DNA from: Nanobdellati archaeon
GTDB taxonomy: Archaea; Nanobdellota; Nanobdellia; Woesearchaeales; JAADFO01
Reading direction: 5' to 3'
Assembly (NCBI GenBank): GCA_013152815.1
Contig: JAADFO010000020.1
Span: 1 to 42,058, forward strand
Length of the DNA: 42,058 bases
Part shown: piece after piece, positions 1 to 42,058 of the stretch
How the letters are laid out: every line of letters starts with the position of its first letter
Numbering within the stretch: the first letter of the stretch is position 1
Made by a program: the position numbers and the translations under genes
Notes under the pieces: generated by a model
Seen by the model: the letters and a program-made list of their open reading frames with translations, nothing else
What the model was told of the DNA's origin: nothing
The model's database searches: none

Positions 1-13
1 AGAGGCACACAAA

Positions 14-1168
14 ATGACAACCAAATATGTGACGAGCGAATCTGTTACCGAAGGACACCCGGACAAGATCTGCGACCAGATCTCTGACGCGATACTCGAC
101 GAGATGCTGAAACTGGACAAGGAGAGCCATGTGGCGGTGGAATGTCTCACCACGACAGGACTCGTCGTGGTCGCAGGAGAGGTGCGCACCAACGGGTATG
201 TGGACATCCAGAAGCTCGTCAGGAAGACCCTGAGAGAGATCGGCTACACCGACCCGGAGTACGGCATCGATGCCGACGACGCAGGCGTCCTCGTCTCCAT
301 CCACGAACAGTCACACGATATCGCCCAGGGCGTCGACGTGACCCAGGCCCATGAGCAGGGAGCAGGAGACCAGGGGATGATGTACGGCTATGCCTGCAAG
401 GAGACAGAGGAGCTCATGCCCCTTCCCATCATGCTTGCCCATGGACTGACCAGGAAGCTGGCAGCGGTGAGGAAAGACAGGACCATCGACTATATCGGAC
501 CCGACGGAAAGAGCCAGGTATCGGTGGAATATGTGGACGGCAAGCCCGCCAGGGTGGATGCGGTGGTCATCTCCACCCAGCATGAGGAAAAGGTCACCCA
601 CGACCAGATCGAGAAGGACGTGAAGGAGAAGGTCATCATCCCGGTCCTGGGAAAGCTGATGGACGAAAAGACCAAAGTGTTTGTGAACCCGACGGGAAAG
701 TTCACCATCGGCGGGCCTGAAGGCGATTCCGGCCTTACCGGAAGGAAGATCATCGTCGACACCTACGGCGGCGTTGGCAGACACGGGGGAGGAGCATTCT
801 CAGGCAAGGACCCCTCCAAGGTGGATCGGTCTGCCGCCTATGCTGCAAGATATGTCGCCAAGAACATCGTGGCCGCGGGATTGGCTGACCAGTGCGAAGT
901 GCAGTTGAGCTATGCCATCGGGATCGCAGAACCGACCTCAATCTATGTGGAGACCTTCGGCACCAACAGGATACCGGAAGGGAAGATCGCCGAGCTGGTC
1001 AGGAAGCATTTCAGCCTGACGCCGGGAGGCATCATCAAGTCATTGGACCTCAAGCGGCCCATCTACCAGAAGACGGCAGCCTACGGGCACTTCGGCAGGG
1101 AAGAGGCAGAGTTCACCTGGGAGAGGACCGACAAGGCAGCAATCCTGAAACAGGAAGCAGGGCTGTGA
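14..1168 (+). CDS. metK: S-adenosylmethionine synthetase, bacterial/eukaryote type
   Basis: [26 protein letters not shown] and TAAYGHFG signature motifs; 384 aa. Confidence 0.98.
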
Positions 1169-1191
1169 AGCCCTCGTTCTTGTTTCTTGAT

Positions 1192-1426
1192 TGTTATGTT
1201 GGGTTTGATACCCCGCGCTTCAGCGCGCAAACCCAACGTAACACCAGAAATTCCGTCTATTGATGTGAGGAGCGTCATACCCCGACCTCTTAAAAAAAAT
1301 CCTTGATTTTTTGGACGCCAGAAACATTGTTTCTGAGCGTTTAGGTCGGGGATGCACAGAAATGCTTGTGCATTTCTGGCACGCAAACCTTTGGTTTTAA
1401 CGTAGCTCCGAGCGACGGAATTTCTG
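1192..1426. repeat. Nested inverted-repeat non-coding element (MITE/REP/IS200-IS605-end-like, or structured RNA)
   Basis: 16-bp arms 1192-1207/1228-1243 with one G-T pair; perfect 13-bp arms CAGAAATTCCGTC/GACGGAATTTCTG at 1245-1257/1414-1426 enclosing several inner hairpins. Confidence 0.75.
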
Positions 1427-1477
1427 ATTTCTTTATTTTTGGAGATGATGGAAGGAGAAAAGGAGAACCTCTGGATG

Positions 1478-1888
1478 TCAACCCAGCCTATCTTCGGCTT
1501 CTTTGTGCAACAATGCTATCAGCTCTTCAATCGCTTTTTTGTTCCGTTGAAGATACTCTGCTTTTACGAAGAATCCATCATACGCCACTTTGTTCCGTAT
1601 TATCCTCAGACCATCGATCAACATGACAGATTCCTGGTCCAGAAAGCCAAAGTTCAAAGAAGCGTGCTCAATGAGTAATTTATGTGCCTGATCACCCATC
1701 GTTCTCTTGCCATCCAAGAGCAGAAGGATACTGAGAAGCTCACGTATCACCTCATAATATTCTTTCACCACATTTGAAGTGAACGCTGCAGCGTCGATGG
1801 TCCTTATCATCTGCAAGGTCTTCTCAACCATCTTCAGGATTGACTTTGCTTTTTCTTTATCCGGCGTGACTGAAACAATGTTTCCCAT
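1478..1888 (-). CDS. HEPN-domain protein, partner of the MNT
   Basis: 136 aa helical protein with YY..IREL, H and RNKVAY (Rx4H position held by Y); starts 1 nt after the MNT stop. Confidence 0.75.
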   Translation of the reverse strand: MGNIVSVTPDKEKAKSILKMVEKTLQMIRTIDAAAFTSNVVKEYYEVIRELLSILLLLDGKRTMGDQAHKLLIEHASLNFGFLDQESVMLIDGLRIIRNKVAYDGFFVKAEYLQRNKKAIEELIALLHKEAEDRLG

Positions 1889-1889
1889 G

Positions 1890-2429
1890 TTAGTAACCTT
1901 TCAGATACCCTTTCAGGACGATTCCGTTGATAATATTGTTCTTTAGTTCATTGCTTAATCCCCTGAAGGAGGTGCTGAAGAGCAGGTTAATCCTCCTCTG
2001 AAGGATCTTTTCGAATCGTTTAAGAACGAGGTGCTCTTGATCCGCCTCGACAAAGAGGTCGATGTCACTTTCTTTGATATCTTCGCCCCGTGCCACAGAA
2101 CCAAATAACACGATGGTATTGGGCATACATGAGGAATCAATAACATCCAACAACCCTGATTCTTCAATGGCGCGTATCGAATGGAGTTTTTTTAGGGTCT
2201 TGAAATACGAACTGTCCCTGTTGGCAGAGTAGAGCGGGTACTGCTGCACCCTATGCAGTGTTTTTTTTATCAGATCTTCTTTTTCGAGTTCTGAGAGGTA
2301 GTTCTTCAGAGAAACAGGCGCAAGCGGAATCATTCTGCTCATCTCTCTCAGCTGATACCCCCCGCTCTCAGGCATAGGATCTATGAAGAATAACTCCAAC
2401 ACCTTCATCCTGTTATCTTTCTGTAACAT
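1890..2429 (-). CDS. wHTH-fused minimal nucleotidyltransferase (MNT)
   Basis: N-terminal HTH (YQLREMSR...SLKNYLSELEKEDLI) and LFGSVARGED...SDIDL nucleotidyltransferase motif. Confidence 0.9.
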   Translation of the reverse strand: MLQKDNRMKVLELFFIDPMPESGGYQLREMSRMIPLAPVSLKNYLSELEKEDLIKKTLHRVQQYPLYSANRDSSYFKTLKKLHSIRAIEESGLLDVIDSSCMPNTIVLFGSVARGEDIKESDIDLFVEADQEHLVLKRFEKILQRRINLLFSTSFRGLSNELKNNIINGIVLKGYLKGY

Positions 2430-2462
2430 ATGTTATAATATTATGACAAGTGATATATAAAT
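2424..2462 (-). promoter_or_regulatory. MNT/HEPN promoter: TATA box plus palindromic operator over the start codon
   Basis: Minus-strand TTTATATA at about 2454-2461; perfect palindromes TAACATATGTTA (2424-2435) and ATAATATTAT (2435-2444). Confidence 0.55.
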
Positions 2463-2551
2463 ATATCGTTTTTCATGGCCATTATGAGACCCCACAAGAA
2501 CATGCCAAATACATGACCTACTTCGTCCCATCAATAATCAACACATCAATA

Positions 2552-4312
2552 TTAATTCTTCCGATAGAAATCAGCCACGGTCCTGAACGAACGTTTGGGA
2601 ACGATATGACCCCGAGCATAGGCCTTTTCAGAATCAGAAGGATAGACCGCAATCAGATTGAAACTGGCCTTGTCAAGATCCTGGAGGGGGTCATGCTCAT
2701 CTCGGGGATAATGATCTTCGACAAAGGTGAACGGGAAGGTAGCATAGAGCTTGTAGGCAGAAAAAAGTTTCAGGAGGGTGCCGAGATAGTGTGCCTGTGT
2801 CTCTTCGCTTCGGACATATTCTTCAGGGACCGTGTGCGTGTTCCAGTCAACGATCTGGGGCGAAGCACCTCCTTTATCCTCAGCGCCCTTGAAGGTGCCG
2901 CATCCGAATTCCAGGACAGCGATAGGCTTCTTGTTTCTCGCAAGATTTCGGACGAGCGATTCATAATGCCACCCGTTAGAGAGGTCCCTATAGAGGTTGA
3001 CACCGATGATATCGAACAGATTCCAGTCGACATCTTCCCAGTTGGCACAGGCATAGGTTATTCTTCCCCCGAACCGCTTACGGAGAACCATGACCGTCTG
3101 ATGGAGGTATTCAGAAAGCGTCGAGGTCGCAAGGCTGAACATGTTGAGGACACTCTGCTGCCAGAGGATGGAACCCCTCTCCTGATAGGTATTGCCAGAA
3201 AGGATGCCTTTCATATCCAATGTCCACTCATTTCCGACGACCAGGACAAGATCATGCCGTCTTCTCAGCTTCTCCAGCCGCTCAGAAAGCCTCACCAATC
3301 GGGGAAGGGTCTCTTCAAACGTCCTATTGATGAACCGTGGAGAGACCCAGGGCACCATCCCGAGGGAGATGGCCACTTCAGCTGCATAGAAGAGCAGATC
3401 AACCCTGCCACCGTATATCCGGATGGCGTTACAGCCGAGGTCCTGTCGTATCACCTTCAGCTCCCGTCGGATGGTGAACCGGGAGAGCTGTTCACGCGAG
3501 ATGAAAGAAGGAGTGTACTGGGTACCGATATCATAGCATACGCCCTTCATAGCTATCCTGTGCTGACCAAGCTCTTCGATGGTCTTCTGTGCGGTGTCGC
3601 CTAACATAGACAGGACATATAATCCGACCATCGCTTTACCGATCTTCGTCAAGAAACCTTTTCTTGATAACTTAGCTGAGACAGAGGCGACCAAGCCTGC
3701 ATCATGTTTCTCGATAAGACGAGTGACATCTCCCTCGGTCTTGAGTTCTCGATGAAGCGACTCCGAGAAAGAAGGCCTGTTCCCGTTCTCCAAAGCGAGC
3801 ATCTGTGATGAGACATCAAGATGCATCGCTCTCAACAGAGGAGCAACCTCCCGGGCAAGAAGAGCATACCTGCTCTTCAGGGCAATACGCCTTTCCAGAA
3901 ACGTGGCAGTCTTCTCGACGAACTGAGATTCCTCATCAAGAACTTTCAGCAATCTTGACAGGGGGTGGTTTGGAAACACTGATGCATCTTTTGATCGGAG
4001 GATCCAGAGGGTCTCGATTTCTTGTTCATCGAGTTTATACGAGACAAAGGGAAGTCTCAGATGAACAGGAACCTTCAGAAAGGAAACAAGATTGTCTCCG
4101 AAGGTATCCTTTTGATCAAGAAGAGGGATGTCCTGTATCTTCTGCACAGCACCGATAAGGTCTGCGTTCAGGGCCGAACGACGCAACTTCTTATCCAGAC
4201 CAGAGAAGAGCGTATCAATCTGAGAGATCAACATCTGCTTCTGTTCTGCGAGCCGAAAGAAGATGTCCTGTGTTCTCTTGGAGAGCTTTCTCAGGCGATC
4301 CTCATTGACCAT
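2552..4312 (-). CDS. Helical N-terminal region fused to a clan GH-A TIM-barrel domain (family often labelled 'abortive infection protein')
   Basis: From aa ~255: KGVCYDIG...RRELKVIRQDLGCNAIRIYG...VGNE...ITYA..NWEDVDW...EFGCGTF...DLDKASF; NE and EFG fit acid/base and nucleophile glutamates. Confidence 0.75.
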   Translation of the reverse strand: MVNEDRLRKLSKRTQDIFFRLAEQKQMLISQIDTLFSGLDKKLRRSALNADLIGAVQKIQDIPLLDQKDTFGDNLVSFLKVPVHLRLPFVSYKLDEQEIETLWILRSKDASVFPNHPLSRLLKVLDEESQFVEKTATFLERRIALKSRYALLAREVAPLLRAMHLDVSSQMLALENGNRPSFSESLHRELKTEGDVTRLIEKHDAGLVASVSAKLSRKGFLTKIGKAMVGLYVLSMLGDTAQKTIEELGQHRIAMKGVCYDIGTQYTPSFISREQLSRFTIRRELKVIRQDLGCNAIRIYGGRVDLLFYAAEVAISLGMVPWVSPRFINRTFEETLPRLVRLSERLEKLRRRHDLVLVVGNEWTLDMKGILSGNTYQERGSILWQQSVLNMFSLATSTLSEYLHQTVMVLRKRFGGRITYACANWEDVDWNLFDIIGVNLYRDLSNGWHYESLVRNLARNKKPIAVLEFGCGTFKGAEDKGGASPQIVDWNTHTVPEEYVRSEETQAHYLGTLLKLFSAYKLYATFPFTFVEDHYPRDEHDPLQDLDKASFNLIAVYPSDSEKAYARGHIVPKRSFRTVADFYRKN

Positions 4313-4375
4313 GGAAGCGTATCTGAGAAGCCAGCATAAAAAGTTTTTGCTGGACGAACCTGGAAACGCCTGTTT

Positions 4376-4843
4376 TTACTTGCTTTTTTCCATTATCGCT
4401 TCTAAAGAACGCTCTGAGAAATAGCGGTCAGGCAGGATATAGCGAGGATAAAACAACAAGGTAAGGGGGAAGATAATCCCAAGCATCACCAGTTTGGCAT
4501 ATATCCCGTCAGCGACATCATAGGCAGAATCGACGGTGACTTCAGCGGGGTCATGGAGATACCAGCCGAAAAGCCCCTGTCGAAGACGCTCCTGTTGCTC
4601 TTTCGTCAGTTCGCCGCTGAAGACAAGCGGCGTCTCGTTCGCAGATCGGGATTCAAGAAGCGCATAGAATGCCGCGCCTTCCTTGTTCCATAACCCTAAC
4701 AATGCATCAAGAGAGATGCGCGGATATTCCTTGAAGAGATACACCCGTCCCGAATCATCACAGCCATCTAGAGAATACAGACCAGAAGAAGGATCATAAT
4801 GCTCCTGAAATCGTTCCAGGGTCGTCCCACGCCAGTATCGCAT
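4376..4843 (-). CDS. Hypothetical protein with a C-terminal hydrophobic helix
   Basis: 155 aa ORF, co-oriented with neighbours, AT-rich promoter-like region upstream. Confidence 0.6.
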   Translation of the reverse strand: MRYWRGTTLERFQEHYDPSSGLYSLDGCDDSGRVYLFKEYPRISLDALLGLWNKEGAAFYALLESRSANETPLVFSGELTKEQQERLRQGLFGWYLHDPAEVTVDSAYDVADGIYAKLVMLGIIFPLTLLFYPRYILPDRYFSERSLEAIMEKSK

Positions 4844-4933
4844 GAGACACTGATGCTCGCCGACTTCTTAACTGTTTCTTATCTTAACTGTTTTTACCCA
4901 TCATCGGACAACAGCAAACAATAGCAGACAACA

Positions 4934-5542
4934 TCAGACAAAGCGCTCCAACACCGCAATGTTGGCAGCAGCCTCCCTGAAATCCGGCTTAAGCATGAGC
5001 GCGTGGGAGAAGCTCGCCATCGCCTGTTCACCGTAGGAAGCGTCGTCGGTCGCCCGGAACATGCCGGTGTAGGCGAGGCCCAGGTCGAACCATGCAGAGG
5101 GATCATCCGGCCGGTAGACGACGGTCTTCTCCAGATAGTCGGCAGCACCCTGGAAATCTTTCTTTTCGAGAGCAAGGATGCCAAGACCGTTCCAGGCCTT
5201 TGCATAGTCCTGCTTCAGGAAGACCGCATGCCGGAAGGCCTCTTCGGCCAGAAGAGCATCCCCCTGGGCATAATGGGCATAGCCAAGATTGTAGAATGTT
5301 TTGGGGTCCTCCTTCAGCAGCAGGGAATGTTCAAGGGCTGCCTGTGCCTGCCCGAAGAGACCTCGATGGGCGAGGAAAGTTCCCAGGCTGTAATAAAGCG
5401 CAGGATCGGTTGCCAGCTCTGCCTTCAGCTCGGCAGGAGCAAGCGGCGTCTTCAAGGAGACCAGCGAAGTGGCGCCGTAGACGGCAGCAGCCAGCAGGAA
5501 GAATATCATCATGGTGGTCGTCAATCGGAACATGAACGTCAT
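4934..5542 (-). CDS. Secreted/anchored TPR-repeat protein
   Basis: Signal-like N-terminus; TPR consensus units (FYNLGYAH, AWNGLG, AWFDLGLAY). Confidence 0.9.
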   Translation of the reverse strand: MTFMFRLTTTMMIFFLLAAAVYGATSLVSLKTPLAPAELKAELATDPALYYSLGTFLAHRGLFGQAQAALEHSLLLKEDPKTFYNLGYAHYAQGDALLAEEAFRHAVFLKQDYAKAWNGLGILALEKKDFQGAADYLEKTVVYRPDDPSAWFDLGLAYTGMFRATDDASYGEQAMASFSHALMLKPDFREAAANIAVLERFV

Positions 5543-5614
5543 CTCATCACCCCGGAAGGTGGGAAAACAATTCCATTTATAAGGATTGTTGACGCTTCAG
5601 GAGGGACAGCAGGC

Positions 5615-6175
5615 TCATCTGCTCAACGAGCTGAACCTGCGAGTAAGATGCTTCTTGAACCAGTTCTTCACAAGAATCCAGGGAGAGAGCAGGTCCACCT
5701 CAATACTATGATAGCCGAGCTTGGCCAGGATGGCGGCCCGATGATGGCCCTCATAGATCTCATAGCCTGTCGGCGTATAGGTCGGCGTCGGAGGATGCGG
5801 ACGGCCGAGGGAATCACGTCGTCGGGCATGGGCCGTCGCCCTATAGACCACGATACGTCCTTTCCCGTAGTCGAAGCCTTCCCGTCTGATACGCTCATAG
5901 AGCGCAAGGAAACCCCTCATCTGCTGGAGTATGCCCTCTTTTTCCTTCCTGCCGAACCAGGTACCGAAATAGTGCTGGCGTTCCCGGGCGAAGCGGTAAT
6001 AGTCTGTCCTCCGGAGGTCCAGGTGGGGATTGCGCTCGTAGGAGCGGAGGAGCTTGAAGTGCGGCGAATTCTTTATGCGCCTGTCCTCTTTCCCGTCCTT
6101 GGTCAGATAGTCATCCATGAACAGGATGTCCCAGATGATCTTGCCCATCCGAAGCTCATCGACCCGAAGCTTCAT
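5615..6175 (-). CDS. ParB/Sulfiredoxin-like domain protein
   Basis: LYERIRREGF...YEIYEGHHRAAILAKLG motif; ATGA overlap with the flippase stop. Confidence 0.7.
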   Translation of the reverse strand: MKLRVDELRMGKIIWDILFMDDYLTKDGKEDRRIKNSPHFKLLRSYERNPHLDLRRTDYYRFARERQHYFGTWFGRKEKEGILQQMRGFLALYERIRREGFDYGKGRIVVYRATAHARRRDSLGRPHPPTPTYTPTGYEIYEGHHRAAILAKLGYHSIEVDLLSPWILVKNWFKKHLTRRFSSLSR

Positions 6176-7476
6176 GCAGAGCCACCCCTCAAAGAGAGCA
6201 GACCCTGCTTCAGGGCATTCCTTGCGTTGGCCAACGCACCCCCGGTCTCTCGTCTCCAGCCGAGTATCGAGAAGATCGCGACGATGCCATGGACCAGGAT
6301 AAAGGAATAGCCGAGAGCAAGGAAAGAGGAAGAAAGAAATATCGTGCTGAAGCCTACAAAACCGATGGCGATGGCGCCATTGATGAGGAGGACTGTCCAG
6401 ATACGCTTCTGGATGTTATGGACAGCTATTGCTATGGTGTTGATGGCGAAGGGGATGCTTGCCAAGGAGACCAGCTGGAGGAGCCGGGTGGCCTCGACAC
6501 TATAGGCCTTACCGAAGAGCAGAAGGAACGTATCTGCGAAGATGAGCATCAGAATGACGGCAGGGATGAGCAGGAGAAAGGTGAAGAGGAGCGCCTTCTG
6601 GACCTGACGTTCCAGCTCAAAGGTATGAAGCTTCCCTGCAGAGAGCAGGGTCTTGGAGACAGAGACAGGTATCATGAAGAGCACTCCCGCGAGGGTCCAG
6701 GCCACATAGAAATAGGCCGTATGTGCAGGGTCGATGATCGATGCGATGAGCAGGGGAAGGATCCACTTCGGGCCCCTGGCAAGGAAATTGGCGACATAGT
6801 TTGCGAGACCGAAACGGAACACCCTCGTTATGATGTCCCGGTGGATGGCAGGCCGGATATGTATCTTCAGGATGAAAAGGGAAAGGGCAGAGGCGATGCC
6901 TGCCGCGACCATCCATGAGGAAAGGATGCCGAATGCGCCAAGGCCGACAAAAAGGAAGGGAAGGGCCAGCTTTGCCAGACTGAACGTCATGTCCTTTGCA
7001 AAAAGGGACCGCATCCTGTCTCTCGCGATGAAGATAGCAGCAAAGAGGTTGGAAAAGAGGTTGAAGAGCAGAAAGACCAAGAATGTTAACCATCCTGTTG
7101 ATGTTGACAGGATAGCAGGAGAGGGAATGAACCACTGCCTCAGCAGGAGGAACACCAGCCCCGATGCGCAGGCGACGAGGATAGTCAGAGAGAATGCGGT
7201 ATTGAGCAGCCTTGACTGATCCTTTGACCGGGGAAGATAATGGAGCAGTGCGATGTCGAACCCCAGCAGGGAAAGCATGACGAGGAGCTCTATGGAAGCG
7301 ATCATGGTCGAGGCTATGCCGACCTGGGTCACGGTGTAGAGGTGGGTGATGACCATCCAGAAGAAGAACCCCATGCCGGTAAGCATGATGGAGTCGGCTA
7401 TCTGCCAGATGGATTTGGTATAGAGCTTGTCCTGGACAAGGAGCATGAGCCGGTCATGGAGTGGTTTTTGGAGCAT
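6172..7476 (-). CDS. Wzx-like oligosaccharide flippase (MOP/PST family)
   Basis: About 12 TM helices; GFFFWMVITHLY..QVG...LSLLGFDIALLHYLP pattern; glycosylation context. Confidence 0.88.
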   Translation of the reverse strand: MLQKPLHDRLMLLVQDKLYTKSIWQIADSIMLTGMGFFFWMVITHLYTVTQVGIASTMIASIELLVMLSLLGFDIALLHYLPRSKDQSRLLNTAFSLTILVACASGLVFLLLRQWFIPSPAILSTSTGWLTFLVFLLFNLFSNLFAAIFIARDRMRSLFAKDMTFSLAKLALPFLFVGLGAFGILSSWMVAAGIASALSLFILKIHIRPAIHRDIITRVFRFGLANYVANFLARGPKWILPLLIASIIDPAHTAYFYVAWTLAGVLFMIPVSVSKTLLSAGKLHTFELERQVQKALLFTFLLLIPAVILMLIFADTFLLLFGKAYSVEATRLLQLVSLASIPFAINTIAIAVHNIQKRIWTVLLINGAIAIGFVGFSTIFLSSSFLALGYSFILVHGIVAIFSILGWRRETGGALANARNALKQGLLSLRGGSA

Positions 7477-7740
7477 GGAAGGTCAACCGCGGCATATTCT
7501 CGCTCAGGGAAATCACCGAGCCGTTATTTTTATCACTGTTTTTATCACTACGGAATAATAACAGACTTATAAACCTTTCTGTCGGTCAGAGCGGGATACC
7601 CAAAGCCTTAAATATATTTATCATTTACCCGTAGTATAACTGATTAATGACTGTTGAAGAGTAAATTAGAGCGCCAATCTCTGGAAAAGAAAGACAGGCG
7701 ACAGCATCGGGTCCGATCCCCCGCAACCGAGGTGTTCACC

Positions 7741-8496
7741 ATAAAAAAAGTCACGCTGCTCATCCCCTGCTACAATGAAGAGCAAGGCATCGCGAACGTC
7801 ATCAACAAGGTGCCGCAGGAACGCCTCCTCGAGCTTGGTTATGAGACGGATATCCTGGTCATCGACAACAATTCTACAGACAGGACCGCTGAGATCGCAA
7901 GGTCCCTGGGCGTCCGGGTCATCAGCGAGAAGCAGCAGGGCAAGGGAGCTGCCATGATCACCGCCTTCCGGAACCTCCCTCATGATGCTGACTACATCGC
8001 CATGATCGACGGGGACGACACCTACGACCCCAAAGAGCTTCCGCGGCTCCTGGAACCCATCGACAGCAATTTCGCCGATGTCATCATCGGGACCAGGCTC
8101 AACGGCAAGATGGACAGGAAATCCATGAAAGGGTTCAACCGGATAGGGAACTGGCTCTTTACCTTCCTTGCGAGGATCGGCTACAGGACCAACACCACCG
8201 ATGTCTGCTCAGGATTCTTCGCCTGGAAAAAGGATGTGCTCGACGAGCTCACCCCCCATCTGGCCTCGAGGAGCTTTTCCATCGAGATGGAGATGATCGT
8301 CAAGATGGCCAGGCTGAACTTCAATGTCTTCTCTGTGCCCATCTCCTATAATGACCGGGAGGGGAACACCAATCTTCGGCCCATCAAGGACGGGGTCATC
8401 ATCCTCGCAGAATGGTTCAAGAACCTCACCTGGAAACCCAACACGTATGCAGGAAAATCTTCTGTCCTGACAGACAAGGAGCTCCAGGAAGCATGA
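7741..8496 (+). CDS. GT2 glycosyltransferase (Dol-P-Man synthase-like); start uncertain (ATA 7741, GTG 7732 or TTG 7654)
   Basis: LIPCYNEE, VIDNNSTD, GKG, IDGDDTY (DxD), TDVCSGF, FSIEMEM. Confidence 0.92.
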   Translation: MKKVTLLIPCYNEEQGIANVINKVPQERLLELGYETDILVIDNNSTDRTAEIARSLGVRVISEKQQGKGAAMITAFRNLPHDADYIAMIDGDDTYDPKELPRLLEPIDSNFADVIIGTRLNGKMDRKSMKGFNRIGNWLFTFLARIGYRTNTTDVCSGFFAWKKDVLDELTPHLASRSFSIEMEMIVKMARLNFNVFSVPISYNDREGNTNLRPIKDGVIILAEWFKNLTWKPNTYAGKSSVLTDKELQEA

Positions 8497-8584
8497 ACCC
8501 CGGAAACAGGACCGATACTTCTTAAATCCTTTTTAAATGAGCAAGGAAACACTTATAAATTAGTTGTTATTTGTCAGTAGTTAC

Positions 8585-10408
8585 ATGAAACTCCGAAATG
8601 TGCTCCCTCTTGCAGGCCAGATCCTTCTGGCGGTCATCACATTGATGTCTGTCCTCGGAAGAGAGGCAGGACTGCCGAGAGGGCTCTTCTGGGCATCGGT
8701 CTGGATACTGGTCATCAGCACCTTCATTCTGATACACAGGCAGCCGAAACCTGTCAAGATAGGTGCGCTCATCGTGCTGGCACTGACCATCTCACTTATC
8801 CACACCGCCGCGCTTCCCCAGCCCTGGCAGCTGGGACGTGACGGCTATTTCGAGACGCAATATGCAGACCTGCTCGCCAAAGGAGGCATCTGGGATCCCA
8901 CATTGGGGACCGGATTCGCCGAGGACTACTACGGCCATAATCCAGGCGTGCATATGGTCATGGCAGGTCTCTCCCTGACCACAGGCATCGACATCTTCCT
9001 GCTCTCGAAATACGTCCTCTTCGCTCTCTTCCGGCTGCTCCTGGTCGGATTCGCCTATCTGGTCATCGACGCCCTGCTCGGCAGGGAAAGGGAGGAGGTC
9101 ACCTTCCTTGCCACGCTCATCTTCATCGGGTCTGCAGGACTGGCCTTTGTCGGCGTCTCACGACGGACCATGGGCGCATTCTTCGCTCTCCTCGCGCTCT
9201 ATGCGCTCATCAACTACACCAAAGAACCGACCAGGGCAAGATGGCACATCCTCTTCGGCGTCTTCGGTACCCTGCTCGTCATCTCTGACCACACCAGCTC
9301 CTACTTCTTCCTCAGCTTCCTCCTGGGCTACTGGCTCTATTCGCTCTTCGTGAACACCCTCCTCCGGCGCAGGATGGAAAGACGCCTGCCGACGCCGCTC
9401 TTCTTCCTCATCTTCTTCACCGGAATCCTGTTCGTCTGGGAGGTCTATGTGAGCAAGGTCCTCATCATGACCGACATCTCCTACATCGACAAGCTCATGG
9501 GCATCGTCGCATCAGGGTTCGGACTCGGCTCTTCTGCCGGCGTCTCTGCAGCACTGCCTCATTCCTACTATCTTTGGGAGATCATAATGGTCTATGCGGC
9601 CCAGGTCATCTTTGTCCTCCTGGGCGGCATCGGCTTTCTCACCATGCTCACGCTCAGTCTCATGAAGCGACGCAGAGGAAAGAAGCTCGATCCCACCGCA
9701 GTCCTCTTCATCTACTTCGCGGTCTTCGGATTCATCATGTACCTTATCTCCTCGCTCTTCATCGTCACCGGATTGACGGTCGCAGGCAACATCCTGCTCT
9801 GGTTCTACGGCATCCCCATAGCCATGCTCATGGCCATGTTCCTCCGGGGCAACATCAGGAAGCTCTTCTCAGGAAAGCTCTACCTGCCGCTGGTCTCGAT
9901 CATCCTGGTCCTGCTGTTCACCGGTTCCCTGTTCATGGGCATCTATACGCCGCGGGTGGTCAACCGCATAGGCGATGACGGCCTGGTCCTGGGCGACGAC
10001 CCACGGGCGAGGACAGGGGAACTGGTCTCGGCGGGCAGATGGCTGCGGGGTTTTGACGGCCGCAGAGCGAAGATCCTCGGAGACACCGAAGTCTTTGAGA
10101 TCTTCTCCGGCATGTATCGCTTCGACGTCAACAACTATCCTGCCTGGCTTGTCCCGCTCTATACAGGAGATGACCAGGACCTGCGGGACATGGTCTTCCG
10201 GACCCACACCTTCGGCACCTATGAGCATGTCTTCACCCGTTCCCGCCTGGACTACATCGTCATCAACGACGAATATCTCAGATATCCGAGCGAGCTCTTC
10301 AAGGGAAAGCTTGAGAACAATACCCTGGGACGCTATGACCGCTCACCCTTCTTCGACCGGCTCTACGACAACGGCCAGATGACCATCTATGCGATCGAAA
10401 GGAGCTAG
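8585..10408 (+). CDS. Large polytopic membrane protein (DUF2206-like; candidate GT-C transferase or Wzy-like polymerase)
   Basis: Many TM helices, early loop with GRDGYFE, soluble C-terminal domain ending RLYDNG. Confidence 0.7.
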   Translation: MKLRNVLPLAGQILLAVITLMSVLGREAGLPRGLFWASVWILVISTFILIHRQPKPVKIGALIVLALTISLIHTAALPQPWQLGRDGYFETQYADLLAKGGIWDPTLGTGFAEDYYGHNPGVHMVMAGLSLTTGIDIFLLSKYVLFALFRLLLVGFAYLVIDALLGREREEVTFLATLIFIGSAGLAFVGVSRRTMGAFFALLALYALINYTKEPTRARWHILFGVFGTLLVISDHTSSYFFLSFLLGYWLYSLFVNTLLRRRMERRLPTPLFFLIFFTGILFVWEVYVSKVLIMTDISYIDKLMGIVASGFGLGSSAGVSAALPHSYYLWEIIMVYAAQVIFVLLGGIGFLTMLTLSLMKRRRGKKLDPTAVLFIYFAVFGFIMYLISSLFIVTGLTVAGNILLWFYGIPIAMLMAMFLRGNIRKLFSGKLYLPLVSIILVLLFTGSLFMGIYTPRVVNRIGDDGLVLGDDPRARTGELVSAGRWLRGFDGRRAKILGDTEVFEIFSGMYRFDVNNYPAWLVPLYTGDDQDLRDMVFRTHTFGTYEHVFTRSRLDYIVINDEYLRYPSELFKGKLENNTLGRYDRSPFFDRLYDNGQMTIYAIERS

Positions 10409-10422
10409 GAGGCGGTGAAAGG

Positions 10423-11511
10423 ATGCCACCGATCATCTCCATGACTGCAGGAAAGGCGAAACACTTCGTTGTCAAGACCGCATCCAGGATCGGCCTTCTC
10501 CAGACCACCATCCTACTCAAACGATCGATGCGCGATCCGGTGACCATCCTCATGTACCACCGGATAGCAGAAGAAGGCAAAGACGACGGTTTCTGCGACG
10601 AGGTGGTCTCTGCGACAAAGGGACAGTTCGACCAGCAGATGAGGTTTCTCTCAGAACAGTGCAGGGTCATCTCACTGAAGGAAGCCCTCAAAGAGATGCG
10701 AAGAGGACAGCAGACCAGCCGGAGCATCGGTGAACGGCTCCATCACCCCCGGGTGGCGATCACTTTCGACGACGGCTATCATGACAATTACCGTGTCGCT
10801 TTCCCCATCCTTCGGAGACACAGGATCCCTGCAACCATCTTCCTGACGACCGGATTCATCGGGGCCAAGGAGATCCCCTGGTGGGACAGGCTCGCATACA
10901 TCATGAAGCACACAGACAGAGAGACCATCGACAGGGCAACGTCTGTCTCACTCATGGTGGAGGAGAACAGGGAAAAGAAAAAAGGCGGCCCGAAGGACCC
11001 GAAACACCTCATCCCGGTCATGCTCCGGAGACTCAAGCAGATGGGCCCTGAAGAGCGGGAAAAGATGCTCAGGACGCTGGAACGGGAATGCAAGACCACG
11101 TTTCCTAAGACCCGGCTGTTCATGGACTGGAACGAGATCAGGGAGATGCAGGAACATCATATCGATTTCGGAGCCCACACGGTGACCCATCCGATGCTTA
11201 CGCACATCCCATCGGAAGAAGCGAGGAAAGAGATCGTCCTGTCCCGACAGGAGATAGAGAAGGAGACCGGGACAAGGACTGCCCTGTTCGCCTATCCCAA
11301 CGGGACAGCAAGGGATATGGACCAGGCCATCGCGACGGTCCTGAAAAGAGAAGGTTTTCTCGGGGCAGTGTCCACGTGCTATGGCACAAATACCCGTAGG
11401 TCTGACCCCTGGAGACTCAGGAGGGTCGGCATCAGCAGGGACGACGATATGGACATCTTCCGAGCCAAGCTGGCAGGGCTGGGAGAAGGCATCATGAAGA
11501 ACGCAGCATGA
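10423..11511 (+). CDS. Polysaccharide deacetylase (CE4/NodB)
   Basis: ILMYHRI, ITFDDGY, GAHTVTHP, FAYPNG motifs; GGAGG/GGTGA SD upstream. Confidence 0.95.
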   Translation: MPPIISMTAGKAKHFVVKTASRIGLLQTTILLKRSMRDPVTILMYHRIAEEGKDDGFCDEVVSATKGQFDQQMRFLSEQCRVISLKEALKEMRRGQQTSRSIGERLHHPRVAITFDDGYHDNYRVAFPILRRHRIPATIFLTTGFIGAKEIPWWDRLAYIMKHTDRETIDRATSVSLMVEENREKKKGGPKDPKHLIPVMLRRLKQMGPEEREKMLRTLERECKTTFPKTRLFMDWNEIREMQEHHIDFGAHTVTHPMLTHIPSEEARKEIVLSRQEIEKETGTRTALFAYPNGTARDMDQAIATVLKREGFLGAVSTCYGTNTRRSDPWRLRRVGISRDDDMDIFRAKLAGLGEGIMKNAA

Positions 11512-11601
11512 ACGGCATGAATAGCATGAACGGGTTGCTGCGTCGCTTATCCGCTTTGCTTATCTTATTTGAGTGTGCTTTGCTTATCCGAGCATCTTTG
11601 C

Positions 11602-12825
11602 TTATTTGAGTATGGATGCGATGATACGTTCATATTCCCCGATGAAAACATCCAGGGTGTAATGCTCCTGAAAGATCTTCCTGATACGCCCTGGATCATA
11701 TCTTTTTCTGTCGAAAGAAGCGATGACCTTCCTCAGGGCGAGGGGATCATCTCGGGGAACGATGAGCCTTTCATCGATACGGCCGATCATCTCAGGGATG
11801 CCGCCGACATCGGTGCCGATGGAAGGCGTGCCCTGGGCCATGGCCTCGAGGATGGTCAGAGGAGCGTTCTCCGGACTGGAGGAAGGCAGGATGAACGCCT
11901 CTGCATGATGGAAATAAGATCCTATGCGGTTTCCCGGGATGAACCCCAGATGGTGTATCCGATGCGCAAGATCGTTGCCTTCGATGAACCTCTTCACCCA
12001 GGGATCGAGCGAACCTGTTCCTGCGAGGATGAGATGCCTGCCAGGAAGCCCTCTGAATGCCTCCAGCAGGACCTTGATGCCCTTGGTCTCTTCCATCATG
12101 CCTGCGAAGAAGAAATAAGGATCCTTCTGCACAGGGTCAAGAGCCAGGACATCAACAGGACCGGTGTTCGGTTCAGGAACGAAATTGGACAGCCGGCGTA
12201 TAGGTGTTTGAATGCCCTGACGTCTGAGGAACCCTTTGATATAGTCGGAGGGCGTGAGGATGAGCCGTATCTGCTCCAGACCATCCTGCAGAGCATCGCC
12301 GAAACGCCAGAGCTGAGGAGGACGCCCGTGGTGCATCAGGCACCTTGCACAGGTCAGGGGAGACGGTGTCTTCCGGCAGATATCATGGTCGCGGTAGAAG
12401 CCGTTCAGAGGACAGACCAGCCAATGGTCATGGGCCGTATAGATCTTGGGAGCGCTGCCGAGGGAAAAGATCCTGGGACCGAGGAGCGAGATGTTATGGT
12501 AATGGATGAGATCATAGTCCTGATCCATGACCTCTCTGACCTCACGGGGGAAGACGATGCTGCCGGAGACATAGGTCACGAGCGGACCGAGACGGCCAAG
12601 AGGGGTGGAGATCTCATGGAGCAGAACATTTCGGTGGTTGGGATAGTCCTTCCTGTCCGGCGTGCCGCTCCGTTTCAGGTAATAGGCGTCCTTGCTGTAG
12701 AGCACATGGACCTCATGACCTGCCCGCGCAAGACCGTTGGCCAGATAATAGGCATGGGTGCATGCGCCTCCCACATGGAACGGAGGATAGAATGAGGTCA
12801 CGATGAGTATCTTCAATGGTCTCAT
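11602..12825 (-). CDS. GT4 glycosyltransferase
   Basis: FYPP..VGG, HDHWLVCP, KG, ENAPLTILEAMAQG (Ex7E). Confidence 0.95.
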   Translation of the reverse strand: MRPLKILIVTSFYPPFHVGGACTHAYYLANGLARAGHEVHVLYSKDAYYLKRSGTPDRKDYPNHRNVLLHEISTPLGRLGPLVTYVSGSIVFPREVREVMDQDYDLIHYHNISLLGPRIFSLGSAPKIYTAHDHWLVCPLNGFYRDHDICRKTPSPLTCARCLMHHGRPPQLWRFGDALQDGLEQIRLILTPSDYIKGFLRRQGIQTPIRRLSNFVPEPNTGPVDVLALDPVQKDPYFFFAGMMEETKGIKVLLEAFRGLPGRHLILAGTGSLDPWVKRFIEGNDLAHRIHHLGFIPGNRIGSYFHHAEAFILPSSSPENAPLTILEAMAQGTPSIGTDVGGIPEMIGRIDERLIVPRDDPLALRKVIASFDRKRYDPGRIRKIFQEHYTLDVFIGEYERIIASILK

Positions 12826-14108
12826 GGACGTCGCCTCCTGTCAGCCTTGTTCCGGGAGCCGGCCTTTTTTTTACTGCGGGAAGGATGCGCCGCCAGTATC
12901 TTCTCATAGAAGGCATGGGTCTTCCTGGCCATGTCCTTCACATCGAAGCGTCGCGCGTTCCTGCGTCCTTCACGCGCAAGCCGTTCCCGGAGGGAGCTGT
13001 CCTCTCCAAGAAGACGGATGGCTGCCGCCAGCTGAAGATGATGACCTGGCTGCACAAGGATGCCGTCACTGCCGTCGTCGATGATCTCGTCGACGCTTCC
13101 GACATCAGAAGCGATGGGGACGCAGCCGGAAGCCTGCGCTTCCATCAGGGTGATGGGCAGGTTCTCGGTGAAAGAGGGGAGCACGAAGAGGTCTGCCGAC
13201 GCATAGAGCGCAGGCAGCAACGAATTGTCCACGTGGCCGAGGTAGCGGATGTCTGCGTGGTCTGCGCCATGTCGGTGACGCAGTTCCGAGAGGAATCTGC
13301 TGTCGCCGCGTCCTGCGAGGAGATAGGTGTAATGGGTCCCTGTCGCCTCGAGCTCTGCGATGGCCCGCATCAGTATGTCGATGCCCTTCAGGGCGATGAG
13401 CCGTCCTGCGAAAAGGACGGTCGTCTTCTTCCGGTCATGGAGCGCGGGGAAGAGACGTTCACAACGCCCCTGCGTCCAGCGTCTCTTCCGATAGGCCGCG
13501 AGGTCTATGCTGTTATGGATGACCTTGACAGGCCCTCTGAAACCATAGTCTTTCCGAAGGATGGTCTGGTAACGTGAAGAGACTGCTATGGCCGCATCGG
13601 TCTTTTTCATGTAGTGCCGTTCCATCAGCCGGATGTAGGGATAGGCCAGGAGGGAGAGCCGCTCGCTTGGAGCCATACGGAAGAAGGGTGTCCTGCTGAG
13701 AAGACTTCCGCTCACCTGACCACGGATGGTGGTGTGGACAGTCACGATGGAGGGGATGTCTGCTTTCTTGAATTTGAGAAAGATGTCAGGCATGTGGACC
13801 AGGTTGGCTGCGTGGACGAGATCGAACCCAAACGTTCTGTGGAGCCTGCGAAAACCTGACCAGAGGGCTGTCTGGAACTTCAGGTTATAGACGAAGGTAT
13901 CCTTCGCCAGAGAGATCGTGTGGATATGTACCTGCTTGTTGAACATCTGGTCCACAGAAGCCTTTCGCTGTTCGTCCTGGACGTCGGGGGTGATGACATG
14001 GATCTCCAGCCCGGGAAGCGCCATCAGGCCCCTTATCAGCGCAAGCGAATAGGAGCCTACACCGCCCCAGGCATGGTAGAATTCAGGCGCAAGAAAAGCT
14101 ATTCTCAT
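12822..14108 (-). CDS. GT4 glycosyltransferase
   Basis: GGVG, AGRLIALKG, PSFTENLPITLMEAQASG. Confidence 0.95.
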   Translation of the reverse strand: MRIAFLAPEFYHAWGGVGSYSLALIRGLMALPGLEIHVITPDVQDEQRKASVDQMFNKQVHIHTISLAKDTFVYNLKFQTALWSGFRRLHRTFGFDLVHAANLVHMPDIFLKFKKADIPSIVTVHTTIRGQVSGSLLSRTPFFRMAPSERLSLLAYPYIRLMERHYMKKTDAAIAVSSRYQTILRKDYGFRGPVKVIHNSIDLAAYRKRRWTQGRCERLFPALHDRKKTTVLFAGRLIALKGIDILMRAIAELEATGTHYTYLLAGRGDSRFLSELRHRHGADHADIRYLGHVDNSLLPALYASADLFVLPSFTENLPITLMEAQASGCVPIASDVGSVDEIIDDGSDGILVQPGHHLQLAAAIRLLGEDSSLRERLAREGRRNARRFDVKDMARKTHAFYEKILAAHPSRSKKKAGSRNKADRRRRP

Positions 14109-14256
14109 GGTAGTTCCTCGGATTGCCGCATCATAGGATGCTCTAGGACATTGATTTTTACTACTACATAATGTTATTTAGGTGTTACCACTATAAACCG
14201 ATAACTATTTAAATACTTTGTGTTTTTTCCACAGAGAGGAACAGGAGGAACACCAA

Positions 14257-15213
14257 ATGAACATTCTCGTCACCGGCGGAGCAGGATTCATAGGAAGCCA
14301 TGTCGTCGACCTTCTCCTGAAGAAGAAGCACAAAGTCGTCGTCATCGACAACCTCTGCAACGGCAGCATCAGGAACGTCAATGACAGGGCCATCTTCTTC
14401 CGCTTCGACATAACCTCATCCTCCATCGAAGCGCTCTTCAGGAACAACCATTTCGATGCAGTCATCCATCTCGCCGCCCATATCGATGCCAGAGCATCCC
14501 TGCAAAAACCGCTTCTGGACGCCAGGACCAACATCCTGGGAAGCCTCAACATCATCGACCTCTGCATCAGGTACAAGGTGAAGAGGTTCATCTATGCCTC
14601 ATCTGCAGCGGTCTACGGCAATCCGGAATACCTGCCCATGGACGAAAGACATCCCATACGTCCGATCAACAATTACGGCATCTCCAAACAGGTAGTGGAA
14701 CACTATCTCGATGTCGCCCACAGGATCTCAGGCATGGAATATGTCATCCTGCGCTTCTCCAACGTCTACGGCCCGAGACAGGGAGGGATGGGAGAGGCAG
14801 GGGTCATCGCCAAGTTCCTCAGGCAGATCATCGACAAGAGACCCATCACCGTCAACGGCGACGGACGCCAGACCAGGGACTTCATCTATGTCAAGGATGT
14901 GGCAAAGGCCATCTCGCTCTGCCTCAGGAAGCGGCCGAAACGACGCATCATGAACATCTCCACAGACGTCGAGATACCCCTCAACCAGATCGTCGAGATC
15001 ATCAGACATGCGCTCAAGGAGCCCATCAGGAAGAAGCACGCTCCGGCGCATCCGGGTGATGTGCAGCGGAGCCGCATGGACAACCATGTGGCAAGGACCC
15101 AGCTCAACTGGCACCCGGAGACAGACATCGAGGAAGGGATACACGAGACCGTCGTCTTCTTCAGGAAGCAGAAAGCCGCCCCAAAGAGAAGGAAGGAGCT
15201 CAGAGAGAGATAG
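14257..15213 (+). CDS. NAD-dependent epimerase/dehydratase (UDP-glucose 4-epimerase-like)
   Basis: GGAGFIG, SSAAVYG, YGISK, NVYGPRQ, RDFIYV; GGAGG SD before ATG 14257. Confidence 0.93.
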   Translation: MNILVTGGAGFIGSHVVDLLLKKKHKVVVIDNLCNGSIRNVNDRAIFFRFDITSSSIEALFRNNHFDAVIHLAAHIDARASLQKPLLDARTNILGSLNIIDLCIRYKVKRFIYASSAAVYGNPEYLPMDERHPIRPINNYGISKQVVEHYLDVAHRISGMEYVILRFSNVYGPRQGGMGEAGVIAKFLRQIIDKRPITVNGDGRQTRDFIYVKDVAKAISLCLRKRPKRRIMNISTDVEIPLNQIVEIIRHALKEPIRKKHAPAHPGDVQRSRMDNHVARTQLNWHPETDIEEGIHETVVFFRKQKAAPKRRKELRER

Positions 15214-15302
15214 GGGATCGGCAGAGTTCTTCATACGCACAGAGTTCTTCATACACACAGAGTTCATTTAGGGTCCATTCGGAGTTCGCTCAGAGTCCGC
15301 AC

Positions 15303-16778
15303 TCACAGCAGCCTGAGGATCTTCACTTCATAGGGCTTAAAATTGAGCACGCTGCCCTCTGATCCGCCGCTGATGAGATTGTCGAATCCGGAAAAGGAGA
15401 CACCTTTCACGAGCACAGAGACATGGTGCTGATATTTCCCTTCTTTGTTGACAAGGATGAGGAACCTGCCTTCGGATGTCGACGTGGCAATCCCTTTGAT
15501 GGCCGGGGTTTCAGTGAGCGGAAAGAGCGCTGCTCCGCGTGGAACAGCTCTCATCAGACCCGCGAAGACAGGAAAATCATCGAATTTCTTTCCCCTGATG
15601 TCCACCACGCCGAAACCGTCGTCTTCGACCGAGGTGAACTTGTAGAACTGATGCCCTGAGATCGCTCTGCTCCGCACCATGTTGACGACATCCAGGGCGA
15701 GGATGGCAGCACCTTCCTTTCCCGCCATCTCCCGGGCATACTTCTTGCCGGTATGGAGATTGTGTTCACCGATGTAGAGCGGGATGGACGCCCTGGGCTC
15801 GCCCAGGGTATCGAGGAATGCCCGAAGGGCCAGAGGCCCGTCGTAGAAGAGCCGTCTGCTGTTCTGGAAGAACGCGTCCATGTTGTCGGCGGTCTGATAG
15901 CTCGCATAGAGATGGTAGGACGCCCGCAGATGGGGGACCAGCCGGTCGTCCAGGGAACGGTAGAACCGTTCAGTATCAGGATTCCGTCGATGGCCGTCAT
16001 AGTAGGGGAACACGTTTGCAGAGATGGTGATGCCAGGATAACGATCCACCAGGGCGAGACCGATGTCGTTGATGACATCGGCGTAGGACATGCCCAGATT
16101 TGCGAACGTATCCACATCTGGTTCGTTCCATATCTCGATGACCACCTTGTTGTTGCCTATGGCTTCAGGGGATCGGTAGAGGATGTAGTCCACCAGCTGG
16201 AGGACATAGCGTCTGAACTCAGGGTATTTGCCGGTGTGGATGCCCAGCTTGTTCTTCTCAGGGGAGAGCGGACCTGCACCTTCCGGCAGCAGGGTGTCAG
16301 GAGCATGGGCTATCACGAAGGTCATCTCTGCCCCGGTCGCCTTGGCCTCTGCGAGCATCCTGTCGATGGTCTTCAGGTCGGGATCATCCTTGAAATCCGA
16401 CGGGAGGGTTGTCGGCTTGCCGTACTTCACCTTCCACCATGGCCGGAAGAGCCAGTAGCGGACCGTGTCGAAATGGAAACCGTTCCGGTAGACGTCCACC
16501 ACAGGAACCCTGTCGATACCGATGGCCGTCGCCTCGTTGATGCCATGGGCAAGGATGCTGGTGCCTGTACTGGTCGAGAAGTCGGCAGCTATCGTGGACG
16601 ATGATGCCCTGTTGAACAGAGGGATGCTGGTGACCTCATACTGCGCATAGGAGAAGAGACGTTCTCCGTATTGGAGCGGCCCTTCCGCATCGTTGTCAAG
16701 ATACCAGAGAAGGGAATATCCCACAAGCACGAGAAGAAGGACAGCAGAGGATATCCTGAGGAGACGGGAAAGACGCAA
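15303..16778 (-). CDS. Membrane-anchored glycoside hydrolase, GH39-like (clan GH-A)
   Basis: N-terminal TM anchor; EIWNEPD, SYHLY and YIGEHN motifs; beta-rich C-terminus; GGTGAT SD before TTG. Confidence 0.75.
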   Translation of the reverse strand: MRLSRLLRISSAVLLLVLVGYSLLWYLDNDAEGPLQYGERLFSYAQYEVTSIPLFNRASSSTIAADFSTSTGTSILAHGINEATAIGIDRVPVVDVYRNGFHFDTVRYWLFRPWWKVKYGKPTTLPSDFKDDPDLKTIDRMLAEAKATGAEMTFVIAHAPDTLLPEGAGPLSPEKNKLGIHTGKYPEFRRYVLQLVDYILYRSPEAIGNNKVVIEIWNEPDVDTFANLGMSYADVINDIGLALVDRYPGITISANVFPYYDGHRRNPDTERFYRSLDDRLVPHLRASYHLYASYQTADNMDAFFQNSRRLFYDGPLALRAFLDTLGEPRASIPLYIGEHNLHTGKKYAREMAGKEGAAILALDVVNMVRSRAISGHQFYKFTSVEDDGFGVVDIRGKKFDDFPVFAGLMRAVPRGAALFPLTETPAIKGIATSTSEGRFLILVNKEGKYQHHVSVLVKGVSFSGFDNLISGGSEGSVLNFKPYEVKILRLL

Positions 16779-16784
16779 CAGACA

Positions 16785-17099
16785 TCACCATCCCTGTCGG
16801 CTTCCGGGTCGATGACGCCCGCCTCTGCTCATGACATAGATGATCTCCAGCAGGATGACCGAGACCAGCAGCAGCGTGAGGACAAGCGATAAAGAAGTGA
16901 TGCCTCTTACCGATGCCAGGATACCGATGTAGCTCAACAGGAAAGAGGCAGTTATGGTGATGACCAGGCTCAGCCCTATGCCCAGGATGGCCTTGGACAT
17001 CGCATCATGGTCCGGGAAGAGGAGCAGGGCCAGGAGATAGCCGGGAACGAAGAGGACGAGGAGGATGCCCAGGGATGCCAGGAGCAGTTCGAGGATCAT
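16785..17099 (-). CDS. DUF1616 N-terminal (membrane) half
   Basis: LGILLVLFVPGYLLALLLFP...LGIGLSL pattern; ATGA overlap with the upstream gene. Confidence 0.7.
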   Translation of the reverse strand: MILELLLASLGILLVLFVPGYLLALLLFPDHDAMSKAILGIGLSLVITITASFLLSYIGILASVRGITSLSLVLTLLLVSVILLEIIYVMSRGGRHRPGSRQGW

Positions 17100-17500
17100 C
17101 TGACCGTCACCCATTGCTGTATCTGTTGGCCGAGGTCAGGAAGAACGACCTCCATGTGCAAAGGATCGCCGGATGCTTTCCCGCTGACCTTGAGCTCCAA
17201 CGTGATGGCCTGTTCCTTTGATGCAGGAATCGATATGGTTTCTTCGTCCACCACCGAACCGTCGGCAAGGACACGATAGGCATAGTCCATGGGCTTCCCT
17301 TCATGGTTGGTGATGGTGAAGGAGAAGGGATATGCCTGGCCGTCTGTCACGGTCTGAGGCAGGATCTTTCCTTTGACAAAGCCCAGTTCAGTGAACGCAT
17401 CTGCCCTGTGGAGCCCTTCCCATGCAGAAGGAGCGAGAAGGACCGTCAAGAATAGCAGGAACGCGACGACGGTGAGCGTGAAGAGAGGGGGGCTGTCCAT
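17096..17500 (-). CDS. DUF1616 C-terminal (extracellular beta) half with TM anchor
   Basis: FTELGF...P...G...F.ITNHEG...Y.Y.V pattern; TATA TTTATAAA at about 17523-17530. Confidence 0.7.
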   Translation of the reverse strand: MDSPPLFTLTVVAFLLFLTVLLAPSAWEGLHRADAFTELGFVKGKILPQTVTDGQAYPFSFTITNHEGKPMDYAYRVLADGSVVDEETISIPASKEQAITLELKVSGKASGDPLHMEVVLPDLGQQIQQWVTVR

Positions 17501-17581
17501 GACCCTGAAGAACCACTACCCCTTTATAAATCTTAGGTTTTTTACTACTACACAATAACAGCAGACGGCCTGGTCGTGGCA

Positions 17582-18118
17582 TCACTTCTTGAGCCGGGAG
17601 ACCTTTGTCTTGTCTGAGATGATGGCAGAATTGCCGGTGGGATCCTCGATGATGAGCTTGAGCTTCTCATGGCCCCACATGACCTTCTGGAGTTTCTTGA
17701 GCAGGTTCTTCGCTTTCTTCTTGACAGCAGCGTCATCTTCCTGCTCCACTGCCGCTTCGATCTGATGCTTCATCCTGTTCAGTATGCCTTCCACGTTGGA
17801 GACGAAGCCATTGGAAGCGACTCCGGGGGTTATGGAACCGACATGAGGCAATCTTACTGTCGCATGAGACGATTTGATGATACGGATGTTCATGTCTTCT
17901 TCAGTAGAGATCTCAAGTTCGGCCTTCATCGGTTCTTTCTTCTCCGCAGCCTCCACATCGGCCTGATGATAATGGCAGCTGGAACAGTTCATGGAAAAGA
18001 TGTAGACCCTGCCGAAGTAGGGGATCTCCCGCTCATCCTCCATCAGAGTAAGGGTCTTCTTCTTGCACATGGGACAGGCCTGACCCTGGATGATATCTGG
18101 TGCGGACTCTTCTGCCAT
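17582..18118 (-). CDS. ZPR1 zinc-finger protein (archaeal single module)
   Basis: CPMC...IPYFG...CSSC, NVEG, IEDPTGNSAI. Confidence 0.95.
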   Translation of the reverse strand: MAEESAPDIIQGQACPMCKKKTLTLMEDEREIPYFGRVYIFSMNCSSCHYHQADVEAAEKKEPMKAELEISTEEDMNIRIIKSSHATVRLPHVGSITPGVASNGFVSNVEGILNRMKHQIEAAVEQEDDAAVKKKAKNLLKKLQKVMWGHEKLKLIIEDPTGNSAIISDKTKVSRLKK

Positions 18119-18189
18119 AGGTTGAATCCTGCAAAGCCAGTTATTTAAGGTTTTTGGTGAAGAGAAAAACAGGGAAGAGCATCCTGCGC

Positions 18190-19671
18190 TCACTGCGGCT
18201 GGAGACGTTTCCTGCTCAAGGCGACGAACAGCCCATAGGCCAGGGGAACGACGACGACGCTCCACCCGATGGCAAGAGCCCAGCCAGGATAGCCTTCATA
18301 GGGACCCTCCATCTCCTTGATGAACTGCATCACCAACAGGAGGATGAGGACTGCGGGGATGACATATCGTATCAGATGGTCCCACCATGCTCCCATCTTC
18401 CACCGGCTGACACTGTTGATGTACTCCCGAAGCCTTCGTGCACCATAGACCCAGCCGACGGCAATGGCCTCGAAAAGACCGACGAGCACCAGGCCGAAAT
18501 TGGTGACAAAATGGTCCACGATGTCAAGGAAATAGAGGCCGGCATGGGTGACGAACAATGTCCCGAAGACGAAGGCAGTGAGGCATACCCCGAAGGCTAT
18601 CTTCTTGGTGCTCATGTCCCTGAACCGGTCCTTGATGACCGTATCGACCGCTTCCACAAGCGAGAAAGCGCTGTCGATGCCCAGGCTCAACAGGGTCAGG
18701 AAAAAGAGGGCAGAGAACAGCCAGGAAAGAGGCATCAACGCCAAGGCCTGGGGAAAGACCACGAAGGCAAGGCCCGGCCCCGATGTCACCACATCACCCA
18801 CGCTGACTCCTGTGGTCGTCGCCATGTAACCCAGGACAGAAAAGACCACAAAGCCAGCGAAGAGGCTGATGCCTGAGTTGGTCAGGGCGGTGATCCACGC
18901 ATCGCCGGTGATGTTCTGGTCCTTGCGGTTGAAGGACGCGTAGGCGATCATGACACCAAAGCCAAGAGAAAGAGTGAAGAATATCTGTGACGCCGCAGCC
19001 AGCCATATCTCAGTGCTCATGAGAGCAGAGAAATCAGGCGTGATGTAGAACAGGATGCCTGACAAGGCACCGTCGAGGGTGATGCCCCTGATGAAGATGA
19101 CCAGCAAGAGGATGATGGGAAGAGGCATGGTCACGAGGACGACCTTGCCGACGCTCTTGACCCCTTTCCGGACAGAAAGGTAGATGAGGACCCAGACGAC
19201 CAACAGAGCCGCGAACAGTGTCCAGTTGATGCCGCCGACATCGCCGACGCTCCCTGAAATGTGGAGGATGTGATCGAAGAAATACCCCTTGGCATCTCCT
19301 GCCCAGGGCATCTTTGCCTGGAAGGAATTGAAAAAGAACACCAACGCCCAGGCCATGACCGCTGCATAGTAGACGACCACCACAAAGCCTGAGAAGATGG
19401 CCATGGTTCCTATGCCGCCGAGCCGATGATGGATGCTCCGGAAGGCGGCGACAGCACCTTTCTGGAGCTTCTGGCCGAGGGCGAACTCGAGGATCAGGAG
19501 AGGAACCCCCAAGATGAAGAGAGCGATGAGGTAAGGGACGAGGAAAGCCCCCCCGCCATACTTGTAGGCGAGATAGGGAAAACGCCAGACATTGCCCAGG
19601 CCGACAGCGCTGCCGATGGCAGCGAAAAGAAAGATCATACGGGAGGACCAACGGGCTCTCTGTTCCATCAT
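18190..19671 (-). CDS. Sodium-dependent transporter, NSS/SNF family
   Basis: AIGSAVGLGNVWRFPY, GGGAFL.PY, QIFFTLSLGFG. Confidence 0.97.
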   Translation of the reverse strand: MMEQRARWSSRMIFLFAAIGSAVGLGNVWRFPYLAYKYGGGAFLVPYLIALFILGVPLLILEFALGQKLQKGAVAAFRSIHHRLGGIGTMAIFSGFVVVVYYAAVMAWALVFFFNSFQAKMPWAGDAKGYFFDHILHISGSVGDVGGINWTLFAALLVVWVLIYLSVRKGVKSVGKVVLVTMPLPIILLLVIFIRGITLDGALSGILFYITPDFSALMSTEIWLAAASQIFFTLSLGFGVMIAYASFNRKDQNITGDAWITALTNSGISLFAGFVVFSVLGYMATTTGVSVGDVVTSGPGLAFVVFPQALALMPLSWLFSALFFLTLLSLGIDSAFSLVEAVDTVIKDRFRDMSTKKIAFGVCLTAFVFGTLFVTHAGLYFLDIVDHFVTNFGLVLVGLFEAIAVGWVYGARRLREYINSVSRWKMGAWWDHLIRYVIPAVLILLLVMQFIKEMEGPYEGYPGWALAIGWSVVVVPLAYGLFVALSRKRLQPQ

Positions 19672-19774
19672 AACACCTCTTTTATGCGGATAAGCACCAG
19701 ATCACAGGACCAGGTCATACGGATAGGCAGCAGGGAGGCAGACACTTTAAATAAGTTTTGGACATATGGACGCA

Positions 19775-20311
19775 TCATCGAACATCCATCCAACCTCTGA
19801 CGAGCCTGTGCTGGTCCTTCACTCTCCTGACATATTCCTCGCCGAGCTCCTTCCGGAACCGGTCGATGACATAATCGATATCCTTCTCGACATCATAGGC
19901 GACAAGGTTGTCGGCGTAGGAGATGATGACCTCTTCCTTGGTCTGGGGCAAGAAGTCCTCTTTCGGCAGAGGCAACCCCTGCTTCTCGATGTCTTCCCGG
20001 GAGATGCCTACACCGATATGGGTCTCGCAGACCCGGGCATGGGCAGGAAGGCCTTCCTTGCGGAGCATCTTTCCGCCTTCGATACCATGCCTGATAGAAC
20101 CTTTTCCAGGAGGATAGCGGAAACGGCCGATGTCATGGAGCAGGGCAGCAGACCGCACAAAGTCCACATCGACTCCGGGACATTGCCTCGCGATCCTGAC
20201 AGCCACCTCCTTGACCGTCTGCACATGCCTGAGGAGGAGATCATAGCTGGCTTCGCTGGGTGCATGGCGACGGAGCAGGGCGAGTGCCTGCTGTTCAGAG
20301 AGCTTTTCCAT
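19775..20311 (-). CDS. HD-domain (HDIG) phosphohydrolase
   Basis: H...LLHDIG...H...HIG...AD. Confidence 0.93.
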   Translation of the reverse strand: MEKLSEQQALALLRRHAPSEASYDLLLRHVQTVKEVAVRIARQCPGVDVDFVRSAALLHDIGRFRYPPGKGSIRHGIEGGKMLRKEGLPAHARVCETHIGVGISREDIEKQGLPLPKEDFLPQTKEEVIISYADNLVAYDVEKDIDYVIDRFRKELGEEYVRRVKDQHRLVRGWMDVR

Positions 20312-20504
20312 GCCAAGCCCTTACTTCCCGGCAGTATATATGTATTTTGTATCATGGGCGTGCGTATCATAGACAAGGAAGAGCAGAGCCACAGCATCCA
20401 CTAGATTTATAAAGCCAAATAATATCTTGAAGGACAACAAGAAGAAAGAAAGCGACAAGAAAGCGTCAAGAAGAGAAAGGCAAGAAGCAAAAAAAAGAGG
20501 TCCT

Positions 20505-21497
20505 ATGCCCTTGATGGAAACCTATCGCCAGACAAAGGCAGACTGGAAACGTTTTCTAGAAGCACTCATGAAAGGCAGGGAGCTCATAGCTCCGGTGAAG
20601 AGAGACCTCGTACGTTTCGAGCGGGTCAAGGACATCGAGGACATCCACCTGAAAAGCATGTCCTATTTCCCTGCAAAGCACTGGTTCTTCCCTGAAGAGC
20701 AGACCCTGTTCCGTTTCTCCAAGAAAGGCTTCGAGATGCCCAAGCAGAAAGAGCCTCGCAGGGTGTTCTTCGGACTACGGAAATGCGATCTCAACGCCAT
20801 CAAGCATCAGGACATGGTCTTCATCAAGCAGGCAAAGGATCCCTACTACAAAGCACTACGGAAAAAATCTTTGCTATTAGGATACCATTGCAGGACCGCG
20901 CCCTCGCCGTTCTGCTTCTGCGAATCGTTGGGATTGCCTGATTTCTTCGACCTTCTCTATTACGAGCGAAAGGATCATTTCGTGGTAGAGGTCGGGTCGG
21001 CGAAGGGAAAGGCGCTGGTCAAGAAATACGGAAGATGGTTCCACGCCGAGAAGGGACTCACCCCAGAGCAACGCAGGATCAAGAATGCTGACACGCTTGA
21101 GGAGACAGACATAGGAAGGTTCTACGACCATCCAGGATGGAAAGAAGGCGTGAACCTCTGTCTCTCCTGCGGAGCATGCACAGCACTCTGTCCGACCTGC
21201 TACTGCCACTCCATCCATGACGAGGTGACCGTGGCAGACCCGGGCAGCGGCGAACGGAAAAGGCAATGGTCAAGCTGCCAGCTCCAGGGCTTTACCAAAG
21301 TGGCAGGAGGCCATGTCTTCAGGAAAGACAGGGAGTCAAGGTTCAAGCACCGGATCTACCACCAGCTGGAATGGTTCAGGGAAAAGAACAAGGTTCCCCT
21401 ATGCACAGGCTGCGGTCGGTGCATCCAGGGCTGCCCGACGAGGATCGACTGGGTAAGCATGATCAACAGGATGAAAGATGACGAACACAGGACATAG
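20505..21497 (+). CDS. hydB: Group 3b [NiFe] (sulf)hydrogenase beta subunit, 4Fe-4S
   Basis: CLSCGACTALCPTCYC and CTGCGRCIQGCP; GAGGT SD before ATG 20505. Confidence 0.92.
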   Translation: MPLMETYRQTKADWKRFLEALMKGRELIAPVKRDLVRFERVKDIEDIHLKSMSYFPAKHWFFPEEQTLFRFSKKGFEMPKQKEPRRVFFGLRKCDLNAIKHQDMVFIKQAKDPYYKALRKKSLLLGYHCRTAPSPFCFCESLGLPDFFDLLYYERKDHFVVEVGSAKGKALVKKYGRWFHAEKGLTPEQRRIKNADTLEETDIGRFYDHPGWKEGVNLCLSCGACTALCPTCYCHSIHDEVTVADPGSGERKRQWSSCQLQGFTKVAGGHVFRKDRESRFKHRIYHQLEWFREKNKVPLCTGCGRCIQGCPTRIDWVSMINRMKDDEHRT

Positions 21498-22302
21498 CCA
21501 GGAAGAGAACCCTCTCCAGCCCAGGCCATACCGTGTGAGGGAATACTATCGGGAGACGCCCGACACCTTCACGCTCACCATAGATATGGCTGTCGACCAT
21601 GACCCTGGCCAGTTCGTGCAGGTGAGCCTTCCCGGCATCGGAGAGAGCCCCATCTCGATCTGTTCGGACTCCAGGAAGTTCATCAAGCTCAACATCAGGG
21701 AAGTGGGCAGGGTGACGAGAGAGCTTGCAGGACTACGGAAAGGGGACACCGTCTTCCTTCGGGGCCCCTATGGCAAGGGATATCCTATGGAGCAGCTCAG
21801 GGGCAATGACCTCATCATCGTCGGGGGAGGATGCGGAATCGCTCCGTTGAAAGGCACCATCGACTATATCGAGAACCACCGGGAAGCGTATGGAGAAGTC
21901 AACCTGTTCATCGGCTACCGTTCCCCCAAGGACATCATCTTCTCCAGAGAACTGGAGGAATGGCAGCAGAAGTACCACCTCCATGTCATGGTCGACCAGA
22001 ACCCCGCAGGGGAGTTCTGCTACGACGGCAGGACCGGGTTCGTGACCGAAGCCATCAGGGAGAAGGTGCAGGACAACCGCAACAAGGTGGTGTTCATCTG
22101 CGGCCCGCCGGTCATGATGAGAGCAGTCATAGGAATCCTCCAGGAGAAGGGCTTCAACGACGACCAGATCTTCGTCTCTGCAGAACGGCTCATGTTCTGC
22201 GCCATCGGGGTCTGCTGCCATTGCATGATAAAGGGGAAGTTCACATGCATCGACGGTCCGGTATTCAGGTATGACCAGATCAAGGAGGATGAGCAGGAAT
22301 GA
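21478..22302 (+). CDS. hydG: Group 3b hydrogenase gamma subunit (FAD/NAD(P), 2Fe-2S)
   Basis: PGQF, RGPYGKG, GGGCG, ICGP, CAIGVCCHC...CIDGPVF. Confidence 0.93.
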   Translation: MTNTGHSQEENPLQPRPYRVREYYRETPDTFTLTIDMAVDHDPGQFVQVSLPGIGESPISICSDSRKFIKLNIREVGRVTRELAGLRKGDTVFLRGPYGKGYPMEQLRGNDLIIVGGGCGIAPLKGTIDYIENHREAYGEVNLFIGYRSPKDIIFSRELEEWQQKYHLHVMVDQNPAGEFCYDGRTGFVTEAIREKVQDNRNKVVFICGPPVMMRAVIGILQEKGFNDDQIFVSAERLMFCAIGVCCHCMIKGKFTCIDGPVFRYDQIKEDEQE

Positions 22303-23099
22303 GCAGAGCAAAGAATCCTGGAAAGCCAAGACAGCCCAAGAAGCTCAGGGTCGGCATCTATGGGATAACAGGCTGCGCAGGCTGCCAACTCTCCATCATC
22401 TTCAACGAGGATGATATACTGGACCTGCTCGATCTCGTCGACCTCCAGGCATTCCCCTTCATCAAAGAGGTCAATGCAGACCAGCATTTCGACTGGGTGA
22501 TCGTCGAAGGCCTGGTCGCCTCTGAACAGGATCTCGCGACGGTCAAGAAGCTGCGCAGGAACGCGAAATACCTCGTGTCGCTCGGTGCGTGCGCGGCCAC
22601 CGGCTGCGTGCCGGCATACCGGCAGTTCACCCTGAAAGAGAACTATGAACATCTCCTGTACAGGAAACAGAAGCGCCTCAAAGATGTCGAACCGACACCC
22701 ATCGATGCACACGTCAAAGTGGACTATTATATACCGGGCTGCCCGCCGGACAAGAAAGAGATACTGGGCTTCTTCACCGCGATCGCGAGAGGGATCGAAC
22801 CCAGGGGGACCGACAATCCGGTCTGCGTCGAATGCCGGAAGAACGGAAACGCCTGTCTCCTGGACCAGGGAAAGCCCTGCCTCGGGCCCATCACTGCAGG
22901 CGGCTGCCATGCGGTCTGCATCAACGGAGGGCTGGAATGCTGGGGCTGTCGCGGCCCCACCAAAGACATGAACCTCAACCTCATGATCGACATCCTCCGG
23001 AAGAAAGGCTTCGACGACAGGTTCATCCGTGATAGGATGCGGACCTTTGCCGGCCTCAAGCTGCCGACGCTCAACAGGATATTCCACGGAAAAGGATGA
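22299..23099 (+). CDS. hydD: Group 3b hydrogenase small (delta) subunit
   Basis: GCAGC, VEG, GACA, PGCPP, CVEC...CLGPIT..GC...C...CWGC. Confidence 0.93.
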   Translation: MSRAKNPGKPRQPKKLRVGIYGITGCAGCQLSIIFNEDDILDLLDLVDLQAFPFIKEVNADQHFDWVIVEGLVASEQDLATVKKLRRNAKYLVSLGACAATGCVPAYRQFTLKENYEHLLYRKQKRLKDVEPTPIDAHVKVDYYIPGCPPDKKEILGFFTAIARGIEPRGTDNPVCVECRKNGNACLLDQGKPCLGPITAGGCHAVCINGGLECWGCRGPTKDMNLNLMIDILRKKGFDDRFIRDRMRTFAGLKLPTLNRIFHGKG

Positions 23100-23134
23100 T
23101 GAACACCCGATAAAAGGGATGGACAGGGCACCAC

Positions 23135-24409
23135 ATGACACGCACGATAAAACTGGACCACATCTGCAAGATCGAAGGGCACGCCTCCCTCACGCTCTCC
23201 ATAGACAAGGGCAGGCTGAAAAGATGCGAACTGGGAGCCACCGAAGGGGCAAGATATTTTGAGGGCATCGTCAGAGGACGGAAATACAACGAAGCCCATG
23301 AGCTGACCTCGAGGATATGCGGCATCTGTTCGTCTGCCCATGTGGTCTGCGCATTGCACGCCATCGAGGATGCGCTGGGGATGAAGACGAGCAGACAGAC
23401 AGAAGATCTAAGGGTCCTGCTGACCCTTGCCGAACGCATCCGTTCCCATGCCACCCACCTCTACTTCCTCGCCCTGCCTGATTATCTCGGCTATGAATCA
23501 GCCCTGGCCATGGCACCGAAGTTCAAGAAGGAACTGCAGCAGGCATTGCGGATCATGAAGACAGGGAACCGGCTCAACGCCCTGCTCGCAGGACGGGACC
23601 TCCATCCGGTATCGGCGACCGTCGGAGGCTGGCTCAAGCTCCCCAGGACAGAAGAGCTGCGAAGCATGGCCAAAGAGCTCAAGGCAGTCAAGAAAGATGC
23701 CATCGCCACCTGCAGGCTGTTCTTCTCGCTCGAGCAGCCGACCATGGAGACCGAGAGCGAGTTCTTCTCCCTCAAAGACAGGAAAGGGTTCGCTGTCCTC
23801 AGAGGAGATTTTACCTCAGCACAGGCATCCTTCCCCAAGGAGCAGTACCTCGACTTCATCAGGGAATACCACCGACCCTATTCGACGGCAAACTTCGTCG
23901 TCAAGGACGAGAAAAGGTACATGGTGGGCGCGTTGGCAAGGTTCAACAACAACGGGGAGCAGCTCTCCCCTTCTGCAAGGAAGATGCTCAGGGAATCAGG
24001 CATCGCCTTGCCCTCCCGGAACCCGTTCATCAACAACCTCTGCCAGGCCATCGAGATCGTCCATTGCATCGACCATGCCATCGACCTCTGCGCTACCATC
24101 ACCATCAAGCAGGAGAAGCCGAAGAAGGCAAGAGTCAGAGCAGGCAGGGGCGTAGGATGCATCGAAGTCCCCCGGGGGACGCTCTGGCACGATTATACGT
24201 TGGATGAGCAGGGCATCATCATCAACGCCAACATCATCACGCCGACGGCCCAGAACCTCCTCTCTGCCCAGGAGGACATCAGGACATTCGTCTCCGGCCA
24301 TCTGGACATGAAGAAAGACGAACTCATCATGGCTGTCGAGAAGCTCATCAGGGCCTATGACCCCTGCTTCTCCTGCTCTGCCCATTTCCTAGAGGTGAAA
24401 TGGGAGTGA
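23135..24409 (+). CDS. hydA: Group 3b [NiFe] hydrogenase large (alpha) subunit
   Basis: L1 RICGICSSAH, EVPRG, L2 DPCFSCSAH plus a short cleavable tail. Confidence 0.96.
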   Translation: MTRTIKLDHICKIEGHASLTLSIDKGRLKRCELGATEGARYFEGIVRGRKYNEAHELTSRICGICSSAHVVCALHAIEDALGMKTSRQTEDLRVLLTLAERIRSHATHLYFLALPDYLGYESALAMAPKFKKELQQALRIMKTGNRLNALLAGRDLHPVSATVGGWLKLPRTEELRSMAKELKAVKKDAIATCRLFFSLEQPTMETESEFFSLKDRKGFAVLRGDFTSAQASFPKEQYLDFIREYHRPYSTANFVVKDEKRYMVGALARFNNNGEQLSPSARKMLRESGIALPSRNPFINNLCQAIEIVHCIDHAIDLCATITIKQEKPKKARVRAGRGVGCIEVPRGTLWHDYTLDEQGIIINANIITPTAQNLLSAQEDIRTFVSGHLDMKKDELIMAVEKLIRAYDPCFSCSAHFLEVKWE

Positions 24410-24414
24410 AGAAG

Positions 24415-24771
24415 ATGTATGTCTTCGGGAACGAGCACCTTCCGGAGGATGCCTTCGCGTTGAAGGTGGCGGACCACCTCCGTCTGCAGGGTGTCTCCAT
24501 CGTGCACTGCACGACCCCGGAGAGCCTGCTCGAGGCAGAGGAGGACGAGCTCATCATCCTCGACGTGGTCAAGGACCTCGCAGAACCTGCAGTGATAGAC
24601 CCGGACAGGATCAGGACCAACAGGATGATGTCTCTCCATGACCTTGATGTCGGGCATATCATCGAGCTCGGACAGGCCATGGGCATCATCAAAAAGCTTA
24701 AAATCATCGGGGTTCCCCAGAAAGGGAATCCGCAAAAAATCGCAGAACAGGTGAAGCAATGGATACCATGA
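24415..24771 (+). CDS. Short hydrogenase maturation protease (HycI/HyaD-like); start could also be 24400 or 24406
   Basis: FGNEHLPED, IILD, SLHD; directly follows the large subunit. Confidence 0.75.
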   Translation: MYVFGNEHLPEDAFALKVADHLRLQGVSIVHCTTPESLLEAEEDELIILDVVKDLAEPAVIDPDRIRTNRMMSLHDLDVGHIIELGQAMGIIKKLKIIGVPQKGNPQKIAEQVKQWIP

Positions 24772-25703
24772 AACAAAACAGTCTCCTGAAAAGGAACGGT
24801 CTGCTGCTGGTCAGTTTCACAGCGCTCATCTCAGGCATCTCCATCTTCGTCAACGGTTTCGGCGTGAAGGGCTTCGACAGCTCGGTGTTCACGTTCTCGA
24901 AGAACCTGATGGTGGCGCTCCTGCTTGCAGGCATCCTCCTGGGCTTCAGGGAATGGAAGCACATCAGGGAATTGACCGGAAAACAGTGGAGACAGCTGAG
25001 CATCGTCGGCCTGGTGGGCGGGAGCATACCGTTCCTGCTGTTCTTCAAAGGGCTGCAGATGACGACCGGAAAGACCTCAGGATTCATCCACAAGACCCTG
25101 TTCATCTATGCGACCATCCTGGCCATCATCTTCCTCAAAGAACGGTGGAACAGGAATCTTGTCCTGGGCATCACCGGCATCATGGCCGGCAACTACCTGC
25201 TCATCAGGCCTGACCTGACATTCAGCACAGGTCACATCCTTATCCTCCTGGCGACCCTTTTCTGGGCCGCGGAGAACGTCTACGCCAAGAAGGTGATGAG
25301 GGAACTGTCAGGCACGGTCGTCGGCTTCGGCAGGATGGCCTTCGGGAGCGCATTCATCTTCGTCTATCTTCTTGTCACAGGAAAGACAGAGACCATCGTC
25401 TCGATGAACGCCTCCCAGTACCTATGGATCCTGGTCACCTCGGCATTCCTGCTGCTCTATGTCTTCACCTACTACAACGGCCTGAGACAGGTACGGGTAA
25501 GCACAGCGACGGGCATCCTGGCCCTGGGCAGTCCCATCACGACCCTGCTCGCATTCCTGTTCACCGGAAAGGTCATCTCTGCCAGCGCGGCAGGCGGCAT
25601 GCTGCTCATCATCGTCGGTGTAGCCGCCATCGTCTGGGGAGTCCCACTCTCGACACTGAAGGACAGCCAGGGTGTGCAGGGTGTGGTGCATGGACGGAGC
25701 TGA
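24768..25703 (+). CDS. DMT/EamA family transporter
   Basis: About 10 TM in two repeats; FLKER motif; ATGA-coupled to the protease gene. Confidence 0.9.
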   Translation: MKQNSLLKRNGLLLVSFTALISGISIFVNGFGVKGFDSSVFTFSKNLMVALLLAGILLGFREWKHIRELTGKQWRQLSIVGLVGGSIPFLLFFKGLQMTTGKTSGFIHKTLFIYATILAIIFLKERWNRNLVLGITGIMAGNYLLIRPDLTFSTGHILILLATLFWAAENVYAKKVMRELSGTVVGFGRMAFGSAFIFVYLLVTGKTETIVSMNASQYLWILVTSAFLLLYVFTYYNGLRQVRVSTATGILALGSPITTLLAFLFTGKVISASAAGGMLLIIVGVAAIVWGVPLSTLKDSQGVQGVVHGRS

Positions 25704-26421
25704 ACTCTGCATACGTTTTGCCTACATAACGAACAAGCTACGTTACTGCGGACCGGAGAAGGCACAGCCAGCATTCCATCGCTATCTGCTGCACCGAGAC
25801 AACCTTCCCGAGGTGCGGGAGGACATCAGACGCTTCGAAGGGCTCTATCCCTACCTTGATGCCATAGCGAAGAAGGCAGGGAAAGACTTCCTCGACAGGG
25901 AGGTGGTCGAAGCCTACTGGCTGGGCAATGGACTGCTCGACGGTTTTTCTGACGCAGAGATGAAGGACGTCATCAGGAGCCTGGAGGCGAGGGGACTGCC
26001 AGCCTCCATCGCCAGGAAACGCATCGATGAACTTCCGCAGGGGATGTTTCCCCACCATGACTTCAATGTCTTCTACGTCGGGGTGGGCAACATCACCCAG
26101 AGTGTGGAAGCTACCCTGCCGAACATGGACAACTGCAGGATCGGCTGGGGAAAGGTGGTCGAGGTGGTCTCCAAGGACACTGCCCTGGTGATGACCCCGG
26201 CCCTGCAGAAGAAAAAAGGGAAGATAGCGATGGGCAAAGAAGAGCCAAAGACCGTCGTGTTCCTGCCGGAGGTCACCTCGGTTGCAGAAGGCGACCTCGT
26301 CGCACTCCACTGGGGATTTATCGTGATGAGACTGAGCAGGGAGCAACAGTACCGGCTGCAGACATATCAAGAAAGGCTGCTGAGACAGCTAGGCGGACCA
26401 GGAAATCAGCCTGTGGCCTGA
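25690..26421 (+). CDS. DUF6390-like protein
   Basis: RFAY..N.L.YCGP, FEGLYPYL, VVEAYWLG, PHH.F.V, MDNCRI.WG, GD.VALHWG. Confidence 0.75.
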   Translation: MDGAELCIRFAYITNKLRYCGPEKAQPAFHRYLLHRDNLPEVREDIRRFEGLYPYLDAIAKKAGKDFLDREVVEAYWLGNGLLDGFSDAEMKDVIRSLEARGLPASIARKRIDELPQGMFPHHDFNVFYVGVGNITQSVEATLPNMDNCRIGWGKVVEVVSKDTALVMTPALQKKKGKIAMGKEEPKTVVFLPEVTSVAEGDLVALHWGFIVMRLSREQQYRLQTYQERLLRQLGGPGNQPVA

Positions 26422-26615
26422 CGGTAGAGCGCAAGAGCGTCCTCGGCCTCTTTTCGAGGGACCTTCTCGATGACAATACCGCCCTGGATGATGACATAGT
26501 CGTCCACAGCAAAACCGTCGGCGATGAGCTTTCCCGGGCGTCGTTCTGACCCGTAGTCGACGATGGCCATGTCCTTCTCTATCTTCACGATCCTCCCGGG
26601 CACAGCAAGGCACAT
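26406..26615 (-). CDS. hypC: HypC/HybG hydrogenase chaperone
   Basis: MCLAVPGRIV N-terminus; TGATG overlap with hypA. Confidence 0.9.
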   Translation of the reverse strand: MCLAVPGRIVKIEKDMAIVDYGSERRPGKLIADGFAVDDYVIIQGGIVIEKVPRKEAEDALALYRQATG

Positions 26616-26938
26616 CAGTCCTTCACCTCGACACTCTGGATCCTGATGTCTGTGCCCGAGATCAGGTCGGGCATGGACTTGCATTCCGGGCATTCGATGA
26701 GGAAGTGGTCGTGGCCCCGTTCGAGGATGGTGGGATGGCCGATGAACCCGCAGGAGCAGGTCGCCTTCGCCGGCACCTCGTGCCATTCGATACGCCAGGA
26801 CACCATCTTCCTGAGCGCTTCGACAAGGTCTTTGCCAGGGACATGGGCAAGCTCTCCTATCTCCAGATGGATGGCCTCGACGTCTCCGTATTTCCTGGCT
26901 TCCTTGATGATCTTCTCTGCGAAGGCTATCTCATGCAT
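26615..26938 (-). CDS. hypA: HypA nickel metallochaperone
   Basis: MHE N-terminus, IGEL, CSC...CPEC. Confidence 0.93.
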   Translation of the reverse strand: MHEIAFAEKIIKEARKYGDVEAIHLEIGELAHVPGKDLVEALRKMVSWRIEWHEVPAKATCSCGFIGHPTILERGHDHFLIECPECKSMPDLISGTDIRIQSVEVKD

Positions 26939-26994
26939 GCAGACACCAGAGGGAGCGGAGTTTATAAGAATTTCTGGAATCAGTTAAAAAAGCC

Positions 26995-27098
26995 AGTTAA
27001 AAAAAAAGAGGCTCCCCGAGGGTTGATGAGGGGGGTGGTTGGTTAGAAATTAGGGTTTCAGGGAGCCCTTGGCGGTTAGAGAGTGAATTTCTCTAATC
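26995..27098 (-). ncRNA. Candidate sRNA 1 (C-rich loop hairpin plus U-tract)
   Basis: TATA TTTATATA at 27118-27125; 5' hairpin 27076-27096; 11-bp stem with G-U pairs only on the minus strand; followed by T9; no ORF. Confidence 0.55.
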
Positions 27099-27143
27099 AC
27101 ATCAATAGCATAGGAACTATATAAAGGTTTCTATTTTGAGCTA

Positions 27144-27167
27144 CCAGTATAGTTAAAGGTATACTGG
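27144..27167. promoter_or_regulatory. Palindromic operator-like site CCAGTATA-N8-TATACTGG
   Basis: Perfect 8-bp inverted repeat just upstream of the 27118-27125 TATA box. Confidence 0.45.
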
Positions 27168-27236
27168 AATGAGGGAAAAGTTGACTTCATTTATAAAGGG
27201 AAGAAAAGAAAGGGAAGAGAAGGAAGAGCACAAGGA

Positions 27237-29123
27237 CTAGCTTCCGAAGAACTCCTGTATCAATGTCTCTGGTTCGATTGAGATGTTCACCCCCATGTCC
27301 TCTGGGAAGTGCTGACGGTAGTTTGGCCAGGCATAGCGTTCGTCGAGGAAGACGATGACGCCCTTGTCGGTCTCGCTGCGGATGCACCTGCCTGCCCCCT
27401 GCAGGGTCTTGTTGAAGGCCGGCAACACATAGCCGTAGAGCCAGCCCTTGGCGAAACGCCGGTCATAGTAGTCGATCAGGGCCTTGGTCTCGAGGTCAGG
27501 ACGGTGGAGCGGCAGGCCGACGACGATGACCCCCTTCAGAAGGTCTCCCGGAAGGTCGATGCCTTCGGCGAAATTCGCAGAGGAGACCGCCAGCAGCACG
27601 GCACCTGCATCCTTGTAGGTCTTGAAGGTCTCCAGCATCTCGAACTTCTCGTCCTTTGTCAGCCTTGGATCTTCCTCCATGACCGTCTTCTTCGAGATGA
27701 TCCTGAAGTACATGCCGACCTCCCGCATCAGGAAATAGCTGGGGAAGAAGATGATGAGGTTGCCGGGGACCGCAGCACTGATACGGGAACAGTGCTCGGC
27801 GATGTCTTTATATTGCCGGTCTGAACGCAGGGTGAACTTGGTCGTCGTCCTGGGGACGATGAGCGAGAGACGGTTGCTCATGGGAAACGGGTTGCCATAG
27901 GTAATGCATTCGCTGTCATCGGGAAATCCCAGCACATCCCGATACATCCCGGTCGGTGAGAGGGTCCCTGACATGATGATGGTGGAATGGGCATCCTTGA
28001 TGACCGGAGCAGTCAGAAGAGACGGGTCGAGGCATTTGTACTTGAGCGTGATGAGCGGCTGACGGAACCCCTGCTTGAGGTCCACGGTCCGGACATAGCC
28101 GTCATCCTCCCCTTTCCAGAGAGTGAGAAAGGCAGAGACCCTCCCGAGGAAGGATTGTTTCTTCTCCTCCCTGACCGTGTCAGCAGCCTCTTCGAAACGG
28201 TCGATGAGGTCATCATACTGGTCAAGGGTCCCCAACCCGTCCATGAACTGGTCCCTGCGCACCAACCGTTCCCCGCCCAGTTCCAACGACCGTGACAGCC
28301 CGACCAGGATATCCTGCAGGAGCGAAAGCTCTTCTATCAGCTCAGGGAAGGCGTGCTTCTTGGCCTCCTTGATGGCCTGGAGGATGACATAGGAGGAAAG
28401 CTGGACCGAGGCCAGGTCACGTATCCTCCCCGGAAGGTTATGGCCTTCGTCCACGATGATGACAGCATCAGAGAGATCCTTGCCTATCCTGTTGAGAAAG
28501 TTCTGCCGGATTCCCGGATCGAAGAGATAGAGATAGTCGGCGACGATGACACGGGAGCTTGCCGAGAGCAGGGCAGCCATCTCATAGGGACAGAGTTCGG
28601 CATCCTCTGCCACAGAGAAGATACGCTCTGTATGGATGGGGCTCAGCCGTTTCATGTCCTCCAATGCAACCTTCGCCTCGACGGTGAACTTGCCGTTCTT
28701 CTGCCTTGCCCTGCTGTAGAAAGCGCAGGCGTGGTCCTCACGCATCCGTTTGCAGTACTCGTTGAAATCCCCGCCCCGCATGTCCTTGATGCCCGGCTGG
28801 AGGCACATCCACCGTTTGCCTATCATGTCCGATGCCACCAGGGTCTGGAGATGCGCCTCTTTGATGTGCTGCAGGGTCTCGATGGCTATCTTGTGCTGGG
28901 TGTGCCGTGAGGTGAGAAAATAGATGGTGAGGTCCTTCTTCTTGGCGACAGAGAGCGCGGGACCGAGGGTGGAGACGGTCTTTCCGAGACCGGTGGGCGC
29001 ATGGATGACCGCACTCTTCCCTGACTCGATGATGTCCCTGACCTTTTTCAGCATGTCCTGCTGGACGGCCCGGACATGCGCATAAGGAAACAGCAGGCTT
29101 TTCCTGTCGTCGGAGGAGAGCAT
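27237..29123 (-). CDS. xpd: XPD/Rad3 (DinG family) Fe-S DNA helicase
   Basis: APTGLGKT, four Fe-S Cys including CPYE, DEGHN, SGTL, QGAGRCIRS. Confidence 0.95.
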   Translation of the reverse strand: MLSSDDRKSLLFPYAHVRAVQQDMLKKVRDIIESGKSAVIHAPTGLGKTVSTLGPALSVAKKKDLTIYFLTSRHTQHKIAIETLQHIKEAHLQTLVASDMIGKRWMCLQPGIKDMRGGDFNEYCKRMREDHACAFYSRARQKNGKFTVEAKVALEDMKRLSPIHTERIFSVAEDAELCPYEMAALLSASSRVIVADYLYLFDPGIRQNFLNRIGKDLSDAVIIVDEGHNLPGRIRDLASVQLSSYVILQAIKEAKKHAFPELIEELSLLQDILVGLSRSLELGGERLVRRDQFMDGLGTLDQYDDLIDRFEEAADTVREEKKQSFLGRVSAFLTLWKGEDDGYVRTVDLKQGFRQPLITLKYKCLDPSLLTAPVIKDAHSTIIMSGTLSPTGMYRDVLGFPDDSECITYGNPFPMSNRLSLIVPRTTTKFTLRSDRQYKDIAEHCSRISAAVPGNLIIFFPSYFLMREVGMYFRIISKKTVMEEDPRLTKDEKFEMLETFKTYKDAGAVLLAVSSANFAEGIDLPGDLLKGVIVVGLPLHRPDLETKALIDYYDRRFAKGWLYGYVLPAFNKTLQGAGRCIRSETDKGVIVFLDERYAWPNYRQHFPEDMGVNISIEPETLIQEFFGS

Positions 29124-29333
29124 CCCTAACGGACAGGAGGGATGTTTTTATGCTTTGCCTCCGTTGCCGTGAGAATCGCCGGAAGAGGCAGAGACACTGG
29201 CCAGGAATTATATGCAGTATTGAAAACATATGCTGTAAAATGTAAAGTTTTATATATAGTTCTGGATTATCTATTTTCATTCTCATAGGCGATTTTCGAG
29301 GGGGCCGAGAAGGAACATCGAGGGAAGAAAACC

Positions 29334-29603
29334 ATGACGAACAAGAATATCTTCAATGTCTTTTTCCGTGAGAAACCTGCCATGATGCTTGTCAAGCTCA
29401 ACACCTCAAAATCAGATATCTACGCGAGCTCGCTCGCGAAACTCATCGACTGCACCTACTCCCATGTCGTCAAGATACTCCAGGCGATGGAAAAGGCAGG
29501 CCTCGTCAACTTCGAGAAGCAGGGACGGCTCAAGCTCCTCACGCTGACGAAGAAGGGCCAGGAAGTCGCCACCCACATCGAGCATATCAAGAACCTGTTC
29601 TGA
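29334..29603 (+). CDS. Small winged-helix transcriptional regulator
   Basis: YASSLAKLIDCTYSHVVKIL...GR.K...LTKKG. Confidence 0.88.
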   Translation: MTNKNIFNVFFREKPAMMLVKLNTSKSDIYASSLAKLIDCTYSHVVKILQAMEKAGLVNFEKQGRLKLLTLTKKGQEVATHIEHIKNLF

Positions 29604-29670
29604 TAAAAGACCAGACACCAGATGTTGCCTTCCTCTCTCGTTCCTTCTTTCTTTGCCCGCTGCAATCACA

Positions 29671-30444
29671 TCAGAAGTTGAACAGGGGAAGCTTCTTGAC
29701 CAGTTGCCGGGTGAAGTCAGGATCATTCACTATACCTATGCGAAAGAGATACTCACAGATGCCATCATCCCGCTCGGTGAATCCGATGATCTCGGTGTCA
29801 TGCAGCAGTACCTTCTTCAGAGCAAACTTTGCAAAGAAATAGCGACGGAAACGTGACAGCGCATCGGTCTCTATCTGGTCCTTTACTTTCCCGATGTACT
29901 TCTTATCACTCTTGAATTGTCCAGCGACATAGATGGCCCCGTCTTTCTTGAATACCCCTTGTTTATGATGGTACAGGCCTTTCTCGTTCCTGACATCGAC
30001 AAGCAAGACCCTGAGATGCTTCGCGAGCTTGCCGTCACCGAGCTGCTCTGCGATCTGCAGGTAGATCGAGAGCAGCTTCTCTGCCTCGTCATAGCGATGG
30101 TTCTTCAGGTCGTCCTCCACCTCCCTGTCGATGGACTTCATGATGGCCTGGAACTCTTTGGCAGCGTCCTGGACAAGGATGGTGTTCGCACTGAGCTTGC
30201 CGAGCAGGACCTTCACCCGGGGAAGGAGGTCGATGGTCCCCGCAGCCAGCGGCTTCGCGAGCATCAGAATGGTGAGCAGAGAGATCAGAAACCGCTTCCC
30301 TTTCTTTTTCACCTTTTGATGGAGCGCCTTCAGCAGGGTTCCTGCTCTGAGCCAGGAACCTTCGACAGTGGACGTCATGCCCTTGAACTCCTGGAGAACA
30401 TGCTTCTCTTCCTTGACCGCTTTCTTGAGACGCCTGATGCCCAT
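29671..30444 (-). CDS. Hypothetical protein with an internal hydrophobic/signal-like segment
   Basis: 257 aa; KKKGKRFLISLLTILMLAKPLAAG at aa ~47-70; TATA at 30468-30475. Confidence 0.75.
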   Translation of the reverse strand: MGIRRLKKAVKEEKHVLQEFKGMTSTVEGSWLRAGTLLKALHQKVKKKGKRFLISLLTILMLAKPLAAGTIDLLPRVKVLLGKLSANTILVQDAAKEFQAIMKSIDREVEDDLKNHRYDEAEKLLSIYLQIAEQLGDGKLAKHLRVLLVDVRNEKGLYHHKQGVFKKDGAIYVAGQFKSDKKYIGKVKDQIETDALSRFRRYFFAKFALKKVLLHDTEIIGFTERDDGICEYLFRIGIVNDPDFTRQLVKKLPLFNF

Positions 30445-30474
30445 AACAGCATTACACGGTCTGAAAGTTTATAT

Positions 30475-30561
30475 AGATTATCATGACACAGATTATCATG
30501 ACACAGATTATCATGACACAGATTATCATGACACAGATTATCATGACACAGATTATCATGA
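30475..30561. repeat. Perfect 15-bp tandem repeat AGATTATCATGACAC, 5.8 copies
   Basis: Read directly; no spacers. Confidence 0.97.
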
Positions 30562-30603
30562 TGAAAAGAAAAAAAGAGGAAGTAAAAAAAAGATGGAGTA
30601 AAC

Positions 30604-31059
30604 CTACTCCAGGAAGATGCTTACCTTGGACGGATCGTATTTCCAGTCGAGGGGCAGAACTTCGCTCTTCTTGTAGTACTTCACCAGCCGTCGTATCTTC
30701 GACGTCGTCAGGGTAAGGCCGCGCTTCGCCGTCTCATCCTTATGGTTCTCCTCGAGATGCTTCCGTATCAGGATCTCCTTCTTGATGAGCGATGTCAGGT
30801 CCTCGGGAATCTTCGGGAGGAGCTTCCGTTCCTGGAGTATCTGGGTGATGGACTTGCCGGTGATCATCTTCACATCGACGATGCCGTAGGTGTCCCGCAG
30901 ATGGAGCCCTATCCTCGACGGCTTCTGGCCTTCTTTGGTCAGCTTGACCACGAGCAGCTCGATCTCCTTCGGCTTGTAGATCTGCCAGCTGGGAGCCTGC
31001 TTCTTGGCAGGCTTTGCTGACCGTGATTTCCCTTTCTTTCGTGAATGCATCCGTGCCAT
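30604..31059 (-). CDS. rps15: 30S ribosomal protein uS15 (archaeal S15/S13e type)
   Basis: MARMHSRKKGKS, IG..LRD.YG, IPEDL, SKIRRLVKYYK; GAGGTG SD. Confidence 0.97.
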   Translation of the reverse strand: MARMHSRKKGKSRSAKPAKKQAPSWQIYKPKEIELLVVKLTKEGQKPSRIGLHLRDTYGIVDVKMITGKSITQILQERKLLPKIPEDLTSLIKKEILIRKHLEENHKDETAKRGLTLTTSKIRRLVKYYKKSEVLPLDWKYDPSKVSIFLE

Positions 31060-31079
31060 GGTAGCACCTCTGTTCGCAT

Positions 31080-31152
31080 AGAGAGTGAAGAACGTCGTCA
31101 GAAAAGACCCGTCTTCCAGCATGGGCAAGCCGGTATGACCGGCCCATCTCTC
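31080..31152 (-). promoter_or_regulatory. Candidate structured 5' leader of rps15
   Basis: Closing stem GAGAG/CTCTC plus two inner hairpins, between the TATA box (~31178-31186) and the SD. Confidence 0.55.
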
Positions 31153-31243
31153 GGATGGGGTCTCGAATCCGGCCCGCTTTTTAAAGGTTTTGGGAATGTT
31201 TACACAAAGCTTTTTAAAGCAAACATAAACACTAAAGCTTTCC

Positions 31244-31349
31244 GGGCCCGTAGCTTAGCCTGGTGGAGTGCCCGATCCGTCCAGAACGTTTCTAGGCGGA
31301 GGCAATACTGATAATCGGGTGGTCCCGTGTTCAAATCACGGCGGGCCCA
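31244..31349 (+). tRNA. tRNA-Ile(GAT) with a 32-nt intron (31275-31306) at position 30/31
   Basis: Acceptor GGGCCCG/CGGGCCC; T arm CCGTG-TTCAAAT-CACGG; anticodon stem CCCGA/TCGGG after splicing; BHB motif; TATA at 31211-31218; CCA not encoded. Confidence 0.93.
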
Positions 31350-31497
31350 GTATCTGGAAAGCGCTACTCGGTTTCCACCAGGCACATTTTTTCTTTATGT
31401 TTCGCTCAGGAAGATGTATTCGCTCTGACATCAAGATCAAGAAAGAAAAAGAACAAGGCTTAACAGGGCTTATGCCTGGCTGTCCAGTGGGCAATGA

Positions 31498-31848
31498 TCA
31501 GCCGAAATAATCCTGGACAGGGCTCTTGGTCGTCTTCTTGGCCGTCTTCCTCTGCTTCTTGAGCTTCTGGGCCTTCACGAGCGGCCTGGGCTTCTCGATG
31601 GTCCCGAACTTCTTCTCGTAGTCGTCGATGTTCTTCTTCAGGGCATTGAGGAAATCCTTCGCCATGAACGGATCGGCTGTGATGACATCATGTTTCATGG
31701 AGACCCGCATGGGCTGGCCCGGCATGTCGAGCCTGGGCGTCACGCTCTTGAAGTCGAAGATGAACTTCAAAGGGTTGTGGATGACAGAGATCTCATCGGC
31801 ATGGAACGGGTCGCCATCACTGATATTCAATCGGACTTCTTGCTGCAT
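31498..31848 (-). CDS. Conserved hypothetical protein, DUF3467-like
   Basis: F.ADE.SV.HN...F.FDFK...P...P..AK.F..AL..NI..YEKKFG.I pattern. Confidence 0.7.
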   Translation of the reverse strand: MQQEVRLNISDGDPFHADEISVIHNPLKFIFDFKSVTPRLDMPGQPMRVSMKHDVITADPFMAKDFLNALKKNIDDYEKKFGTIEKPRPLVKAQKLKKQRKTAKKTTKSPVQDYFG

Positions 31849-32004
31849 GGGTATCACCAGAAAGAAGAGAAAGACCATAGTTTATAAAGGAGACCAATGG
31901 CTTCTTAAATGAAAGCGCATCGTCACTGACATAGGGTATCGTTACCCCTTGCAAGTACTGATAAAAACGAAAAGTATAAATAGTAGTTATATCTACTACA
32001 TAGT

Positions 32005-32068
32005 TACAACAACTGCCTTTCTTACCCAAGGGTATTCTTCCCCCCTCGCTCTTGGGTAATTTTTTTTC
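32005..32068 (+). ncRNA. Candidate sRNA 2 or attenuator (C-rich loop hairpin plus U-tract)
   Basis: TATA TATAAATA at 31975-31982; stem TTACCCAAGGG/CTCTTGGGTAA (32022-32059); loop TATTCTTCCCCCCTCG; T-run follows. Confidence 0.5.
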
Positions 32069-32104
32069 TTCTCCGGCAGTGTCCCGAAAGACGAGGTGAT
32101 CCAT

Positions 32105-32215
32105 GTGTCATTGGCTGAAATCGCTGAACACACCGAAGTGACCCAGGAAGCAAAGCAGAAGGCTCACCTGGTCGCAGAGTATGAGGATTTCCTGAGATTC
32201 ATGGATTCGACATGA
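32105..32215 (+). CDS. Small 36-aa protein not in the ORF track (MSLAEIAEHTEVTQEAKQKAHLVAEYEDFLRFMDST)
   Basis: Strong SD GAGGTGAT at 32093-32100, GTG start, tandem TGA stops, then a T-rich terminator. Confidence 0.55.
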   Translation: MSLAEIAEHTEVTQEAKQKAHLVAEYEDFLRFMDST

Positions 32216-32346
32216 TGATCCTTTTTCTTTTCAGATGATGCTGCATCCGCGACGATGCAGAAGGACCCGTGCAGAGGCTGCCTGTCCGAGAACAGATATG
32301 ATCCAAGAATAGATATATAAGTCATGCAAGGTTTGCTTCTCCCAAG

Positions 32347-32859
32347 ATGATGGGACAGGCGCAGAAACAGGAGTTTGAGCTGGGAGGTGTGTATGCCGGC
32401 AATTACGCGGTGCTGTACCAGGTGGACCCGGGCCATGAGGCGGTCTTCGCGCCTACCTATAAACTGAAGAGTCCCCAGCCAGGGATGTACATCGTGAAAG
32501 GAAAGCTCATGCCCCTGGATGATGTCTCGCAGCGTTCTCTCGAGAAGATGCTTCCTCCAGGCAGTTCCCGTAATGAATATGCACAGCTTGGAAAACGGTT
32601 CGAGGACATCGACAAGGCAAGATTCTATGTGACCATCGTCAATGAGTTCAGCTACCTGCTGGAAAGCGTCAGTCTCGCGGCCGAAGCCGGTTTGACCCCG
32701 GAGCGGAGAGAGGTCATCGAGAAGACCACCACAGGATGGATGACGATGCTCATCACCCAGATGCTCACCGACAGAGGATATGACCCACAGAAGGCAGAGG
32801 AAGCATCGAGAAAGGCCTTCAGCGAAGAGCGTTTCGACCACATCGATGCTCTTCTTTAA
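32347..32859 (+). CDS. Hypothetical protein
   Basis: 170 aa, typical codon style, TATA-like TATATAA about 30 nt upstream. Confidence 0.75.
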   Translation: MMGQAQKQEFELGGVYAGNYAVLYQVDPGHEAVFAPTYKLKSPQPGMYIVKGKLMPLDDVSQRSLEKMLPPGSSRNEYAQLGKRFEDIDKARFYVTIVNEFSYLLESVSLAAEAGLTPERREVIEKTTTGWMTMLITQMLTDRGYDPQKAEEASRKAFSEERFDHIDALL

Positions 32860-32979
32860 GTTTAAGCGTCAGTCAGCAGCTCCCTGTGGAGACAGGTTTG
32901 CAGCAGCCCGGAAAAACGTTCGCTGGACAGGTCTGACTTTTGCATAACCTTTTTAATCAGGCTTCATTTCAGCCTGCCC

Positions 32980-33246
32980 ATGGACTACCTGGACTACGAC
33001 ATGGAGATCGAGAAGGTCATCGCAAAGATACATCAGGAGAAGGCGAAGACCGTCTGTCTTCAGTTGCCCGACGGCCTGCGGCCGAAGGCCAAGGACATCC
33101 AGGACATCATAAAAAAAGAGACAGGAGCCGACGTCCTCCTCTGGGCGGGCAGCTGCTTCGGAAGCTGCGACGTGCCCTTCGAGGTGGGGCAGCTGGGCAC
33201 CGACCTGCTCATCAGCTGGGGACATCCTGTCTGGAAACACACCTAG
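32980..33246 (+). CDS. Diphthamide biosynthesis Dph2 N-terminal domain (stand-alone)
   Basis: KTVCLQLPDGL, SCFGSCDVP, DLLISWGH. Confidence 0.85.
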   Translation: MDYLDYDMEIEKVIAKIHQEKAKTVCLQLPDGLRPKAKDIQDIIKKETGADVLLWAGSCFGSCDVPFEVGQLGTDLLISWGHPVWKHT

Positions 33247-33263
33247 GGGTGCGGAGGAGAAGA

Positions 33264-33704
33264 ATGAAGATCATCATGGGAGCAGACCATGCAGGCTATG
33301 AACTCAAGGAAGCGGTCAAGCAGCACCTCAAGGAAAAGGGCCACGAGGTCGTCGACCTGGGGACAGACGGCAAGGAGAGCGTCGACTACCCCGACTATGC
33401 GCAGAAGGTGAGCCATGAGGTGCTGAAGGAGCATGCCATGGGCGTCCTCTGCTGCGGCACCGGCATCGGCATGTCCCTCACTGCCAACAGGATAAGAGGC
33501 ATCCGGGCAGCGGTATGCCATTCTGACTATACCGCCAAAGTAGCGCGTGAGCACAACAATGCCAACATCATCTGCCTGGGCGGACGGACCATCCCCCCGG
33601 AGCTGGCCATCCACATGGTGGACATCTTCTTCTCCACTGATTTCTCGCCAGAGGAACGTCATCACCGACGGGTCGACAAGATAGAAGCGACGAAATGCTG
33701 CTAA
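33264..33704 (+). CDS. rpiB: Ribose-5-phosphate isomerase B
   Basis: GADHAG, VDYPD, CGTGIG, HNNAN, RHHRRV; GGAGG SD. Confidence 0.97.
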   Translation: MKIIMGADHAGYELKEAVKQHLKEKGHEVVDLGTDGKESVDYPDYAQKVSHEVLKEHAMGVLCCGTGIGMSLTANRIRGIRAAVCHSDYTAKVAREHNNANIICLGGRTIPPELAIHMVDIFFSTDFSPEERHHRRVDKIEATKCC

Positions 33705-33705
33705 G

Positions 33706-34908
33706 ATGGACAAAACGATGGACAAAGGATTTCTCATCGATGACCAGGACCTCAAAGGGCTTGCGAAGGCGTTCTCCGATGCGACCAAGCTCATCCACAC
33801 GGCCATCAATGAGAGAAGGCCCGTCTGGATCAGGCATCATGGTGACTGCGACGGCTACGCCGCAGGGGTCGCCCTGCAGAGCGCGATAATACCCTTGATG
33901 GTCCAGGAGACAGGTGACAGGAGCGCAGGCTACAAACGATGCAGGAGGGCGCCTTCACGGACACCCTGGTACGACATCGAGGATGCCACCAAGGACATCA
34001 TGTACCATCTTGAGGACCGAGAGCGCTTCGGCAACCCGCCGCCCCTGCTCATCGTCATGGACAACGGCAGCACCGAGGAAGATGTCCCGGCGCTCGAGAA
34101 GGTAAAGGTCCTGGGATTCCAGGTCCTGGTGGTCGACCATCATGATCCTGGAGAGAACAAGGCAGACAAGTTCATCGACGTCCACATCAATCCTCACCAG
34201 GTCAATCCCTCATCGGAGATCACCGCAGGGATGCTCGGCGTGGAACTGGCAAGATGGGTCAAGGAAGATTTCATCGTCCCGCACATGGCCGCAGTGGCAG
34301 GCATCGCAGACCGTTCGAGAGGGAAAGCGTACGAGCAGTATCTCAGGCTCGCAGAGGAGGAAGGCTTCGACGGACCCTATCTCGAGAAGCTCTCGCTCGC
34401 CATAGACCATGAAGCCTATCTGGTACGGTACTCAGAAGGACGGCAATATTTCAATCTCCTTTTCGGTGCGAGGGACGACCGCCAGGAAAGGCTGGTGATG
34501 CTCATCGCGAAGGCTGCCCAGGAGAAGAAGGAGCAGCTGTTCCAGGACGCGAAGGCCCATGTGAAGATAGAGGACAGAGAAGGATTTATCCTCGCGAAGA
34601 TACCCCTGCAAGGCATGACCAACAGAGGAACATATCCGACCATCGGCAAGATAGCGGGCATGGTGCGGGACTGGCTTGAGACCGAGAGAAAGAAGACGGT
34701 CATAGCACTGAGCATCGATGCAGGAAGGGTCTCGTTCCGCATGTCGCATGATGCGGCATTTGACGTCAACAAGATCAAGACGGTGCTGCAAGAGAAGCTT
34801 CCTCACGCAAACGTCACCGGAGGAGGCCATGCCCATGCAGGGACGATCAGGTTCCACGCGATGGCGCAGGATGAGATCCTGAAGAACATCGACGAACAGC
34901 TGACCTAA
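33706..34908 (+). CDS. DHH/DHHA1 RecJ-like phosphoesterase
   Basis: RHHGDCDG, DNGS, VDHH, AD, GGGH. Confidence 0.9.
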   Translation: MDKTMDKGFLIDDQDLKGLAKAFSDATKLIHTAINERRPVWIRHHGDCDGYAAGVALQSAIIPLMVQETGDRSAGYKRCRRAPSRTPWYDIEDATKDIMYHLEDRERFGNPPPLLIVMDNGSTEEDVPALEKVKVLGFQVLVVDHHDPGENKADKFIDVHINPHQVNPSSEITAGMLGVELARWVKEDFIVPHMAAVAGIADRSRGKAYEQYLRLAEEEGFDGPYLEKLSLAIDHEAYLVRYSEGRQYFNLLFGARDDRQERLVMLIAKAAQEKKEQLFQDAKAHVKIEDREGFILAKIPLQGMTNRGTYPTIGKIAGMVRDWLETERKKTVIALSIDAGRVSFRMSHDAAFDVNKIKTVLQEKLPHANVTGGGHAHAGTIRFHAMAQDEILKNIDEQLT

Positions 34909-35096
34909 CAATCCTTACCTTCTTTCGGTCAGCACGACGATTACGATCAACCCATCACGAACAATTCGATTAGTTGTTATCAATATAGAAAACAAACAAT
35001 AGCTCTCTTCTTCTCTCAACAGTGGCTAAACAAGTTATTTATATCGAAGAATCATCCCAACAAGAAACGGGGGGTTTTCCAGGCGATTTTTGAAGA

Positions 35097-35867
35097 ATGC
35101 GGGCAGCAATCGACTTCGGTACCACCTTGACGAAAGTCGTGGTGATGAACAAGAACAAGGTGCAGAAGAAGAAGCTCTTCAAGGATTCGAGCCTTATCCT
35201 GGTCAAGAAATTTCTCCGTGACGACCTTCCGAAGATAAGCACTCTTCATTATACCCGAAGCAACAGGAAGACCATGGAAGGTGCATTCCTAGGCGTCGAG
35301 GTGAAGCAGGAAGATGAACTGAAGGCTCTTGTCAGGGGAGCGAGGTATCTCTCCCGGAAGAAGACCGGGCTCGTGGTCTCCCTGGGGACAGGGACAGCCA
35401 TCATGGTGGACGGCAAGCATGCCGGCGGGACTCCCATCGGAGGAGGGATGATCCAGGGCCTGTGTGAGCTGCTGACCGGCACAAGCGACCTCCACGAGAT
35501 CAGCAACCTTGCACGGCAGGGCAACATCCAGAAGACCGCGACCCTCATCAAGAACATCTATCCGAAAGGCATCGGCGGCCTGCATCCCAACGACATCGCA
35601 TCCTATTTCTCCAGGGTCAGCTATCCGAACAGAGGGGATATCGCGCTCGCCATCATCACCGTAGTCGGCGAGACCCTCGGCATGATCGTGGGCATGACCG
35701 CGAAGGCACACAGAGCCAGGAATGTGGTCATGGTGGGGAACGTCAGCAAGATCAAGCAGGTGACGTCGCTCATCGAGAAACGGGCCAGACGCATCGCCGG
35801 GAAATCAGTCACCTTCACCGTCCCCAAGAACGCTGAATATGCCGTTGCCATCGGCTGCATGGTGTGA
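35097..35867 (+). CDS. Type II pantothenate kinase-like (CoaW/Fumble, ASKHA fold)
   Basis: IDFGTTLTKV, E..A...G, SLGTGT, GGTPIGGG.IQGL..LL, AIG. Confidence 0.82.
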   Translation: MRAAIDFGTTLTKVVVMNKNKVQKKKLFKDSSLILVKKFLRDDLPKISTLHYTRSNRKTMEGAFLGVEVKQEDELKALVRGARYLSRKKTGLVVSLGTGTAIMVDGKHAGGTPIGGGMIQGLCELLTGTSDLHEISNLARQGNIQKTATLIKNIYPKGIGGLHPNDIASYFSRVSYPNRGDIALAIITVVGETLGMIVGMTAKAHRARNVVMVGNVSKIKQVTSLIEKRARRIAGKSVTFTVPKNAEYAVAIGCMV

Positions 35868-35868
35868 G

Positions 35869-37092
35869 CTATTTCTCTCTCAGCAAAGCAGTATCCTCAA
35901 GCATGCGCATGAGCAAGTCAACCTCCTCCTTCGTGTTGTAGAGGTAGAAGGAGACTCTTGCCGTCCCCGGGACGCCCAGGACATCATGCAGCGGCTGGGC
36001 GCAGTGATGGCCGGTCCTCAACGCCATCCCTCTGGTAGCTGCGAAGGAAGCGATGTCGAAGGGACTGATGCCCTCCATGACGAAAGAGATGACCCCTGTC
36101 CTGTCCTCTGCCTTCTCCGGACCGAATATCTTCATCCCTCCGATGCCGTCGAGCTGCTCCATCGCGTATCCTGTCAGCGCGACCTCATGTTCCCTCACCG
36201 CATCCATGCCGACCGTCCTGAGGTAATCGACAGCAGCACCAAAGCCAGCGACGCCTGCCATGTTTGGAGTACCCGCCTCGAACCGGTGGGGAGGCTGCTG
36301 GAAGGTCATCTTCTCCAGCGTGACCTTCTCGATCATCTCGCCACCGCCCTGATAGACCGGCAGCTCCCTGAGCAGCTCTTCCTTCCCGTACAATGCGCCC
36401 ACGCCGGAAGGGCCGAGCATCTTATGGGCAGAGAAGGCATAGAAGTCTGCATCAAGCTTTTTTACATCGACGGAAAAGTGAGGCACAGATTGTGCTCCGT
36501 CGACGACAAAGACGGCACCGGCATCGTGGACGATCTCTCCCGCGGCCCTGACATCGACGATGGTCCCCAACACGTTTGATGCGTGCGTCAGGGAGACTAT
36601 CCTTGTCTTCGACGAGAGTGACTTCTTAAGCTGTTCCAGGTCGAGCTTCTCCTCGTCGATGAGAGGGACATACTTCACCTTCACTCCCCTGCTCTCCAGC
36701 AGCCGCCAGGGGATCATGTTGGAATGATGCTCCATGACAGAAAGGACGATCTCATCACCCTGCTGCAGGCCTTTCCCCAGAGAAGAAGCGAGCAGGTTCA
36801 ATGATTCAGTGGTGTTGCGGGTGAAGACAAGTTCCTGTGGCTCTGCGGTGATGAACGAAGCGACCTTCTCTCTCGATTGTTCATACAGGGCGGTCGACTC
36901 CCGGGCAAGGCCATAGACGCCCCGATGGACATTGGCGTTGTGATTGCGATAATAATCAGAGACCGCGTCGATGACCTGCTTCGGTTTCTGGGTGGTTGCC
37001 GCGTTGTCGAGGTAGATCAATGGTTTGCCATCGAAGGTACGCGACAGCAGCGGGAAATCCTCCCTGAGAGAGGCAGCATCAAGCACGGGCAT
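35869..37092 (-). CDS. sufS: Cysteine desulfurase SufS
   Basis: YLDNAATTQKP, EHHSN, DGAQS, SAHKMLGP, RTGHHCAQP. Confidence 0.97.
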   Translation of the reverse strand: MPVLDAASLREDFPLLSRTFDGKPLIYLDNAATTQKPKQVIDAVSDYYRNHNANVHRGVYGLARESTALYEQSREKVASFITAEPQELVFTRNTTESLNLLASSLGKGLQQGDEIVLSVMEHHSNMIPWRLLESRGVKVKYVPLIDEEKLDLEQLKKSLSSKTRIVSLTHASNVLGTIVDVRAAGEIVHDAGAVFVVDGAQSVPHFSVDVKKLDADFYAFSAHKMLGPSGVGALYGKEELLRELPVYQGGGEMIEKVTLEKMTFQQPPHRFEAGTPNMAGVAGFGAAVDYLRTVGMDAVREHEVALTGYAMEQLDGIGGMKIFGPEKAEDRTGVISFVMEGISPFDIASFAATRGMALRTGHHCAQPLHDVLGVPGTARVSFYLYNTKEEVDLLMRMLEDTALLREK

Positions 37093-38299
37093 CACCTAGG
37101 CGTTGCAGGATCATCTTCCTGAACCGTTCCTGCACATCCTTCTCAGGGATGGTGCCGACGAGCTGGTCGAAGAAACCCATCACCAGGAGGGATGACGCTT
37201 CTGCGGCAGAAAGGCCGCGGCTCATCATGTAAAAAAGTTCATCCTCGTCGACCATGCCGATGGTCGAGCCATGGGATGCCTGGACATCGTCGGCATCGAT
37301 CTCCAGCGACGGGATGGAGAAGCTGTGCGCCTCTGGACTGAGATTCAACGTCTTGTCGTCAAGGAACGATGAGGTGTCCCGGGCCTTCTTGTCGATGACG
37401 ATCCGCCCCTGGAAGATAGAGGATGCTCTGCCTGTCAGCACACCCCTGTTCTTGATGTCTCCTCCGGTGTGCGGCACCCGATGAAGCGCCTCGCTGAGCA
37501 GCTGGACCTGCTCCCTGCCCTTGGCGAAGAAGACGCTCTTCAGGCTGCCCTCTGCACCGGGACTGCTGAAGATCATCCGGGATTTCCCCCGCACCTTGCC
37601 CCGGGGGAACCAGCCTTCATACCATCGCAGACGAGCATCGACCCCCAAAGACACCGACCGATAGGCAAAGCTATGGGTATCTTCGGCGTCATGCTGGAGC
37701 GTGAAGAAGTCGACCTGGGCAGCCTCTCCTGCGATCATCTCAAGGAACACGGTGTTGAACGGCCCGGAAAGATCCGATTCGAAAAGAATCGATGCGTGAA
37801 CATGATCCCCCACGTCCAAGAAAAGATGGACAAAGGCGTTCTCTGCAGCACGTGCAGGGTCCCTGGCCCTGAGCAGGATGTGCAACGGCCTGTCGAAGGT
37901 TGCATCATCATCCAGCTTCACATAGATGCTGTCGTTGAGGAAAGCATAATGGAGGGAGGTCAGCTTATCGGTCGGAGGGATGATCCTTCCGAAATGTTGT
38001 GAAACGCTGTTCTTTTCCTTGATGGCACGGGCAAGCGGCATCAGGGATACCGAAGCAGGAAGAGCAGAACCGTCCAGCAGAGCAATCTCGATGAAATCAC
38101 CGGTCTTTGTCCAGACGAGGGGGGACAGGTCGAGCTCCTGGATACGGGTATATCGCCATTCCTGGATCCTGTCGTCGGGAAGCGGCAGACGATGGAAATC
38201 CAAGAACGCTTTTTTCCTCAGGTTTGTCAGGAGCTCTGGCTCATCCCTGTCCTTCGAGAAGGACACCAGCTGTTCTTGGGACACGTCGAGGAGCCTCAT
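37079..38299 (-). CDS. sufD: Fe-S assembly protein SufD
   Basis: [25 protein letters not shown]. Confidence 0.93.
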
Positions 38300-39699
38300 C
38301 CTACGCTGCCCTCCATCTCCAGTTGGATGAGCCGGTTGAGTTCCACCGCATATTCGAACGGCAGTTCCTTGGTGAAGGGCTCGAAGAACCCTGAGACGAT
38401 GAGCGAGAGGGCATCTTCCCTGGAAAGTCCCCTGCTCATCAGGTAGAAGAGGTCATCGTCAGAGATCTTTCCGACAGAGGCCTCATGGCCGATGCTTACC
38501 CTGTCGTTGGCTATGTCCATAGAGGGCAGGGTATCTGAGCTGGATTCAGGGTCGAGGATGAGGGCATCACAGTTTACCGATGCGGTGACGTTTTTCGCGT
38601 CCTTTGACACTTTGACCAACCCCCGATAGACGGTCTTCCCCCCGTCGAGGGAGATGGACTTGTTCGTTATCTTGGAGGAGGTGTTCGGGGCGAGATGGAT
38701 GACCTTGGCGCCTGCATCCTGATGCTGGCCTTTTCCTGCGAGGGCGATGGAGAGTATCTCTGCGCTCGCGCCTTCCCCGACCATCACGACGGCAGGATAC
38801 TTCATGGTGAGCCTGCTCCCCAGATTGCCGTCTACCCATTCCACCTTGGCTCCCTGGTGGGCGATGGCCCGCTGGGTGACCAGGTTGTAGACATTGGTGG
38901 ACCAGTTCTGGATGGTGGTGTAGCGGATGTATGCATCTTTATGGGCGATGAGCTCGACGACGCCGGCATGGAGCGAAGCGGTGGAATAGTTCGGGGCAGT
39001 GCAGCCTTCTATATACTGGACCGAGGCACCTTCCCCGGCGATGATGAGCGTTCTTTCGAACTGGCCCATGTTCTGGGCGTTGATGCGGAAATAGGCCTGC
39101 AACGGGAAATCTATCTTCACCCCTTTGGGCACATAGACGAAGGACCCGCCGGACCATACAGATGAGTTGAGGGCTGCGAGCTTGTTGTCGTCCGGCGGCA
39201 CCACGGTGGCGAAGTATTTCCTGAACAGGTCGGGGTGCTTCTTGAGTGCCGTGTCGATGTCGCAGAAGATGACGCCCTTGTCCTCCAGCTCTTTCTTGGT
39301 CTTGTGGTATATCATCTCAGAATCGTACTGGGCACCGACGCCTGCCAGGAATTTACGCTCTGCCTCGGGAACGCCAAGACGCTCGAAGGTCTCCAGGATA
39401 TCCGGCGGCACGTCCTTCCAGTCGTCTGCTATCTTGTCTGTGGGCTTGAGATAATAGGTCAGCCTGGAGAAATCGATGGAGGAAAGGTCAGCACCCCAGG
39501 CAGGAAGAGGACGTCGCAGGAACTCTTTCAACGAACTGAGCCTGAAGTCAAGCATCCATGACGGCTCTTTCTTGAAGGCAGAGATCTCCCGGACGATCTC
39601 TTCTGTGATGCCTGGTCCTGTACGAGCGACGTGATGCTCTTGCTTGGAGAAGCCGTACTTCGTCGCATCGTTCCTGAACAGGGATTTCTTGACCGCCAT
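38296..39699 (-). CDS. sufB: Fe-S assembly protein SufB
   Basis: [37 protein letters not shown]. Confidence 0.97.
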
Positions 39700-39759
39700 C
39701 TATGCCTCCTTGCCTATGCGTCCTATGATCTCTATGTGTCCTGTGTGTCCTATGGATCT

Positions 39760-40506
39760 CTATGCTTCCTGCAACCAGCCGTATCCTTCCTTCTCAAGAC
39801 GTTCGGCAAGGTCCTTCCCGCCGGACGTCACAATCCTGCCGTCGACCATGACGTGGACCTTGTCAGGGGTGATGTATCTGAGGATCCGCTGGTAGTGGGT
39901 GATGAGGAGCATGCCGGTCTTCTCGTCCGCCACCTTGCTGATGCCCTCGGCGACGATACGCAGCGCGTCGATGTCAAGACCGGAATCGGTCTCGTCGAGG
40001 ATGGCGATCTTCGGCTTGAGCATGGCCATCTGGAGTATCTCTGAACGCTTCTTCTCTCCTCCTGAGAAGCCCTCATTGAGGAATCTCGCACGGAAGCTCT
40101 TGTCGATGTCGAGCAGCTTCATCTTCCTGTCAAGGAGCGCCATGAACTCCTTGAGATCAAGCTTCTGCCCCTTTTTGAGCCGGGCCTGCAGGGCCTGACG
40201 GAGGAAGCTCGACACGGTGACACCGGAGACGGTGCGAGGATACTGGAACGATAAGAACAGTCCGTCCCTGGCGCGCTCATCAGGAGCCAAAGGAAGCACA
40301 TCCTTTCCGCCCAGGGTGATGGATCCTCCGGTAACCTTGTACTTGGGATGGCCCATGATGGTGAAGGCAAGGGTGCTCTTCCCAGAACCGTTGGGACCCA
40401 TCAGTGCATGGATCTCGCCCTGCGGGATCTCAAGAGAGATGCCCCTGAGTATCTCCTTGTCTCCAACAGAGACCTTCAGATCCTTTATGGATAATGTCTT
40501 TTCCAT
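39760..40506 (-). CDS. sufC: Fe-S assembly ATPase SufC
   Basis: GPNGSGKST, FQYP, NEGFSGGEKKR, DETDSGLD, ITHY. Confidence 0.97.
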   Translation of the reverse strand: MEKTLSIKDLKVSVGDKEILRGISLEIPQGEIHALMGPNGSGKSTLAFTIMGHPKYKVTGGSITLGGKDVLPLAPDERARDGLFLSFQYPRTVSGVTVSSFLRQALQARLKKGQKLDLKEFMALLDRKMKLLDIDKSFRARFLNEGFSGGEKKRSEILQMAMLKPKIAILDETDSGLDIDALRIVAEGISKVADEKTGMLLITHYQRILRYITPDKVHVMVDGRIVTSGGKDLAERLEKEGYGWLQEA

Positions 40507-40672
40507 GAGCGCGGATATCCCCCACGACAACAGCCTATACAATATAACGGGACCAATGATACTTTATATGTGTTGTCGTGTCTGCTCCGGTCTGCTTCAG
40601 AGGAGGACAGCAGGAACGGCAGGAGCGACAAAGACAGTAACTTATATAAATCCTTCTTCAGGGAAGAGCCCT

Positions 40673-41219
40673 ATGAACCTGTCTGCTTATATCCCTGCCA
40701 TCATCATCTCCTGGGCAGGAATCCTTGTCGGCATGCTTCTCATCCATATAGCTCCGGAAGAGCGAACAGGCCTGGAAAAGGCGCTTATCATCATGAGGAA
40801 GGCGATGGTCGTCATCATCGTCGTAATCCTTGGATATTCTGGCGAACAATACGGGTTTTTCATCCGGCTCTGACCAGGTCAGCACCATCCTGGGGATCCT
40901 GATCCTCTTCGCTTTCATCGTGTCGTTCCTGAGACCGCATAGCAGACCCCTGTTCTACGGACTCCTGGGAGGGGCTGCGGCGACAGTGCAGGAACCCTTC
41001 AGGGGCATGCTCCTCCTGAGCATCTTCATCTACGGACTCCCTGACGGGACATTGATCATGGATACCAAGGAAGCGAGAAAGCTCGAAGAGAAGCCGTGGA
41101 AGGAAAGGGCACATTCTTTCTTTGCCCAGAGCAAGAAGCTCATCAATCCTACCATCAGCTATCCCTTGGCTGCCCTTTTGCTAAAGCTCCTTCTTCAGGA
41201 AATCCAGGCTCTCCTCTGA
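40673..41219 (+). pseudogene. Membrane protein gene split by a +1 frameshift near 40853-40860
   Basis: TATA at 40642-40650; hydrophobic ORF from ATG 40673 stops at 40873; hydrophobic continuation in the +1 frame to 41219. Confidence 0.6.
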
Positions 41220-41942
41220 ATCCCGTTCTATAGCATAGGTAAGATGGGAAAGCTCCTGCTCTGCTTCTTTGACCTCCCTCAAGAAGAGGATCTTGAGGCG
41301 CTGCCTGAAGAGGTAGAAGGTGCCGAACAGGGTCATCAGGACTGTCAGGAGTATCATGAGGGGACTGCCGAATTCTGTGGACATGCTCTCACCCAGCATA
41401 TTGAGGATGATGAACTGAGGAAGGAAACCGAGGAACGTCGTCCAGGTGTAGGTCCAGTATGATATCTTGGTGAGCCCCAGGAAGAATGAGACCGCATCAT
41501 TGGGAAAGAAAGGGATCAGCCGGACAAGGATGATGGGAACAGGGCCCTGGCGCCGAAAGAACCTGTCCAGATGACGCATCTCCTTCTCCTTGATGAAGGA
41601 TTCAGCCAGGGAACGCCCATACTTCCTTGTCAGCCAGAAGACGATGAGAGAACCGACCATGGTGCCGATGGTATTATAGATGGTCCCAAACCACGCACCG
41701 AAGACATAGCCGCCTGCGATGGACAGCGCCTGCCCGGGGATGGCCGAGATGATGACCTGGATTATCTGGAGAAGCATGTAGACGAACGGAGAGAGGATAC
41801 CGAACTGGAGGAGCCACGCCCGTATCCGGGCAGGATGGGTGAAGAACCCCTCTGCCGGACTGAGGAAGAGATAAGAAAGCAGCATAAGCCCTATCAGGAC
41901 GACAAAGATCGTGAGAAACCGTCGGTTATGGGATTTTTCCAT
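41181..41942 (-). CDS. TVP38/TMEM64 (DedA/VTT) membrane protein; may extend upstream through the repeat
   Basis: LQ..Q...IPG...AGG..FG...G; RLIPFFP.D..S...G; T..G..P. Confidence 0.92.
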   Translation of the reverse strand: MEKSHNRRFLTIFVVLIGLMLLSYLFLSPAEGFFTHPARIRAWLLQFGILSPFVYMLLQIIQVIISAIPGQALSIAGGYVFGAWFGTIYNTIGTMVGSLIVFWLTRKYGRSLAESFIKEKEMRHLDRFFRRQGPVPIILVRLIPFFPNDAVSFFLGLTKISYWTYTWTTFLGFLPQFIILNMLGESMSTEFGSPLMILLTVLMTLFGTFYLFRQRLKILFLREVKEAEQELSHLTYAIERDSEESLDFLKKEL

Positions 41943-41971
41943 GGTTGCACCCGTCTCGTCTGCTCGTTCTT

Positions 41972-42058
41972 TCACTTGTTCTCTCACTTGTTCTCTCACT
42001 TGTTCTCTCACTTGTTCTCTCACTTGTTCTCTCACTTGTTCTCTCACTTGTTCTCTCA
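41972..42058. repeat. Perfect 12-bp tandem repeat TCACTTGTTCTC, at least 7 copies, running off the window end
   Basis: Read directly; reads (REQV)n in frame with the DedA ORF. Confidence 0.97.

Follow-up and report, generated by a model that had tools for sequence, protein, structure and literature searches.

Results and discussion

The intergenic region between xpd and hypA in this Woesearchaeales genome (1.49 Mb, 76 contigs) raises the question of whether a short sequence devoid of genes encodes a small RNA of its own, and what the C-rich loop of such an RNA might pair with. The region was analysed within the window, by which we mean the whole 42,058-nt stretch of DNA, and in related genomes. 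The comparative data point to a real and apparently undescribed small RNA hairpin, present in most sampled genomes of the order Woesearchaeales. Its C-rich loop changes in step with the ribosome-binding site of a microprotein gene, and the RNA probably switches off translation of that microprotein.

A minus-strand hairpin between xpd and hypA

The features of the locus are given in the reading direction of the minus strand.

27237..29123, minus strand: XPD/Rad3-family helicase gene, upstream neighbour (NCBIfam rad3 above cut-off; Pfam)
27144..27167 (27167-27144), no strand: operator-like palindrome CCAGTATAC-N6-TATACTGG, 5' of the TATA box, from sequence
27118..27134, minus strand: BRE/TATA promoter, from sequence; its context is AACCTTTATATA here and commonly AACATTTATATA in relatives
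27125-27118, minus strand: TATA box TTTATATA, from sequence
26999..27097, minus strand: predicted transcript of ~97 nt, with a presumed start near 27095 and a presumed 3' end
27096-27076, minus strand: 5' hairpin UUAGAGA/UCUCUAA, 7 bp with a 7-nt loop, from the MFE fold; outside the order-wide core
27058..27068, minus strand: 5' arm of the conserved stem, GGGCUCCCUGA (fold, alignment, covariation)
27020..27057, minus strand: 38-nt unpaired C-rich loop with conserved UUCU and ACCACCCCC (ensemble fold and motif counts)
27029..27045, minus strand: predicted seed, 17 nt long and fully complementary to the region around the SD of a small ORF (contig C39 of the source genome, G000, 196-180)
27009..27019, minus strand: 3' arm of the conserved stem, UCGGGGAGCCU (fold, alignment, covariation)
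26999..27007, minus strand: U9 tract, likely terminator, separated from the stem by one C
26615..26970, minus strand: hypA with its own TATA, downstream neighbour; other genes occupy this place in relatives

An earlier note on this DNA had described a TATA box, a 7-bp hairpin, an 11-bp stem, a C-rich loop and a U9 tract on the minus strand, and all of these are found where it had placed them. The two imperfect pairs of the stem (27068-27058 with 27019-27009) are a G-U at the outer end and a U-G at pair 9, G-U pairs on the minus strand as had been claimed. Folding of 26995-27125 gave z=-4.02 for the minus strand (0/200 shuffles as good) and z=-1.45 for the plus strand (16/200), and each base of the loop is ~90% or more unpaired in the ensemble. 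The 5' hairpin is found in G001 with one A-U to U-A swap, and is missing from G003. The same BRE/TATA context lies 5' of the RNA, or of a leaderless host gene, in relatives. As leaderless host genes on this promoter mostly start 24-26 nt after TTTATA, transcription would begin near 27095, and the U tract suggests where it would end. The description of the element as lacking an ORF also holds, with none of at least 70 aa on its strand and short frames that vary between relatives rather than being conserved. Two features had escaped the earlier note, namely the palindrome at 27167-27144 and a separate pyrimidine tract just 3' of the xpd stop codon, at 27236-27192.

Neither neighbour accounts for the element. 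A TATA-like TTCTTATAAA at 26970-26961 serves hypA, as had been noted, and relatives keep the hairpin beside unrelated downstream genes, so it is not a hypA leader. The element could instead be only the terminator of xpd, or a chance hairpin; it does lie 170 nt downstream of xpd and end in U9. However, xpd has its own pyrimidine tract, while the hairpin has its own promoter, a conserved loop sequence, a covarying stem and copies that lie hundreds of bases from xpd or have no xpd nearby. This reading is further contradicted by the strict-pattern control (0/401 matches), the stem covariation and the test of cognate pairing described below, and we find it barely credible; xpd is better seen as a frequent syntenic neighbour of the RNA than as part of it.

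An RNA family across Woesearchaeales

A BLAST search among 40 relatives returned one clear homolog, likewise behind xpd. The region 3' of xpd was read in 30 of 40 matches (one of them mis-parsed), and the element stands directly behind xpd in four other genomes and farther downstream in more. A strict pattern matched 51/401 genomes (54 sites), against 0/401 for the reversed-pattern control. The covariance model that the earlier note had called for was built from relatives, and it describes an order-wide family with a covarying stem. It matched 111/146 genomes at E<=0.05, a count that takes in the training genomes and some weak matches to a paralog or to the opposite strand. In a phylum sample, for which the number of outside-order genomes covered is not fully listed, 89/146 genomes matched, only four of them outside the order and weakly.

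Support for the stem comes from an alignment of 35 copies, in which 89.4% of cells are paired and two-sided changes are seen at 7/11 pairs (0/500 shuffles scored as high). In a model-fitted alignment of 66 matches, six of them opposite-strand duplicates, two-sided changes are seen at 11/11 pairs, a result that leans towards the model. Isolated stem defects in the 60 non-duplicate matches comprise 20 G-U, 7 A-C and 29 others, and the excess of G-U over A-C favours an RNA on the strand assigned to the element. The 15 nt after the stem contain on average 8.3 T in the sense and 5.6 in the antisense direction (60 copies). Within the loop, UUCU is present in 60/60 of these matches, CACCCC in 50/60, ACCACCCC in 41/60 and CACCUCC in 1/60, frequencies that are partly circular because the motifs helped to pick the training set. 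The stem core GGCUCC/GGAGCC is near-invariant, beyond what base-pairing explains, which suggests recognition by a protein partner.

The element belongs to neither an Rfam family nor an archaeal guide-RNA class. Rfam gave no match at the gathering threshold anywhere in the window, and at E<=5 four loci (L116, L127, L122 and L203) gave three weak matches far below gathering, none on the element, which settles the Rfam check proposed in the earlier note. Archaeal C/D box guide RNAs carry a C box (RUGAUGA) and a D box (CUGA) that flank the guides; here no conserved C box was found on the RNA strand, and a CUGA sits in the stem and is not conserved. H/ACA guide RNAs have a lower stem, a pocket, an upper stem with a K-turn and a 3' ACA; here there is no upper stem and no conserved ACA, and the tail is U-rich. 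When strict patterns were run against viral contigs nothing matched, and metagenome contigs gave a single match. Our literature search returned no account of such an RNA in Woesearchaeota or DPANN, although large motif-discovery supplements could hold one. Five genomes flagged as unpublished (G114, G134, G207, G209, G211) enter the strict-pattern, covariance-model, microprotein-profile, recurrent-site and GGGGGUG-scan tallies, the microprotein SD count (G207) and the 270-gene SD background; they are absent from the alignments and co-variation tests, and no conclusion rests on them.

Embedded and stand-alone copies

Of the 60 non-duplicate matches, 40 lie downstream of a winged-helix gene, most less than 50 nt from its stop codon, 14 follow the same promoter without that gene, and six have other contexts; tandem copies of the hairpin also occur. 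The proposal of an independent RNA is supported by the comparative data, with the refinement that the stand-alone form is a minority and that most relatives carry the hairpin within the apparent 3' UTR of a protein gene. The host protein (~135 aa, N-terminus MVILFD) was found in 69/71 genomes, and its Atlas clusters belong to Woesearchaeota/Nanobdellota. Its fold prediction is confident (pLDDT 91), and a fold search gave generic winged-helix likeness, with every match at Z<8; the best Pfam match is weak (E 0.1). From 94 loci taken, 83 were parsed, and a G-run at the SD position was seen in 0/34 RNA-hosting copies, most of them leaderless, versus 30/49 other copies, these copies not being phylogenetically independent.

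The sole copy in the source genome (on C43) is of the non-hosting kind and has no hairpin 3' of it. The simplest history would be that the host gene was lost from between promoter and hairpin while the RNA was retained. A quick tree of the winged-helix proteins was poorly resolved, with 15 label changes, and gave no clean two-clade paralog split, so that the order of events was not recovered. Where the winged-helix gene is missing, the space between promoter and hairpin may be taken up by a short ORF or a long leader, as at loci L087, L088, L102 and L103. Bacterial 3'-UTR-derived sRNAs such as CpxQ and MicL are encoded at the 3' end of a regulon mRNA, have the terminator in common with it, and depend on Hfq and RNase E or on internal promoters. 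Compared with these, the Woesearchaeales RNA alternates between embedded and stand-alone forms.

The prevalence of embedded copies might mean that the hairpin works in cis, as a terminator or stability element at 3' ends, its loop and stem binding a protein that coordinates several mRNAs and its stand-alone copies serving as a sponge or being remnants. In line with this are the 40/60 copies downstream of the winged-helix gene, mostly less than 50 nt from its stop, the nearly invariant stem sequence and the related hairpins described below, one kind behind ftsZ (16 genomes examined) and another behind an AbrB/MazE-like operon of the source genome. The tandem copies are also reminiscent, by analogy, of protein-titrating RNAs, which are arranged in tandem. 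We nevertheless consider a purely cis-acting role unlikely, as it does not predict genome-specific complementarity to the leader of the microprotein gene, and stand-alone copies keep an intact operator and promoter in several families.

The loop fits a rare variant of the ribosome-binding site

The 3' end of 16S rRNA is the canonical GAUCACCUCC in 4/4 relatives read. GAGGUG, the commonest SD here, precedes 74/1350 called genes, and GGGGUG precedes 13/1350. The loop has a C at the position of the anti-SD's U, and it therefore mismatches GAGGUG and fits GGGGUG. The earlier note had proposed complementarity to G-rich SD-like sequences; we see that this applies to a rare variant, GGGGGUG(G), which the loop fits, and that the common GAGGUG is not matched. 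A general mimic of the 16S anti-SD was rejected, as CACCUCC occurs in 1/60 and CACCCC in 50/60 copies. The 16S rRNA was likewise rejected as a target, there being no GGGGUGG site within the 16S segments scanned. As a background, 270 other genes in the relatives' loci were read, and GGGGUG precedes 2/270 and a G-run of four 35/270.

In a scan for promoter-proximal GGGGGUG, genes that we take from their first residues to be PCNA-, Lsm- and TBP-like recur with GGGGGUG SDs among the 150 of 157 rows listed (G070, G019, G105, G094; G030, G020, G097; G091, G099) and are possible further targets. As a separate observation, the 16S of four relatives (L110-L113) reads AAGUCGUCACAAGG, which differs by a single base from the primer site usual for the 1492 region.

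An unannotated microprotein gene as the best-supported candidate target

Elsewhere in the genome the loop has a sole perfect complement of at least 14 nt. It is 17 nt long (C39:196-180) and covers the SD of an ORF of ~45 aa, 5' of which are an operator half-site and a TATA-like box.

G000:C39:180-31 (L109), minus strand: microprotein ORF with an apparent AUC start; homologs at loci L215-L244 and L268-L287

Of 1346 start regions ranked by duplex energy, this one comes first at -39.0 kcal/mol, ahead of a runner-up at -35.8 and a mean of -11.1 (sd 4.9). The ORF belongs to an unannotated family of basic proteins of 35-60 aa with the motif HKQIE.R.G..FMR.KKR, conserved in 68/201 genomes with a 3-sequence profile and in 64/201 with a 26-sequence profile, two or three of these being doubtful. 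The homologs are unnamed or hypothetical, save for one apparently stray name; searches of Pfam and the PDB gave no convincing match, and the Atlas no usable one. In three genomes of the same family, the gene follows purH and a small Cys-rich gene.

From 51 homolog loci, found by protein profile alone, 47 could be scored for their SD. GGGGUG was present in 30/47 and a G-run of four in 43/47, and the operator lies 5' of 20/47. An in-frame AUG ahead of the conserved motif is missing from 12 of the 27 copies scored first, and in 10 an AUU or AUC stands 5-7 nt after the SD, suggesting non-AUG initiation. Against an SD-masking interpretation, start sites in this order not uncommonly carry G-runs of four (the 35/270 above), and selection for a strong SD could result from a non-AUG start alone. 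The microprotein genomes that gave no match to the RNA model in our listing (G014, G015, G049, G060, G098, G110, G177) were read by hand; all seven have AUG starts and only one has GGGGUG. A relaxed scan finds a divergent hairpin in G060.

A small ORF paired with a complementary RNA calls to mind type I toxin-antitoxin systems, in which a small toxic protein is silenced by a usually linked antisense RNA. The microprotein would then harm its own cell, with the RNA as antitoxin, and the very small basic ORF, its weak start codon and perfect pairing over the SD of up to 16-17 nt would all be in keeping. However, RNA and ORF are unlinked, single-copy and chromosomal, with differing distributions, and the ORF is present in genomes without an RNA model match (for example G014, G015, G049, G098, G110 and G177). 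The protein also has no long hydrophobic stretch. We judge such a pair very unlikely.

Loop and microprotein leader co-vary

In a test centred on the SD, cognate duplexes in 28 genomes were 2.40 kcal/mol stronger than predicted from row and column means (p=5e-5). G080 (whose match is a different hairpin), G072 and G180 (both unparsed) were left out. When each family was represented by a single genome and the discovery genome was dropped, the values were p<5e-5 and p=0.009. When the flanks around a fixed SD core were shuffled (25 shuffles), the effect was -0.75+/-0.35 kcal/mol (minimum -1.59), compared to the observed -2.40.

Because picking of the SD could bias this test, it was repeated on 30 genomes with a fixed window, the 150 nt that precede the protein motif. 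Cognate pairs had a longest perfect complement of 9.4 nt on average, and foreign pairs one of 7.9 nt (p<5e-5); thinning to a single genome per family and leaving out G000 again gave p<5e-5 (24 genomes, two choices). Complements of at least 13 nt were found in 6/30 cognate pairs (17 nt in G000, 16 in G072, 14 in G101, and 13 in each of G099, G146 and G164) and in 1.6% of foreign pairs, while 16/30 cognate pairs have a longest complement of at most 8 nt, and in many the match is limited to the core of 6-8 nt. The conserved UUCU/UCU finds a partner in AGAA/AGA, immediately 3' of the SD, in G072 and G136. A control window 150 nt farther upstream gave no cognate signal (28 genomes, p=0.67). The genomes are not independent, and thinning to family level lowers the effect of kinship without removing it.

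Leadered winged-helix paralogs with G-run SDs were tried as a second target and rejected, as they show no cognate co-variation (p=0.43, 21 genomes). In the source genome, the duplex with this paralog reaches only -19.5 kcal/mol, and its SD lies inside a hairpin of its own.

The pairing could in principle work in reverse, the microprotein leader being a sponge or antisense of the hairpin RNA, or of mRNAs that end in the hairpin, with other G-rich-SD mRNAs as the main targets of the RNA. This would suit an RNA that is far more widespread than the microprotein ORF, and an operator that is often common to both transcripts (20/47 scored ORF copies). We see only a slim chance of it, as the leader belongs to a conserved protein-coding gene, the paired region runs exactly from SD to start, which is the usual geometry of repression, and no other co-varying target was found.

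A predicted SD-masking RNA

We think it rather probable that the hairpin is a trans-acting RNA masking ribosome-binding sites of the GGGGGUG type, with the microprotein gene as one real target. At the sequence level it has the promoter and terminator expected of an SD-masking sRNA, in that promoter, operator and U tract are conserved and no ORF is, and it has an accessible seed that co-varies with the ribosome-binding site of an unlinked mRNA. In the mechanism that we propose, the promoter and its conserved palindromic operator would give rise to a transcript ending in a stable stem with a long single-stranded loop (UUCU...ACCACCCCC) and a U tract. In most genomes the hairpin RNA would be made as the 3' UTR of the leaderless winged-helix gene and presumably released from that mRNA; in the source genome, where this gene is absent from the site, the promoter would yield the ~97-nt RNA alone. 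The loop would then pair with mRNAs reading GGGGGUG(G) instead of the usual GAGGUG at the ribosome-binding site, and the duplex, covering this site up to the start codon, would block 30S binding. The best-supported target would be the microprotein gene, many copies of which appear to start at AUU or AUC and many of which carry the same operator. As about three quarters of genomes have the RNA but only about one third the microprotein ORF, the ORF cannot be the sole reason that the RNA is kept, and other targets or roles are likely.

The predicted mode of action has parallels. In the relevant passages on RoxS of Bacillus subtilis, this sRNA binds the SD of the ppnkB and sucCD mRNAs and inhibits initiation (PMC5419742), and in RoxS and other Firmicutes sRNAs with C-rich regions, unpaired C-rich regions pair with G-rich sequences (PMC5419742), as predicted for the Woesearchaeales RNA. 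Unlike RoxS, the present RNA is archaeal, has a single loop of 25-50 nt on one stem, is mostly embedded in a 3' UTR, and has no Rfam match. sRNA162 of Methanosarcina mazei acts on a transcription-factor cistron and on a cis target, according to the passages concerned (PMC3510493); in contrast, the present RNA is conserved across a DPANN order, and no homology between the two was detected in a comparison made via Rfam. By analogy with what these sources describe, the RNA would act like RoxS and sRNA162 (PMC5419742, PMC3510493), yet it belongs to no Rfam family.

Few archaeal sRNAs have a known target, and in the literature that we searched those that do belong to methanogens and halophiles in culture. 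The present RNA is near-core in a large DPANN order without cultured members, and its target, backed by sequence co-variation, makes it ready for an in vitro test. The analysis also brings to light a microprotein family, so far unannotated, that appears to start at AUU or AUC, and suggests that a single SD base could be a way to address chosen mRNAs.

Related hairpins and a shared operator

Two paralogous hairpins are found in the source genome.

G000:C46:3601-3662 (L203), minus strand: ftsZ-type paralog hairpin, with stem GCCUUCA/UGAAGGC, a loop containing ACCACCCCCAAC, and UUCU just before the stem
G000:C71:12482-12580 (L391), plus strand: long-loop (AbrB-type) paralog, between an AbrB/MazE-like operon of two genes and the promoter of scpA, which it precedes

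Both have the same C-run. The ftsZ-type hairpin lies 3' of ftsZ in 16 genomes examined, the source genome (C46) included; besides L203 its loci are L184-L192, L195-L197 and L199-L201, and it is in tandem in some genomes. Recurrent GGGGTGGT...ATGAAGGCAAGAA sites were considered as targets of the RNA and rejected, being the reverse complement of this paralog hairpin. A role for the ftsZ-type loop as a reader of UUGGGGG sites was also set aside as unconvincing (12/30 versus 10/47). Separately, a recurring GGGAAAAAGAGGTGA motif followed by hairpins occurs at G000:C71:12439 and 3' of the RNA in L079, L084, L096, L097, L099, L100, L104 and L105. A second RNA, encoded on the opposite strand, may end at this motif, whose reverse complement resembles the true anti-SD.

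In relatives, too, the palindrome is found in half or full form 5' of the RNA or of the gene that hosts it. In the source genome, it or a half-site lies within 170 nt 5' of 11/1350 called genes, among them ftsZ, a ParA-family ATPase gene and scpA; unrelated genes are among them too, so a 'division regulon' is only partly supported. CdrS and aCcr1, ribbon-helix-helix proteins of Haloferax and Sulfolobales, recognise a palindromic site at promoters including that of ftsZ, as given in the passages concerned (PMC8406309, PMC9976878), and the palindrome here is similarly placed at promoters including ftsZ. Its half-site, AGTATAC, is similar to the aCcr1 box of 9 bp in its published form (PMC9976878), a likeness of motif only. 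Unlike CdrS and aCcr1, the linked protein here has a predicted generic winged-helix fold and is a candidate operator binder. The CdrS and aCcr1 passages concerned make no mention of an SD-masking RNA (PMC8406309, PMC9976878).

It is possible, though we would not rate it as likely, that these elements form an RNA layer on the division programme of Woesearchaeales. Sibling RNAs with C-rich loops, produced from the 3' ends of the winged-helix gene, ftsZ and the AbrB-like operon, would read private GGGGGUG sites and gate a few mRNAs, including that of the non-AUG microprotein and the leadered paralog of the regulator. If true, archaea that depend on a host and have genomes of only ~1 Mb would possess a conserved timing circuit of the feed-forward kind. 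The findings bear on division control in DPANN archaea, given a conserved operator common to ftsZ, a ParA-family gene and scpA.

Some further features of the window may be recorded. A small winged-helix transcription-factor gene (29334-29603, plus strand) is divergent from xpd; in G024 (L193), the homolog of this gene carries the operator together with a GGGUGGUU SD. A sulfhydrogenase-type NiFe hydrogenase operon with hyp maturation genes occupies 20427-26938, and suf genes lie at 35869-39699. A tandem 15-bp repeat of about six copies (30477-30556) is intergenic, downstream of the S15 gene, and a tRNA-Ile(GAU) gene with a 32-nt intron lies at 31244-31349 on the plus strand (ARAGORN).
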